The notes below the pieces were generated by a model, which worked only from the letters and a program-made list of their open reading frames with translations, had not been told where the DNA came from and did no database searches. Both the position numbers and the translations under genes were made by a program. From Mobula hypostoma (lineage: Eukaryota), in the NCBI RefSeq assembly GCF_963921235.1, contig NC_086097.1:20958001-21022000 (forward strand): a stretch of DNA of 64,000 bases. Direction: 5' to 3'. Shown piece after piece: positions 1-64,000 of this stretch; positions within the stretch are counted from its first letter, which is position 1; every line of letters starts with the position of its first letter.

Positions 1-523
1 ATCTATAGCAAGGAATAAACAGTTGACATTTCAGGCTGAGACCCTTTATCAGAACTGGAAAGGAAGTGGGTAGAAGCCAGAAGACCAAGGAATGTGGACT
101 ACAGGAAGGGGAAGTTGAGAGGACCAGTCCTCAGAAGAGTCAGCAGTGGAAAGGGTGAGAAAATTCCAGGCTATCAACATTTGAAGATCTAGCCTGGGTC
201 TGACATCAATACAATTACAAATGCGGCACGACAGTGGCTATATTTCATTGGTATGTCACCAAAGACTCTCGCAAATTTTTACAGATGTATTGTGTAGAAC
301 ATTCTAACTGGGAGCATCACCACCTGGTATAGAGGGGCCAATGCACAGGAATAGGGAAAAAACTGCAGAAAGTTGTAAACTCAGCCAGCTCCATCACAGA
401 CATCTACAGTGGCATGCAAAAGTTTGGGCACCCCGGTCAAAATTTCTGTTACTGTGAATAGTTAAGTGAGTAGAAGATGAACTGATCTCCAAAAGTCAAA
501 GTTAAAGATGAAACATTCTTTTC

Positions 524-798
524 TTTTTTTTGCGTGCTTGTGCATGTGTCCGTAATGATGTCTTTTTCATGGCTTTTACAAGGCGCTGAGCGAGAGAGAG
601 AGACTGTGTGGCACGCCACTCCTCACACAAGACATTTTTCGCAATATTTTCCCTTTGTTTTATGAGGTCGAGTTGCGTTCTCGACACTCAACCCGGCACG
701 GATGTTAAGTGTACTCGGGGGCGGACCCGTCTAGTTTGAAACCCGGGGACCTCTGCTCCCAGGTTCGGCGCCGATGTCGTTGCGCCACCAGCCGGCCC
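524..798 (-). mobile_element. tRNA-derived SINE with poly-A tail, inserted in the left TIR of the Tc1
   Basis: 15-bp TSD tgaaacattcttttc at 509-523 and 799-813. The minus-strand head GGCCGGCTGGTGGCGCAACG...GGTTTCAAACT resembles A/B boxes; A-tail at 524-531. Confidence 0.85.
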
Positions 799-1459
799 TG
801 AAACATTCTTTTCAACATTTTAAGCAAGATTAGTGTATTATTTTTTGTTTTGTACAATTTTAGAGTGAAAAAAGGAAAGGAGCACCATGCAAAAATTTGG
901 TCACCCCAAGAGATTTGAGCTCTCATAACTTTTACCAAGGTCTCAGACCTTCATTAGCTTGTTAGGGCTATAGCTTGTTCACAGTCATCGTTAGGAAAGG
1001 CCAGGTGATGCAAATTTCAAGGCTTTATAAATACCCTTACTGCTCAAACCTTGTCCCAATAATCAGCAGAAATGGGCTCCTCTAAGCAGCTGCCTAGCAC
1101 ACTGAAAATTAAAATAAATGATGCCCACATAGCGGGAGAAGGCTATAAGATAAAGCGTTTTCAGGTAGCCGTTTTCTCAGTTGGTAATGTAATTAAGAAA
1201 TGGCAGTTAACAGGAACGGTGGAGGTTAAGTTGAGCTCTGGAAGACCTAGAAAACCTTCCAAGAGAACTGCTCATAGGATTGTTAGAAAGGCAAATCAAA
1301 ACCCCCGTTTGACTGCAAAAGACCTTCAGGAAGATTTAGCAGACCCTGGAGTGGTGGTGCACTGTTCTACTGTGCAGCGACACCTGCACGAATATTACTT
1401 CATGGAACAGTCATCAGAAGAAAACCTTTTCTGCGTCCTCACCACAAAATTTAGTGTCA

Positions 1460-2124
1460 ACGTCAGACACAGACTTACAGTTTAAAACATTATATATAGA
1501 CTCCATTATTCCAAAGAAAAGTTGCAGTTTCTACCCTGATGTTTCACCAGTTTGTAATAGATATAAATCTGTGAACAGTAACTTGTCACATTCATTCTGG
1601 TCATGTTGTAAGCTTTATGCATACTGGAAAAGTATTTTTCACTGTTTCTCTGAGGCTTTTGGGAAGCAGTGGGAACCAGATCCACCGATAGCCATCCTTG
1701 GAGCAACAAACTCCCCATCTTCAGCCAATATGTATGAAAAAGTGGCTGTATTGTTTGGAACGGTGATTGCCAAGAAGTTAATCCTGCAAATGTGGAAACT
1801 GGACTCTGTGCCTATGTACAATCTGCGGCTGAGAGAATTGGCAAGTACTTCACATTTGGAGAGACTAAGACTATGTAATGAAGACAGAGGGGACATATTT
1901 GAAAGGATATGGGGCCCTGTACTGGCTTTCTTACAGGGTGAGGACTGAGGTTTTTTGGCACAGTGCACCTCTGCTGTGTATGTTTACTTTTGCCTTTATA
2001 TTTTTCTCTTGTTGTTCAATATTTAATTTGATTTTGCTATGGTTGTGGTTTTTGTGGATGTGCTGTGTTTTTTTTGTCTGTTTATTAGTAATAAATAAAA
2101 TTTTGAAAGAAAAAAACTAAAAAA
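1460..2124 (+). mobile_element. 5'-truncated L1-clade LINE (ORF2 C-terminal zinc-knuckle region, 3' UTR, poly-A) inserted in the Tc1 transposase
   Basis: Peptide FYPDVSPVCNR...LSHSFWSC..L..YW...IAKKLILQMWK...IFERIWGP resembles fish L1 ORF2 ends. AATAAA plus A-tail. 14-bp TSD aaaatt(t/c)ag(t/c)gtca at 1446-1459 and 2125-2138. Confidence 0.85.
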
Positions 2125-3610
2125 AAAATTCAGCGTCAGAAGTTTGTAAAGGAACATCTAAGCAAGTCTGATGCATTTTGGAAACAAATCCTGTGCACTG
2201 ATGAAGTTAAAATAGTACTTTTTTGCTGCAATGAGCAAAGGTATGTTTGGAGAAAAAAGGGTGCAGAATTTCATGAAAAGAACACCTCTCCCACTGTTAA
2301 GCATGGGAGTGGATCGATCATGTTTTGGGCTTGTGTTGCAGCCAGTGGCATGGGGAACATTTCACTGGTAGAGGGAAGAATGAATTGAATTAAATACCAG
2401 CAAATTCTGGAAGCAAACATCACACCGTCTGTAAAAAAGCTGAAGGTGAAAAGAGGATGGCTTCTACATCCTAAACACACCTCAAAATCCACAATGGACT
2501 ACCTCAAGAGGCGCAAGCTCTAGGTTTTGCCATGGCCTTCACAGTCCCCTGACCTAAACATCATCAAAAATCTGTGGATAGACCTCAAAAGAGCAGTGCA
2601 TGCAAGACGGCCCAAGAATCTCACAGAACTAGAAGCCTTTTGCAAGGAAGAATGGGCAAAAATCCCCCAAACAAGAATTGAAAGACTCTTAGCTGGCTAC
2701 AGAAAGCATCTATAAGCTGTGATACTTGCCAAAGGGGGTGTTACCTAAGTACTGCCATGCAGGGTGCCCAAACTTGTGCTTTGGGCCCTTTTCCTTTTTT
2801 GTTATTTTGAAACTGTAGAAGATGGAAATAAAAAAGTAATCTTGCTTAAAATATTAAAGAAATGTCATTTTTAACTTTATGCCTTTTGGAAATCAGGTCA
2901 TCTTTTACTCGCTTAGCCATTCACAGTAACAGAAATTTTGACCGGGGTGCCCAAACTTTTGCATGCCACTGTACTACCCCAGCATAGAGGCCACCTTTGA
3001 AAGGCAATGCCTCAAAAAGGTGGAATCCATCATTAAGGAACCCATCACCCAGGTCATGCTCTCTTCTCATTACTACCACTGAAGTGGTGGTACAGGAGCC
3101 TGAAGACACACATTTCAGGAACAGTTCTTCCCCTCTACCATTGGATTTCTGAATGAACAATGAACATAAAAATTACTTCACTATTTTTTGCTCTCTTTTT
3201 GCACTCATATACACCTTAATGTATTTTATTATATATTGCAATGTACAGCTGCTGCAAAACAACAAATTTCACAACATGTGCCAGTGATAATAAACCTGAT
3301 TTGATTAAGAAAGCAAGGGTAGGGGGAGTTGTACAAGCTGGTAGGTGACAGGGATGAACTGAGAAGCTGGGAGGTGACTGGTGAAAAAGATAAAGAGCTG
3401 AAGGAGGAATTTGAAGTGGGTGAGAGTGGCCCATGGGAGAGTGCTGTTTAACCTGTTGAGTTCCTCCAGCATTGTGTTACTCTGGATTTCCAGCAACTGT
3501 AGAATCACTTGTGTTCATTTATTATTTACTGCTTTTTCCCCCAAAGTTCTTCCCATCTCTGACAGGAATTGTAATTTTTTTTGCACAGATCAAGACTTAT
3601 TTGTAGTCTA

Positions 3611-3739
<129 letters not shown>

Positions 3740-5529
3740 TTAATTAGCTTTAAAAGCTCCAAAGAATAATTGTCTTCAGTTTAAGAAAATTATTTGATCC
3801 TTTCTCTCTATAGCATTTGGAACAAAATACAGACCTATGTTTTTTGACTTCTGAGGAAGTACCATATTTGTTCAAAGCCATTCAAACAGAAAGACCATCA
3901 AGACTATAAGACAGAGCAATTTAGGCCATTCAGCCTATCGAGTCTGGCTTGCCATTCTATCATGGCTGATACTATCTATTTAACCCCATTCTCCTGCCTT
4001 CTCTTCATAATCTTTGACATTGTGAATTAGACCTGCTCACAGCAGGAATACAGTGAATGAACTGTAATCGAACATGCTGGCAATACTAACACTGCCCCAG
4101 TTGACCCTCAAAATGGATTCCAATAAATTCTTCCATACTTTGTACTGTCAGAGCCATTTAAAAGAAATATTTCCATAAAGCTCAAAGATGTATTCTATTG
4201 AGAAAAAGGTGTCAGGAGAAGGACAGGTTCATCTATAGCAATTGTTTGTCCAACTTTGTGTTGTTTGCCTTAAGTAGTTTTTCATTGATTCTATTGAGTC
4301 TTTGTATTTATTGTGAATGCCTGCAAGAAAATAATCTCAGTATATGGTGACATATACTTTGATAATAAATTTACTTTGAACATTGAAGTTAAGGATGGAA
4401 AAGTGAAAGAAAAAGCATGAGAGGTTGTAAAGATTAATGGTAGAGTAGACTTTTTAACAAGGTAGCAAAAATAAGAGCAACAAATACAGCAAGACTGCAA
4501 GAGTCTCTACAGGTAGATATAAAAGTGTAATTAAATTAAGCAGTTGCCCTTTAGCAAATAAAACTCAAGAATTTATAGTGGAAAATCAGAAAATGTGAAG
4601 GCTGAACACATCTCGCATCAGTCATCAGGGCAAAGGTTACTAAAAGCATCCCAATATTTTAAAATAACAAGTGAAAATAAAATGAGATACAATCACAGCT
4701 GCTAGCAGACCAATGGGACTAAAGGACAACACTGACCTTTTTTTTTGTATCCTGCCTCACCTCCTGAACATGATCAGTATTTCCTGTTTCCGTTTGTGCA
4801 GGAGAGGGACAAACTAGGAGCCACTCAAGAGAAATGGAAATTTATGGTCGAGGCTGCTATCTTTAAACCATGTCTATGGCAACAAAGAGGAACCTCTTTA
4901 TCTGAATCTCTCCACCCAGTTCTTAGTCTGCAGCCTTTCAGTGAAAATCCCAGGCACATTTTAAAAGTGTGGTGAGTTTCTGCTCCACCAACCTTAGTCA
5001 ATAGTTCTAAACCTTACAGATATGGTGGAAAAAAGTCACTTACAAAAATACTAAGTCATCTTTCCATCAATATATGCCCCACTACTGGCCTCTCTGCTAA
5101 GCCCTTCCTATTCATCTTATCCAGGCCACTCAATGAATTTCCTACTTTGTTTCAAAGCAAACAATGCTTCCCTGGCCATTCTCTCAATAATTCCCCTCTA
5201 TATTCTTATTAATCTCATCACCCAAACACTGGACGCATCCTGTTTGTTGACCAGAAGTGTATGCAGCTGTGACATAACTGGTGTTCAGAATCAGGTTTAT
5301 TATCACCGGCATGTGACGTGAAATCTGTTTTGTACAGATTTAGCGCAACTTCCTCAAACTATGCCTCAGCTAATTAAACACCCTACAAGTTTAACCGTTG
5401 TATCCATTGGCCTTGCTCCCTTCAGAGAAGTTAATATGGACTTCAAGATCCTGTTGTTTGCTTGCAGTTCCTTGAATCTTATTATTTTGCTAATAGCTGT
5501 ACAGAGATCAAGGTCAAAATTTGTCATAT

Positions 5530-5990
5530 GTGGCCTCTTTATTAGATAGTTCCTGTACACCTGCTTGTTAATGTAAATATCTAATCAACTAACCATGTGG
5601 CAGCAACTCAATGCATAAAAGCATACAGACATGGTCAAGTTGTTCAGACCAAACATCAGAATAGGGGGAAAAAAAATGCGATCCAAGGGACTTTTACTGG
5701 AGTGACTTTGGTGACAAATGGGGTGGTTTGAGCATCTCAGAAACATCTCTCTGGGATTTTCATGTGCAACAGTCTCCAGACTTTAGAGAATGGTATGAAA
5801 ACAAAAAGCATACAGAGAGTGGCAGCTCCATGGACAAAAATGCTTCATTAATGAGGGGTCAGGACTGGTTCAAGAGGGCAAGGTGACAGTAACTCTAATA
5901 ACATGTTACAGTGTACACAAGTGCATCAATAAACAAAGCACATCAAACCCTGAAGATGGTGACAGCAGAAGACCACACGGGTTTCCATTC
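5530..5990 (+). mobile_element. Tc1-derived fragment of a second family (left end and 5' transposase remnant)
   Basis: Matches a recalled widespread fish Tc1-type repeat (gtacacctgcttgttaatg..aatatctaatca..catgtggcagcaactcaatgcataaaagc...gtttgagcatctcagaaac). No right TIR was seen. Confidence 0.6.
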
Positions 5991-6294
5991 CCGGACCCAA
6001 GAGTCCGACCACCGAGTGTATATATACAGGCGCAAGAAAATCCTACTTGTAGCAGCATCACAGCAACATAACATCATAATGATCAATCCACAGCCAAGAC
6101 CTCCTCAAATCAAGCCTACATTTTACCTGTACTTCTAGAGAGGCTACTAAAGTTAGTTTACAGTCCATTATCTACATCAATTACCTACAAAGATATTGCT
6201 TGGTAGATATCAGGTCTTCATTTCTTTACAATACTAACTGCAATCTTCAGAGAAGAAAGTTGGGTGAAGTTTAGAGTGAGGGACGCTTTAGTTA

Positions 6295-6474
<180 letters not shown>

Positions 6475-6529
6475 TTATCGACAAGGCACTCTTGGGATAA
6501 TTTTCATAGGTACGATTAGTCTGAACATC

Positions 6530-9068
6530 CATAGAAACTACAGCACAGAAACCGGCCTTTTGGCCCTTCTTGGCTGTGCCGAACTATTTTCTGCCTAGTC
6601 CCATTGACCTGCACACGGACCATATCCCTCCATACACCTCCCATTCATGTATCTGTCCAATTTATTCCTAAATGTTAAAAAAGAACCCGCATTTACCACC
6701 TCGTCTGGCAGCTCATTCCATACTCCCACCACTCTGTGTGAAGAAGCCCCCACTAATGTTCCCTTTAAACTCCCCCCCCCCATCCTAAACCCATGTCCTC
6801 TGGTTTTTTTCTCCCCTTGCCTCAGTGGAAAAAGCCTGCTTGCATTCACTCTATCTATATCCACCATAATTTTATATACCTCTATCAAATCTCCCCTCAT
6901 TCTTCTACGCTCCAGGGAATAAAGTCCTAACCTATTCAACCTTTCTCTGTAACTGAGTTTCTCAAGTCCTGGCAACATCCTTCTAAACCTTCTCTGCACT
7001 CTTTCAACCTTATTTATATCCTTCCTGTAACTTGGTGACCAAAACTGAACACAATACTCCAGATTCGGCCTCACCAATGCCTTATACAACCTCATCATAA
7101 CATTCCAGCTCTTATACTCAATACTTTGATTAATAAAGGCCAATGTACCAAAAGCTCTCTTTACGACCCTATCTACCTGTGACGCCACTTTTAGGGAATT
7201 TTGTATCTGTATTCCCTGATCCCTCTGTTCCACTGCACTCCTCAGTGCCTTACCATTAACCCTGTATGTTCTACGTTGGTTTGTCCTTCCAACGTGCAAT
7301 ACCTCACACTTGTCAGTATTAAACTCCATCTACCATTTTTTAGCCCATTTTTCCAGCTGGTCCAAGTCCTTCTGCAGGCTCTGAAAACCTTCCTCACTGT
7401 CTACTACACCTCCAATCTTTGTATCATCAGCAAACTTGCTGATCCAATTTACCATATTATCATCCAGATCATTGATATAGATGACAAATAACAATGGACC
7501 CAGCACTGATCCCTGTGGCACACCACTAGTCACAGGCCTCCACTCAGAGAAGCAATTCTCTATCACCACTCTCTGGCTTCTTCCATCAAGCCAATGTCTA
7601 ATCCAATTTACCACCTTTCCATGTATACCTAGCGACTGAATTTTCCCAACTAACCTCCCATGCGGGACCTTGTCAAAGGCCTTACTGAAGTCCATGTAGA
7701 CAATATCCACTGCCTTCCCTTCATCCACTTTCCTGGTAACCTCCTCGAAAAACTCCAATAGATTGGTCAAACATGACCTACCACGCACAAAGTCATGTTG
7801 ACTCTCCCTAATAAGTCCCAGTCTATCCAAATGCTTGTAGATTCTGTCTCTTAGTACTCCCTCCAATAACTCACCTACTACCGACGTTAAACTTACTGGC
7901 CTATAATTTCCCGGATTACTTTTCGATCCTTTTTTAAACAACGGAACAACATGAGCCACTCTCCAATCCTCCGGCACCTCACCTGTAGACAGCGACATTT
8001 TAAATATTTCAGCCAGGGCCCCTGCAATTTCAACACTAGTCTCCTTCAAGGTCCGAGGGAACACCCTGTCAGGTCCCGGGGATTTAGCTACTTTAATTTT
8101 CCTCAAGACAGCAAGGACCTCCTCCTTTTTGATCTGTACAGTTTCCATGATCTCACTACTCGTTTCCCTTAATTCCATAGACTTCATGCCAGTTTCCTTA
8201 GTAAACACAGACGCAAAAAACTTATTTAAGATCTCCCCCATTTCCTTTGGTTCCGCACATAGCCAACCACTCTGATCTTCAAGAGGGCCAATTTTATCCC
8301 TTACAATCTTTTTGCTCTTAATATACCTGTGAAAGCTCTTTGGATTATCCTTCACTTTGACTGCCAAGGCAACCTCATGTCTTCTTTTAGCCCTCTTGAT
8401 TTCTTTCTTAAGTATTTTCTTGCACTTCTTATACTCCTCAAGCACCTTATTTACTCCCTGCTTCCTATACACGTCATACAACTCCCTCTTCTTCTTTATC
8501 AGAGTTGCAATATCCCTTGAGAACCAAGGTTCCTTATTCCTATTCACCTTGCCTTTAATTCTGACAGGAACATACAAATTCTGCACTCTCAAAATTTCTG
8601 CTTTGAAGGCTTCCCACCTACCGATCACATCCATGCCAGAGAACAACCTGTCCCAATCCACACTTTTTAGATCCTTTCTCATTTCTTCAAATTTGGCCTT
8701 CTTCCAGTTAAGAACCTCAACCCTAGGACCAGATCTATCCTTGTCCATGATCAAGTTGAAACTAATGGTGTTTTGATCACTGGAACCAAAGCGCTCCCCT
8801 ACACAGACTTCTGTCACTTGTCCTAACTCGTTTCCTAACAGGAGATCCAATATTGCATCCCCTCTAGTTGGTCCCTCTATATATTGATTTAGAAAACTTT
8901 CCTGAACACATTTTACAAACTCCAAACCATCTAGACCCTTAACAGTATGGGAGACCCAATCAATATATGGAAAATTAAAATCCCCTACCACCACAACTTT
9001 ATGTTTCCTGCAGTTGCCTGCTATCTCTCTGCAGATTTGCACTTCCAATTCTCTTTGACTATTGGGTA
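6530..9068 (-). mobile_element. CR1 LINE, young and 5'-truncated. Near-intact ORF2 (end of APE domain, RT, C-terminus) with one in-frame stop at 7330 and a late frameshift
   Basis: ORFs 7330-9156 and 6595-7329 share a frame. Motifs GDFNFP, NYRPVSLTS, YMDFSKAFDKVPH, GVPQGSVLGP, KFADDTK. CR1-type tttctatg tail. Confidence 0.95.
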
Positions 9069-9349
9069 TCCAATATCCGTATCCGTAGTACCCTTTTTCA
9101 CTACCATCAGTCAGGAGGAGCAGAAGTCTTAGGTCCCACATCACTAGGTTCAGCAATAGATACTACCCCTACAACTATCAGGTTCCTAAAATGGCATGGA
9201 TATCTTCATCCACCACTATTCTAAACTGATTCTACAACCTACAGTCCACTTTCAAAAACTCTTGCAACTCAAGTTCTTGGTACTATCTTTTTCCAATTTG
9301 CACAATTTGTCTTCTTTTGGACATTGGTTATTTGTCAGAATTTATGTAC

Positions 9350-11390
9350 TTTTTTTCCCCTTAGCCCTTAAGTATATGAAGAGTAAAAGAGTGACATGGG
9401 CAGATATAGGAACGATTGAAAATGATGCTGGAGAAATTAAAATGGGCAACAAAGAGATGGCAGAGGAACTGAATGAGTATTTTGCATCAGTCTTCACAGT
9501 GGAAGACATTAGCAACATACCTGATAGCCAGAGGTCTCAGGGAATAGAATTAGGTACAGTCAAGATTACTAGAGAGGAAGTGCTTGGGAAGCTAAATGGA
9601 TTAAGAATAGGTAAGACTCCCGGACCGGATGAGGTGCACCCACAGGTTCTGAAGGTGGCGGCTTTGGAGATTATGGAGGCATTGGAAATGATCTTCCAGG
9701 AAATCAATAGACTCTGGCATAGTTCCAGAGGACTGGAAGGTCGCAAATGTAGTTCCGCTGTTTAAGGAGGGAGGCAGCAAAAAGAAAATTACAGACCTAT
9801 TAGTCTGACATTGGTAGTTGGAAAGTTATCGGAGTCGATCCTCAAGGACGAGGTTATGAAATACCTCGAGGTGCATGACAAGATCAGCCCAAGCCAGTAT
9901 GGTTTCATGAAGGGAAGATCCTGCCTCACCAACCTATTGGAATTTTTTGAGGTAATCTCAAATAAGATTGATAAGGGAGAGGCTGTGGATATTGTGTATT
10001 TGGATTTTCAAAAGGACTTCCATAAGTTGCTGCATAACAGGCTGCTTAATAAGATGAGAGTCCATGGAATTACAGGAAAGATATTGGAATGGGTGGAACA
10101 TTGGCTGATAGGCAGAAAGCAAAGGGTGGGAATGAAGGGGATCTTATTCTGATTGGTTGCCGGTTACTAGTGGTGTTCCGCAGGGGACGGTGTTGGGGCC
10201 GCTTCTTTTTACAATGTATGTTGATGATTTAGATTATGGAATAAATGGTTTTGTGGCTAAGTTTGCGGATGACACCCAAGATAGGTGGAGGAGCAGGAAC
10301 TGTTGAAGAAATGGAAAGGTTGCAGAGAAACTTGGTCAGTTTAGGAGAGTGGGCAAAGAAATGGCAGATGAGATACAATGTTGAGAAATGTACAGTTGTA
10401 CATTTTGGAAGTAGAAATAATCGGGCAGATTATTATTTAGATGGGGAGAAAATTCAAAAATCGGAAGTGCCAAGGGACTTGGGGGTCCTCGTGTAGGATA
10501 CTCTAAAGGTTAACCACCAAGCTGGATCAGCAGTAAGGAAAGCGAATGCTATGTTGGCATTCATTTCAAGAGGAATAGTGTATAAGAGTAAGGAGGTGTT
10601 GATGAGGCTCTATGGGGCATTAGTGAGACCTCATTTGGAATACTGTGTGCAGTTTTGGGCCCCCTATCTTTGAAGGGATGTTCTGATGTTGGAGAGAGTT
10701 CAGAGAAGATTTACGAGGATGATTCCTGGAATGCAGGGGCTAACATATGAGGAGTGTTTGTCAGCTCTTGGAGTGTATTCATTAGAGTATAGAAGAATGA
10801 GAGGGGATTTCATAGAAACATTTCGAATGTTGAAAGGGTTGGAAAGAGTTGACGTGGAAAGGCTGTTTCCCTTGGTGGGTGAGCCCAGGATAAGAGGCCA
10901 CAGTCTTAGAATTAGAGGGTACCCACTTAAAACAGATGAGGAGAATTTTTTTTTTAAGCCAGCAGGTCATGGATTTATGGAATTCATTGCCACATACAGC
11001 TGTGGAGGCCCGATCATTGAGGGTGTTTAAGGAGGAGATTGATAGGTATCTAATTAATCAGGATATCAAGGGATATGGGGAAAAAGCCAGAAATTGGAAC
11101 TAAATGGGAGAATAGTTTAGCTCATGGAGGAGTGGCGGAGCAGACTCGATGGGCCGAATGGCCCTCTTCTGCTCCTTTGTCTTGTGATCTTGTGAACTCC
11201 GATTGGAGTCATCGGGATGCTATCATGATGGAGCTTTTTTAGCAGGATTTCTTATTTTTAAGAGATCGAGTTGTTAGCTCAACGCTCAACCCAGCACGAA
11301 TGGAAAGCATGCAAGGGAGCTGGCTGGATTTGAACTGGGGAGCCTTCGCTCCGAAGTCCGGCACTGATGCCACTACGCCACCGGCCAGCT
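9350..11390 (-). mobile_element. tRNA-SINE related to 524-798, split by the CR1: body 11196-11390, tail 9350-9370
   Basis: 10-bp TSD atttatgtac at 9340-9349 and 11391-11400. Head gctggccggtggcgtagtgg...cagttcaaatcc. Shares the core cgtg(c)tgggttgag(c)g..gag...aactcga with 524-798. Confidence 0.75.
9371..11195 (+). mobile_element. CR1 LINE of a different subfamily, 5'-truncated and frameshifted, inserted inside a SINE
   Basis: Peptides NEYFASVFT, SCLTNLLEFFE, YLDFQK, RRMRGD..ETF. 3' tail tcttgtga repeated. Confidence 0.92.
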
Positions 11391-13029
11391 ATTTATGTAC
11401 AATTTTTCATAAAATTCTATTGCATTTCATTTTTCCAGTAAATGCCTGCAAGAAAGTGAACCTTAAGGTACAGTATAAGGCAGCATATACAGTATATACT
11501 TCGAACTTAGCTGGTGTCTTTAAGCCCTGCAAGAGATTGACTTGTTGTCACTTTCAATAGAGCAGCAAAATTGCAATAGTTTTACACTGCTGAAACAAGA
11601 CCAATTTAAACATTACAGATGACCACCGTGTATTGCAACAATATATTATTCACCAAATTCAAAGTAGTAAAAACAGGAAACATTGCTGCTGGAATGCATT
11701 TATCAGACACAAATAGACCACATGATATACTGCATCTTCAAGCTCCAATTATCAACCAGCATGGTACTAAAAGTAATTTAACTGCCCTAAACTGCAAGAA
11801 ACAAGATTACACTGGTACCGTGCACACCCTGAGAAATCACCCATATTTTTGTCACTCTAGAATATTCTTGTCTAACTAGAATTTCTACAAATTCACTAAA
11901 CAGCCACACCCATTTAGGACCATTTAAACCACAAACATTTGCTCAGTAAGGGAAAAGCTGTTGGCAAAATCAGCCTGTTTATCTGGCACACAGCATCCTT
12001 GATTACTGTGGGCCTGCACCCATATCACTAGCATCCTTAAGGAGATATAATTACTGCTTCCATCATTTAATTCCTGAAGAGGATTCTTCAGGCCGTCATT
12101 TTCCTATTTATCCTCTGGACCTCTTGTACTTAATCTCATCTTGCTGCTCTGGAAAAGGAGCTGCCAGAGATCATGGTTGAAGGTACACTAACAAAATTTA
12201 AAATATAACTGGTCAGGTACACTGATAGGAAAGGTTTAGAGCACAATGGTCCAAACATGGGAAAATGGGACTAAATTAGATGGGAATCATGCTTCACAAG
12301 AACCATTTGGGCCAAATGGCCTGTTTCCAGGTTGTATCAATCTATAACAGGGGTTCCCAAACTGGAATGACTGACCACTTGCTTAATGGGATTGGTCCTG
12401 GCAACAAAAAGTTGGGAACTCCTGCTCTACAACTATTATAGAGAGATCAAACAGAAACAGGCTCTCTAGTCCAAGACCACACTGGCTAAACACCAATTTA
12501 CAGTAAGCCTACATTCATCTTATTATTACATTCTTAGATTGATCTTAGACTAGGTTAGAAGGTCAACACGCCCATGTCCCAAGGACAAGTATATTAACTT
12601 CCCCTAACCTTCCACCCTCTGACCAGTAACTTGTTCAGTCTAACTTGCAAAGTTTAAATATCAGGTTGAAATTAAAGTCAGGTTTCACCAATCCACAGAC
12701 TGGTCAATAAAAAGTCTAACAATCATTACCATAATACCACAGCTTTTAGCCAAACAAAACTACAACTCTTCCATCACTATCTCAAGGTCAAGTCCTATCC
12801 AAGAAGAGAGGTAGCTACTTTAACGCAACGCTTGACACAAGCCACCAGGCTTCATTAGATGGTGTGAAGAATCTTCTTTCTTTTACATGTAGCATTTATC
12901 AAACTGCAACCAAAATGCCTTTTTAAAATTATTGTATAATTAACCTTGCCAATAGATATGCTTAACAAATTTGTTACACATTTTAAAACCAGGTTAAAAG
13001 CCGAGTAGATTTATGGAATATTAACTCAC

Positions 13030-13178
13030 CAATCTCTTGCCGTGAGCTACAAATACCAACTCCGTACTGGATCGTTGCTTTGGTTGCCGCGTCAGCACAG
13101 TAGCCATGGCATTCAGCAAAGCCCAAGTAATTGTATGAGCCCATGTTGAGGACGTCTTTGATGATTTTGTTAGTAAAC
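13030..13178 (-). CDS. SPTLC2: SPTLC2 coding exon 4 (FTNKIIKDVLNMGSYNYLGFAECHGYCADAATKATIQYGVGICSSRQEI-G)
   Basis: Carries the NMGSYNYLGFA motif of the SPT LCB2 family. Acceptor aaatag, donor gtgagt. 149 nt, phase 2/1. Confidence 0.96.
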
Positions 13179-14794
13179 CTATTTAATAAACATGTATTTG
13201 TTACACAAGGGATATGAAGTAAAGCAAATTCGAAAAATTTAAGCACACATTTTTAAAATGTCAAACAATTTCATCACAAAAATATCAAAATTGGCACTTG
13301 CTGAGACATTGTACTGGGCAAGGCAAGTAACTTTACATGTTTTTCACAGAGATATTTTTCAATAATTGAACAGCTTCATACATTAATAACTTCCATAATA
13401 TTTAGCACTTTTGTTTCTGGGTCCAAATACACACAAGTAACATTACATGATATCTTTAATGCTGGAAAACAATTCAAGTTGTTTTTGCAAGAGAAAAATC
13501 ACTCGTTTGAAGCAGCAAGAGGAAACAGCCATACATTATAGAAAGAAATTCCACAGCTTAGGACCGAGTCAGTTGATAACACAGATCAATAGCAGTGCAA
13601 TGAAAATTCAGCGTTTGAGTAGGATAGAACTCTTAACTCAAGAGGCACAAACTTAATTTCCATCACAGCAGATGAGGAACTTAAATTAATGGATTAACTA
13701 AATCAGATAAAAAGCTACTCCCAGTAATAAAGGACTGAAATGAGATGTCAAATGTTTCCCAATTACTTTATGAGCAATTCCAGAGATATGATAGACTCAA
13801 TTATGCATGAAATGTCATAGCAAGCCAGTTACAACAAAACAATGGAAAATCCTGGAAAGGTGCCATAAGAAAGCAGCCTCCATCAAGGACCCCCATCTTC
13901 ACCATCCAGGCCATGCTCCCTTCTCACTGTTGTCATCGAAAAGAAGGCATAGGTGCCAGAAGTCCCACACCACCAGGTTCAGGAACAGTTATTACCCTAC
14001 AACCTTCAAGCTCCTGAACTGGCATGGATAACTTCTTTCACAACCCTGAACTGATTCCACAATCTATGGATTCACTTTCAAGGACTCTATAACACATGCT
14101 CTCAGTGTTATTTATCGTATTTGCACAGTTTGTCTTTTGCATATTGATTGTTTGTCAGTCTAAGTGTAGCTCTTCAGTGATTCTATTGTATTTTTATGTT
14201 CTGTGTATGCCTACAAGAAAATGAACATCAGGGTAGTATATGGTGACATTTGTGCTTTGATCATGCATTTATTTTGAACCTTGAGGTCAAAACCATTTAA
14301 ACAATCAGACATCGCCACAGCACCAGATTCAGACTGGCAAAAGCACACTCTCCACAGTCTAATTTCTCAGTCATATATCTATACAAATGTCTAGCTGAAA
14401 TTATAATCAGGGTTCACTGACAGAGACTGGTCAATAAAAAGTAACAAACATTCTCATACCACAACTTTCAGCCAAAACTGTAGCCTCTTCCACAACTATC
14501 CTAAGGTCTCAAGTCCCATTGAACAGAATGCAGAATATAGCATTATAGTTTCAGCCAAAGTGCAGTTGCCCCATATCTGGACTGTGCCTCAAAAAGGTGG
14601 CATTCATCGAGAACCCCCATCACCCTGGACCTTTTCTCATTGCTACCATTTTATGAACAGCTTCTTTCTTTCGCCAGATACCCGAATGGCTCATGAACAT
14701 ACCATTTTTCTCTCTTCTTATACTATTTTAAAATTTCTTATTGCAGTTTAGTATTTTTGTCTTGCTGCTACAATGTCAGTGATAATAAACCTGA

Positions 14795-14972
14795 GGTACA
14801 GTATGGTAACTGGTTCTTCCAGCCAAACCTCGCCTGTATGACTTTAGAATGCGGGAGGAAACTGGAGCACCCGGAGGAAACCCAGTCATGGAGAGAATGC
14901 ACAAGCTTACAGACAGTGGTGGGAATTGAACCTGTATCACTGGTGCTGTAACTAACTGCTATGTCACCCTTG
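14795..14972 (-). mobile_element. V-SINE-type tRNA SINE
   Basis: V-domain (reverse complement gggtttcctccgggtgctccagtttcctccc) and B box ggttcaattccc. Confidence 0.75.
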
Positions 14973-16139
14973 GGCAAGAGATAAAAGGTGATTGATGGAA
15001 AACTTCCTTACCCAAAGAATTAAGATTTGGATACTCTCCACGGATAGTGGAACCAAATCAGAGGTTTCAAAAAAAAAGATACACAATTGAGAAATATTTA
15101 TGGGGTTTTATGGGTAGAAAATGAGACTGACAGGATTGTTCCACTATTGTGTAACAGATACTCAATAGGGTGAATGACCTTTTGTGCTGTTACAAATCCA
15201 TTGTGAAATTCATCTTCGTTCTGTGGCTGGGCGGGAGACAGGAAACACTATTTATACCATTTTTGATTATTTCAGGGAGACATCTACCCAGAGAATTGAA
15301 GAATTTTAGAATTGTATACCTTGATAATAAAATGAACCTTTGAACATCTATAGTAGAATTCTTCACCTACTTTTCCCTCAGTATTTTTATCTTTAGTAGA
15401 CTGAAGTGTTCTGGGGCTGAGAGTGTAGAATCTTTACACTACTCATGCATGTCATACCATATAATTTAAACTAATATGTACTATTAATTCCATTTATTTG
15501 TTTTACTTCCAGAAACCTCTGATAAATCAATGCTTTGAACATTTTCATTGTCCAAGCACATCAAGGTACCAGCCCCAAATTTTCACCGACTTTCGTGGAG
15601 AGTGCCTTCTAAGCTATATAAATCAACCTTAATTTCAAGGTCATGTTCCTTTCTTATGGTCTTCCCACAAAGTGAGGCAGTTTATCTGTATCCACCAGCC
15701 TGATTGGATCATCCCAGGATTAATCTTTCATTGTCAATACCTCTGCATATCCAGCAACACCTTTCTGTTGCCATTCACATAAGAACATTTGTGGGGGGAA
15801 ACTGGCCAAATTGAACACACCAATCACATACACAAATCCTGCTCAGCAAAGCCCTTTTAACGAATCTTAGTCACTCTTCCTAATCTTTGAATTGGAAGAC
15901 TTATACCTGTCTGTACTTCTAAAGGGCAAATGATACATTTCTACATTAAAGACAAATAGAGATGGTCATTTCTAAGAGAATCTCTATAGCTTTGTTGTAC
16001 AAATGCAGAAGAAATTAAGTGGAATGCATGCTGGTGTTATTGTTAGACCTCAGCAGCATTATACTGCACTCTCATTTGTCAGTCTGCTTCTCAAAAAATT
16101 CACATTTACCTTGAAATACAGAGTGAAATGAATTCCCCT

Positions 16140-16455
16140 CCCTTTACTCACCACTGACCGTTCACCTCTCACCTGCCCATTCCGCCCCTTCCCTGGCCCT
16201 CCCCCTCCCCCCTTCACTTTCTCCTATGCTCCACGAACAGATTTGTTCTTCTCATCTCTTGATCTTTCCCATTCAACTGGCTTCCCTCATCACATTCCAG
16301 CTAACCTCCTTCCCCTTCCTCCCACTTTTTTTTTTACTCTGGCATCTTCCCTCTTTCTTCTCAGTCCTGAAGGGTCCCAGCTCGAAACAGCAACTGTTTA
16401 CTCATTCCCATAGATGCTTGCTGACCAGCTGAGTTCCTCCAGCAGGTTTGTGTTA
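16140..16455 (+). mobile_element. Degenerate Penelope-like element terminal repeat
   Basis: Pyrimidine-rich tract, then a damaged hammerhead motif (cagtcctgaagggtcccagctcgaaac) and gagttcctccagca. Confidence 0.65.
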
Positions 16456-16638
16456 CAATGAAATGCATTGGTTGTGTAGTCAAATAACACACCCAAGGGT
16501 GCGCAGGAGGCAGCCTGCAAGTGTTGCCATTCATTGCAGTGCCAACAGCATGCCCACAATGTTCAGCAAAACACTAAGCAACAGTACAGGAAAACAACCT
16601 CTAAAGAAAATTAGTAAAATTTAGGGCGATTTACTCAC

Positions 16639-16793
16639 TTGAATGTCCAGTTATAGTCATAGGATACTCTCTCCATTATATCAAACTTTGCTCCAGGAAC
16701 ACTGCAGATGGGCCGGTTCCAACTGTCTCGAATTCTCATGTACAGATTTCTGGTGTAGAAATTTTCAAAATCTTGATACAAAGGTACAAAGTC
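16639..16793 (-). CDS. SPTLC2: SPTLC2 coding exon 3 ([52 protein letters not shown])
   Basis: Manual minus-strand translation; not in the ORF track. Acceptor tttatag, donor gtgagt. 155 nt, phase 0/2, in frame with the flanking exons. Confidence 0.96.
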
Positions 16794-18576
16794 CTATAAA
16801 GGATGAATTTCAGATTATTTCAAAGTCAACTCTTTCACAATTTTATACAACAGAAAAAAATACTTTCCTACAATTTAAAATACTTAATGCAGTTACAGAA
16901 GGCTGTGAAGTCCAAATCATTGGAGGATTAAAGCAGAGATTAATAGGCTCTTGATTAATAAGGGTATCAATCATGAAAGAACTGTGATAAGAGGGAAATA
17001 AATCAGCCATAATGGAATGGCATAGCAAATCATGGGCTGAATGCCCAATTCTGCTCCTTTGTCTATGGTCTCATACTTAAAATCAACTAATCTCCAGTTG
17101 GTAAAATAATAAGTATCTACTTGATAGAGAATAAGTAAATGCAAGAACTCTCAACAAACACTTCATGCCTTAGAAAGGGAGTTTCAACTAGATACAAAAC
17201 ACTTCATTCTGAAGACTCAAGGTTGAAATATTCTGCTAAGTATTTGTTATGCATCTCCCACAACAAATGGAAAGGAATTTACACTATTACCTAAAATCAT
17301 ACAGAAGACCTGATTTTATTCGCAACATATTAAATAATCACATCTAAAAATTGAATTTTAGGAAGAAATGCTTGCACCATAACACATTGGGAATCATACA
17401 ACAGCAATTGATTCAATGGATTTCTATTCTGGTGGAACGCAATTTGCTTCTCAATAAAATTTTTCCTGTCTATTACATCAAATGGCATGAGGTTTCAGGT
17501 GAATTACATGCCTGACTACTAAGAAATTATGATGCCAGCATCCAACACGCAGATTCAGAAGCATACGTCCTATTTTCAATACTGCACTGTTTGTCAAGAT
17601 AGCTTCAAGTCATTGACAAGAAATGGTGTGAAAAATAGTCTCTCCAATAAAGAAACCCAAGATTGCTCTCTACACTGAGAAAGTCGAATGTAGCAAATGT
17701 GAGAAGCAGGCCATTTGACCCCTCAAGTCTGTCACTCATTCAAAACTCTAGCTGATCTCTAGTCTCATTACCATAGTGCTGCACTCCCCCAGTTGCCACT
17801 GATGCCATGTGTAATCATTTATCAACATCAAATATTCCACCAAGCCTTCACTGCCTTTTGTGGTAGAAAATTTCACAGGTTCATCACTCTAAGTGAAGAA
17901 ATTTCTCTTCACTTTAGCCCTAAATGGTTTAACCTACATCCTAAGGTTTATCTGTTGTTTTAAAACACTCCCCTCCCCCCTCCCCACCATATAGGGCAAA
18001 CATCTCCACATCTAGTCTGTTAAACATCAGAATTTTGTATATTTCTAAGATATCCCTTCATTCTTCTGAAATCTGAACATAGTCCAGTCTCTCCCTACCA
18101 CAGCAGTACAATCATCCATGGAATCAGTATGGTGAACCCTCACTGGATTTCTTCTCCAGCAAATATACCCTTTCTTATGTAACTAAACAATACTGCAAGT
18201 GTGGTCTTACTAAAGCCCACTATAACCAAACAAGAACTCTTTGTTCCTGTAGTCAAAACCTTTTGCCAAGGCTGAACTACAATTTGTCTTCCTTACTGCT
18301 CAAGGTCCAATATGTAAATACAACTGTTCTTGAACCAAAAGGTAATCAACAATTCATTTTTAGTCCTGCATAACACTGCACTTAGGTTTCTTGAGTCACT
18401 GATCACCAACTAGACTGAGTCACTCTAATTACACAATATGCATATGAAATAGTAAAAACACTCCTTTATACCCTCATTACTAAACACATTTCAATTCTCC
18501 TGCAATTATGTCACAACTCCACAGTCATCTTAAGCCACATGACACAGTGAGTTACTGGATTATTTACAACCGTAAC

Positions 18577-20113
18577 AATCATAGAAACCATAGAAAAACT
18601 ACAGCACAGAAACAGGCCTTTTGGCCCTTCTTGGCTGTGCCGAACCATTTTCTGCCTAGTCCCACTGACCTGCACACGGACCATATCCCTCCATACACCT
18701 CCCATCCATGTATCTGTCCAATTTATTCTTAAATGTTAAAAAAGAACCCGCATTTACCACCTCGTCTGGCAGCTCATTACATACTCCCACCACTCCGTGT
18801 GAAGAAGCCCCCTCCTAATGTTCCCTTTAAACTTTTCCCCCCTCACCCTTAACCCATGTCCTCTGGTTTTTTTTCCACCCCTTGCCTCAGTGGAAAAAGC
18901 CTGCTTGCATTCACTCTATCTATATCCATCATAATTTTATATACCTCTATCAAATCTCCCCTCATTCTTCTACGCTCCAGGGAATAAAGTCCTAACCTAT
19001 TCAACCTTTCTCTGTAACTGAGTTTCTCAAGTCCTGGCAACATCCTTCTAAACCTTCTCTGCATTTTTTCAACCTTATTAATATCCTTCCTGTAATTTGG
19101 TGACCAAAATTGAACATAATACTCCAGATTCAGCCTCACCAGTGCCTTATACAACCTCATCAAAACATTCCAGCACTTATACTCAATACTTTGATTAATA
19201 AAGGCCAATGTACCAAAAGCTCTCTTTACGACCCTATCTACCTGTGACGCCACTTTTAGGGAATTTTGTATCTGTATTCCTCGATCCCTCTGTTCCACTG
19301 TACTCCTCAGTGCCTTACCATTTACCCTGTATGTTCTACATCGGTTTGTCCTTCCAAAGTGCAATACCTCACACTTGTCTGTATTAAACTCCATCTGCCA
19401 TTTTTCAGCCCATGCTTCCAGCTGGTCCAAGTCCCTCTGCAGGCTTTGAAAACCTTCCTCACTGTCCACTGCACCTCCAATCTTTGTATCATCAGCAAAT
19501 TTGCTGACCCAATTTACCACATCATCATCCAGATGATTGATATAGATGACAAATAATAATGGACACAGCACTGATCCCTGTGACACACCACTAGTCACAG
19601 GCCTCCACTCAGAGAAGCAATTCTCTACCACCACTCTTTGACTTCTTCCATTGAGCCAATGTCTAATCCAATTTACCACTTCTCCATGTATACCTAGTGA
19701 CTGAATTTTCCTAACTAACCTCCTATGCGGGACCTTGTCAAAGGCCTTACTGAAGTCCATGTAGACAACATCCACTGCCTTCCCTTCATCCACTTTCCCG
19801 GTAACCTCCTCGAAAAACTCCAATAGATTGGTCAAACATGACCTACCACGCACAAAGCCATGTTGACTCTCCCTAATAAGTCCCTGTCTATCCAAATGCT
19901 TGTAGCTTCTGTCTCTTAGTACTCCCTCCAATAACTTATCCACTACCGACGTCAAACTTACCGGCCTATAATTTCCCTGGATTACTTTTCGATCCTTTTT
20001 TAAACAACGAACAACATGAGCCACTCTCCAATCCTCTGGCACCTCACCCGTAGACACCGACTTTTTAAATATATCTGCCAGTGCCCCTGCAATTTCAACA
20101 CTAGTCTCCTTCA
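18577..20113 (-). mobile_element. CR1 LINE, young and 5'-truncated, same subfamily as 6530-9068
   Basis: 422-aa RT ORF at 18849-20117. Near-identical by eye to ~6530-8050. Repeated tttctatg tail. Confidence 0.95.
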
Positions 20114-22879
20114 ACATCCATTATCTGTCACATTTAAAGCCCTCCCCACCATTGGACACATCTACAAGGAGCCCTGATGCTGGAAAGCAGGATCTATCAT
20201 CAAGGAACCCACCAAGGCTATGCTCCCTTATTACTGCCATTAGGGAGGTGGCACAGGAGCCTTAGATCCCACTCCAGAGTCAGGAATAGTTATTACCCTT
20301 CAACCACTGGACTCCTGAAAGAGTGGATAATTTCATACACCATGACTGAATTGATTCCACAACTTACAGACTCATTTTCAAAGATCCTACAACTAATATT
20401 CACAATATTATTACTATTATGGTATTTATTTTTGCATTTGCACAATTTGTCATCTTTCGCACATTGGTTGTTGTCCATCTTTGTTGTGTGCAATTTATCA
20501 TTAATTCTATTGTGTTTCTTTGTCTTTATTGTGAATGCCTACAAGAAAATGAATCTCAGGGTAATATGATGATGCATGTACTTTGATAATACATTTACTT
20601 TGATCAGAAGTAATCCCAGCTGGGGATCTTATAGTAAAGTTAAAATAAATTATCTTAAATGATTAAACTGTCATAAAGGTTTTCTTCTTCAAATAAATTT
20701 ACTTTCCTTGCCATCCCAGTCTAGAAGAATTTGAAATGCCACTAATTAATTTGGCTTCAAACTACCGAAGAAATTAACCTAGATGTTAATGATTGGTGTC
20801 CAATTAAATTCTCAGACCAAGTTAGTCACCTGATGCCATTACTCTGTGTATGTTCCACAAACAAGAGCCAACTATTCTAAGATTTGATTCCAGAGATGAC
20901 TGGGCACAGGAGTTATCTTTATGGTGCAGATCAGTGTAGATTTTATCTTGAGAATGGGTAGTGAAACTCGCAAAATAAGATACAAAATTAATCCAAATGA
21001 CAGCAAGCTGCCTAAAAGTGCAAAAGATTTGGATCAGGAAGTATTGCTGCCAAATTTGATCAGTCACTTGCTCCCATTAGACCTGTAATATTTTGGTCTT
21101 CACAACACATATCAAGTAGTGGCTCCAATTTTAGGATGGCAATGGGAGGACACACTTGTGGAAAAAGACTTCCATCATGGTTCAACAGAAAATTGTGGAC
21201 AATGTGGTCAGCATGAATGAGTGGGCTGAAGATCCTGTATCACTACCTTAACAGTATAAGAATTCAAGATCAGTTACCCCACTGTACTTCTTGCTCACAA
21301 CAGCAACTCCTAATTACAGAAACAACTGGGGATAATCATATCCTGAAGGCTGGGTGTGGCAGCTCCCATATCCCCAATTTTGTTCAGTACAAGAACAGCA
21401 AACATGAACCAAATACTTAAAATTTCAGATCAAAGACCAAGATCATCAGCTAAGAGATTAAAAGATTCACTCTTCACAAATGCTGGCAGGCCTGCCAAAA
21501 ATATCCAGCATTTTACTCTTTCTTTCAGGTTTTCAGCATCTGCAGCAGTGCTCTTTTGAATTCAGGTAGCTATAAACATTTATGATATTAAATAGTCTCC
21601 AAGGCTTATTGAAAGGAACTCTCAAAAGTTGGATGATGACATTATAAAAGATTAATGCTACTGAATTGAATTGACTTTACTTCTTACATCCTTCACATAC
21701 TTGAAGAGTAAAAAATCGTAATGTCACGTGGTTAGTTACCTTGGAAAAAACTGGAAAGGTTTACACACAACAGGTTAAAAATGGTGAAATGTAAATTTAG
21801 AATTGATGCAATCAAGTCAGAAGGTCAAAACTCCTCTACCTGGTTCTCTACTGCTATAACATTACCCAAATTCCTTAGAAGCCTCCATGTCAAAAGCCTC
21901 ACTAATCGGTGGTAGGAGGGAAGATAGTTTATTCAAAGCCTAAATCAAGCTCCAGTTGGTTAATTTGATTTATTGTTTATTTAACTGTTAAAGTACATGC
22001 AAGTCCTAAATCTTGACAAACAAGGTTCTACTCATGAATTTGAAATTGAGATGGATAAGGTAAATGTTCTCAATTCATATCCATTTTGTGAAGTACAAAT
22101 CAGAATAAAAGATAATACAAACTCTTTTCAAGAATGAAGGAAGTAAAGCAAATTCATTAAAAGTTGTTTGGTTACTTTTTGGAATGAAGAGGCCAGCTGG
22201 CTTTGGCCAGATTTCTGTTTTTACATCAACAGCAATCAAGTCAGTAGTATGTTCTTCCTGCGGGGAAACTTCAGAACAATGCATTTTTAGACATCTTATT
22301 CTCGGAAAAATTTAAATAAATATGGTAAGTGAGGAAAACCCACTGATAAATGCAAACTACATCCCTCCACCCAAACAGCAGTGAATCACAATCTCACGAC
22401 TTACTGTAAACCTCAACTCATTTAGGAAAGAGATAAATCTTTGCCATGTCCTGCAAAACACGTTATACTTCAAATGACGACAGTTCAGTGGCTATAATGG
22501 CAATCTAAAAACAATTGTATTTCTGTTTTCCTACTTTATATTCTAACGTTATAATCTTACAATGAATTCAGTATTTGCTAATAATACTGGATATAAATAG
22601 AGAATAGTTTACCTTTTATCCAACTGCACTTCAAAATCACTATCTACATTTTAAGCACTCAATACTGCAGCCTGAAAGGATAATTACACTCCTCAGCAGA
22701 GCCCCAGCTATCATCACATCCTTTTAATTATAGCAAGTTTCGTTCTGACAAAGCTATGTAATTAGAAAAAAGAACATTCTTCACCTAACTGCATCAATAA
22801 GTTGTGTGGCTGAATCTGAGGGGATGCCATACAGTTCCTTGATGCCAGACAGAATCAAGGTGGAAGGAGGCAACATAAT

Positions 22880-23095
22880 GACTGGGGCACTTCTTCCTGT
22901 GCACTGTTCACCAATATGTTTACAGTAAGGCACAGAAAAGCATGGACTCTTCTCAGGATCTGCCATATCTTTCCACATCTCAAGAGCTGCCTTGATGAAA
23001 TCCATCACTGCCTCCAATACGCCTGCACAGCTTTCGGTTGATTGAGGAATATAGTGCTTGAAGATTAAAAGCTCAGACCTGGCACGAAACTGGAT
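22880..23095 (+). mobile_element. Ancient RTE (BovB-like) LINE remnant
   Basis: One frame reads HIFPHLKSCLDEIHHCLQYACTAFG*LRNIVLED*KLRPGTKL, resembling the RTE motif FPYLGS...DDEIQHRL..AS.AFGRLRKRVFED..LR..TKL. Confidence 0.6.
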
Positions 23096-24042
23096 TGACT
23101 ACTTTGATGGTGGTAATCTCTGCTCTAGTCTAAGTGGCAACTGGGCCAGGACTTTCCATAAACCAATAGAATATTGAATAGTAAATAGAACAGGCCCTTT
23201 GGCCCACAATTCAGTGCTGACCCTTTAACCTACCCTGATCCATGTAACCTTGCCCTCCCATATAACCCTCTTTTTGTTTCATCATGTACCTATCCGAGTC
23301 TCTTAAACACCCTTAACGTATCTGGCTCTACTGCTGATCCCAGCAGTGTATTCAATGCCCCGCCCGTGTAGGGGGAAAAAAACTACTTTTGACATCCTCC
23401 AATACCTTATGCCCCTTCATAGTAGCCATTTTCACCCTGGGAAATAGTTTTTGGCTGTCCACTATGCATGCCTCTTATCCTGTACAACTGTAAATGGTCA
23501 TAAGGATGTAATTTACCTCTCACCATCCCCTTTCCCCCGATACACAAGCAGTATTGAAGACTAATCAATCTTCTTTATTTCCCCGTGATACTTAGAGCAC
23601 AGTTTCAGTTTTGGGAATCTTGTGTACAAATGACATTGTCTGCCCATTGAGCCTCAATCCAGGGATGTTAGTCAGGAAAGAATGCTAACATGGGCTCCCT
23701 TATCCTTCCAATCTCCACCCCCACCCCCCCAGAGGTTGATTAGACCATAAGATATAGGAGCAGAATTAGCCATTTGGCCCATTGAGTCTGCTCTGCCATT
23801 TCATCACAGCTGATCTATTTTCCCTCTCAGCCCCAATCTCCTTGCCTTCATCCAATATCCATTAGTGCCCTGACTAATTAAGAATTTATCAACCTCTGCC
23901 TTAAATATACTTAAAGACTTTGCCTCCACAGCTGCCTGTGGCAAAAAAATTCCACAGATTCACCACTCTGACTAAAGAAATTCTTCTTCATCTCCTTTCT
24001 AAAGGAGACCCCTCTATTCTGAGGCTGTGTCCTTCAGCCTTA

Positions 24043-24588
24043 AGGCTGATTCACACTTGTGCATACTAGCTTGCGCCATAGCCTACGCAAGTGGGATACG
24101 CCGTTGTGAGCATTTATACTGGTGCGTTGGTGTGTCCGCGTCGCTCTGCAATTCGGACACGTTCACGTATGTGCACATCATGTATTCACACATCACGCAT
24201 GTGCACACACCTGCCCGTGCAAGGCTTCATGGTCATGGTAGTCTTTCTCGGGGTAAACAAGTTTAAAGAGAGCTTCTTTTTTCGTAAAAGCGAAATGTGT
24301 CCTCCATAATTTCGGAGGTCTGTAAAGCTTTATGGAAAGCATTGCAGCCAGAGTTCCTTCCCTGCCCTTCAGTCGCCCAATGGGAAGCCATTGCAGCGTA
24401 GGAGGAAATGCAATGCTACCAAGCAGACCAATCACAGTTGTTGCAGTCTGCGTTGCTGCGACGCGTAGTTACATTTTGGGAGAGGTGCACGTCAGGCTAC
24501 GGCGTAGGGATCCACGTAGGCACTGCATGGGGTTTGCGGCTACGCCATACCTACGGCATCGATTTGATGCACAAGTATAAATCAGCCT
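24043..24588. mobile_element. PIF/Harbinger-type MITE (546 bp) inserted in a CR1 3' tail
   Basis: TIRs aggctgatt(c/t)a(c/t)acttgtgcat. 3-bp TTA TSD at 24040-24042 and 24589-24591. No transposase. Confidence 0.85.
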
Positions 24589-25174
24589 TTAGACTCCTCC
24601 ACCACAGGAAGCAATTTTGCACATCCATTCTAGTAGAGAACTCTTCAGGACTTTGCATGATGGTGCACATCACTGATTTTATAAGATTAGATACTGGTGA
24701 AACACCAATACCAGTCATGGAAAAATAAAAGACTGCCAATATGCCTGGGCCAGTTTCACAATAGGAATGATTTGACCTGGAATGCTAATGATAGCTGACA
24801 GATTTCAATTTTACAGCAGAGAAAACAAACTAATGTAATCCAGATTCTAGGTCATTTTCTGGAAATGAAACTTTAAGGGGCAGCACCACTTTATTACGTG
24901 ATTGGTACCAAAACTCTCCAAGATTACAAGGCACAGAAGGACTGTAGGTGGCAACTCTGTACCACTAATGGCCACATTTTTATGATACAACTTGGCATTG
25001 ACAATACTGATAGACTGGTGCTGCAAGACCCAGACTGGTGATACAGGCTCCTAATGGGCATTCCATGCAGACATTTTTGGACTTCAGGTATGGATCTAGC
25101 TTTTGTATTGACAGCAATAATTATCGTGCAAACTAAAGTCTCTAATTTGCACAAGATTTTGCAGATCCTTAAAA

Positions 25175-25605
25175 TCCAGAGCAACAAACACAAAATGCTG
25201 AGGAATGTAGATTAGGCAGCATCTTTGACATGGAATAAACAGTCGACATTTCTGAACAAGACCCTTCATCAGGACTGGAAAGAAATCAGTGCAAGAAGGT
25301 AGGGAGTGGGGAAACAGTGCACGTCAGCAGGGGATAGGTGAAGCTTGGAAAGATGGGTGAATGGAGGAGGGAGGATGAAGTGAGAAGCTGGTGGTGATAG
25401 GTGGAAGAGGTAAAGGGCTGAAGAAGCAATCTAATAGGAGAGGAGAATGGACCGTGGGAAAAAGGGAAGGAGGAGCACCTATTGAAGCAATGGGCAGATG
25501 ACGAGATGAGAAGGGGGAAGAGGGGAGCCAGAATTGGAAATGGATAAAGAGAGCAGGGGAGGAGGCGGGGGGGGGGGGGGAGGGGAAGAGGATGGACAAA
25601 TTGTT
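25175..25605 (-). mobile_element. Penelope-like element terminal repeat
   Basis: Purine-rich tract. Hammerhead-like motif (reverse complement ccagtcctgatgaagggtcttgttcagaaatgtcgactg). Conserved end caaaatgctg. Confidence 0.75.
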
Positions 25606-26647
25606 GGAAAATTTTCTCTCCTTAATGCAATTGTTTTAAAAATATTGATGCTACATATTCAGAATTTTGATTGGGGTTTGGCAAGTTAAATGTAAATAAA
25701 GAGCAAGAGGGAAAGTGACAAGCAAAATCAGATAGATTAACAATGGCTTTCATATGAAACTGAGAATTACAACTGATTGGTCAATGTGGAGTTTTCCATA
25801 AATGGAACTTTAATTTTAATGACAAACTTGAGCTTTGGGTTACTGGCACATTGCAAGAGAAGCAAAATCAAACAAACAAGGTTTTAAAAACATCAGAAGT
25901 GCTGAGATTTCAGGAAATGTTTGTTCAGAGATCTGTAAGAGATTGCTCAGAAACTCACATCCTCTCTTCCTGCAATTTAGCAGGTTGGAGAGGAAATCCT
26001 TTCAAATGACCAAGTTTTACAACTTGTAAACATTGTATGGGGTAAATTGAAACGTACAAAATGCATTAATTCTAAGATAGATATCAACCACCCAAAGATT
26101 ATACAAAATTCCAATAGCTCTTAAACTTTGCTTGCCGATCATTTGTTTGTGTTGGATCTAACAGATGCCCACAGAAAGAGGATTTTACCTACATGTTCCC
26201 TACAGATAACTCAATTTTTAGGCATTTGTTTAGGACACAAAACACCAAGAAATCTGTAATTGTTCTGGAGGTAATGCTGAGGTCAGTGGGATGGTGCGGT
26301 TGATATACAAGAGGAGATTGGAAATGCTCAGTAGGATAAAAAGATGAGTTACCTACATTAACTCAGAAAATATACCAAAACCTGAACCTCAACGTTCTTA
26401 GCAGAACTGACAATTGGCTGACTGCATCTTGGGCCTGATCAGTGAAGCCCTACCCGATGTCAGGTCTTTGTACTAAGTTACATAAAATGCTGGAGGAATT
26501 CAGCAAGTCAGGCAGCATCTACAGAGGGGTATAAACAGTTGACATTTCAGGTCAAGACCCATCAGGACTAGAAAAGAAAGGGACAGAAGACTGAATAAAG
26601 TGGGGGCGAGGGGGAGGAGGGGAAGTAGTACATGCTGGCAGGCGAGT

Positions 26648-28698
26648 ACTACTGCAACACCAGGAGTGAGGACCGAGAAAGTATGGACAGGGGAAGCACA
26701 GGAGCACCTAAAGGATTGCTTTGAATCAGTGGAGTGGACTGTATTCAGAGATTCATCTTCGAACCTGGATGAATATGCTGCAGTTGTTATCCACTTCATT
26801 AAAACTTGTGTGGATGAAGCAGGAGGTACGTTGTCTGCTGAAGGCTAGATCTGTGGCATTCAAGTCTGGCAACCCAGGCCTGTACCAGAAAACCAGGTAT
26901 GATTTGCAGAGGGCTATTTCAAGGGCGAAGAGACAATTTCGAATGAGGTTGGAGATGACATCAATTGTTCGGCAACTCTGACAGAGTTTGCAAGACATTA
27001 CTTCCTACAAAATGAAACCCAATAGCATGAATAGCAGTGATGCTTCACTACCAGATGAATTCAATGCCTTCTATGCCCACTTTGAAAGGAAGATCACAAC
27101 TACAGCTGTGAAGATCCCTGCTGCACCTGATGACCCTATGATCTGTCTCAGAGGCCGATGTTAGGCTGTCTTTAAAGAGAGTGAACCTTCGCAAGGTGGA
27201 AGGTCCCGAAAAACCTGGTAAGACTCTGAAAACCTATGCTAACCAACTGGTGGGAGTATTCAAGGACATTTTCAACCTCTCACTGCTGAGGGCGGAAGTT
27301 CCCACTTGCTTCAAAAAGGCAACAATTATACCAGTGCCCAAGAAGAATAATGTGAGCTGCCTTAATGACTATTACCTGGTAGCACTCTCATTGACAGTGA
27401 TGAAATGCTTTGAGAGGTTGGTCATGACTAGACTGAACTCCTGCCTCAGCAAGGGCCTGGACACATTGGGATTTGCCTATCGCCACAATAGGTCAACAGC
27501 AGACGCAATCCCAATGGCTCTTTACACTGCTTTAGACCACCTGGATAACACAAACACCCATGTTAAGATGCTGTTCATTGACTATAGCAGAGCATTTAAT
27601 ACCATCATTCCCACAATCCTGATTGAGAAGTTACAGAACCTGAGCCCCTGTACCTCCCTCTGCAATTGGATCCTCGATTTCCTAACCAGAAGACCACAAT
27701 CTGTGTGGATTGGAGATAACATATCCTCCTCACTGACTATCAACACTGGCACACCTCAGGAGTGTGCTTTTCCCACTGTTCTAGTCTCTATATACACATG
27801 ACTATGTGGCTAGGCACAGCTCAAATGCCACCTATAAATTTGATGATACAACTATTGTTGGTAGAATCTCAGATGGTGATGAGAGGGCGTACAGGAGTGA
27901 GATATGCCAACTAGCGGAATGGTGCAGCAGCAAAAACCTGGCACTCAACGTCAGTAACACGAAAGAGCTGATAGTGAACTTCAGGAAGGGCAAGATGAAG
28001 GAACTCATACTAATCCTCAGAGGATCAGAAGTGGAGAGGGTGAGCAGTTTCAAGTTCCTGCAAAGATCTGAGAATCTAATCTGGTCTCAACATATCGATG
28101 TAGTTATAAAGAAGGCAAGACAGTGGCTATACTTCATTGGGAGTTTGAAGAGATTTGGCTTGTCAACAAATACACTCAAAAACTTCTATAGATGTACTGT
28201 GGAGAGCATTCAGACAGGCTGCATCACTGTCTGATACTGCACAGGTCCGAAAGAAGCTGCAGAGGGTTCAAAATCTAGTCAGCTCCATCTTGGGTACCAG
28301 CCTACAAAGTACCCAGGACATCTTCAGGGAGCGGTGTCTCAGAAAGGCAGTGTCCATTATTAAGGACCTCCAGCACCCAGGGCATGCTCTTTTCTCAATG
28401 TTACCATCAGCAGGAGGTACAGAACCCTGAAGGCACACACTCAGTGATTCAAGAACAGCTTCTTCCCTTCTGCCATCCGATTCCTAAATGGACATTGAAC
28501 CCTTGGACACTACCTCATTTTTTTAATATAGAGTATTTGTTTTTTTGCACAATTAAAAAAAATCTATTCAATATAGATATACTACAATTGATTTACTTAT
28601 TTATTTTTTCCTCTTCTATATTATGTATTGCATTGAACTGCTACTGTCAAGTTAACAAATTTCACTTCACATGCTGGTGATAATAAACCTGATTCTGA
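26648..28698 (+). mobile_element. Rex1/Babar-clade LINE, 5'-truncated and degenerate
   Basis: Peptides [73 protein letters not shown]. Tail aataaacctgattctgat. Confidence 0.92.
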
Positions 28699-28929
28699 TG
28701 AGTGAAACCAGGTGTGGTGGACAGGGAAATGCAATAAGCGGCTGGAAGTTTGAATAAAATAATCCAGTCATGCAGGCTGGTATGAAAAAATCATACAAAA
28801 TTGCTAAGAAAGCCTTTGATAGAGCGAAGCCGTATCCGCATCTTTTCAATCTGTCAATGCTTCATGCTCCCGGAAACATCTGAAAACTCAAAGCATTAAA
28901 AATCTTAAGCTTAAAAACTCCAACTACAG

Positions 28930-29722
28930 TTAAGATGGCACTAAATGGCCACTCCTTTGCTTGCATTTTTGGTAACAGCTCTATTTCCATCTTTAATATC
29001 CCTATTTTCCCCTTTCAGGTTCTTTTGAAGAACCTGACCTGGAGTTGCATGCTGACTACGGTTCTTTGCTGGAATGGGACCCGCTCTCAGGGTTTCACAA
29101 CTGGCCATTGTTCAGCTCGCCTTTGGAGGCCTAGGATCTCAGGGCTCTGGAGACAGGCGGATCAAAGGTCAGTGTCACGGCAGGAGACCCATGTGTTGTC
29201 GGGGGAGTCAGAATATCTATGGCTGTGTGCCCAGAGACTCGAGATCTCTAGGCACAGAGCTCGAAAAAAGCGACAGTACGGACTTTTAACATCGTAAACC
29301 AGCAAGTTGTTTGTTATGTCTCCCTGCTCGCTGTGAAATGGAGACACCTTTCTCCCTTATTAAGGAGAGAGCAAGTCTGTGGTATGCCAAATGCCAGGTG
29401 AACAATGTAGTCTTTGGGGTAACTGCAAGTCTGTGTCCTTGCTGTTGCTTTGCTCACACTTGAGTGCTCAGTGGCGGATGCGGATGTTTTTTCTGCCAGT
29501 GGTGGTGGGGGGGGGGGGGAAGAGAGAGAGAGGAGAGATCATTGCTTGCTGCTGCTTACGCTTGGGAGGGAGAGGAACTGGGGGGACTTCGGGGTTCTAA
29601 CAGTTAACTGTTTTTCATCTTTGGGGCACTCCTCTGTTTTTGTGGATGGTTGCAAATTAAAAGCATTTCAGAAATATAATGTATATATTTCTGACATTAA
29701 ATGTACCTTTGAAACCTTTGAA
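28930..29722 (+). mobile_element. Probable non-autonomous LINE-derived element (5' UTR-like head joined to a 3' tail)
   Basis: Starts with aagatggc (YY1-type motif) and is more CpG-rich than its flanks. Ends with attaaa and a tandem acctttgaa tail. No recognisable protein. Confidence 0.5.
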
Positions 29723-29789
29723 AAATGGAAAAATTATGACAATTGAAAAGTAACTTTCATTATTCTTCCTACTTTTCCTTCAAGATCTC

Positions 29790-31380
29790 TTGAAATGAAT
29801 GCTAACACTGCATTTGTCTTCCTCACCACTGACTCAAACTTGCAAGTTAACCTTTAGGGTGTTCTGCACAAAGACTCCTAAGTCCTTTTGCATTTCAGAT
29901 TTTTGGATTTTCTCCCCACTTAGAAAATAGGCTGCACATTTATTTCTACTACCAAAGTGCATGACCACACATTTGCAAACATTGTATTTCCTTTGTCACT
30001 TTCTTGCCCATTCTCCTAATCTGTCGAAGTCCTTCTGCAGACTACCTGTTTCCTTAACACTACCTGCCCCTCCACCAACCTTCGTATCATCTGCAAACTT
30101 CCAAGCCATCTATTCATAAGAACATAATAGGAGCAGAAGCAAGCCATCTGACCCGTTGAGCCTGCTCCATCATTCAATAACATTATGACTGATCTGGTCA
30201 TGGACCCCACTTACCTGCCTTTTCTCCGTAACCTTCAATTCCCCTACTATGCATAAATCTATCCAACCTTGCTTTGAATATATTTACTGAGGTAGCCTCC
30301 ACTGCTTCATTGGGCAGAGAGTTCCAGATTCACCACTCAGGGAAAAGCAGTTCCTCCTCATCTCCATCCTAAATCTACTCCCCCAAATCTTGAGGCCATG
30401 CTCCCTAGTTCTAGTCTCACCTACCAGTGGAAACAATTCTTCTGCCTCTATCTTACCTATCCCTTCCATAATTTTATGTTTCTATAAGATCTCCTCTCAT
30501 TCTTCTGAATTCCAGCAAGTACAGTCCCAGGTGATTCAATCTCTCCTCATAGTATAACCTATTCCAACACCTAAACCATTGAAATACAGCATAAAAAGAA
30601 GTGGTCCCAACAAACTCCTTCGGACACCACTAGTCAGTGGCAGCCAACCAGACAAGGATGCTTTTATCGCCAATGCTGCCTCCTACCTATCAGCCAATGC
30701 TCTAAACATGTTAGTAACTTTTCTGTAATACCATGGTCTCTTAACTTGGTAATGTGCATGTTAGAATATCCCATGACTATCATAACATTGTCCTTTTGAC
30801 ATTCTTTTTCCATTTCCCATTGTAATCTGTGGTCCACAACCCAGCTACTGCTGGGAGGCCTGTATATAACTGTCATCAGGGTCCTTTTACCCTCGCAGTT
30901 TCTTAACTCAACTCACAAGGATTCAATATCTTCTGATCTTATGTCACATTTTTAAAAAATTGATTTGATGCTTTTTTTTTTAAACCAGTAGAGCTAAGCT
31001 ACCCCCTCTGCCTACCTTCCTATCCCTCCAATATAAAGTATGATCGTGAACATCCATCTCCCAACTACAACCATTCTTCAGGCATAGGCACATCATACCT
31101 GACAATCTGGAATAGTGCAACAAGATCATCCACCTTATTTCTTATACCCTGTGCATTGAGATTATAACAGTGCTGTATTTGCTACCCTTTTTGATTTTAC
31201 ATTCCGAATGCACGGTTAGTCCTAGGCCATATCAACGGATTATAGTGACTGACCCTGCTGACTGCAATTTTGTCCTATCATCTGACTGCTCTTCCTGACA
31301 GTCTGACCACATGCTGTCTTTGCTCTTTTACCATCCGTCCTACCCCGAGTCCCTTCATTCCGGTTCCCACCCCCCTACCA
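29790..31380 (-). mobile_element. Fragmented CR1 LINE(s): an internally deleted copy plus a nested CR1 3' fragment (~30115-30560)
   Basis: Peptide scraps VIYRPPSS, LEHWLIGRRQ, ELFPLVGETRTREHGLKI. cataagaacata tail. Confidence 0.8.
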
Positions 31381-32073
31381 AATATAAATCTGGGAGAAGT
31401 CTGTAGATTCAAGACGGACTTCGAAGTTAACTATGTAGTACAGCATTTAATACTGCATTGCCAGAGATGCCTCCTTGTTAGCCCCTAACTTCTGGATATA
31501 AAAGTTAGTTGTGATCTTTTTTTTAAATATATATGCTAACTTTCATTTTGGTGCATGACCATTGCTTCATCTCTGAATCATGAGGACATATAGATGAACC
31601 ACTTTATCAAAAGCCCAGTGACTGTAAACCTTATAATTTCTCAAAGATATAGAGTAACTAGGAACCTTGAGAAACTGTTCACTCATTTTTTTTTTTAAAC
31701 TGAAGTTGGTAATCTTTCATGAGCCAGTAGAAGAGTTAGAAGTTTATTGATCGTCTAGAAGTGCATGGCCTTAGTCCATGATAAAAAGCCGTTTCTTTGC
31801 TTCTTTCAAAATGTACAGTTATAAAACTAAATTTAAGCAGAGTATTCCCCATAAACCATTGCCACCAATAAGAAATATGAATCTTAAGTCTCTGTACAAA
31901 GTTTCAGTTTGATAGACATGTGAACAAAATTCTTGAATCACCTGATGAAACTGAACCCCACTTCAGCATTAGTATGGCCTGGAACTAACAGTTCTGCAAT
32001 ACAAAGAGTTATCTTCCACATCATCTTAAAACTACAGTGAAACAATGGGAAGCATTGAAAATCCTGTACTCAC

Positions 32074-32268
32074 CTTTTGCTCTTCACGTTCAGTTGCATG
32101 ATGACACTTTTCAATCTTCCACGCCCGTAGAAAATCCCTGAGGTAGCCAAACAATGTAAGAATTCCGTATCCCATGTAGGTCAACACAGCAACAAGCATG
32201 GGAGTTTCCTCAAAGGATTGATTAAATGGCTTTTTGTACATTCCACCATTCTGTGCAATATGATGAAT
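32074..32268 (-). CDS. SPTLC2: Serine palmitoyltransferase long chain base subunit 2, coding exon 2 ([65 protein letters not shown])
   Basis: Peptide closely matches recalled vertebrate SPTLC2 ([31 protein letters not shown]...[11 protein letters not shown]). Acceptor tttctgttccag, donor gtgagt. 195 nt, phase 0/0. Confidence 0.96.
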
Positions 32269-33475
32269 CTGGAACAGAAAAGTCATATGTACACCATGAA
32301 TACATTACTGTTCAGCAGTATTCAATTTTCATTGCCATCAAGGCTCAACCTCAAGAGAATCATTGAGAATTCAACATGCAGTTGTTAAAACCAGCTGTCA
32401 TTACTTGAACCTACAGAGGTTACAAGACCCTACAGAGAATAGGAAAGACCACCGAAAGAATCAACAGGTCTTCCTCCCATCTATTTGTGACATTTACAGA
32501 GAGCGTTGCATACGAGGGGCCTGAAGCATTGTTGAGGATCCCTACCACCCATCCCACAATCTCTTTGACCCACTACCACCAGGTGGTACAGGAGTATCAG
32601 GACTAGGACTGCCAGCCTGGGTAACAGCTTCTTCCCTCAGGATGAGAGACTAAAGAATACCCTGCCACCACTGAGGTCTTGTTACTAGGACAACACAAGC
32701 TGTTTGCTGTACTGTTTACCCTCTGCTTTGCAGTACATACATTTTGATAACTTATTTATGGTAATATCTTGGTTTAGCTGCTGTGTGATATATGCATTGT
32801 GGGTGCACCGTGGTGCGATGGAACATTGTCTTATTTGGTTGTGTACATGTACAGTCAAATGACAAACTTCAATACTACTGCAGCTGAATTTAACTTTTCC
32901 ATTATGACAATGAAATAATGAGTATCAATCAGGACAGGCAGTACTATCTGAAATTCATTTGCTAGATGAGCCAGAACATGGACAAGATTTCACAGAAAAC
33001 TTACCTACATCCATTACTAAATTTCAAAAATTAATCTTAGAAAGCAGTGCTTTGATTTAGGGTATGAATGCATTAGACTGTCTTCAGTATTTGAGTAATG
33101 CTGCTCAATTCTGACTGCTGCCAAATGATTTTAAAATTTTAGATCAGTTTTAATGACATCTGTAAGCTTACACAGTTCAGTAAGTCTTCCTGCATGCAGG
33201 TGCTTAGAATTACTCTTGATACTCAAAAGGATTTACTCAAGACATTTGTTTATGGAAAAGTTTTCAATGAAAATATTTATGCATAAATATAACCCCAGGA
33301 TTTTCTTAGTAGTGCTCCCAAAATGAAATGCCTTTGGTAAAATATTTCAATGTCACCTTTCAAAAGGATTTCAAAATAGAAAACCTATTGCATAAAATGG
33401 AAATTCACAGTTAGAAAGAAATAAGCATTTAAGAGTTTCACAGTTTAATCATCTTTTAAAGGACTAATTATGACA

Positions 33476-33785
33476 ACATTGTGGGCACGTGACCAAGTGG
33501 TTAAGGCATTTGACTAGTGACCTGAAGGTCATGAGTCTGAGCCCCAGCCGAGGCAGCGTGTTGCGTCCTTGAGCAAGGCAATTAATCACAGTGCTCTGCG
33601 ACGACAGTGGTGCCAAGATGTATCGGCCCTTGCCCTTCCCTTGGACAACATCGGTGTCGTGGAGAGGGCAGACTTGCAGCATGGGCAACTGTCGGTCTTC
33701 CATACAACCTTGCCCAGGCCTGCACCCTGGAGAGTGAAGACTTTCCAGGCGCAGATCCATGGTCTCGCAAGACTAACGGATGCCT
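33476..33785 (+). mobile_element. tRNA-derived CORE-type SINE
   Basis: A box gtgaccaagtggttaagg. CORE-like block gcgtccttgagcaaggcaattaat. ttatgaca direct repeats at 33468-33475 and 33786-33793. Confidence 0.75.
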
Positions 33786-33999
33786 TTATGACATTAGGCA
33801 GGAACTTGAGTATAAATTGGGAAAAGATGTTCATTGGGAAATGTGCAGCAGAAATACAGATCACTTTTATGGGATTCTGGATAGGTCTGTCACAGTTAAA
33901 CAGGGAAGGATGGTGGGGTGAAGGAACATGAGAAGTCAGAGGAAGGAGTAAGCAAAGTTAAAGTTCAGGAAGCAACAATCAAACAGGGTTTTTGAGTGT

Positions 34000-34545
34000 T
34001 ATAAAGTAGCCAGGAAGGACCTTAGAAGAGACTTGGAGCTAGAAGGGAACACAAGGCGGCTTTGGTGAATAGGAGTAAGGAAAGCTCCAATTCTACATAC
34101 ACAAGAGTGAAGGTAGTACTGCTCAGAGACAAGAGTGAAATATGTGCCTGGAGATGGAGGAGGAAGGGGGAAATCTTTAATGAATGTTTTTCTTCAGTAT
34201 TCACCCAGAGAGGGACCTTGGCAAGTGTGAGGTCTGTGTAGAACAGGGTAATGTGCTGGAACATGTTGAGATTAAGAAAGAGGCAGTGTTGGAGATACTG
34301 GAAAATGTTATCCTGGGAACGGATGAGAAGTGGGTGAAGAGATCGCTGGGGCATTGACTGCGATCTTTGCATCCTTCCTGGCCACAGGAGTCATACCAGA
34401 GGATTCGATTTTGACAAATGTTGCTCTGTTCATCAAAGGAAATAGGAACAGTGCTGGGAATTACAGACCAGTGAATTTTATGTCAGAGTTAAGCAAATTA
34501 ATGGAGAGAATCTACAAGCGTTTGAAGCATAGTCTTAATAGAAAT
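34000..34545 (+). mobile_element. Degenerate CR1 ORF2 fragment, followed by a Rex1 fragment to ~34790
   Basis: EIAGALTAIFASFLATGVIPED...GNYRPV; then SLPDEFN typical of Rex1. Confidence 0.7.
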
Positions 34546-37307
34546 TCACAGAAAGATGAATGCTATCACCTCCTATAAAACAAAACCAAGCAACATGTGA
34601 CAAGGTTTCGCTCCCAGATGAGTTCAATGACTTATGCTTGATTGGCCAACAGAACAGAAGCACTTTCACGAACTCCCACAGGCCCAGAGGATCCTGCACT
34701 CTGTCTCCAAGGCTGACGCAAGATCGTTCTTCAGGAGGGTGAACCCACAGAAAGCATCTGGCCCAGAAGGGAGGGTAAAGTGCTGACTGAAGCACAACAC
34801 CAACACACAAAGTGGGCAAATCTGTATCAGAAATCTGAATGCATTTTACACAAGACTTTTGGATGCAGTATTTCTACAAAAGTGGAATAAATGTAATTCT
34901 GCCAGTCACAACCCAATCTACTCTGATTCAAATCAATGGATCATTTTGCTTAAGTGCTATCAAGTACCCAATCACAACTGACTGTGTTCCTCATTAGTCA
35001 CATTACAATGCTGTTATGGAAAATACATGTTGCCACCGCATAGAGAAAAGGAAGCATTTTGTTCATCTAGTAGAGCTATGGATTTCATCTCCCAATAAGC
35101 AACATTTCCTCATGCAGTTATTTCAAGACAAGCAATTACAATTTGAAGACTTTAAACCCTCAATTGTCACAGTTGCCAGCAGACTACAAGGAAAATTTAA
35201 ATTGATCACCAGTAAACTTAAGTATTCTGCATATCCACTTAAGTGATCAGCTCAAATATCCATGCGCTGATGTGTGGAATGAATCATTTTTGCCATGAGA
35301 GTGCTGACGTGACTACCGACCATGAGCTGAAAGCATACTTTGCTCATGAGAATGCAGAAAAATTTCACTGACTGTAGTTACCTTCTCTGCTCGCCGTCTT
35401 GGGAGATGACGCGTTTGCAGATTTGGGGCAAAGGAAGGTGGTCAGAAACTAAACGACAGTTCAGCAAGGTTCCAGACTGCACATGCTGCACCTGTCTACA
35501 CAATATTACATGCTCTAACAGAATGGCAAATCCTTTCCCTAAACAGCACATCTGCCCTGAAAACAAAGTGGTATTTTATCAGGCTACAAGTATTTCTTTC
35601 CAGTTATGTTCAACAATGATGCTATTGATACAAAGCAGTAACAGACTACGCAAGGTTATTAGTGTAGTTAACATTAGAAACCTAGAACCATGTTGTGGGA
35701 TGGGCTAAATGGAGAGGCAAGTCCTGTCCTTCCAGTCAAATATTTTCATATTGATCTTACCAAAACTAGACCCTCTATGCTAGATCAGGCTGCTGCTCTG
35801 GTTCAATGATATACACTAACCAAATGAACAGATTTATAGCTGGACACAACTGTTTAGTTTTCCACCTGCAATTAAAATTGCAAATTGCAATCAACATACA
35901 AAATGGAGCACACTGACACACCTTTCACTCCCACGAAACTAGGAGAGTTACTTTTTAAATAAGCACCATACATACTGAAAGAGGCATGTATTTCGTGATT
36001 CTCAACAGCTACCTGGCACATATTCACAGGGCTGGATATGTCTGTTTCATGTTAACCCCAAAAAATGCTCATTAGAACCTTGGATACATCTTGTTACTGC
36101 TTTGTTTCAATTGCCACCATTGAGTATTGTTCAATGAAACTGGAAAATATACCAAAAGCCTGATAAAAACACTTTTGTTTTCAAGGCAGATGCTCTGTTC
36201 AGAAAATTAATTTTATTACTGCAAGACCCAACAAATATTGTGCAAGCAGATGTAGCACCTGTATACTGAAACTTGACAAACTGGTTTGGTTTTTGGTAGA
36301 GAAAAAATATAGACAGTATTCTATTAAAGGAAATTTTTGATAGGTGGGATTTTAAAAATATCCCATTCAGTTATGCACTGACAGCCATCACCCTATACCC
36401 TAGCAACATTGAGGTTGTGAAATGATTATTGATAAACCTATGAGTACAAGTCTGAAACAAATCAGGCAGGAACAAAAAGACTATGAGACTGGTGCAGAAT
36501 TGGGCCATTTGGCCCATCAAGTCTGTTCCACCATACCAGTATCCCTCTCAACCTCATTCTTCCGCCTTCTCCTTGTAACCTTTGGCAGCCTAATTAATCA
36601 AGCTATCGACCTCCCACTTTAAATATACTTTAAAATGACTTGGCTGCCACAACCGTCTGTGACAGATTCACTATCCTTTGGCTAAAGAAATTTCACATCT
36701 GTTTTAAATGGATTTATTTCTATTCTGAGGATGTGCTCTCTGGTCTTGGCTAAAGGAAACATCCTCTCCACATTTACTCTATCCAGGCCTTTCAATATTC
36801 GATAGGCTTCAAAGAGAGCTCCCTCATTTTTCTAAACTCCAGGGTTCATTCTTGTAAACCACCTCTGGACTTTCCCCAATACCAGAACATCCTTTCTTAG
36901 ATAAGGGGCTAAGGCTGTTCATAATACTCCAAGTGCTGTGCGAGTCTCAGTATTATATCCTTCCAAAGATATTGCACTGAGACAATTTCTATTTTTAATA
37001 ACATTGGAGTAATATTACTCTGCTTTAAACTAAATGACAAAATTGGAAGGAACCTGATTGTTAATGGATTCAATATTTCCTCTCCCCCCCCCCACATTTG
37101 GCAATACAATATCTGGCACTGATGAAGTAATTACTGAGATTCATAAGTGCAACGCTGAAATGGAAGCATTGTACCATTATGTCACAAGCTGCAGAAGCTG
37201 CATCTTCTGATACAGAAGATGGGATAATTATTTTAAATTGTAAAGGGCCCACATATTGATTCTGTAAATTAGTAGAGTACTTTTTATTCAAACTCCAACC
37301 CCCAAAA

Positions 37308-37818
37308 TGGTGTATGGGGTGACCAGGAAGAGGCAGCATCTCTGATGAAGGGACTTATTGTGTCCATTCCACAGCAACTCACTCACTTTTGGTCCCCACA
37401 GGACACTCTGCTCTCACTTGTGGCTCCAAGTAGCTGTTTTCATGCAACAGTCACCATACCCTGATACACTTTTGACAGGCAGGCTAAGGGTAGCCGGCAG
37501 CTTCACATCCTGTTGAGGTAGGACATGCCTGCTTTGGTATGCAAAGTCAGTTCCGGCAGACTGAGCGAATGAGATCTACAGTGAGATCCACCGGCCAGGA
37601 AGGTGATACTGCCACGCTCCATGAAGAGTGAAAAGCATGACAAGGCACAAAAGACATCATGGTCATTCAGTGCAACCAAGTTCCCATTTTGTGACACTTG
37701 TTCATATGACTGGACCAGGACTCGAGGTCAAGAGTGGAACTGTCTCAGGGCAATGGCTTTTCCACTTTAAAAGCTCTCCCACACAGTTTCCTGTCATCAG
37801 ACAGGATAGACAACTACA
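37308..37818 (+). mobile_element. Older, diverged copy of the non-coding RTE-related element at 53432-53993
   Basis: Collinear motifs ggtgtatggggtg, ttggtccccac, ctctcac(c/t)tgtggctcc, tagctgttt.catg, ggctaa and gacaag.cacagaagac. Confidence 0.7.
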
Positions 37819-39376
37819 CCCCCCCTCCCCCCCAAAAACAGACGAAGTTTTGAGCTTTTGTTTTAGGTATCCACTTTCCTCGTACTAATGATGATTGAAG
37901 ATGTAAACAAAATGCATACTTCAGCACAGGAAAGAATGCAATGGCCGGGTTCAAATTGCAAGCAATTCCTCAGACGTTCCAGCAGCGAGGCAACTATGAA
38001 TTCATGATATTTAGCCTTTACAACTAGCTTATATGTACTGATCAATATCTGTGCATGATCGTAGACAATACAAGGAAGCATAACATGAACAACTCCACTC
38101 AAAACTATCCTGCAAGTTATATCAAAACTGGCAACATGAACACTAAATAAACACACTGAAACAATTCTTTGCCCTGTTTCTGGACCTCAATAGGTTAGCT
38201 GGCAACACTTCCATCTGATTTACCTGCATGTTCAAGGTAAATAAGAGGCATTGTTGGGAAGTTAAATCTTCCCTCCATTGCAATGCTGAGGGCCAGTCAC
38301 CCTATACCTCTTCTTGCTGGGTATTAAAAAGATAGGAATTCTAAGACATTGCTGTTTTTAGTAAGCACACGTTAAAACTACAGAATTACAATGATACAAT
38401 CATTTTTGGAGACTAAAAATCAATGTCAATCCCAGAAAAGAGGACTTTTTATTAATTCAAACCTCGATCTATTCCACATTTTCCCCAAAAACATTTCCAG
38501 GGAACAAACTTACTCCCAGAATCACTCCAATTCATTATCGCTGATGATTAAATTTCACCATCTCAGAAATCCACACCGATTTAAATGCACACCAGACAGC
38601 TCAAAAGAAAAAGGGTAAAGACAATGTTTTAACAGTGCAGAGAAAGCTGTGTGGATTCCTTGTCCTCTGAGAATACAACAAACTTGTTTATACTTCATGT
38701 AAATTCTTACCACCTGTGCTCTCAACGCTAGCTGTATTCCTACACCAATTAAGGTACAGGATGCGTGCTGATCACACAATTGAAAGCATAAACAGCAACA
38801 TTTCTGTACTGCTAAGGGTTCATAAATCTGCAAAATGTTAAGCTTTGCCTACAAATTTGCTTATCTAAACTCCCATCATGTACCAATAATGCTCCCCAGT
38901 CACTGTCACCCAAAAATGCAAGTTTCTGGCTGTTATTTTCATAGTTGTGGTATAACATCTTTGTATACAGCCAGTGAATGAAAGGCTCAAGTTCAAAGTA
39001 AATTATCAAAGTAGATACATGTTGCCATATATTACCAAGATTCATTTTCTTGCAGGAATTCACTTCTTTCCCACCTGTCCCACACCCCTCCAACAGCACA
39101 CACCCTGACCATACCCATTGTTTTCTCCTGACAGATTTCCAAATTCACTCTCCACTTCACGTCGACAAATACAGCACTCTAGCCAAAGTCTGAAGCACCC
39201 GAGCCATACGTGCTAAGAATTTTGTACAGTATCGTCACCACATACTACCCCAAGATTCATTTTCTCACAGGCATTCTCAGTAGATGCAAAGAAACAATAG
39301 AATTAATGAAATACTACACACAAAGCTTGACAATGTGCAAAAAACTGACAGAATATGCAAAGACAAAAAATAACAA

Positions 39377-39874
39377 CTGTAAAGATGAAGCCACACTCAG
39401 GTTGGAGGAACAACACCTTATATTCCGTCTGGGTAGCCTCCAACCTGATGGCATGAACATTGACTTCTCTAACTTCCGCTAAGGCCCCACCTCCCCCTCG
39501 TACCCCATCTGTTTCTCATTTTTATGCACACATTCTTTCTCACTCTCCTTTTTCTCCCTCTGTCCCTCTGAATATACCTCTTGCCCATCCTCTGGGTCAC
39601 CCTCCCCCTTGTCTTTCTTCCCGGACCTCCTGTCCCATGATCCTCTCGTATCCCCTTTTGCCTATCACCTGTCCAGCTCTCGGCTCTATCCCTCCCCTTC
39701 CTGTCTTCTCCTATCATTTTGGATCTCCCCCTCCCCCTCCAGCTTTCAAATCCCTTACTCACTCTTCCTTCAGTTAGTCCTGACGAAGGGTCTCGGCCTG
39801 AAACGTCGACTGCATCTCTTCCTAGAGATGCTGCTTGGCCTGCTGCGTTCACCAGCAACTTTGATGTATGTTGC
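39377..39874 (+). mobile_element. Penelope-like element 3' end (GIY-YIG C-terminus plus pseudo-LTR), young subfamily
   Basis: Peptide CKDEATLRLEEQHLIFRLGSLQPDGMNIDFSNFR* (stop 39480-39482) is typical of the PLE GIY-YIG terminus. Followed by a pyrimidine-rich UTR and a hammerhead motif. Confidence 0.88.
39775..39812 (+). ncRNA. Minimal type-I hammerhead ribozyme motif (PLE-associated)
   Basis: Stem I UAGUC/GACUG; core CUGACGA (39780-39786); stem II AGG-GUCUCGG-CCU; GAAAC then GUC, with predicted cleavage after 39807. Palindromic ACGU replaces stem III. Confidence 0.75.
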
Positions 39875-40344
39875 CATATATTATGGAATCAGTTCAGTGT
39901 TGAGGTGAGTGAAGTTATCCATGCTGGTTCCACAGGTTGTTGTAGAAGGGCAGTAACTGTTCCTGAACCTGGTGATGTGGTACCTTCATCCCAATAACAG
40001 CAGCCACAAGAGAGCATGGTCTTGATGCTGAGGATCCTTAATGATGGATTTTGCTTTCTTGTGACAGTACCCCATGTAGGTGTGTTTGATAGTGGAGAGG
40101 GCTTTTCTGTGATAGGCTGGGCCAGTACGCAGGAAAAGCCCTCTCCACCACTGAGCACATCTACGTGGACAGTAATGTGATTCTTAATCCTGCTCAAAAG
40201 ATAGTGAAACTATACTGTACTGACAAAACAATAAATTTCATGACAAGTCAGTGATAGTAAACCTGATTTTGCAAGCATGTAGAAACTGCAAGTGACACTC
40301 TTTTCTGGAGCAAAAAAACAGACTGTACCAATCATAAACAACAG

Positions 40345-41566
40345 AAGATCTTGCGATGCTGGAAAGCCAAGCAACAACACAAAATGCTGGAGGAACTCAG
40401 CAGGCCAGGAAGCAACTATGAAAAAAAAAGTATAGTTGACGTTTTGGACCAAGACTCCTTATCAAGACTGGAGAAAAAAAAGATGGAGTTACAGTTAGAA
40501 GGCAGGGGAGTGGAGGAAGAAACACAAGGTGATAGGTGAAACCAGGAGGGGAGGAGGAAGGGTGAACTAAGAACTGGGAAGTCGATTGGTGAAAAAAATA
40601 CAGGGCTGGAGAAGAGGGGAATCTAATAGGACAGAAGGCCATGGAAGAAAAGAGGGGAGGAGCATCAGAGGGAAGTGATGGGCAGGTGAGAAGGAAAAGG
40701 GAATGGGGAAATGGTGAGGGGGAGCAGAGGAGGCATTACCAGAAGTTTGAGAAATTTATGTTCATGCCATCAGGCTGGGGGCTACCCGGGCAGAATACAA
40801 GGTGTTGTTCCTCTAATCTGAGTGTGGCCTTATCGTAACAGTAGAGGTGGCCGTGGACTGACAAGTCCGATTGGGAATGGGAAATGGAATTAAAATGGGT
40901 GGTCACCGGGAGATCCCACTTCTTCTGGTGGACAGAGTATAGGTGCTCGGTGAAGTGGTCTCCACTCTGTGTCGGGTCTCACCAATATATGAGGCCACAC
41001 AGGGTGCACTGGATATAGTAGATGACCATAACAGACTCACAGGTCAAGTGTTCCCTCACCTGGAAGGACTGTCTGGGGCTCTGAGAGGTGTGGTGTAGGG
41101 GCAGGAGTAACACTTGTTCTGCTTGCAAGGATAAGTGCCAGGAGGGATATCACTGGGGAAGGATGAAAGGACAAGGGAGTCGCGTAGGGAGCAATCCCTG
41201 CAGAAAGTGGGGGTAGGGGGGAGAAGAGGGAAAATGTGGGTGGGACCCCAATGGAAATGGTGGAAGTTACAGAAATTATGTGCTGGATGTGGAGGTTGGT
41301 GGGGTAGTAGGTGAGGACAAGAGGAACCCTATCCCTGTTGGGGTGGTAGGAGGATGGGGTGAAGGCAGAAGTGTACGAAATAGAAGAGAGGTGGTTGAGG
41401 GTGGCATCGATGGCAGAGTAAACGGTATGCGTTTCACGCAGAGACCCTTCATCAGGACTGATGAACATCGACAGTTTACTCTTTCCCAAAGATGCTGCCT
41501 GGTTTACCAAGTTCCTCCAGCATTTTGTGTGTTGATTGGATTTCCAGCATCTGCAGATTTTCTCAT
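40345..41566 (-). mobile_element. Penelope-like element, 5'-truncated, with an inverted terminal-repeat piece at its 5' end
   Basis: Minus-strand peptide NRDRVPLVLTYYPTNLHIQHII and remnant of RLEEQHLVFC.GS.QPDGMNI (~40750-40830). Purine-rich UTR. Inverted segment ~41462-41566. Confidence 0.85.
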
Positions 41567-43471
41567 GCAGAGTACTATAAAACTTAACTGTGGCTATCTT
41601 TCAATACCTGGAAAAGATCACGACCAATTCTTATAAATTGAAGGGTGGCATTTTAATGGAGTGAAGGGAATATAGACTGATCAGCCCAATTTCTAGAGAA
41701 TATGCTAATGCCTATTATAAAGGACATAACATAGCACTTAGAAAATGTCATGGGAATTGAACAAAGGAGGTATGGATTTAGGAAGAGGAAATCAAGCAAT
41801 CAGGACTAAGAAACTTAAAGGTTTTTTAAATTTAGTAAAATCAATGTAGAGAACCAATACAATGTATTTACATTTCAGAAGACCTTTGAATAAATTGCAC
41901 ACGAGGGATTAGCGTACAAATTAACACAGGATTTGGGGTAACATGTTGGCACAGATTTAAAGTTGGTTGACAGAATTGTGGGAATACTGGGTCTTTTTCC
42001 AGAGTAGCTGGGTAGCTAAGTGGGAAGGAAGGGTTAGGTTCATCTAACAGAAGCTTAAAGGCTTTGTACATTCTCCCACACAGTCACGGGGAGAATGTAC
42101 AAAGCAGAGCAAGATATGAACTCTGGTCGCCAGTACTGTAAAGTGTGTGCTAACCACTACACTACCATGTCATACTGCCCATGAATTTCACAAGAGAGGA
42201 GGTTGAAATTTGTTTTCCTGGAGGTAATTTGCTTGCAGGATATTCACAATAAGCCAATGTTTATAGATGGACTAGATTGATCGAAAGGGAGAAAACTTGT
42301 ACCAATGAAAAACTAAGCTATTCTTGTAAAAGGTCAATCACCTCCCACTAGAATAAAATATATAGTATTTTAAAAGGAAGCATGCTGTACATTATTTAGA
42401 AAGACCTGGACTAAATAGTCTAATTTCTAATAAAGTAGCAGGACTTTAGTCAAACGAGTTAGACTGGCAAGAAATTATCACTCATTTCAAAACAGAGTAG
42501 GGGAGTATAATATCATGCTACATTTGTCATGTGGCACCTTGTGCCAGGAAAGGCGACATGAAGCTGATTCACTGTGGATTATGAATTACAAATGCAGATT
42601 AGAAACCATAGCAGGATACTGAACAGCTCTTAAATTGCTCACTTATCTCCCCACGCTGAGGTGCCCATGTGCTGAATACAGAGCAAATGTGGTTTTATTC
42701 TGCAACTTAACCAATATTCAATTTGGAGGACAGATCTACAATGACAAATAAATATCTCAGTGTGGAGAATTTTTACCAATGGAAAAGGATGAGGTTGTAA
42801 TAAAATGACAGACTAAATGCAATTCCAAAAGTTCAAAGTAAATTTATTTTCAGAGGGTGCCCAAGACTTTAGCACTGTACTGTATTTGTCAATGTGGAGT
42901 GGAGAGAGTGTTTGTAAATCGGGCAGGAACAAAGGATGTTGGGAATGGCAAGGGTGGAGGTGTCCAGGAGATGCGTGGGACAGGTGGCAGAGAAGAAGTG
43001 CTGAGGTAAGGAGTGACACAGGTACAGACACACCCAGCTGAGACACCAGGTAAGGTAATTTGATTCCAAGCAATTGGTTTATTGATCATTACAAAATGAC
43101 TCTCTGGTGCTTCCCACTCCCTCCCTCTTTTTCCAACCATGATTCCCCTCTCCCTTCCCACTCCCATATCAGAATCAAGTTTATCACTCACATACGTCAT
43201 GATTTTTTTTTTGCAGCAGTACAGTGCAATACATAAAATCACTACTGGACTGTGCAAAGGTCTTCAGCTTCCTAGCTATACAGTATGTTCCTAAGGCTTA
43301 CAGGCATTCACAGTAAATACAAAGAACAAAAAGAAAACAAGCAATACGTAGAGAACATGAGATGAAGAGTCCTTGAAATTGAGTCCATAGGTTGTGGGAA
43401 ACAGTTCAGTGTTGGGATGAGAGAAATATTCCCTCTAGTTCAAGGGCCTGAAGGGTAATAATTGCTCCTGA

Positions 43472-43563
43472 TAACACCCATAAAAGTTGCTGGTGAATGC
43501 AGCAGGCCGGGCAGCATCTCCAGGAAGAGGTACAGTCGACGTTTCGGACTGAGACCCTTCGTC
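43472..43563 (-). mobile_element. 92-bp PLE terminal-repeat insertion (young subfamily), truncated inside the hammerhead core, nested in a Rex1 fragment (~43270-44305, minus strand)
   Basis: 9-bp TSD tgctcctga at 43463-43471 and 43564-43572. Reverse complement begins gacgaagggtctcagtccgaaacgtcgactg. Confidence 0.8.
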
Positions 43564-45009
43564 TGCTCCTGAACCTAGTGGTGTGGTCCTGAGGTCATAT
43601 GTACATGTCCCTGAATGCCGATAACAGCAGCAAGAAGAGTGTGTGGACTGGATGGTGGTTTAGTCTTGCATCAGCAGACACGTATTGTATGTGCTCAACG
43701 GTAGGGAAGGCTTTACCCATGGTGGACTGGGATGTATCCACTGCTTTCTGTAGGCTTTTCAGTTCAAGGACATTGTAATTTCAATTCCAGACTGGACTGC
43801 TACCAGTCAATATAACTCTATACTGGCTTGTCAAACTTATAGACACCATACTGAATCATTGCAAATCTCTAAGTAGAGGCTGCTGTGCCTTCTTTGTAAT
43901 GACACTTACATGCAGGATCCAAAACATATCCTCTGCAATGATAGAGGGGAATGTAAAGTTGCTGACCCTCTTCACCTCTGATCCATTGATGAAGACTGGC
44001 TCATGGACCTCTGGTTTTCTCCTTGTGAAGTCACCAACAGCTCCTTGGTCTGGCTGATATTGAGTGAGGTTGTTGTTGTGGCACTACTTAGCCAGATTTT
44101 CAATTCCCCTCCTATATGCTGATTCATCACCACCTTGGCAGCGGTATTGTCAGCAAACTTAAATATGGCATTGGAGCTGTACTTAGCCTCAATACAAGTA
44201 TAAAGCGAGAACAGCAAGGGGTTAAGCACGCAGCCTGATGATGCACCTGTGCTGATAGAGATTGTGGAGATGCTGCCCATCCAAACTGAATGGGGTCTGC
44301 AAGAGTAGTATCAAGTTCCAATTTGATATTACAAGAATATCAAAATTACTAGCATGACTAAATGATGATAAAATTACAAGCTACAGTAAGATATGGATAA
44401 GTTGCAAGCAAACAGAAACAGATGGCTTATACTGGTTTTTGCACGCCTCAGGGATCTCAGTGCCACCCTGAACGCTCCTCCTCCATTTAAGTAATCATTG
44501 GCTAGGGATTCTCACGAATCATGAGATGATCATTTGACTCCTTCCTAATAGACTTTGGGACTAGTTTTGCAGTCTGTCCACATAGGAATATCTTGGCACT
44601 TGAAGCAATACATTTAAAGGTGCAACCAAAGCAATGAAATCCACAACAGTATGATGCCAAGAAACCTGGAACAGCAGATTCTTTAGAGTGTAGTCCACAA
44701 ATCCTGGTAGGCAGCAGGAGTAAGATATTGTACAGAAAGCTTAATTTGTCAAGGCACTGAATACAAGAACAGGGAAGTTGTTGTAGAACTGTATAACAGA
44801 GTCCAAGCCAAAGTATTTTGTAAAACACTGACTACGCTACAGCAAGGGATAGGTGCAGAAGAGATTTGCTAGGAGAGAATGAAATTGGCATGCATACATT
44901 GAGCCTAAAAGGGTGAACTAGGATGATCTGCTTCCTTAGCAGAAATCAATAATCAAGACCTCTATGTCTAAAAGCACTGCCAAGGGGTGGTCATCAGTAT
45001 AATGTAGTA

Positions 45010-45227
45010 CAAACAACAGGAATTCTGCAGATGCTGGAAATTCAAGCAACACACATCAAAGTTGCTGGTGAACGCAGCAGGCCAGGCAGCATCTATAGGA
45101 AGAGGCGCAGACGACGTTTCAGGCCGAGACCTTGACGAAGGGTCTCGGCCTGAAACGTCGACTGCGCCTCTTCCTATAGATGCTGCCTGGCCTGCTGCGT
45201 TCACCAGCAACTTTGATGTGTGTTGCT
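45010..45227. mobile_element. Fold-back (palindromic) PLE terminal-repeat insertion
   Basis: ~87-bp arms 45045-45131 and 45141-45227 with one mismatch. 14-bp TSD agtataatgtagta at 44996-45009 and 45228-45241. Confidence 0.9.
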
Positions 45228-47394
45228 AGTATAATGTAGTAACTACTTTCCAACAGTAGCAGGAGATAACAGGCCAGACGAAAATTTCAAGTGTTATTGA
45301 GAAACAAAGGGAGAACTCATATGTGAGATCCATTACTAAAAGGGAAACAAGGGTCAAAACTCAACCAAATGGTAATCCCCGCTCCCGACATTATAGAACC
45401 CTTTTTGTCTTTCATGAAAAAAATGTAGGAGTAACACCAGCCGCTATCCGAGTTCTTTCTTGATTTCAAAGCTTTGACTCCCTTTGGGAAGACCTGGGGA
45501 TATCCTTCTCAAATTCAGCAACCCATAAAAATTCTGAAATCTTCCACGCTAGGCATATCAATTAAAAAGAATCTACAACAGAACCACTCTGTAATGATTG
45601 CTGTCAAACAAGGCAGTCTTATTGTCCCACTTTTTTTCTCCCTAATTTTACTCAACATTCTCAACTGCCTATCATCTCCCCCAGTGACCATCCTTCCCTT
45701 TCTCCCAATGTCCAATCTCCCCCCCTGGTTTCACCTATCACCTTTAGCTATCCTCCATCCCCTGCCCCCAGCTTATTATGGCGTCTTCCCCCTTTCTTTC
45801 TGGTCCTGAAGGGTCTTGGCCCAAAATGTTAACTGTTGAATCATTTCCATCAATGCTGCCTGACTTGTTGAGCTCCCCAGCATTTTGTGTTGGCCTTTAC
45901 ATCCAACGTCTGTCTTCAACAGCCAAGATCCTCTACCAATGAGATCCTACTGCTCCACACTACTGACAATAAAGGGTTCACAGTGGTTACCCAGGGACCA
46001 CCTCTTTAGGAAGAGGGACACGGATGAGGAAATGCACTAGTAAGGACTTGTTAATTGAGGAAAATCAAGACCTTAGAAAATATCATTTGCAGAGTGTTGC
46101 AGTGGAAAAGCCAGAAAGGTTGATGTTAAAATCAGCAAAGCTGGAGTAAGAAATGTTGGGATAAGAAACACTGCCAGTTCCTTAAATGTGTCATTGCAGG
46201 AAAATCTGCAAGAAATTCCCATTTGCCAAGATTTATCCCAAACTGCTGCAAAATGTTTAGGGTTGTAAACAATTATGGATGATATACCAAAAAGTAATAG
46301 GAAACAGGAGTATGATTCATGAAAGTTTGACTTTGTTTTGTATATGCATCTTTGAATTTTTTTTATGAAAAATGTGCACAGTTGACTTTTTTTTCTCATT
46401 TTACATATGAATAAAGGAAAGAGGAACTTGGTTACAACTGCATATCCATTCATTAAGTGGGCAAAAATGAATCATGGCATTTGAATATATGAATAATTTG
46501 CTTTTCTTTAGTCACTTAGGAATGAACCTGAAACTTCTGATAGGCAAAATATTTAAAGCTTTAAATGAAAGCACAAACAGAAATTCCCAGAAAGCCAACC
46601 ATATTAAACAAAGGCAGTAATCTTGTAGAACACAATCCATACACCAGTAAAGTTGCAAACCCAGAGTCTGTAGACTTTCATGCAAATTCAGTGTTTACAG
46701 TGACCTCACTTGCATCCCCAGTGAAATCATCCAAACCTCTTAAGTGCACTAACATGGAGTCAACATCTGAGAATGCAAGCTGTCTCAACTTAAATTTCCA
46801 TGGAACATGGAGGCCTTTGAATACTTAAAAGTCATTTGTCAGAAGTTCACTTCTGTACTAGACTTATGCTTAAAATGTTCTCCATTTAAAATATCATGAG
46901 CAGATCGCAAGAGAGCCTGGTGTCTGTTACTGTATAGAATATAGCTATATTTTGTTTTAGTTACAGGACTTCAAATATAAGTTTAAAATTGAGCAAATTC
47001 ATTCAGGTTATGTTTAATCATTTCATTGTGTTATCGGTTAATTATCCCTCTTGTTCAATTTAAACAATTTTGTTCATCATATAGCATCAAGCTTCCCACG
47101 ATCTAAAATATTTTAAATTTCTATACAATTTACTGGACTACTTCAATCGGGAAACTAGGCTTACATTACGTAAATAGTAATCACCCTCATAACTTCCTTA
47201 ATTTCTTGAAACACTTCAACTCTTTTGTTGTTAGCTTTAAAGTGTATCACCATCATGAAATATTCTAACAGCTGCAGTTCCTAACAGATTCTACTGATTC
47301 ATCATACCACTATGAATACAACTACCAGTTACCTTTAGAAATGGCTGAACCATCAAAACCCAGAATCAGGTTTTTAAATTTTATTTAATGACAT

Positions 47395-47652
47395 ACAACA
47401 TGGAATAGGTGCTTCGAACCTCACGACCCTGTGATCCCCCAATTGAATCCTAGCCGAATCATGGGACAATTTACAATGAACAATTAACCTACCAACCAGT
47501 ATGTCTTTTGACTGTAGATGGAAACCAGAGCACTTGAAAGAAACCCACGCAGTCATGAGAACACAAACTCCTTACACACAACGGCAGGAATTGAACCTGG
47601 ACCACTGGCATTGGAAAATGCTGTGCTAACCACTACACCACCATGCTGTCCC
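47395..47652 (-). mobile_element. V-SINE-type tRNA SINE
   Basis: Reverse-complement head gggacagcatggtggtgtagtggttagcac...ggttcaattcctgcc, followed by a V-domain. Confidence 0.75.
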
Positions 47653-48207
47653 AATTTCACTGGCAAATGTCGTGAAATGCGCTGTCTTTGCGGCAGCAGT
47701 ACAATGCAATACACGATAACCTTTAAACTGGTTAGAAACAGAAAGCTTATTAGCAAGTTTAAAGGACCAATATTCGTGTAGCTCCACAATGTTTCTTAGA
47801 AGCATCCTAATGCCCTTTATATACATAATTCTCTTGCACAGTGAAGTCTTGCTTGCCAATTTGTATTGCGGTGTTAGTGGCGAACATGCTTGCAATTCGT
47901 TTATGCTTTGTGGCATTAGCAATGAATTAACCAAGGGAACAGACAGAAAGACAATTACTACAGTTTGGTGAGATAAAACTGATCTCATAATCAACTGCGT
48001 ACAATTGTGCAATATTATGAGCAACTAAGCTACTTGCACAGCCCCCACTAAAATGCCAGTAAGAACAGATTCAGCTTGTGACCAATTTATAAAACAGTCT
48101 ACTTATACTATACCTTTGTCTAAAAGCTACGAGCTTCATTTTAAAAAGAGTTGACTTCAGTGCCACAAACTGCCATATTATCCAAAACATTTTTCAAGTT
48201 TACTCTT

Positions 48208-50687
48208 AGAACGTAGAATAGTACAGCACAGTACAGGCCCTTCGGCCTACAATGTCATGCCGACCCTCAAACCCTGCCTCCCATATAACTCCCCACCTTA
48301 AGTTCCTCCATATACCTGTCTGGTGGTCTCTTAAACTTCACTAGTGTATCTGATTCAGGCACTGCATTCCACGCACCAACCACTGAGTAAAAAACCTTCC
48401 TCTAATATCCCCCTTGAACTTCCCACCCCTTACCTTAAAGCCATGTCCTCTTGTATTGAGCAGTGGTGCCCTGGGGAAGAGGCGCTGGCTATCCACTCTA
48501 TCTATTCCTCTTATTATCTTGTACACCTTTATCATGTCTCCTCTCATCCTCCTTCTCTCCAAAGAATAAAGCCCGAGCTCCCTTAACCTCTGATCATATT
48601 ACACACTCTCTAAACCAGGTAGCATTCTGGTAAATCTCCTCTGTACCATTTCCAATGCTTCCACATTCTTCCTATAGTGAGGCGACCAGAACTGGACACA
48701 GTACTCCAAGTGTGGCTGAACCAGTTTTATAGAGCTGCATCATTACATCGCGACTCTTAAACTCTATCCCTCGACTTATGAAAGCTAACACCTCATAAGC
48801 TTTCTTAACTACCCTATCTACCTGTGAGGCAACTTTCAGGGTTCTGTGGACATGTACCAGATCCCTCTGCTCCTCCACACTACCAGGTATCCTGCCATTT
48901 ACTTTGTACTCTGCCTTGGAGATTGTCCTTCCAAAGTGTACCACCTCACACTTCTCAGGGTTGAACTCCATCTGCCACCTTTCAGCCCACTTCTGCATCC
49001 TATTAATGTCTCGCTGCAATCTTCGACAATCCTCTACACTATCTACAACACCACCAACCTATGTGTCATCTGCAAACTTGCCAACCCACCCTTCTACCCC
49101 CACATCCAGGTCGTTAATAAAAATCACAAAGTAACGGTCCCAGAACAGACCCTTGTGGGACACTAGTCACAATCCTCCAATCTGAATGTACTCCCTCCAC
49201 CACGGCCCTCTGCCTTCTGCAGGCAAGCCAATTCTGAATCCACCTGGCCAAACTTCCCTGGATCCCATGCCTTCTGACTTTCTGAATAAGCCTACCGTGT
49301 GGAACCTTGTCAAATGCCTTAATAAAATCCATATAGATTACATCCACTGCACTACCCTCATCTATATGCCTGGTCACCTCCTCAAAGAACCCTATCAGGC
49401 TTGTTAGATGCGATCTGCCCTTCACAAAGCCATGCTGACTGTCCCTGATCAGATCATGATTCTCTAAATGCCCATAGGTCCTATCTCTAAGAATCTTTTC
49501 TAACAGCTTGTCCACCACAGAAATAAGGCTCACTGGTCTATAATTACCTGGACTATCCCTATTAACTTTTATGAACAAGGGGACAACATTCGCCTCCCTC
49601 CAGTCCTCTGGTACCATTCCCATCGACAATGAGGACATAAAGATCCTAGTCAGAGGCTCAGCAGTCTCTTCCCTCGCCTCATGGAGCAGCCTGGGGTATA
49701 TTCCGTCAGCCCCGGGGACTTACCCATCCTAATGTATTTTAACAACTCCAACACCTCCTCTCTCTCTTAATATCAACATGCTCCAGAACATCAACCTCAC
49801 TCATATTGTCCTCACCATCAAGTTCCCTCTCATTGGTGAATACCCAAGAGAAGTATTCATTGAGGACCTCGCTCACTTCCACAGCCTCCAGGCACATCTT
49901 CCCACCTTTATCTCTAATCGGTCCTACTTTCACTCCTGTCATCCTTTTGTTCTTCACATAATTGAAGAATGCGTTGCGGTTTTCCTTTACCCTACTCGCC
50001 AAGCCCTTCTCATGCCCCCTTCTTGCTCTTCTCAGCCCCTTCTTAAGCTCCTTTCTTGCTTCCCTATATTCCTCAACAGACCCATTTGATCCTTGCTTCC
50101 TAAACCTCATGTATGCTGCCTTCTTCCACCTGATTAGATTTTCCACCTCACTTGTCACCCATGGTTCCTTCACCCTACCATTCTTTATCTTCCTCACCAG
50201 GACAAATTTATCCCTAACATCCTGCAAGAGATCTCTAAACATCCACCACATGTCCATAGTACATTTCCCTGCAAAAACATCATCCCAATTCATACCCGCA
50301 AATTCTAGCCTTATAGCCTCATAATTTGCCCTTCCCCAATTAAAAATTTTCCTGTCATCTCTGATTCTATCCTTTTCCATGATAATGTTAAAGGCCAGGG
50401 AGCAGTGGTCACTGTCCCCCAGATGCTCACCCACTGAGAGATCTGTGACCTGACTCGGTTCATTACCTAGTTCTAGATCTATTATGGCATTCCCCCTAGT
50501 CGGCCTGTCCACATACTGTGACAGGAATCCGTCCTGGACCCACTTAAACTCTGCCCTATCTAAACCCTTGGAGCTAATCAGGTGCCAATCAAAATTAGGG
50601 AAGTTAAAGTCACCCACGATAACAACCCTGTCGTTTTTGCACCTTTCCAAAATCTGCCTCCCAATCTGCTCCTCTGTATCTCTGCTC
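48208..50687 (-). mobile_element. CR1 LINE, 5'-truncated and frameshifted
   Basis: ORFs with VGDFNFP, NYRPVSL, YMDFIKAFDKVPH and PQGSVLGPLL. 7-bp tactctt repeat at 48201-48207 and 50688-50694. Confidence 0.93.
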
Positions 50688-53431
50688 TACTCTTGGCTTA
50701 TTGCCTCTAAATAGTCACTCTTTAATCTTCAAATTCAGGATGTTATTACATATGAAACTCAGGCCTCAATGAAACAAAATTCTGGGCTACTTGTGTGCTC
50801 CATAAATCCCTGTATTAAAAATAAATAGACAGATACAAGAAGAACTTTATTGGGAAAAGTTCTTTCACATCATTGTAATATCCTAAACCATACTGTAGCC
50901 AAAGAACTTCACATCCTAAGTAAACAATTTATGCTTACTTCACAAGTCACATTCAGTTTGGTCACAATTTTTAAATTATTCATTTCTAGATACCTCTGAC
51001 TTAACCCGTTTCCATTTCTAACATCCATGCCACGTGCTCAATTCTGGTTTACTTAAATTATCCCAATGTTGCCGGCAATGGCTTTAGCTGCCCAGAGATT
51101 CAGCCCACAATTCATTTCCTCAAACACTCATGGTTGGACCTTTCAAACTCTGAAACCTTGGTTCGAAGTGGGGGAATCTAGGACCAGAGGGCACAGCCTC
51201 AGAATACAAAGACATCCTTTTAGAACAGGGAGAAAGAAGAATTTACTTAGCTAGAGGATGGTGAATCTGTGCAATTCATTGCCACAGAAAGCACTGGATG
51301 CCAAGTCATTGGGTATATTTAAAGCGGAGGTTGATAGGTTCTTGATTAGCAAGCAAATCAAAAATTATGGGGTTGATGGAGAAAAAAAAATCAGCGATGA
51401 TTGATTGGCGGAATAGACTTGATGTGCTGAATGATCCAATTCTGCTCCTATGCCTTAGGGTCTTAAACAGTTTGTTGTAACTGTTACAGTCACCAGTTTT
51501 GAACATGAAAAATTAAGACAACACTTCTATTGATCGTATCCTGACTGGTTGCATCATGCATTGGTATGGCAATTTGTAGACAGGAATGCAAGCTCCAGAG
51601 AGCAGTGGACACAGCCCAATACATTACAGGTCCATCCCTCCCACCATTTTTAAAGTAACTACAGGAGGCTCTGGCTCAAGGCAACATACAAATATCCCCA
51701 TCTGAACCGTGCCATATGGTCCCAGCCACCATCAGGCAGGAAGTGTAGTAGCCGGTCCATCCCACTTGACCAAGAACATTTACTTCCCTTCAACCACTTG
51801 GTTCTTGAACCAAACTACAAAATCCCAGTCACTACAGTTTAGCAACACCATGACCCCTTTGCACTAAAATGGACTTTGTTCTAATTGTGTTCTTCCTTGT
51901 GGAAAAAAAAGTATGTCTTAGTGAATGCGGCTTGTAAGATGTTGTGTGCCTGTGATGCTGCTGCAGGGTTTTCAGTGCACTTATGCACACAAGCTCACCT
52001 TTGAAATAAGTCAAATGTTCTGTGAATTGTACTTGTCTTTTAGGCACTTGGATTTTTTTTTTAAAAGAGGAAAGCACTTATCGAACTAAAATTTACAATC
52101 AAAGTAACCTTGCCAAGCAGGATATAGGTCAATGACTTTTTGGAGCTCCAACATTACCATCTATGCCAAGTGTGTGGTGCAAGTATTGTTTTTATTTCAA
52201 GCTTCCAGCACAGGATTTTCCCTCTGCAGCTCATTGTCATGCGATCAATAGCACTCAAGATTTTGAAGATAACATCTTAATTCAGACTTCCATTATCCCA
52301 TTTATGTAAAAAAAAATGATTGCTTCACAATATGAAAAAAATCACAATTGGAGCAAATACTTTTCAATGCAAAATGGCCAATAAAGTTGAAATCTTTAAT
52401 AGTAAGATTTGCATATCTAATAACAGCTCTGGCCTGGAAGTGCATTTTTTTGGGAATGCAGTCACTGTTATCTCATGAACAAAGAAACCAACTTCTCTAA
52501 ACAGCCAACCTAGTGTGATCTTGATCAGACATTTTGGTATCAAGGTTTTGATAAGACAAAACTGTCAGGTAGATTGCTGTTTGAGATGGCAGTCTTATTG
52601 TGCCAAGTGACTCAGTATTAAAAATAGCTCCTCGTTAATCAAAATAATTACTTTTAATTATCAGCTTTTCCTGACAATTAAAGCATTAGTAATTACAAGA
52701 GCATTGCATGATCTTTCAAAGTTACAAATGCACTGACAGTTAGCTTGCCAAGATACCAACAGACTTTTTCAGTCATTTCACTTTCCTGGACAAATTTGAA
52801 CAAAAAGCATGAGAATTTAATGGCAAATACTATTCACTGTCTCTATCACTCCTGCAATCAAATACACATTTTCATTAATGCCTGAGTGAGTTTTAAGCCT
52901 GATATGATGTTGAGCTCTTTGGCCACATCTGCACCCATTTTCTTGGCATGGAATCCTCACACCCCTGCTCTGCTGATGACCCCTTCTTATTTCAAGCAAA
53001 TCCCTTCCACTTGGATTCTCCTTTCTGGCCTTTTATCTACTTGATCTTTATTTCCAATTGATGTGATGCTGACCGTCTTCAGACTTCTCCACCCTCAACC
53101 CCTCCCCAAACTTGCAGCACTCTACTCACTTAAGACCAATCTCGACCTAGTCAGAACAGCTGCTTAAGTCTTGTGCATTGACCTCTACTTTGGAGGCCAG
53201 GTGCCAGCCACATGAGATCTTGTACTTCTCAGAACACCAGAGCATCTTCCAGGCCATTACAAATCAGGAGATCTCACCTGATTGGAGATCGAGTCTCCAA
53301 CTTTGGTGCCCCAAAACAGTCTGCTTTAATTTCTTATCCAACATCCACAGGACTGGTGGGCCTCTTTCTGCCCCACTAAACTTATTCCTTCACATGTCCT
53401 TAATTTTGTTAACTCCAACCAGCTTATCTTT

Positions 53432-53632
53432 GGGGTGTATGGGGTGTCAGGGAGGGGTAGCACCTCTGGTGGGGTAACATGTCACGTCCTTTTCAAGGCG
53501 ATTAGTCCACCTTTGGTCCCCACCTGGCACTCAGCTCTCACCTGTGGCTCCCTGTAGCTGTTTGCATGTGACAGCGGCCACACCCCAGGCAACGGCTTCG
53601 ACAAGCCAGCTAAACCAGGTGAGGGTAGCTGA
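53432..53632 (+). ncRNA. Predicted HDV-like self-cleaving ribozyme
   Basis: P1 GGGGUGU (53432-38) / ACACCCC (53580-86). P2 CUCACCUG (53537-44) / CAGGUGAG (53616-23), extended by UCAGCU/AGCUGA. P3 GGC (53546-48) / GCC (53577-79). L3 starts UCC; after P1 comes AGGCAAC; P4 GGCUU/AAGCC; J4/2 GCUAA with candidate catalytic C53610. Confidence 0.7.
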
Positions 53633-53993
53633 CGGGTCTCAAACCCTCGGTGAGATAGGGAGTTGTCCATCCCAGCACATGAAGACAGACTCCGGCGGAT
53701 TAAGCGGACAAGACCAATGGAAGGTCCAACGGTCAAGAAGGCGGTCTCTGCAAGCGTCGTGGAACGTGTAGAGCAGGACAAGACACAGAAGACGTCCTGG
53801 TCATCCACTGCGCCTAGTCCCATCTCCAGCCGTCTCGACTCTGTCTTGCCACTGGATCCAGATGGGAATTGGGAAGAGAGAGCGAGGCTGACACTGAGCA
53901 ACTCTCCCTCACTTAAATCCAAATCACGCGCTAGTCTCGACACCATCAATAATGGTGTCGAGGTCCTCATCGACGTACGATGGACGAACAACA
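53432..53993 (+). mobile_element. Non-coding RTE-related retroelement (structured 5' UTR-like head, 3' stem-loop and CAA tail)
   Basis: atcttt direct repeat at 53426-53431 and 53994-53999. 11-bp stem-loop ctcgacaccat/atggtgtcgag at 53936-53962; aacaaca tail. CpG-rich. The head resembles recalled RTE 5' UTRs. Confidence 0.75.
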
Positions 53994-54144
53994 ATCTTTA
54001 CCATGGACATCCGTTCTCTACGTATACCACTTCCATCAAAAAGGCATTACCTTCTTGAACAAAGACCTGACCAATTCCACTCCACTAACACTTAACTGCA
54101 TAACAATAATCAGAATCAGGTTTACTATCACTGTAGTACATAGC

Positions 54145-54760
54145 ATGAGGAACATACACAAAGTGTTGGAGGAACCCAGCAGGGTAAGCAACATCTAAGG
54201 GAAATAGTTAATGTCTTGAGGCAAAATGCTTCAGCAGGATTGGCAAGGACGTGGTCCAAAGCCAGAATAAGGTGGGGGGCGGGGGGGGGGAGGAGGAGAA
54301 GAGATAAAAATCTGGGATGAGATAAGTGGAAGAGGTAAAGGGCTGAAGGAATCTGATAGGAGAGGACAATGGACTGTGAGAGAAAGGAAAGAGGGAGGTT
54401 ATGGGCAGGTGGAGAGAACAAAAGCAAGAGGCAAGCTAGAATGGGGACGAGAAAGATAGAAGGGGAAGGGTGAAAAATTATGGAATGTTAAGAAAAGTAG
54501 ACGTTAATGCCATCAGGTTGGAGGCTACCCAAACAGAATATGAGATGCTGCTCCTCCAACCCGAGTGTGGCCTCATTGTAGCAGTAGATGATGCCATGAA
54601 TGGATCTGTCAGAATGGGAAGATGAATTGAAATGGGTGGTCACCAGGAAATCCTATCTTTTGTGGTAGATGGAGTTAAGTGCTAAATGAAGCAGTCTCCC
54701 AAATTAAGTGGGACATCACCAATACAGAGGCAACACTGAGGACAATGAATAGGATAGATG
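54145..54760 (-). mobile_element. Degenerate Penelope-like element 3' end
   Basis: Reverse complement encodes NEATLGLEEQHLIFCLGSLQPDGIN (~54500-54580). Purine-rich UTR. Confidence 0.8.
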
Positions 54761-55471
54761 CTTATATGATGTGAAATTTGTTTTGCAGTAGTTCAGAGAA
54801 AAGCATGACAAAAATAACAGTGCAACAAAAAGGAATAAAGAGGTAAAGAGGTTCTTGACTCTTCAGAAATCTGATAGGAGGGGAAGTAGCATGCTCTCAT
54901 TCTCAATTTCACTTTTGATACCTTCTACCTTCTACAGATGAAAGAGGAAACCACAGGCACTCACTACGCCAATTCTGGTACAGTACCCCAGCAATTTACA
55001 CCAGCTCTTTCTCTACCAAACTGACAATGACATTGACTCTGTAGGACTCAATTTCCTCATCTTCCACCCTGCCCTCAAATTCACTCAGACTTTTGTGGGA
55101 CCTCTGTCTCCATCCCAGGAGAAAGACATGCCATGACATCTTGCCTAAACCCACTAACTCCCAGATCTATCTCAGCTATATCTCCTCCCACCATCATTCT
55201 TGCTAACCTCCTCTGGACCTTAAATAAAACTTTAATAAAATAGATACTAGATAACAAAGGCAGCAGGTTAGGAGATAATTAGAATATCTATTTCGGATAA
55301 AAAAAAGGACATTGGATTAGTTATTTTAAAATGTTTTGATTTTAACCCATTTAAGAGAAAGCCTCTGTTAATATTTTTTGTCAATGAAAATGCATCAACA
55401 TGACCTGAAGTGGAGCTTGAACCTTTGTTAATAAAAGATTTACGCCTAAATACCATCTCAGCCGTCAGAGA

Positions 55472-55646
55472 AACAAAATGCTGGAGGAACTCAGCAGGCC
55501 AGGCAGCATCTATGAAAAAGTGTACAGTCAATGTCTCGGCCTGAAATGTCAACTGTATTCCTTTCCATAGTTGCTGCCTGGCCTGCTGAGTTCCTCCAGT
55601 ATTGTGTGTTACTTGGATATCCAGCATCTGCAGATTTTCTCTTGTT
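55472..55646. mobile_element. Older fold-back PLE terminal-repeat insertion
   Basis: Inverted arms tgctggaggaactcagcaggccaggcagca / tgctgcctggcctgctgagttcctccag. 14-bp imperfect TSD tcagc(cg/tt)tcagaga at 55458-55471 and 55647-55660. Confidence 0.8.
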
Positions 55647-56539
55647 TCAGCTTTCAGAGATGTGATCCTAAAGTACAGGCTGCCCACAACCATTTCAGGT
55701 TTTCCTTAGAGTTAGAGGTAAAAGAAAGTCAAGTAAAAACAAACGAGATAAAGGAAGGAGATGACACAATGTCCAGAAGTGACACTGATTTGAAGCAAAC
55801 CGCACCTTCAAGGGATGTTCCTTTTGCTTTGGTAAAGCAACAGTGATATGTTAATACTGTAAACTATTAATGCATCCATTATCAGAATCAGGTTTATTAT
55901 CACTGACATATGCTTATTGTCAGCAGTTCAGTGCAAGACAAAAGTTAAAATTTAAAAGAGTTTCAAAAGGAATTGCAGGGTAGTATTCGTGGACTTTTCA
56001 AAAATCTGATGTCCGAGGAGAATCTGTACCTAAATTGTTGAGGTCAGTCCTCAAGCTCCTATACCTCATCCACAAAGGTAGTGATGAGAAGAAGCCCCAT
56101 ATTCTGCACTGTATCCCAATAAATAAATGCCCCACAGTCATTGACAAGGCTGACATGGCACCAGCTTTCAAGGGATAAGGTAATTAACAAAATAGCACCT
56201 GACCATTAAAACTTCCACAATAGTGCTCGCCTTCAATCACCAACTTATTCTCTCAACACTATTAAAAATTAAAGCAATTGTTTCTGAAGCAGTAATAATA
56301 ACCACTGCATCATCCGGGACCAACTGAGTCCTTTCTCAGACTTTGAGTCGAAAACAGGAAACATGAATTCACTCCAGAGCCTTGCCGGGAAACCCCTTCC
56401 TCATTACTTGACTCTTGCAAGATTCAAAAGAAAGCCCATCTTCATTTATTCATTTCCAAGATAAATATCTTTCTTCGTAAAGCCCATGTATATAGATTTT
56501 TCACCTTTTACCCACAGTACTTTCAAAAACTTATTTACT

Positions 56540-56779
56540 GAGATACAACATGAAATAGGCCCTTGTGGACCTTCGAGTTGCGCCTTCCAGCAGCCCCCTA
56601 GCTTAAACACGGGGCAATTTACAATGACCAATTAACCCAACGACCAGTATGTCTTTGGAGGAAACCCACGTTGTAACAGGGAGAACATAACAACTCCTTA
56701 CTGGCAGCGGCGAGAACTGAACCTGGGTTGCTGATACTGTAAAGTGTGGTGCTAACAACTATGCTACGTGCCACCCCAT
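56540..56779 (-). mobile_element. V-SINE-type tRNA SINE
   Basis: Same motifs as 47395-47652 (caatttacaatgaccaattaac, ggaaacccacg). Confidence 0.7.
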
Positions 56780-57064
56780 GTCAAAACTTCTGTATTATGC
56801 AAACTACTGACATTTGTCACATTGTATACTACATATATTAAATCTCCTCCATCTTTAACTGACATGCATTGTCACACTAACATCTACAAGCACGAAAGTT
56901 AACTCCACAGTTATTACAGGAGCTAACTTATTTTGAAAACACAAACATCACCATCCCTGAAATGACTGTATTGAAACACATTTCTACACATTGATTTAAA
57001 TGAATTAAGGAAATATAGGGTCAGTGCAATAAAATTCTGAGTATAAAGATCATCCATAATCTCA

Positions 57065-57430
57065 GTGAATGGCTTGAGGACAGAGACTTTGGGCATGTTG
57101 CCAAAGACTTGCAAGTTTCTATAGATGTACCGTGGGGAACACTGAGTGGTTGCATCATGGTTTGGTATGGAGGCTCCAATGCACAGGATTGGAAAAAACT
57201 ACAGAGGATTGTAAAGTGAGCCAGCTCCATCTGGGACACAAGCCTCCCCACCGCAGACGACATCTTCAAAGGCAGTGCCTCAAGAAAGTGGCATCCATCA
57301 CTGGGGCCACTCACCATCCAGGACATGTCTTTTCTCATTACTTCCTTAGGGAGGAGGTACAAGAGCTTGAAGACCAACACTCAACATTTTAGGAACAGCT
57401 TCTTCCCCTCCACCACTGGGTTTCTATAAA
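57065..57430 (+). mobile_element. Rex1/Babar LINE 3' fragment
   Basis: ttctatagatgtaccgtgg...ggttgcatcatggtttggtatgg...aggaacagcttcttccc, matching the 3' end of 26648-28698. Confidence 0.7.
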
Positions 57431-58849
57431 TGGTTTGAGGCAATGTTCATATTTTGCTCTTTTTGCCCTGTACTTTTTACACATTTCTAATTGTAATTTA
57501 CATACAGTTTGAGGTTCTGTATGGTTTCTTCCTACATTCTCTGAGTGAACTGAATCATTATTAGTCACTCCTGGGTGGAACTTTACAATTACAAGCTCAA
57601 TGCAACAGAATTCAGAACAAGTTTAACAATTGATTGTCCCAAAGTCTGAATAGGAATATGCAGAGGGATATAAACCAAAAAAATAAATACTTCACACCTA
57701 AAGCAGGATGATTTGCATATTGCTGCTCATTCCTCCAACTGTCCACTTTTGTACCTCTACATAGCTTTAAACATCCAAATCTGTGTTAACTACAATGTAG
57801 AACAATACAGTACAGGAACAGTGCCTTCAGGCAACATCTGTGCAACCATGAAGCCAATCAAAACTAATCTCATCTACTTGTTCATGGTCTCGGCATGATC
57901 CTCCAACCTTCATGTGTTGTCCAAATAGTCGCTATGATATCTGCTTCCCTGTCAATGTGTTCCGGGCACCTACCACTCTATAGAAAAAAATCCTGAAATC
58001 TCCTTTAAACTCTCCACACACACACACACTCTAAAGAAATACTCTCTAGTTACTCTCTGGTACAGGTTAAGCATCCTTTATCCAAAATGCTTAGGATCGG
58101 AACTGTTTTGGGTTTTGGAATACTAGCATAAAGTAGTTTGGGGATGCGAGTCAAGTCTAAACAAGAAGTCTATTTACATTACATACACCCTGGAGGTAAT
58201 TTTATACAATATTTTAGTTATTGCTTCATGCAGAAAATTATATGTACATTGAAATATCAGAAAGATAAACTATCACCACCTCAGCCACCCAGGTGGACAG
58301 TCAGTGGCTGTTTGGCATTACCATCATTCCCACACTGAATTTATGTGCTACTGGTAAGTAGTCTTTGTCTTACACTTGTTCATCACACATGGATTTAACA
58401 GTAAAAATTACACAGTATTTTTCATTGTATTGCTGGTGTGGATATCTGAAACAGCTGTTGAACAACAAAAAAGAACAATGGCAGGCTTTCAGTCTTCACC
58501 TATGATGCGATGCTTTGATTAAAAGGTTGCAATACACTATGTTTGTATTTTTTTTCGTATAAAACAAAAGCTTGAATTTAATTACAAGTAAATGTAATGA
58601 AAACTGGAAAAGTCAACATTGGTCACAGTACATTCAAACATGGGATTTTAGGTGGAGATGAAATTTAGATTTCATGTTTAAATAGTGTTTGGTAATTACG
58701 TACTAAAAAACTTGATCTTCGCATGATAAATACATCAAACACTACAACTATATCAGGTCTGAGAAACTTGAAGGAAAGGGTACATCATTGTGAGGAGGAA
58801 CATCAGGTTTTCAACAGTGGCGACCTTGGCAAGCTTGGTAGATTTCTCT

Positions 58850-59341
58850 CATCGTCATCATCGGGTGCTGTGCCCAGTTTGAGCTCTGATTGCCGTGGCC
58901 CACACACTCCTGTTTTGGGTCAAGTGGATCAATTCATTAGTATTCATTTCCAGTTCTCTGGCTGCTGTCTCCATCATCATTTGTCTTTGTCTTCCTCTTG
59001 CTTTCTTCCCTTCAATCTTTCCCATAATTACCATGCATTCTAACTCCTCTTTCCTAATCACATGTCCAATGAAGTTACGTTGCCTTTTCATGATCTCATA
59101 CATTATTTCTCTTTTTGTGCTTGCTCTGTTCATGACATCCTTGTTAGATATTCGTTTCTTCCACAATATTCTTTGCATCCTCCTCAAAAACCACATCACT
59201 GCTGCTTCAATTCGTTTCCTCATGTTACTAGATATTGTCCAACATTCTGAGCCATACAACATAACTGGATAAATGCAACATTTCAGTACTCTGAGGTGGG
59301 TTGTCATGCCTAGTTTAGTATTGGTCAGTATACTCTTATAC
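58850..59341 (-). mobile_element. RTE-clade LINE 3' end
   Basis: ORF 58858-59307 (PVMLYGSECWT...WFLRRM...FIGHVIRK...GKIEGKKARGRQR). (GAT)n tail. 10-bp TSD agatttctct at 58840-58849 and 59342-59351. Confidence 0.9.
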
Positions 59342-59699
59342 AGATTTCTCTGCTACTTCATAATCAGCAGACACTATCACCAATCTTTAAAAAGATAACA
59401 CTATGCATTTTCTTAAATTTCAGGAAGCAGCCTGATAAATATTCACAATTACTTTCGATTTTCAGTTTGTCGTGATAGATGCTTGCTTGCTTCATGACCA
59501 GCATACTGTTGTGGCTTATGTTCACTCCAAAGCTGACAAATCCACTCTTTCAAAGCACATTCGAGACCTTCACTTTTCACTTCATGCAGTGTTTTGCTAT
59601 TTTGCATTAACTTCATTACTGTCAGCATAGAACTTTAAAAGTTTGCCCCTCTATTCCTTCAAGTCGTAGATGGCAGTCGCTCCCACACCACTAAATAAG

Positions 59700-59897
59700 G
59701 GAAAATCTGCAGATGCTGGAAATCCAGGAAACAGTTAAAATGCTGTTAGAACCTAGCAGGCCAGGCAGCATTTATGGAAAAGAGTAAAGAGTCAAAGACC
59801 TGATGAAGGGTCTCTGTCTGAATCGTCAACTGTTTACACTGTTTCCATAGATGCTGCCTAGCCTGTGAGTTCCTCCAGCATTCTGAATGCGTTGCTC
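59700..59897. mobile_element. Degenerate fold-back PLE terminal-repeat insertion
   Basis: Inverted arms meet at a damaged hammerhead motif cctgatgaagggtctctgtctgaatcgtcaactg. Confidence 0.7.
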
Positions 59898-60461
59898 CAT
59901 ACTGCTTTGTAACTGCTGCTGAAAACAAACTAGCGTCAAAAGGCCCCACTCAAGTTATGTGAGGAAATTTCAAAGAACTGTCTGGTGTGCAGAGATCTGC
60001 GCGTCACCTGGAAACCTTCCCAATGCTTTGTGGGATTTTCCATCTGTGGCAGCATGTCACTCAAAAAAGTTTGGGATTTCAGGTTTTTCAGATTAGGGGC
60101 GCTCAACCTGTACATGACATTGCTGCCATGGGGGTGGGTGGGGCAAGTTACCTTCCCTATTGAGGCTCCTCATACTTTTATATTCACACAGTTCTGTTAT
60201 CACATATCAGTTTCATCGCTAAGAAACCTTGCTCTCTATATATATTTTTTTAAAATCACAAACATTTGAGTCAATGGCGGGTAGGGGGAAGAAAGGGGCT
60301 TAAGGGCCAGAGTTTCAGATTTGCAATAGTTATTTTTCCACAGATTTTTAAAAAGGCATTTTAATAGCTGTATCTTACTAATGCAAACAAGTACTAAAAG
60401 CTATATATTACATTGTTTAATAAAATATCCTTAATCAATAGAAGCAATCACTGTCAGTCTC

Positions 60462-60868
60462 CCACCTCCCCCTCATACCCCATCCATTATTTATTTTTAT
60501 ACACACATTCTTTCTCTCACTCTCCTTTTTCTCCCTCTGACTATACCCCTTGCCCATCCTCTGGGTCCCCGCCCCCTGTCTTTCTCCCCGGGCCTCCTGT
60601 CCCATGATCCTCTCATATCCCCTTTGCCAATCACCTGTCTAGCTCTTGGCTCCATCCCTCCCCCTCCTGTCTTCTCCTATCATTTTGGATCTCCCCCTCC
60701 CACTTTCAAATCTCTTACTAACTCTTCAGTTAGTCCTGACGAAAGGTCTCGGCCTGAAACGTCGACTGTATCTCTTCCTAAAGATGCTGCCTGGCCTGCT
60801 GCATTCACCAACAACTTTGATGTGTGTTGCTTGAATTTCCAGCATCTGCAGAATTCCTGTTGTTTACT
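60462..60868 (+). mobile_element. Penelope-like terminal repeat, young subfamily (close to 39485-39874)
   Basis: 10-bp TSD tgtcagtctc at 60452-60461 and 60869-60878. Pyrimidine-rich UTR and hammerhead motif. Confidence 0.88.
60731..60768 (+). ncRNA. Minimal type-I hammerhead ribozyme motif (PLE-associated)
   Basis: UAGUC-CUGACGA-A-AGG-UCUCGG-CCU-GAAAC-GUC|GACUG, with predicted cleavage after 60763. Confidence 0.7.
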
Positions 60869-60975
60869 TGTCAGTCTCTAATGGTCACCCATGGTGAAAC
60901 TAGCAGCCTGTGGTCTTGAGGTAATGGTGTCTGATTACTGCAACAAGATTACCTGTAAACAGTGCACCTCCCCCG

Positions 60976-60976
<1 letters not shown>

Positions 60977-61008
<32 letters not shown>
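60977..61008. repeat. (AC)16 microsatellite
   Basis: Read directly from the sequence. Confidence 0.95.
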
Positions 61009-61010
<2 letters not shown>

Positions 61011-62665
61011 CACACCTCACACTTAGTTTTCTTTCCCCGCTTATTAGTTTCCAAAGATACTCAAATGAATCTCTAGTGCCCAGTGGAAATTCTGTTACGA
61101 CCAGTTCAGTTTAAGCAAAACAAGCAATTCAAAAGTTCTCTAATCCCAGATTTGGGAACAGCTTCTTTCCAACTGTGATAAGACTGCTGAACGGATCCTG
61201 ACCCAGATCTGGGCCGTAACCTCCAAATATCCGGACCTGCCTCAGTTTTTTTGCACTACCTTACTTTCCATTTTTCTATTTTCTATTTATGATTTATAAT
61301 TTAAATTTTTAATATTTACTATTGATTTGTAATCCAGGGAGCAGGAAGTGCAGAATCAAATATCGCTGTGATGATTGTACGTTCTAGTATCAATTGTTTG
61401 GCGACAATAAAGTATAAAGGAAAGTAATCCAATCTGTGTTGCGGAAACACCTATTAAAGCAGAACTGCCTATATTTCTACCAAGTCAGGCTTCAGTCTCT
61501 AACACTCTAGAGAAAACAATTTTTACCCAGCGTCTTATTTCTGATGCCCTCGAATCCAGGTAAAATCTTGGTGAGCATTTTTTGCACTTTCTCCATAGGC
61601 TACACATCCTTCCTATGATGCAGTGACCAGAAATGCACAAGATTGTCCAATTGTGGCTAACCAAAGATTTATACTACCACAACCTGATTTTATAGTCAAT
61701 GCCATGACCAATGAAGGGAAGTACTACTTATTTACCACTGTGTACACTTGCGTTGCCACTTTCAGGGCACGATAGACTTTCAACCCCAGAATGCCCTGTA
61801 CACCAACGATCAAGAAACCTGCAATTTTCTGCTTGCGTTCAACTCTCAAGAGCAACACCTCACCTGTCTGGATTTAGTTCCAGCTGTCATTTCAATGCCC
61901 AGCTGGTCTACACCCTCCCACAACTCCAGTGTTTGTGTTGTCTGCAAACTTATTATGCCTAACCTCCAGTATCGTGTGTTGCTCAAGATTTCCAGCAGCT
62001 GCATAATCTTGTGTCTGATTACACTTAATAAGCCCATGTTATTGAGAATCCCGACTCCACACACCAGGAGCACCAAAGCCCAGGTTAAAGGGCTCAAGAG
62101 GTGCACCACTTCACAAACCAACCAGGCCCACCTACACTTCTAGCTCAGTTACCTCAGGGCCCAGGAATCAAGAGTGGAAGTTAATAAACCTCTTGTTAGG
62201 CCGTCTCTTGGGATTGATAAGGGGTAAAAAAAAAATTGCAAACTATCAGACTAGTGGCTGGATGAAAAGCAAAGGCACAAAACAGAACAGAAGCAGGAAC
62301 AAGTGGATTCATTAAAACCTGATGGTAAATACAATTGCTTTCTCAACAGTAAAGAACGTAACATACCAGACATCAATGGACTAGAGGACTACAAAATGTC
62401 TATGGATGTTTTATTGACTTTCAAAGTCTTTTCCTCAAGACCAAGTTACAGGAAATAAACTGGGAAGGAAATTGAGGAGACAAAGGGCAACTGGGAAGCT
62501 TCTCAAACTGGCAGGAAGCAGAACCAGTAATATTCTGCAAACTCATACTGAAGCCTGACCAATGCCAGGTATCAAGATAAAAAGCTACATATCCAAGTTT
62601 GCTAATGACACCAAGATGTAAGCAATAGATTTGCCCCTCCCTTTTCTGAAGCAGGCCAACCCTCA

Positions 62666-63047
62666 CAACACACGAAATGCTGGAGGAACTCAACAGGCCA
62701 GGTGACATTTATACAAGAGTGGATTTTCTTGGGCCGAGACCCTTCATCAGGACTGGGAAAAAAAGATGTCAGAATAAGAAGGTTGGGGGTAGGGTGGGGA
62801 AGGGGTGAAGTAAGGAACTGGGAAGTTGATTGGTGAAAAGGATAAGGGCAGGAGAAAGGGGAATCTAATAGGAGAAGGTAGAAGGCCATGGAAGAAAGGA
62901 GAAGAGGAGTATCAGAGTGGGGTGATGGCCAAGTAAGGAGATAAAGAGAGGGAAAAAGGAATGGGGAATAGTGAAGGGAGGCAATTACTGTAAGTTTGAG
63001 AAATCAATGTTGCTTAGATTTCCAGCACCTGCAGATTTTCGTGTTTT
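62666..63047 (-). mobile_element. PLE terminal repeat with a short inverted end piece
   Basis: Purine-rich UTR. Inverted segment gcttagatttccagcacctgcagattttc. 14-bp imperfect TSD caggcc(a/g)accc(t/g)ca at 62652-62665 and 63048-63061. Confidence 0.78.
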
Positions 63048-64000
63048 CAGGCCGACCCGCAACTCAGTGCTGAGCTGTTTGCTGAAGAGGCCACTGTGGT
63101 GCTACTGTGTAAGTAGTTCTTACATTTAGATGCTGACAATAAAATAAGATCATCCTTACTTGCACATATAAATGGGGAAGTGATGCCATTCCCATGTTTG
63201 TTCAGTTTTTTCATTCTGGCGATGCAGTTCAATAAGTCTTAACAAGTTACCGCATGAATTTTATCAATGATACTAAAGGTCTGGAGCACCTGTGTTGCAA
63301 GGGCTGCCAATCAAACAGCTTGGCTGCTGCAAGACTGTGAATATTCCTGACGCTGCACTGATCTAAACGAATGGAGACGACCACATTTACTGGAGTTTGT
63401 TCTCCACCTGTACTGCTAGAGACAGTACACCTGACCTGTACGTACCTTTTATGGGCATGTAGCAGCAATGCCCACCTGCCACTGGGGGATTAAACCAAGA
63501 TCATCCTCTTTAGAACTCAGTTCAGAAATATTACGAGCTAAAATTAATAGACACGAGATTCTGTAGATGCTGGAAACCTTGCGCAACACACACACACAAA
63601 GTGCTGAAGGAACTGAGAAAGTCAGACAGCATCCATGGAGAGGAATAAACAGTTGATGTATCCAGATCCACAAACTCAGGATCAATATATACGTAATGAT
63701 AGAGTACAGAAAACACCAATGAACTAACAGAAAGGAATGCAGTGAAAAAAGACACTCTGAATACTCCCATGGACATGCTTGTACCCCTTGTGTACACAGG
63801 TGTGATGTGCAGAACTTGTTGCCAGCCAATACATTCAACCTGTCCTTGGACTCTGTGGAAGTCTCACAGAAAATTAGTGAAATACCAACTACAACAATGA
63901 ATTTGATAGATATTTTGGGAGAAACAGAATGTTAGTGTAGATAATTTTATGGAAATAATTCATTATAGGATAATATTACTAGTTTAAAAAAAATCTATTA

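Follow-up and report, generated by a model that had tools for sequence, protein, structure and literature searches.

A dispersed, protein-free RTE element of Mobula hypostoma with a putative HDV-like ribozyme head and a hairpin in L3

HDV-like ribozymes have been predicted in RTE elements (PMC5786205, PMC6765202). A ribozyme head joined to a LINE 3' end, with no protein encoded, is described for R2 SIDEs and R2/R1 hybrid SIDEs (PMC3414825) and for NARTc and SIDERs (PMC4035085), and the element reported here has the same layout. Like this element, the bipartite ORF-absent RTE LINEs RTESINE1/2, MAR4_MD, WALLSI3, RTE-N2_Lch and Bov-A combine a 5'UTR with an RTE 3' end (Kojima, 2018; PMC5786205). 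With R2 SIDEs, NARTc and bipartite RTE elements on record, a ribozyme-headed, protein-free LINE derivative is an already published concept. As far as the cited passages go, SIDEs are rare and rDNA-bound and NARTc and SIDERs are trypanosomatid, whereas our family, called family A, is dispersed with thousands of candidates. The passages that describe SIDEs, NARTc and SIDERs mention no insertion in L3 (PMC3414825, PMC4035085). L3 has 7-8 nt in HDV and CPEB3, according to the part of the CPEB3 report used here (bioRxiv 2022.09.22.508989), and 28 nt in the present element. The feature of interest here is the L3 insertion, together with its probable long-range partner.

The window is the whole 64,000-nt stretch of Mobula hypostoma DNA that was analysed (contig NC_086097.1). 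A non-autonomous bipartite RTE element of 562 nt occupies 53432-53993 on its plus strand, between two copies of a 6-bp target site duplication (53426-53431 and 53994-53999). An earlier note, made from the letters alone, had called the locus a non-coding, protein-free, RTE-related element whose first base, G1, directly follows a flanking repeat. Both statements were borne out: the element is RTE-derived, its autonomous parent was located, and its 5' boundary is G1, the base after the first of the two repeats. Pfam gave no match for the 92-codon plus-strand frame or the 171-codon minus-strand frame, and ARAGORN over the window came back empty, indicating no tRNA-derived head. Downstream of the head and the strand proposed below as its long-range partner lies the remaining parental 5'UTR (53681-53948), including a domain conserved in RTE LINEs of many animals. 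It is followed by an 11-bp junction hairpin (53936-53962) and by an RTE 3' terminal stem-loop (53963-53985) with a CAA-type tail ending at 53993. An older, decayed copy of sister family B, with the same head and a different tail, lies on the plus strand at 37307-37820 (end approximate).

RTE 5'UTRs are conserved across distant animals. Positions 53789-53938 of the window (element 358-507) are about 91-93% identical over 150 nt, counted by eye, to positions 370-519 in the 5'UTR of the turtle element RTE-11_PSi, as given in the part of the Kojima material consulted; this likeness would reflect either horizontal transfer or strong structural constraint. In the same material, RTE-2_CPB and MAR4_MD match the element at similar offsets, and RTE-1_PSi and RTE-3_AMi match its 3' end. 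Overall, in that supplement the counterparts of the element's 3' half are RTE 5'UTRs and those of its last 40 nt are RTE 3' ends; the comparison covers the 5'UTR and 3' end, outside the head region. Judged from sequence features, namely parent-derived ends, absence of a protein and of a tRNA head, target duplications and tail, the element belongs to the bipartite RTE class.

The earlier note had also listed the segments of an HDV-type ribozyme in canonical order, and these were recovered at the same coordinates. P1 pairs 53432-53438 with 53580-53586 (7 bp), and G1, its first base, is both the predicted cleavage site and the family 5' boundary. J1/2 follows (53439-53533), with P1.2-like nested stems, the inner one carrying compensatory changes. 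P2 is extended, pairing 53534-53545 with 53614-53626 (12 bp plus a conserved bulged C53616), and P3 pairs 53546-53548 with 53577-53579. L3 spans 53549-53576 (28 nt). Its first eight bases (53549-53556) read as a complete L3, containing U53549, the P1.1 cytosines 53550-53551 and G53554. The 3' strands of P3, P1 and P1.1 run without interruption from 53577 to 53588, where 53587-53588 complete P1.1. P4 (6 bp) occupies 53593-53608, and J4/2 (53609-53613) holds the putative catalytic C53610. Further hairpins are predicted at 53629-53650 and at 53654-53671 (P6). An identical copy of the P1 5' heptamer lies at 53441-53447, sequestered within a J1/2 stem in the predicted fold. The note's description of J1/2 as about 95 nt and structured was correct, its description as unusual was not: drz-Agam-2 combines a structured J1/2 with a 12-bp P2 in an activating arrangement, as here (PMC4908430), and J1/2 in silkmoth R2 is longer, 216-498 nt (PMC3774820), both according to the passages cited. 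A long J1/2 is therefore ordinary.

We searched with a relaxed descriptor: a 7-bp P1 starting from G, a 3-bp P3, an L3 starting U-C-pyrimidine and up to 35 nt long, a J4/2 with cytosine and a 7-bp P2 with one bulge. It matched with G1 at 53432 (53441 is also allowed), P3 at 53546, a 28-nt L3 and C53610. Elsewhere in the window it found one weak, G-U-rich minus-strand site near 55650-55865, which is read as chance. Among dinucleotide shuffles, 1 of 3000 segment shuffles and none of 6 whole-window shuffles matched. The descriptor fits 23/30 copies of family A and 3/30 copies of the old family B; when L3 is limited to 10 nt or less, none of the 30 A or 30 B copies fits. Rfam returned nothing relevant, either with the whole window at gathering score or with 801 nt at E ≤10, only two chance matches. 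The core pattern had no match in viral contigs and prokaryote genomes.

The window copy itself is decayed. A G to A change at 53587 breaks one P1.1 pair, the basal P4 pair is broken at 53608, and the downstream partner strand proposed below has decayed at two positions, 53678-53679. The earlier note had attributed the two odd purines to CpG decay, and the genome copies confirm this: family A has G at 53587 in 27/30 copies and at 53608 in 25/30. Position 53553 (C in 25/30) and position 53569 (C in 23/30) are further sites of such decay, and the family majority restores both predicted purines plus four other head-region positions. With these losses in P1.1, at the base of P4 and in two pairs with the partner strand, the window copy is probably an impaired insertion, slow or dead.

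Sister families provide a test of constraint. Families B and D have the same head and G1 with other tails, the head being shared to about position 380, so that one head serves three tails. None of the 54 core positions (P1, P2, P3, P1.1 and the unpaired active-site bases) differs among the A, B and D majorities (54/54); identity outside the core is 73/95 in J1/2, 10/20 around P4 and 50/79 downstream. P4 keeps six pairs despite three two-sided changes among the family majorities. The unpaired U53549, G53554, G53609, C53610 and A53612-53613 are invariant in the three families while their neighbours vary. Both C-G pairs of P1.1 are present in every family majority, as are the L3 U and G and the J4/2 cytosine and adenines, which we take to be the equivalents of HDV active-site bases. 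The J4/2 cytosine itself is found in 30/30 A, 27/30 B and 23/23 D copies and in 2/2 copies of a more distant lineage, C. Position 53611 is C rather than U in 16/23 D copies.

The covariation set consisted of 16 real copies (4 A, 4 B, 6 D, 2 C), those of A, B and D picked for closeness to the family majority. Pairing is kept in 94.8% of cells and 30 cells show a two-sided change, either value being reached by 0/500 shuffles; slid controls pair at 35-46%. Ten pairs show a two-sided change, a count equalled in 43/500 shuffles. These shuffles ignore relatedness, and the structure tested was derived from the same sequences. Covariation, proposed by the earlier note as a check on P1, P2, P3 and the L3 hairpin, was found in P4, in J1/2 and in the pairing between the L3-hairpin loop and its downstream partner. 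P1, P2, P3 and the hairpin stem are invariant, and P1.1 is likewise without two-sided change; the invariance of P1, P2, P3 and the hairpin stem, as read from these alignments, shows constraint, not pairing. RNAalifold, which is unable to draw pseudoknots, independently recovered J1/2, P2, P3, the L3 hairpin, P4 and P6. It favours a nested fold in which P3 runs into the P1 3' strand, in competition with the pseudoknot.

Taken as a prediction, an HDV-like nested double pseudoknot in the first 195 nt is strongly supported. The head shares with HDV-like ribozymes the order of segments, a 7-bp P1 at the element 5' end, a 3-bp P3, a two-pair P1.1 and the J4/2 cytosine; it differs in its 28-nt L3 with a hairpin, its bulged P2 and its doubled P1 5' heptamer, and its activity is putative. 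It would work like an HDV-like ribozyme in every structural feature but L3 length. Its membership is provisional because L3 has 28 nt versus the typical 7-8 nt and because Rfam gave no match.

The 5' ends of genomic copies bear on the same question. Across the 3.48-Gb genome, family A yielded 4719 first-look candidates, which are not copy numbers; 40 of them were scored, and all 40 were 95-97% identical across almost the full length. Thirty fetched copies, averaging 98.2% identity to the majority, end in CAA repeats; 18 have target duplications scoring at least 7, and 10 of these 18 end at G1 or G1+1. For a census of 5' ends, copies were chosen by the 3' 196 nt alone, which avoids a bias towards full length. 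This gave 40 matches, 13 of them already known (including the window copy); 20 of the other 27 were fetched and 7 left out. The 5' end falls on G1 in 13 of the 32 copies other than that in the window and on positions 3-8 in another 8; the remaining 11 are truncated within the element. An imprecision of a few bases is normal at the 5' end of ribozyme-cut R2 elements, according to the passage cited (PMC3774820). Sequence upstream of G1 is unshared among the 30 A and 23 D copies, and in the independent sequencing run X19 upstream agreement was 0.36 over 73 contigs, G1 being in such contigs a DNA boundary only. Three of the 20 newly fetched copies (L073, L077, L080) are truncated at element positions 84-86, in the 3' arm of the J1/2 stem, possibly a stall of the reverse transcriptase.

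A sharp 5' end would equally be given by a fixed internal start site. The head could then be a non-catalytic structured leader or internal promoter whose resemblance to HDV is vestigial or comes from a nested look-alike fold, a reading consistent with the nested alternative of RNAalifold, the lack of covariation in P1-P3 and the oversize L3. The head of L1Tc doubles as an internal promoter (PMC3383444, PMC4035085), and bipartite LINEs are expected by Kojima to be transcribed by Pol II (PMC5786205), in both cases as stated in the parts of these papers used. However, the boundary falls exactly where a 7-bp helix begins, its other strand lying 150 nt away, and the catalytic-type unpaired bases and both P1.1 pairs do not vary among three families, whereas the bases next to them do. 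Promoter and ribozyme roles can moreover coexist, and we regard a purely non-catalytic head as unlikely.

We return to the reading of the head as an HDV-like ribozyme and to its L3. The earlier note had reported a GCUGU/ACAGC hairpin inserted in L3 at 53557-53575. The hairpin is present there, downstream of the canonical eight-base part of L3; its stem has 6 bp and its loop 7 nt (53563-53569), not 5 bp and 9 nt. The stem is invariant, except that in lineage C and family D one whole pair is missing from both strands, leaving 5 bp. The loop hexamer 53564-53569 is complementary to 53675-53680, 50 nt past P2. P6 (53654-53671), which shows mostly one-sided changes and is absent in lineage C, stands directly before this strand. 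At 53567/53677, families A and B and lineage C have U-A where D has C-G. At these positions family D has G in 23/23 and C in 16/23 copies, the other 7 fitting CpG decay, and C-G is seen in 5/6 D copies of the covariation set. Family X, an autonomous RTE family of the same genome, has no similarity to the head. It too has a hairpin with a 7-nt loop of D type, on a 6-bp stem unrelated to that of the element; 46 nt further on, after a hairpin resembling P6, comes the D-type partner. In family X, loop and partner are found in 13/17 and 15/17 copies, the rest fitting CpG decay; 27/20000 shuffles did as well. In the literature searched, a scope that left Ruminski 2011, Webb 2009, Repbase and patents outside, neither the L3 hairpin nor the loop-downstream pairing is described.

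The hairpin could also be a tolerated passenger, or a local folding aid, in an active HDV-like ribozyme, its loop pairing being coincidental. Across the four lineages only one of the six loop-partner pairs shows a two-sided change, a 6-nt loop finds a partner within 125 nt by chance in 12-15% of stretches, and peripheral domains tune HDV-like ribozymes in the passages cited (PMC4908430). But both strands switch together in D, and X retains loop and partner on its unrelated stem, at the shuffle frequency just given, which makes coincidence improbable. A kissing-loop dimerisation signal, suggested by the self-complementary loop hexamer of A, B and C (self-pairing -8.0 versus -6.6 kcal/mol with the downstream partner in A and B) and by CPEB3 ribozymes that dimerise through L3 palindromes in crystals (bioRxiv 2022.09.22.508989, in the part used), is dropped as very improbable because the loop of D and X is non-palindromic (self-pairing -2.7) and keeps a stronger downstream pairing (-8.0). 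Pairing of the L3-hairpin loop with 53675-53680 is thus the reading we consider likely. Since the headless family X retains loop and partner on an unrelated stem, the hairpin looks like one side of an RTE 5'UTR pseudoknot that runs through the ribozyme.

The origin of the element is plain from its parent, of which six copies, 86-93% alike, were found by the junction pattern. One, L093, is full length (4.06 kb) and reads, in order, element 2-517 at 92%, a broken RTE frame and element 519-558 at 92.5%. The frame aligns to the protein of L088, a family X copy, which has RVT_1 and Exo_endo_phos domains. Since L093 carries both element ends around an RTE frame, the element derives from an autonomous RTE LINE by an internal deletion that spared the first 517 and the last ~45 nt. 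Another parent copy, L094, has its first 299 nt (68-366) in the opposite orientation to the remainder, resembling the 5' inversions produced by twin priming. The arms of the junction hairpin come from the parental 5'UTR (5' arm) and 3'UTR (3' arm), ~3.5 kb apart, with the deletion joint in the loop. In L093 they lie at 561-600 and 4071-4125, and family X (L086-L088) has complementary arms of different sequence in the same places. Complementary 5'UTR/3'UTR arms are also visible by eye in the published portions of RTE-3_AMi, RTE-1_PSi and MAR4_MD that were compared. A 5'UTR-3'UTR helix may guide the deletion; such complementary arms may explain recurrent bipartite deletions.

Family B (L031-L060; 30 copies, 88.1% to the majority) has a CCA-type tail, and family D (L096-L118; 23 copies, 93.8%) a GAC/GAT-type tail; their 5'-end counts are biased because the copies were picked by best head score. 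In hybrid SIDEs the head moved to the tail of another LINE, as described in the passages cited (PMC3414825), and B and D appear to have arisen likewise. A pattern scan of metagenomes gave five loci. Lineage C is made up of two of them, L083 and L085, apparently one insertion; it is a 70-72% relative with the ribozyme core and without the P1 5' strand. A genome search with L083 gave no match, which shows only the seed limit, and the 5'UTR pattern had 0 matches in viral contigs. One metagenome locus links the 5'UTR domain to an RTE-like frame, and this frame led to family X in the Mobula hypostoma genome. A protein search gave many RTE-like proteins. At L081:341-943 an RNase H-bearing element with a tetranucleotide-repeat end is inserted right before the RTE 5'UTR motif.

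Family X has open frames of 1005-1129 codons with endonuclease and RT domains, and its copies are 95-97% alike. It shares element 249-505 (74-77%) and 531-563 (88%), not the head. The long X copies examined have ragged 5' ends running into host-like sequence. As a second ribozyme family X was rejected: its apparent 5' cluster was artefactual, all 11 fetched copies continuing upstream in shared sequence, and its descriptor matches were dismissed for a non-canonical L3 start and a weak P2. Some X copies (L088:1-145, L119, L131-L135; six unlinked loci) start with a host-like coding stretch of variable length, which matches Glyoxalase_4 (E 4e-5) and is methylmalonyl-CoA epimerase-like; another subset has a different, GC-rich 5' end. 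It looks as if the headless family X captured host 5' sequence. On the basis of the six parent copies, X may have supplied protein for family A, because the parent predates the last A burst and X is about as young as A.

Other repeats in the window include LINE fragments with RT domains on the minus strand (6529-9162, 18588-20120, 48365-50686) and two more at 27142-27801 and 58858-59352. Over 1.5 kb, two copies of CR1-like type share 94.5% identity. The fragment at 58858-59352 is RTE-like, and its family has 20892 candidates; it was rejected as partner, having a different tail and no match to the element in a window blast. Palindromic MITE-like repeats at 45045-45227 and 55473-55607 have several partial copies in the window.

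We consider it probable that the parts belong together as a deleted RTE LINE with a G1-cutting HDV-like head and a third knot from an RTE 5'UTR module. In an active source copy the ribozyme would cut at G1 and free the RNA from a longer host transcript; since the RNA would be freed at G1, copies would start there regardless of the upstream DNA. By established LINE biology, the 3' stem-loop and CAA tail would attract an RTE endonuclease-reverse transcriptase acting in trans, which would insert the copy by target priming, the protein being reached, as we infer, through the shared 3' end. The catalytic pocket could still form around the hairpin because it sits after the eighth L3 base. The loop and 53675-53680 would then form a third pseudoknot, an RTE 5'UTR module that exists also without this ribozyme head. 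Probably this module is kept for a function of the element's own: protein binding, cap-independent translation in the parent, or steering of the fold. More tentatively, and a little short of even confidence, the head would be an active three-pseudoknot HDV-like ribozyme whose cleavage can be locked or gated from 50 nt downstream, a portable promoter-free SINE head found on at least three RTE-type tails, with the 5'UTR-3'UTR helix of the parent setting the position of the internal deletion.

If the ribozyme cleaves, a hairpin is tolerated in L3, a loop taken to be a fixed active-site component of 7-8 nt, and Rfam and short-L3 descriptors miss a high-copy vertebrate class of HDV-like ribozymes. 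Through the third knot one could ask directly if cleavage is gated by downstream RNA, or coupled by it to translation or to the binding of protein. RTE UTRs, e.g., of RTE-1_MD, are used in RNA-templated gene writing, according to the passages cited (PMC13708176), and a structure map of the 5'UTR would aid RTE-based gene writing. The parent, the three tail-swapped derivatives and the headless sister family, all in one genome, bear on why RTE often spawns bipartite elements (Kojima, 2018).
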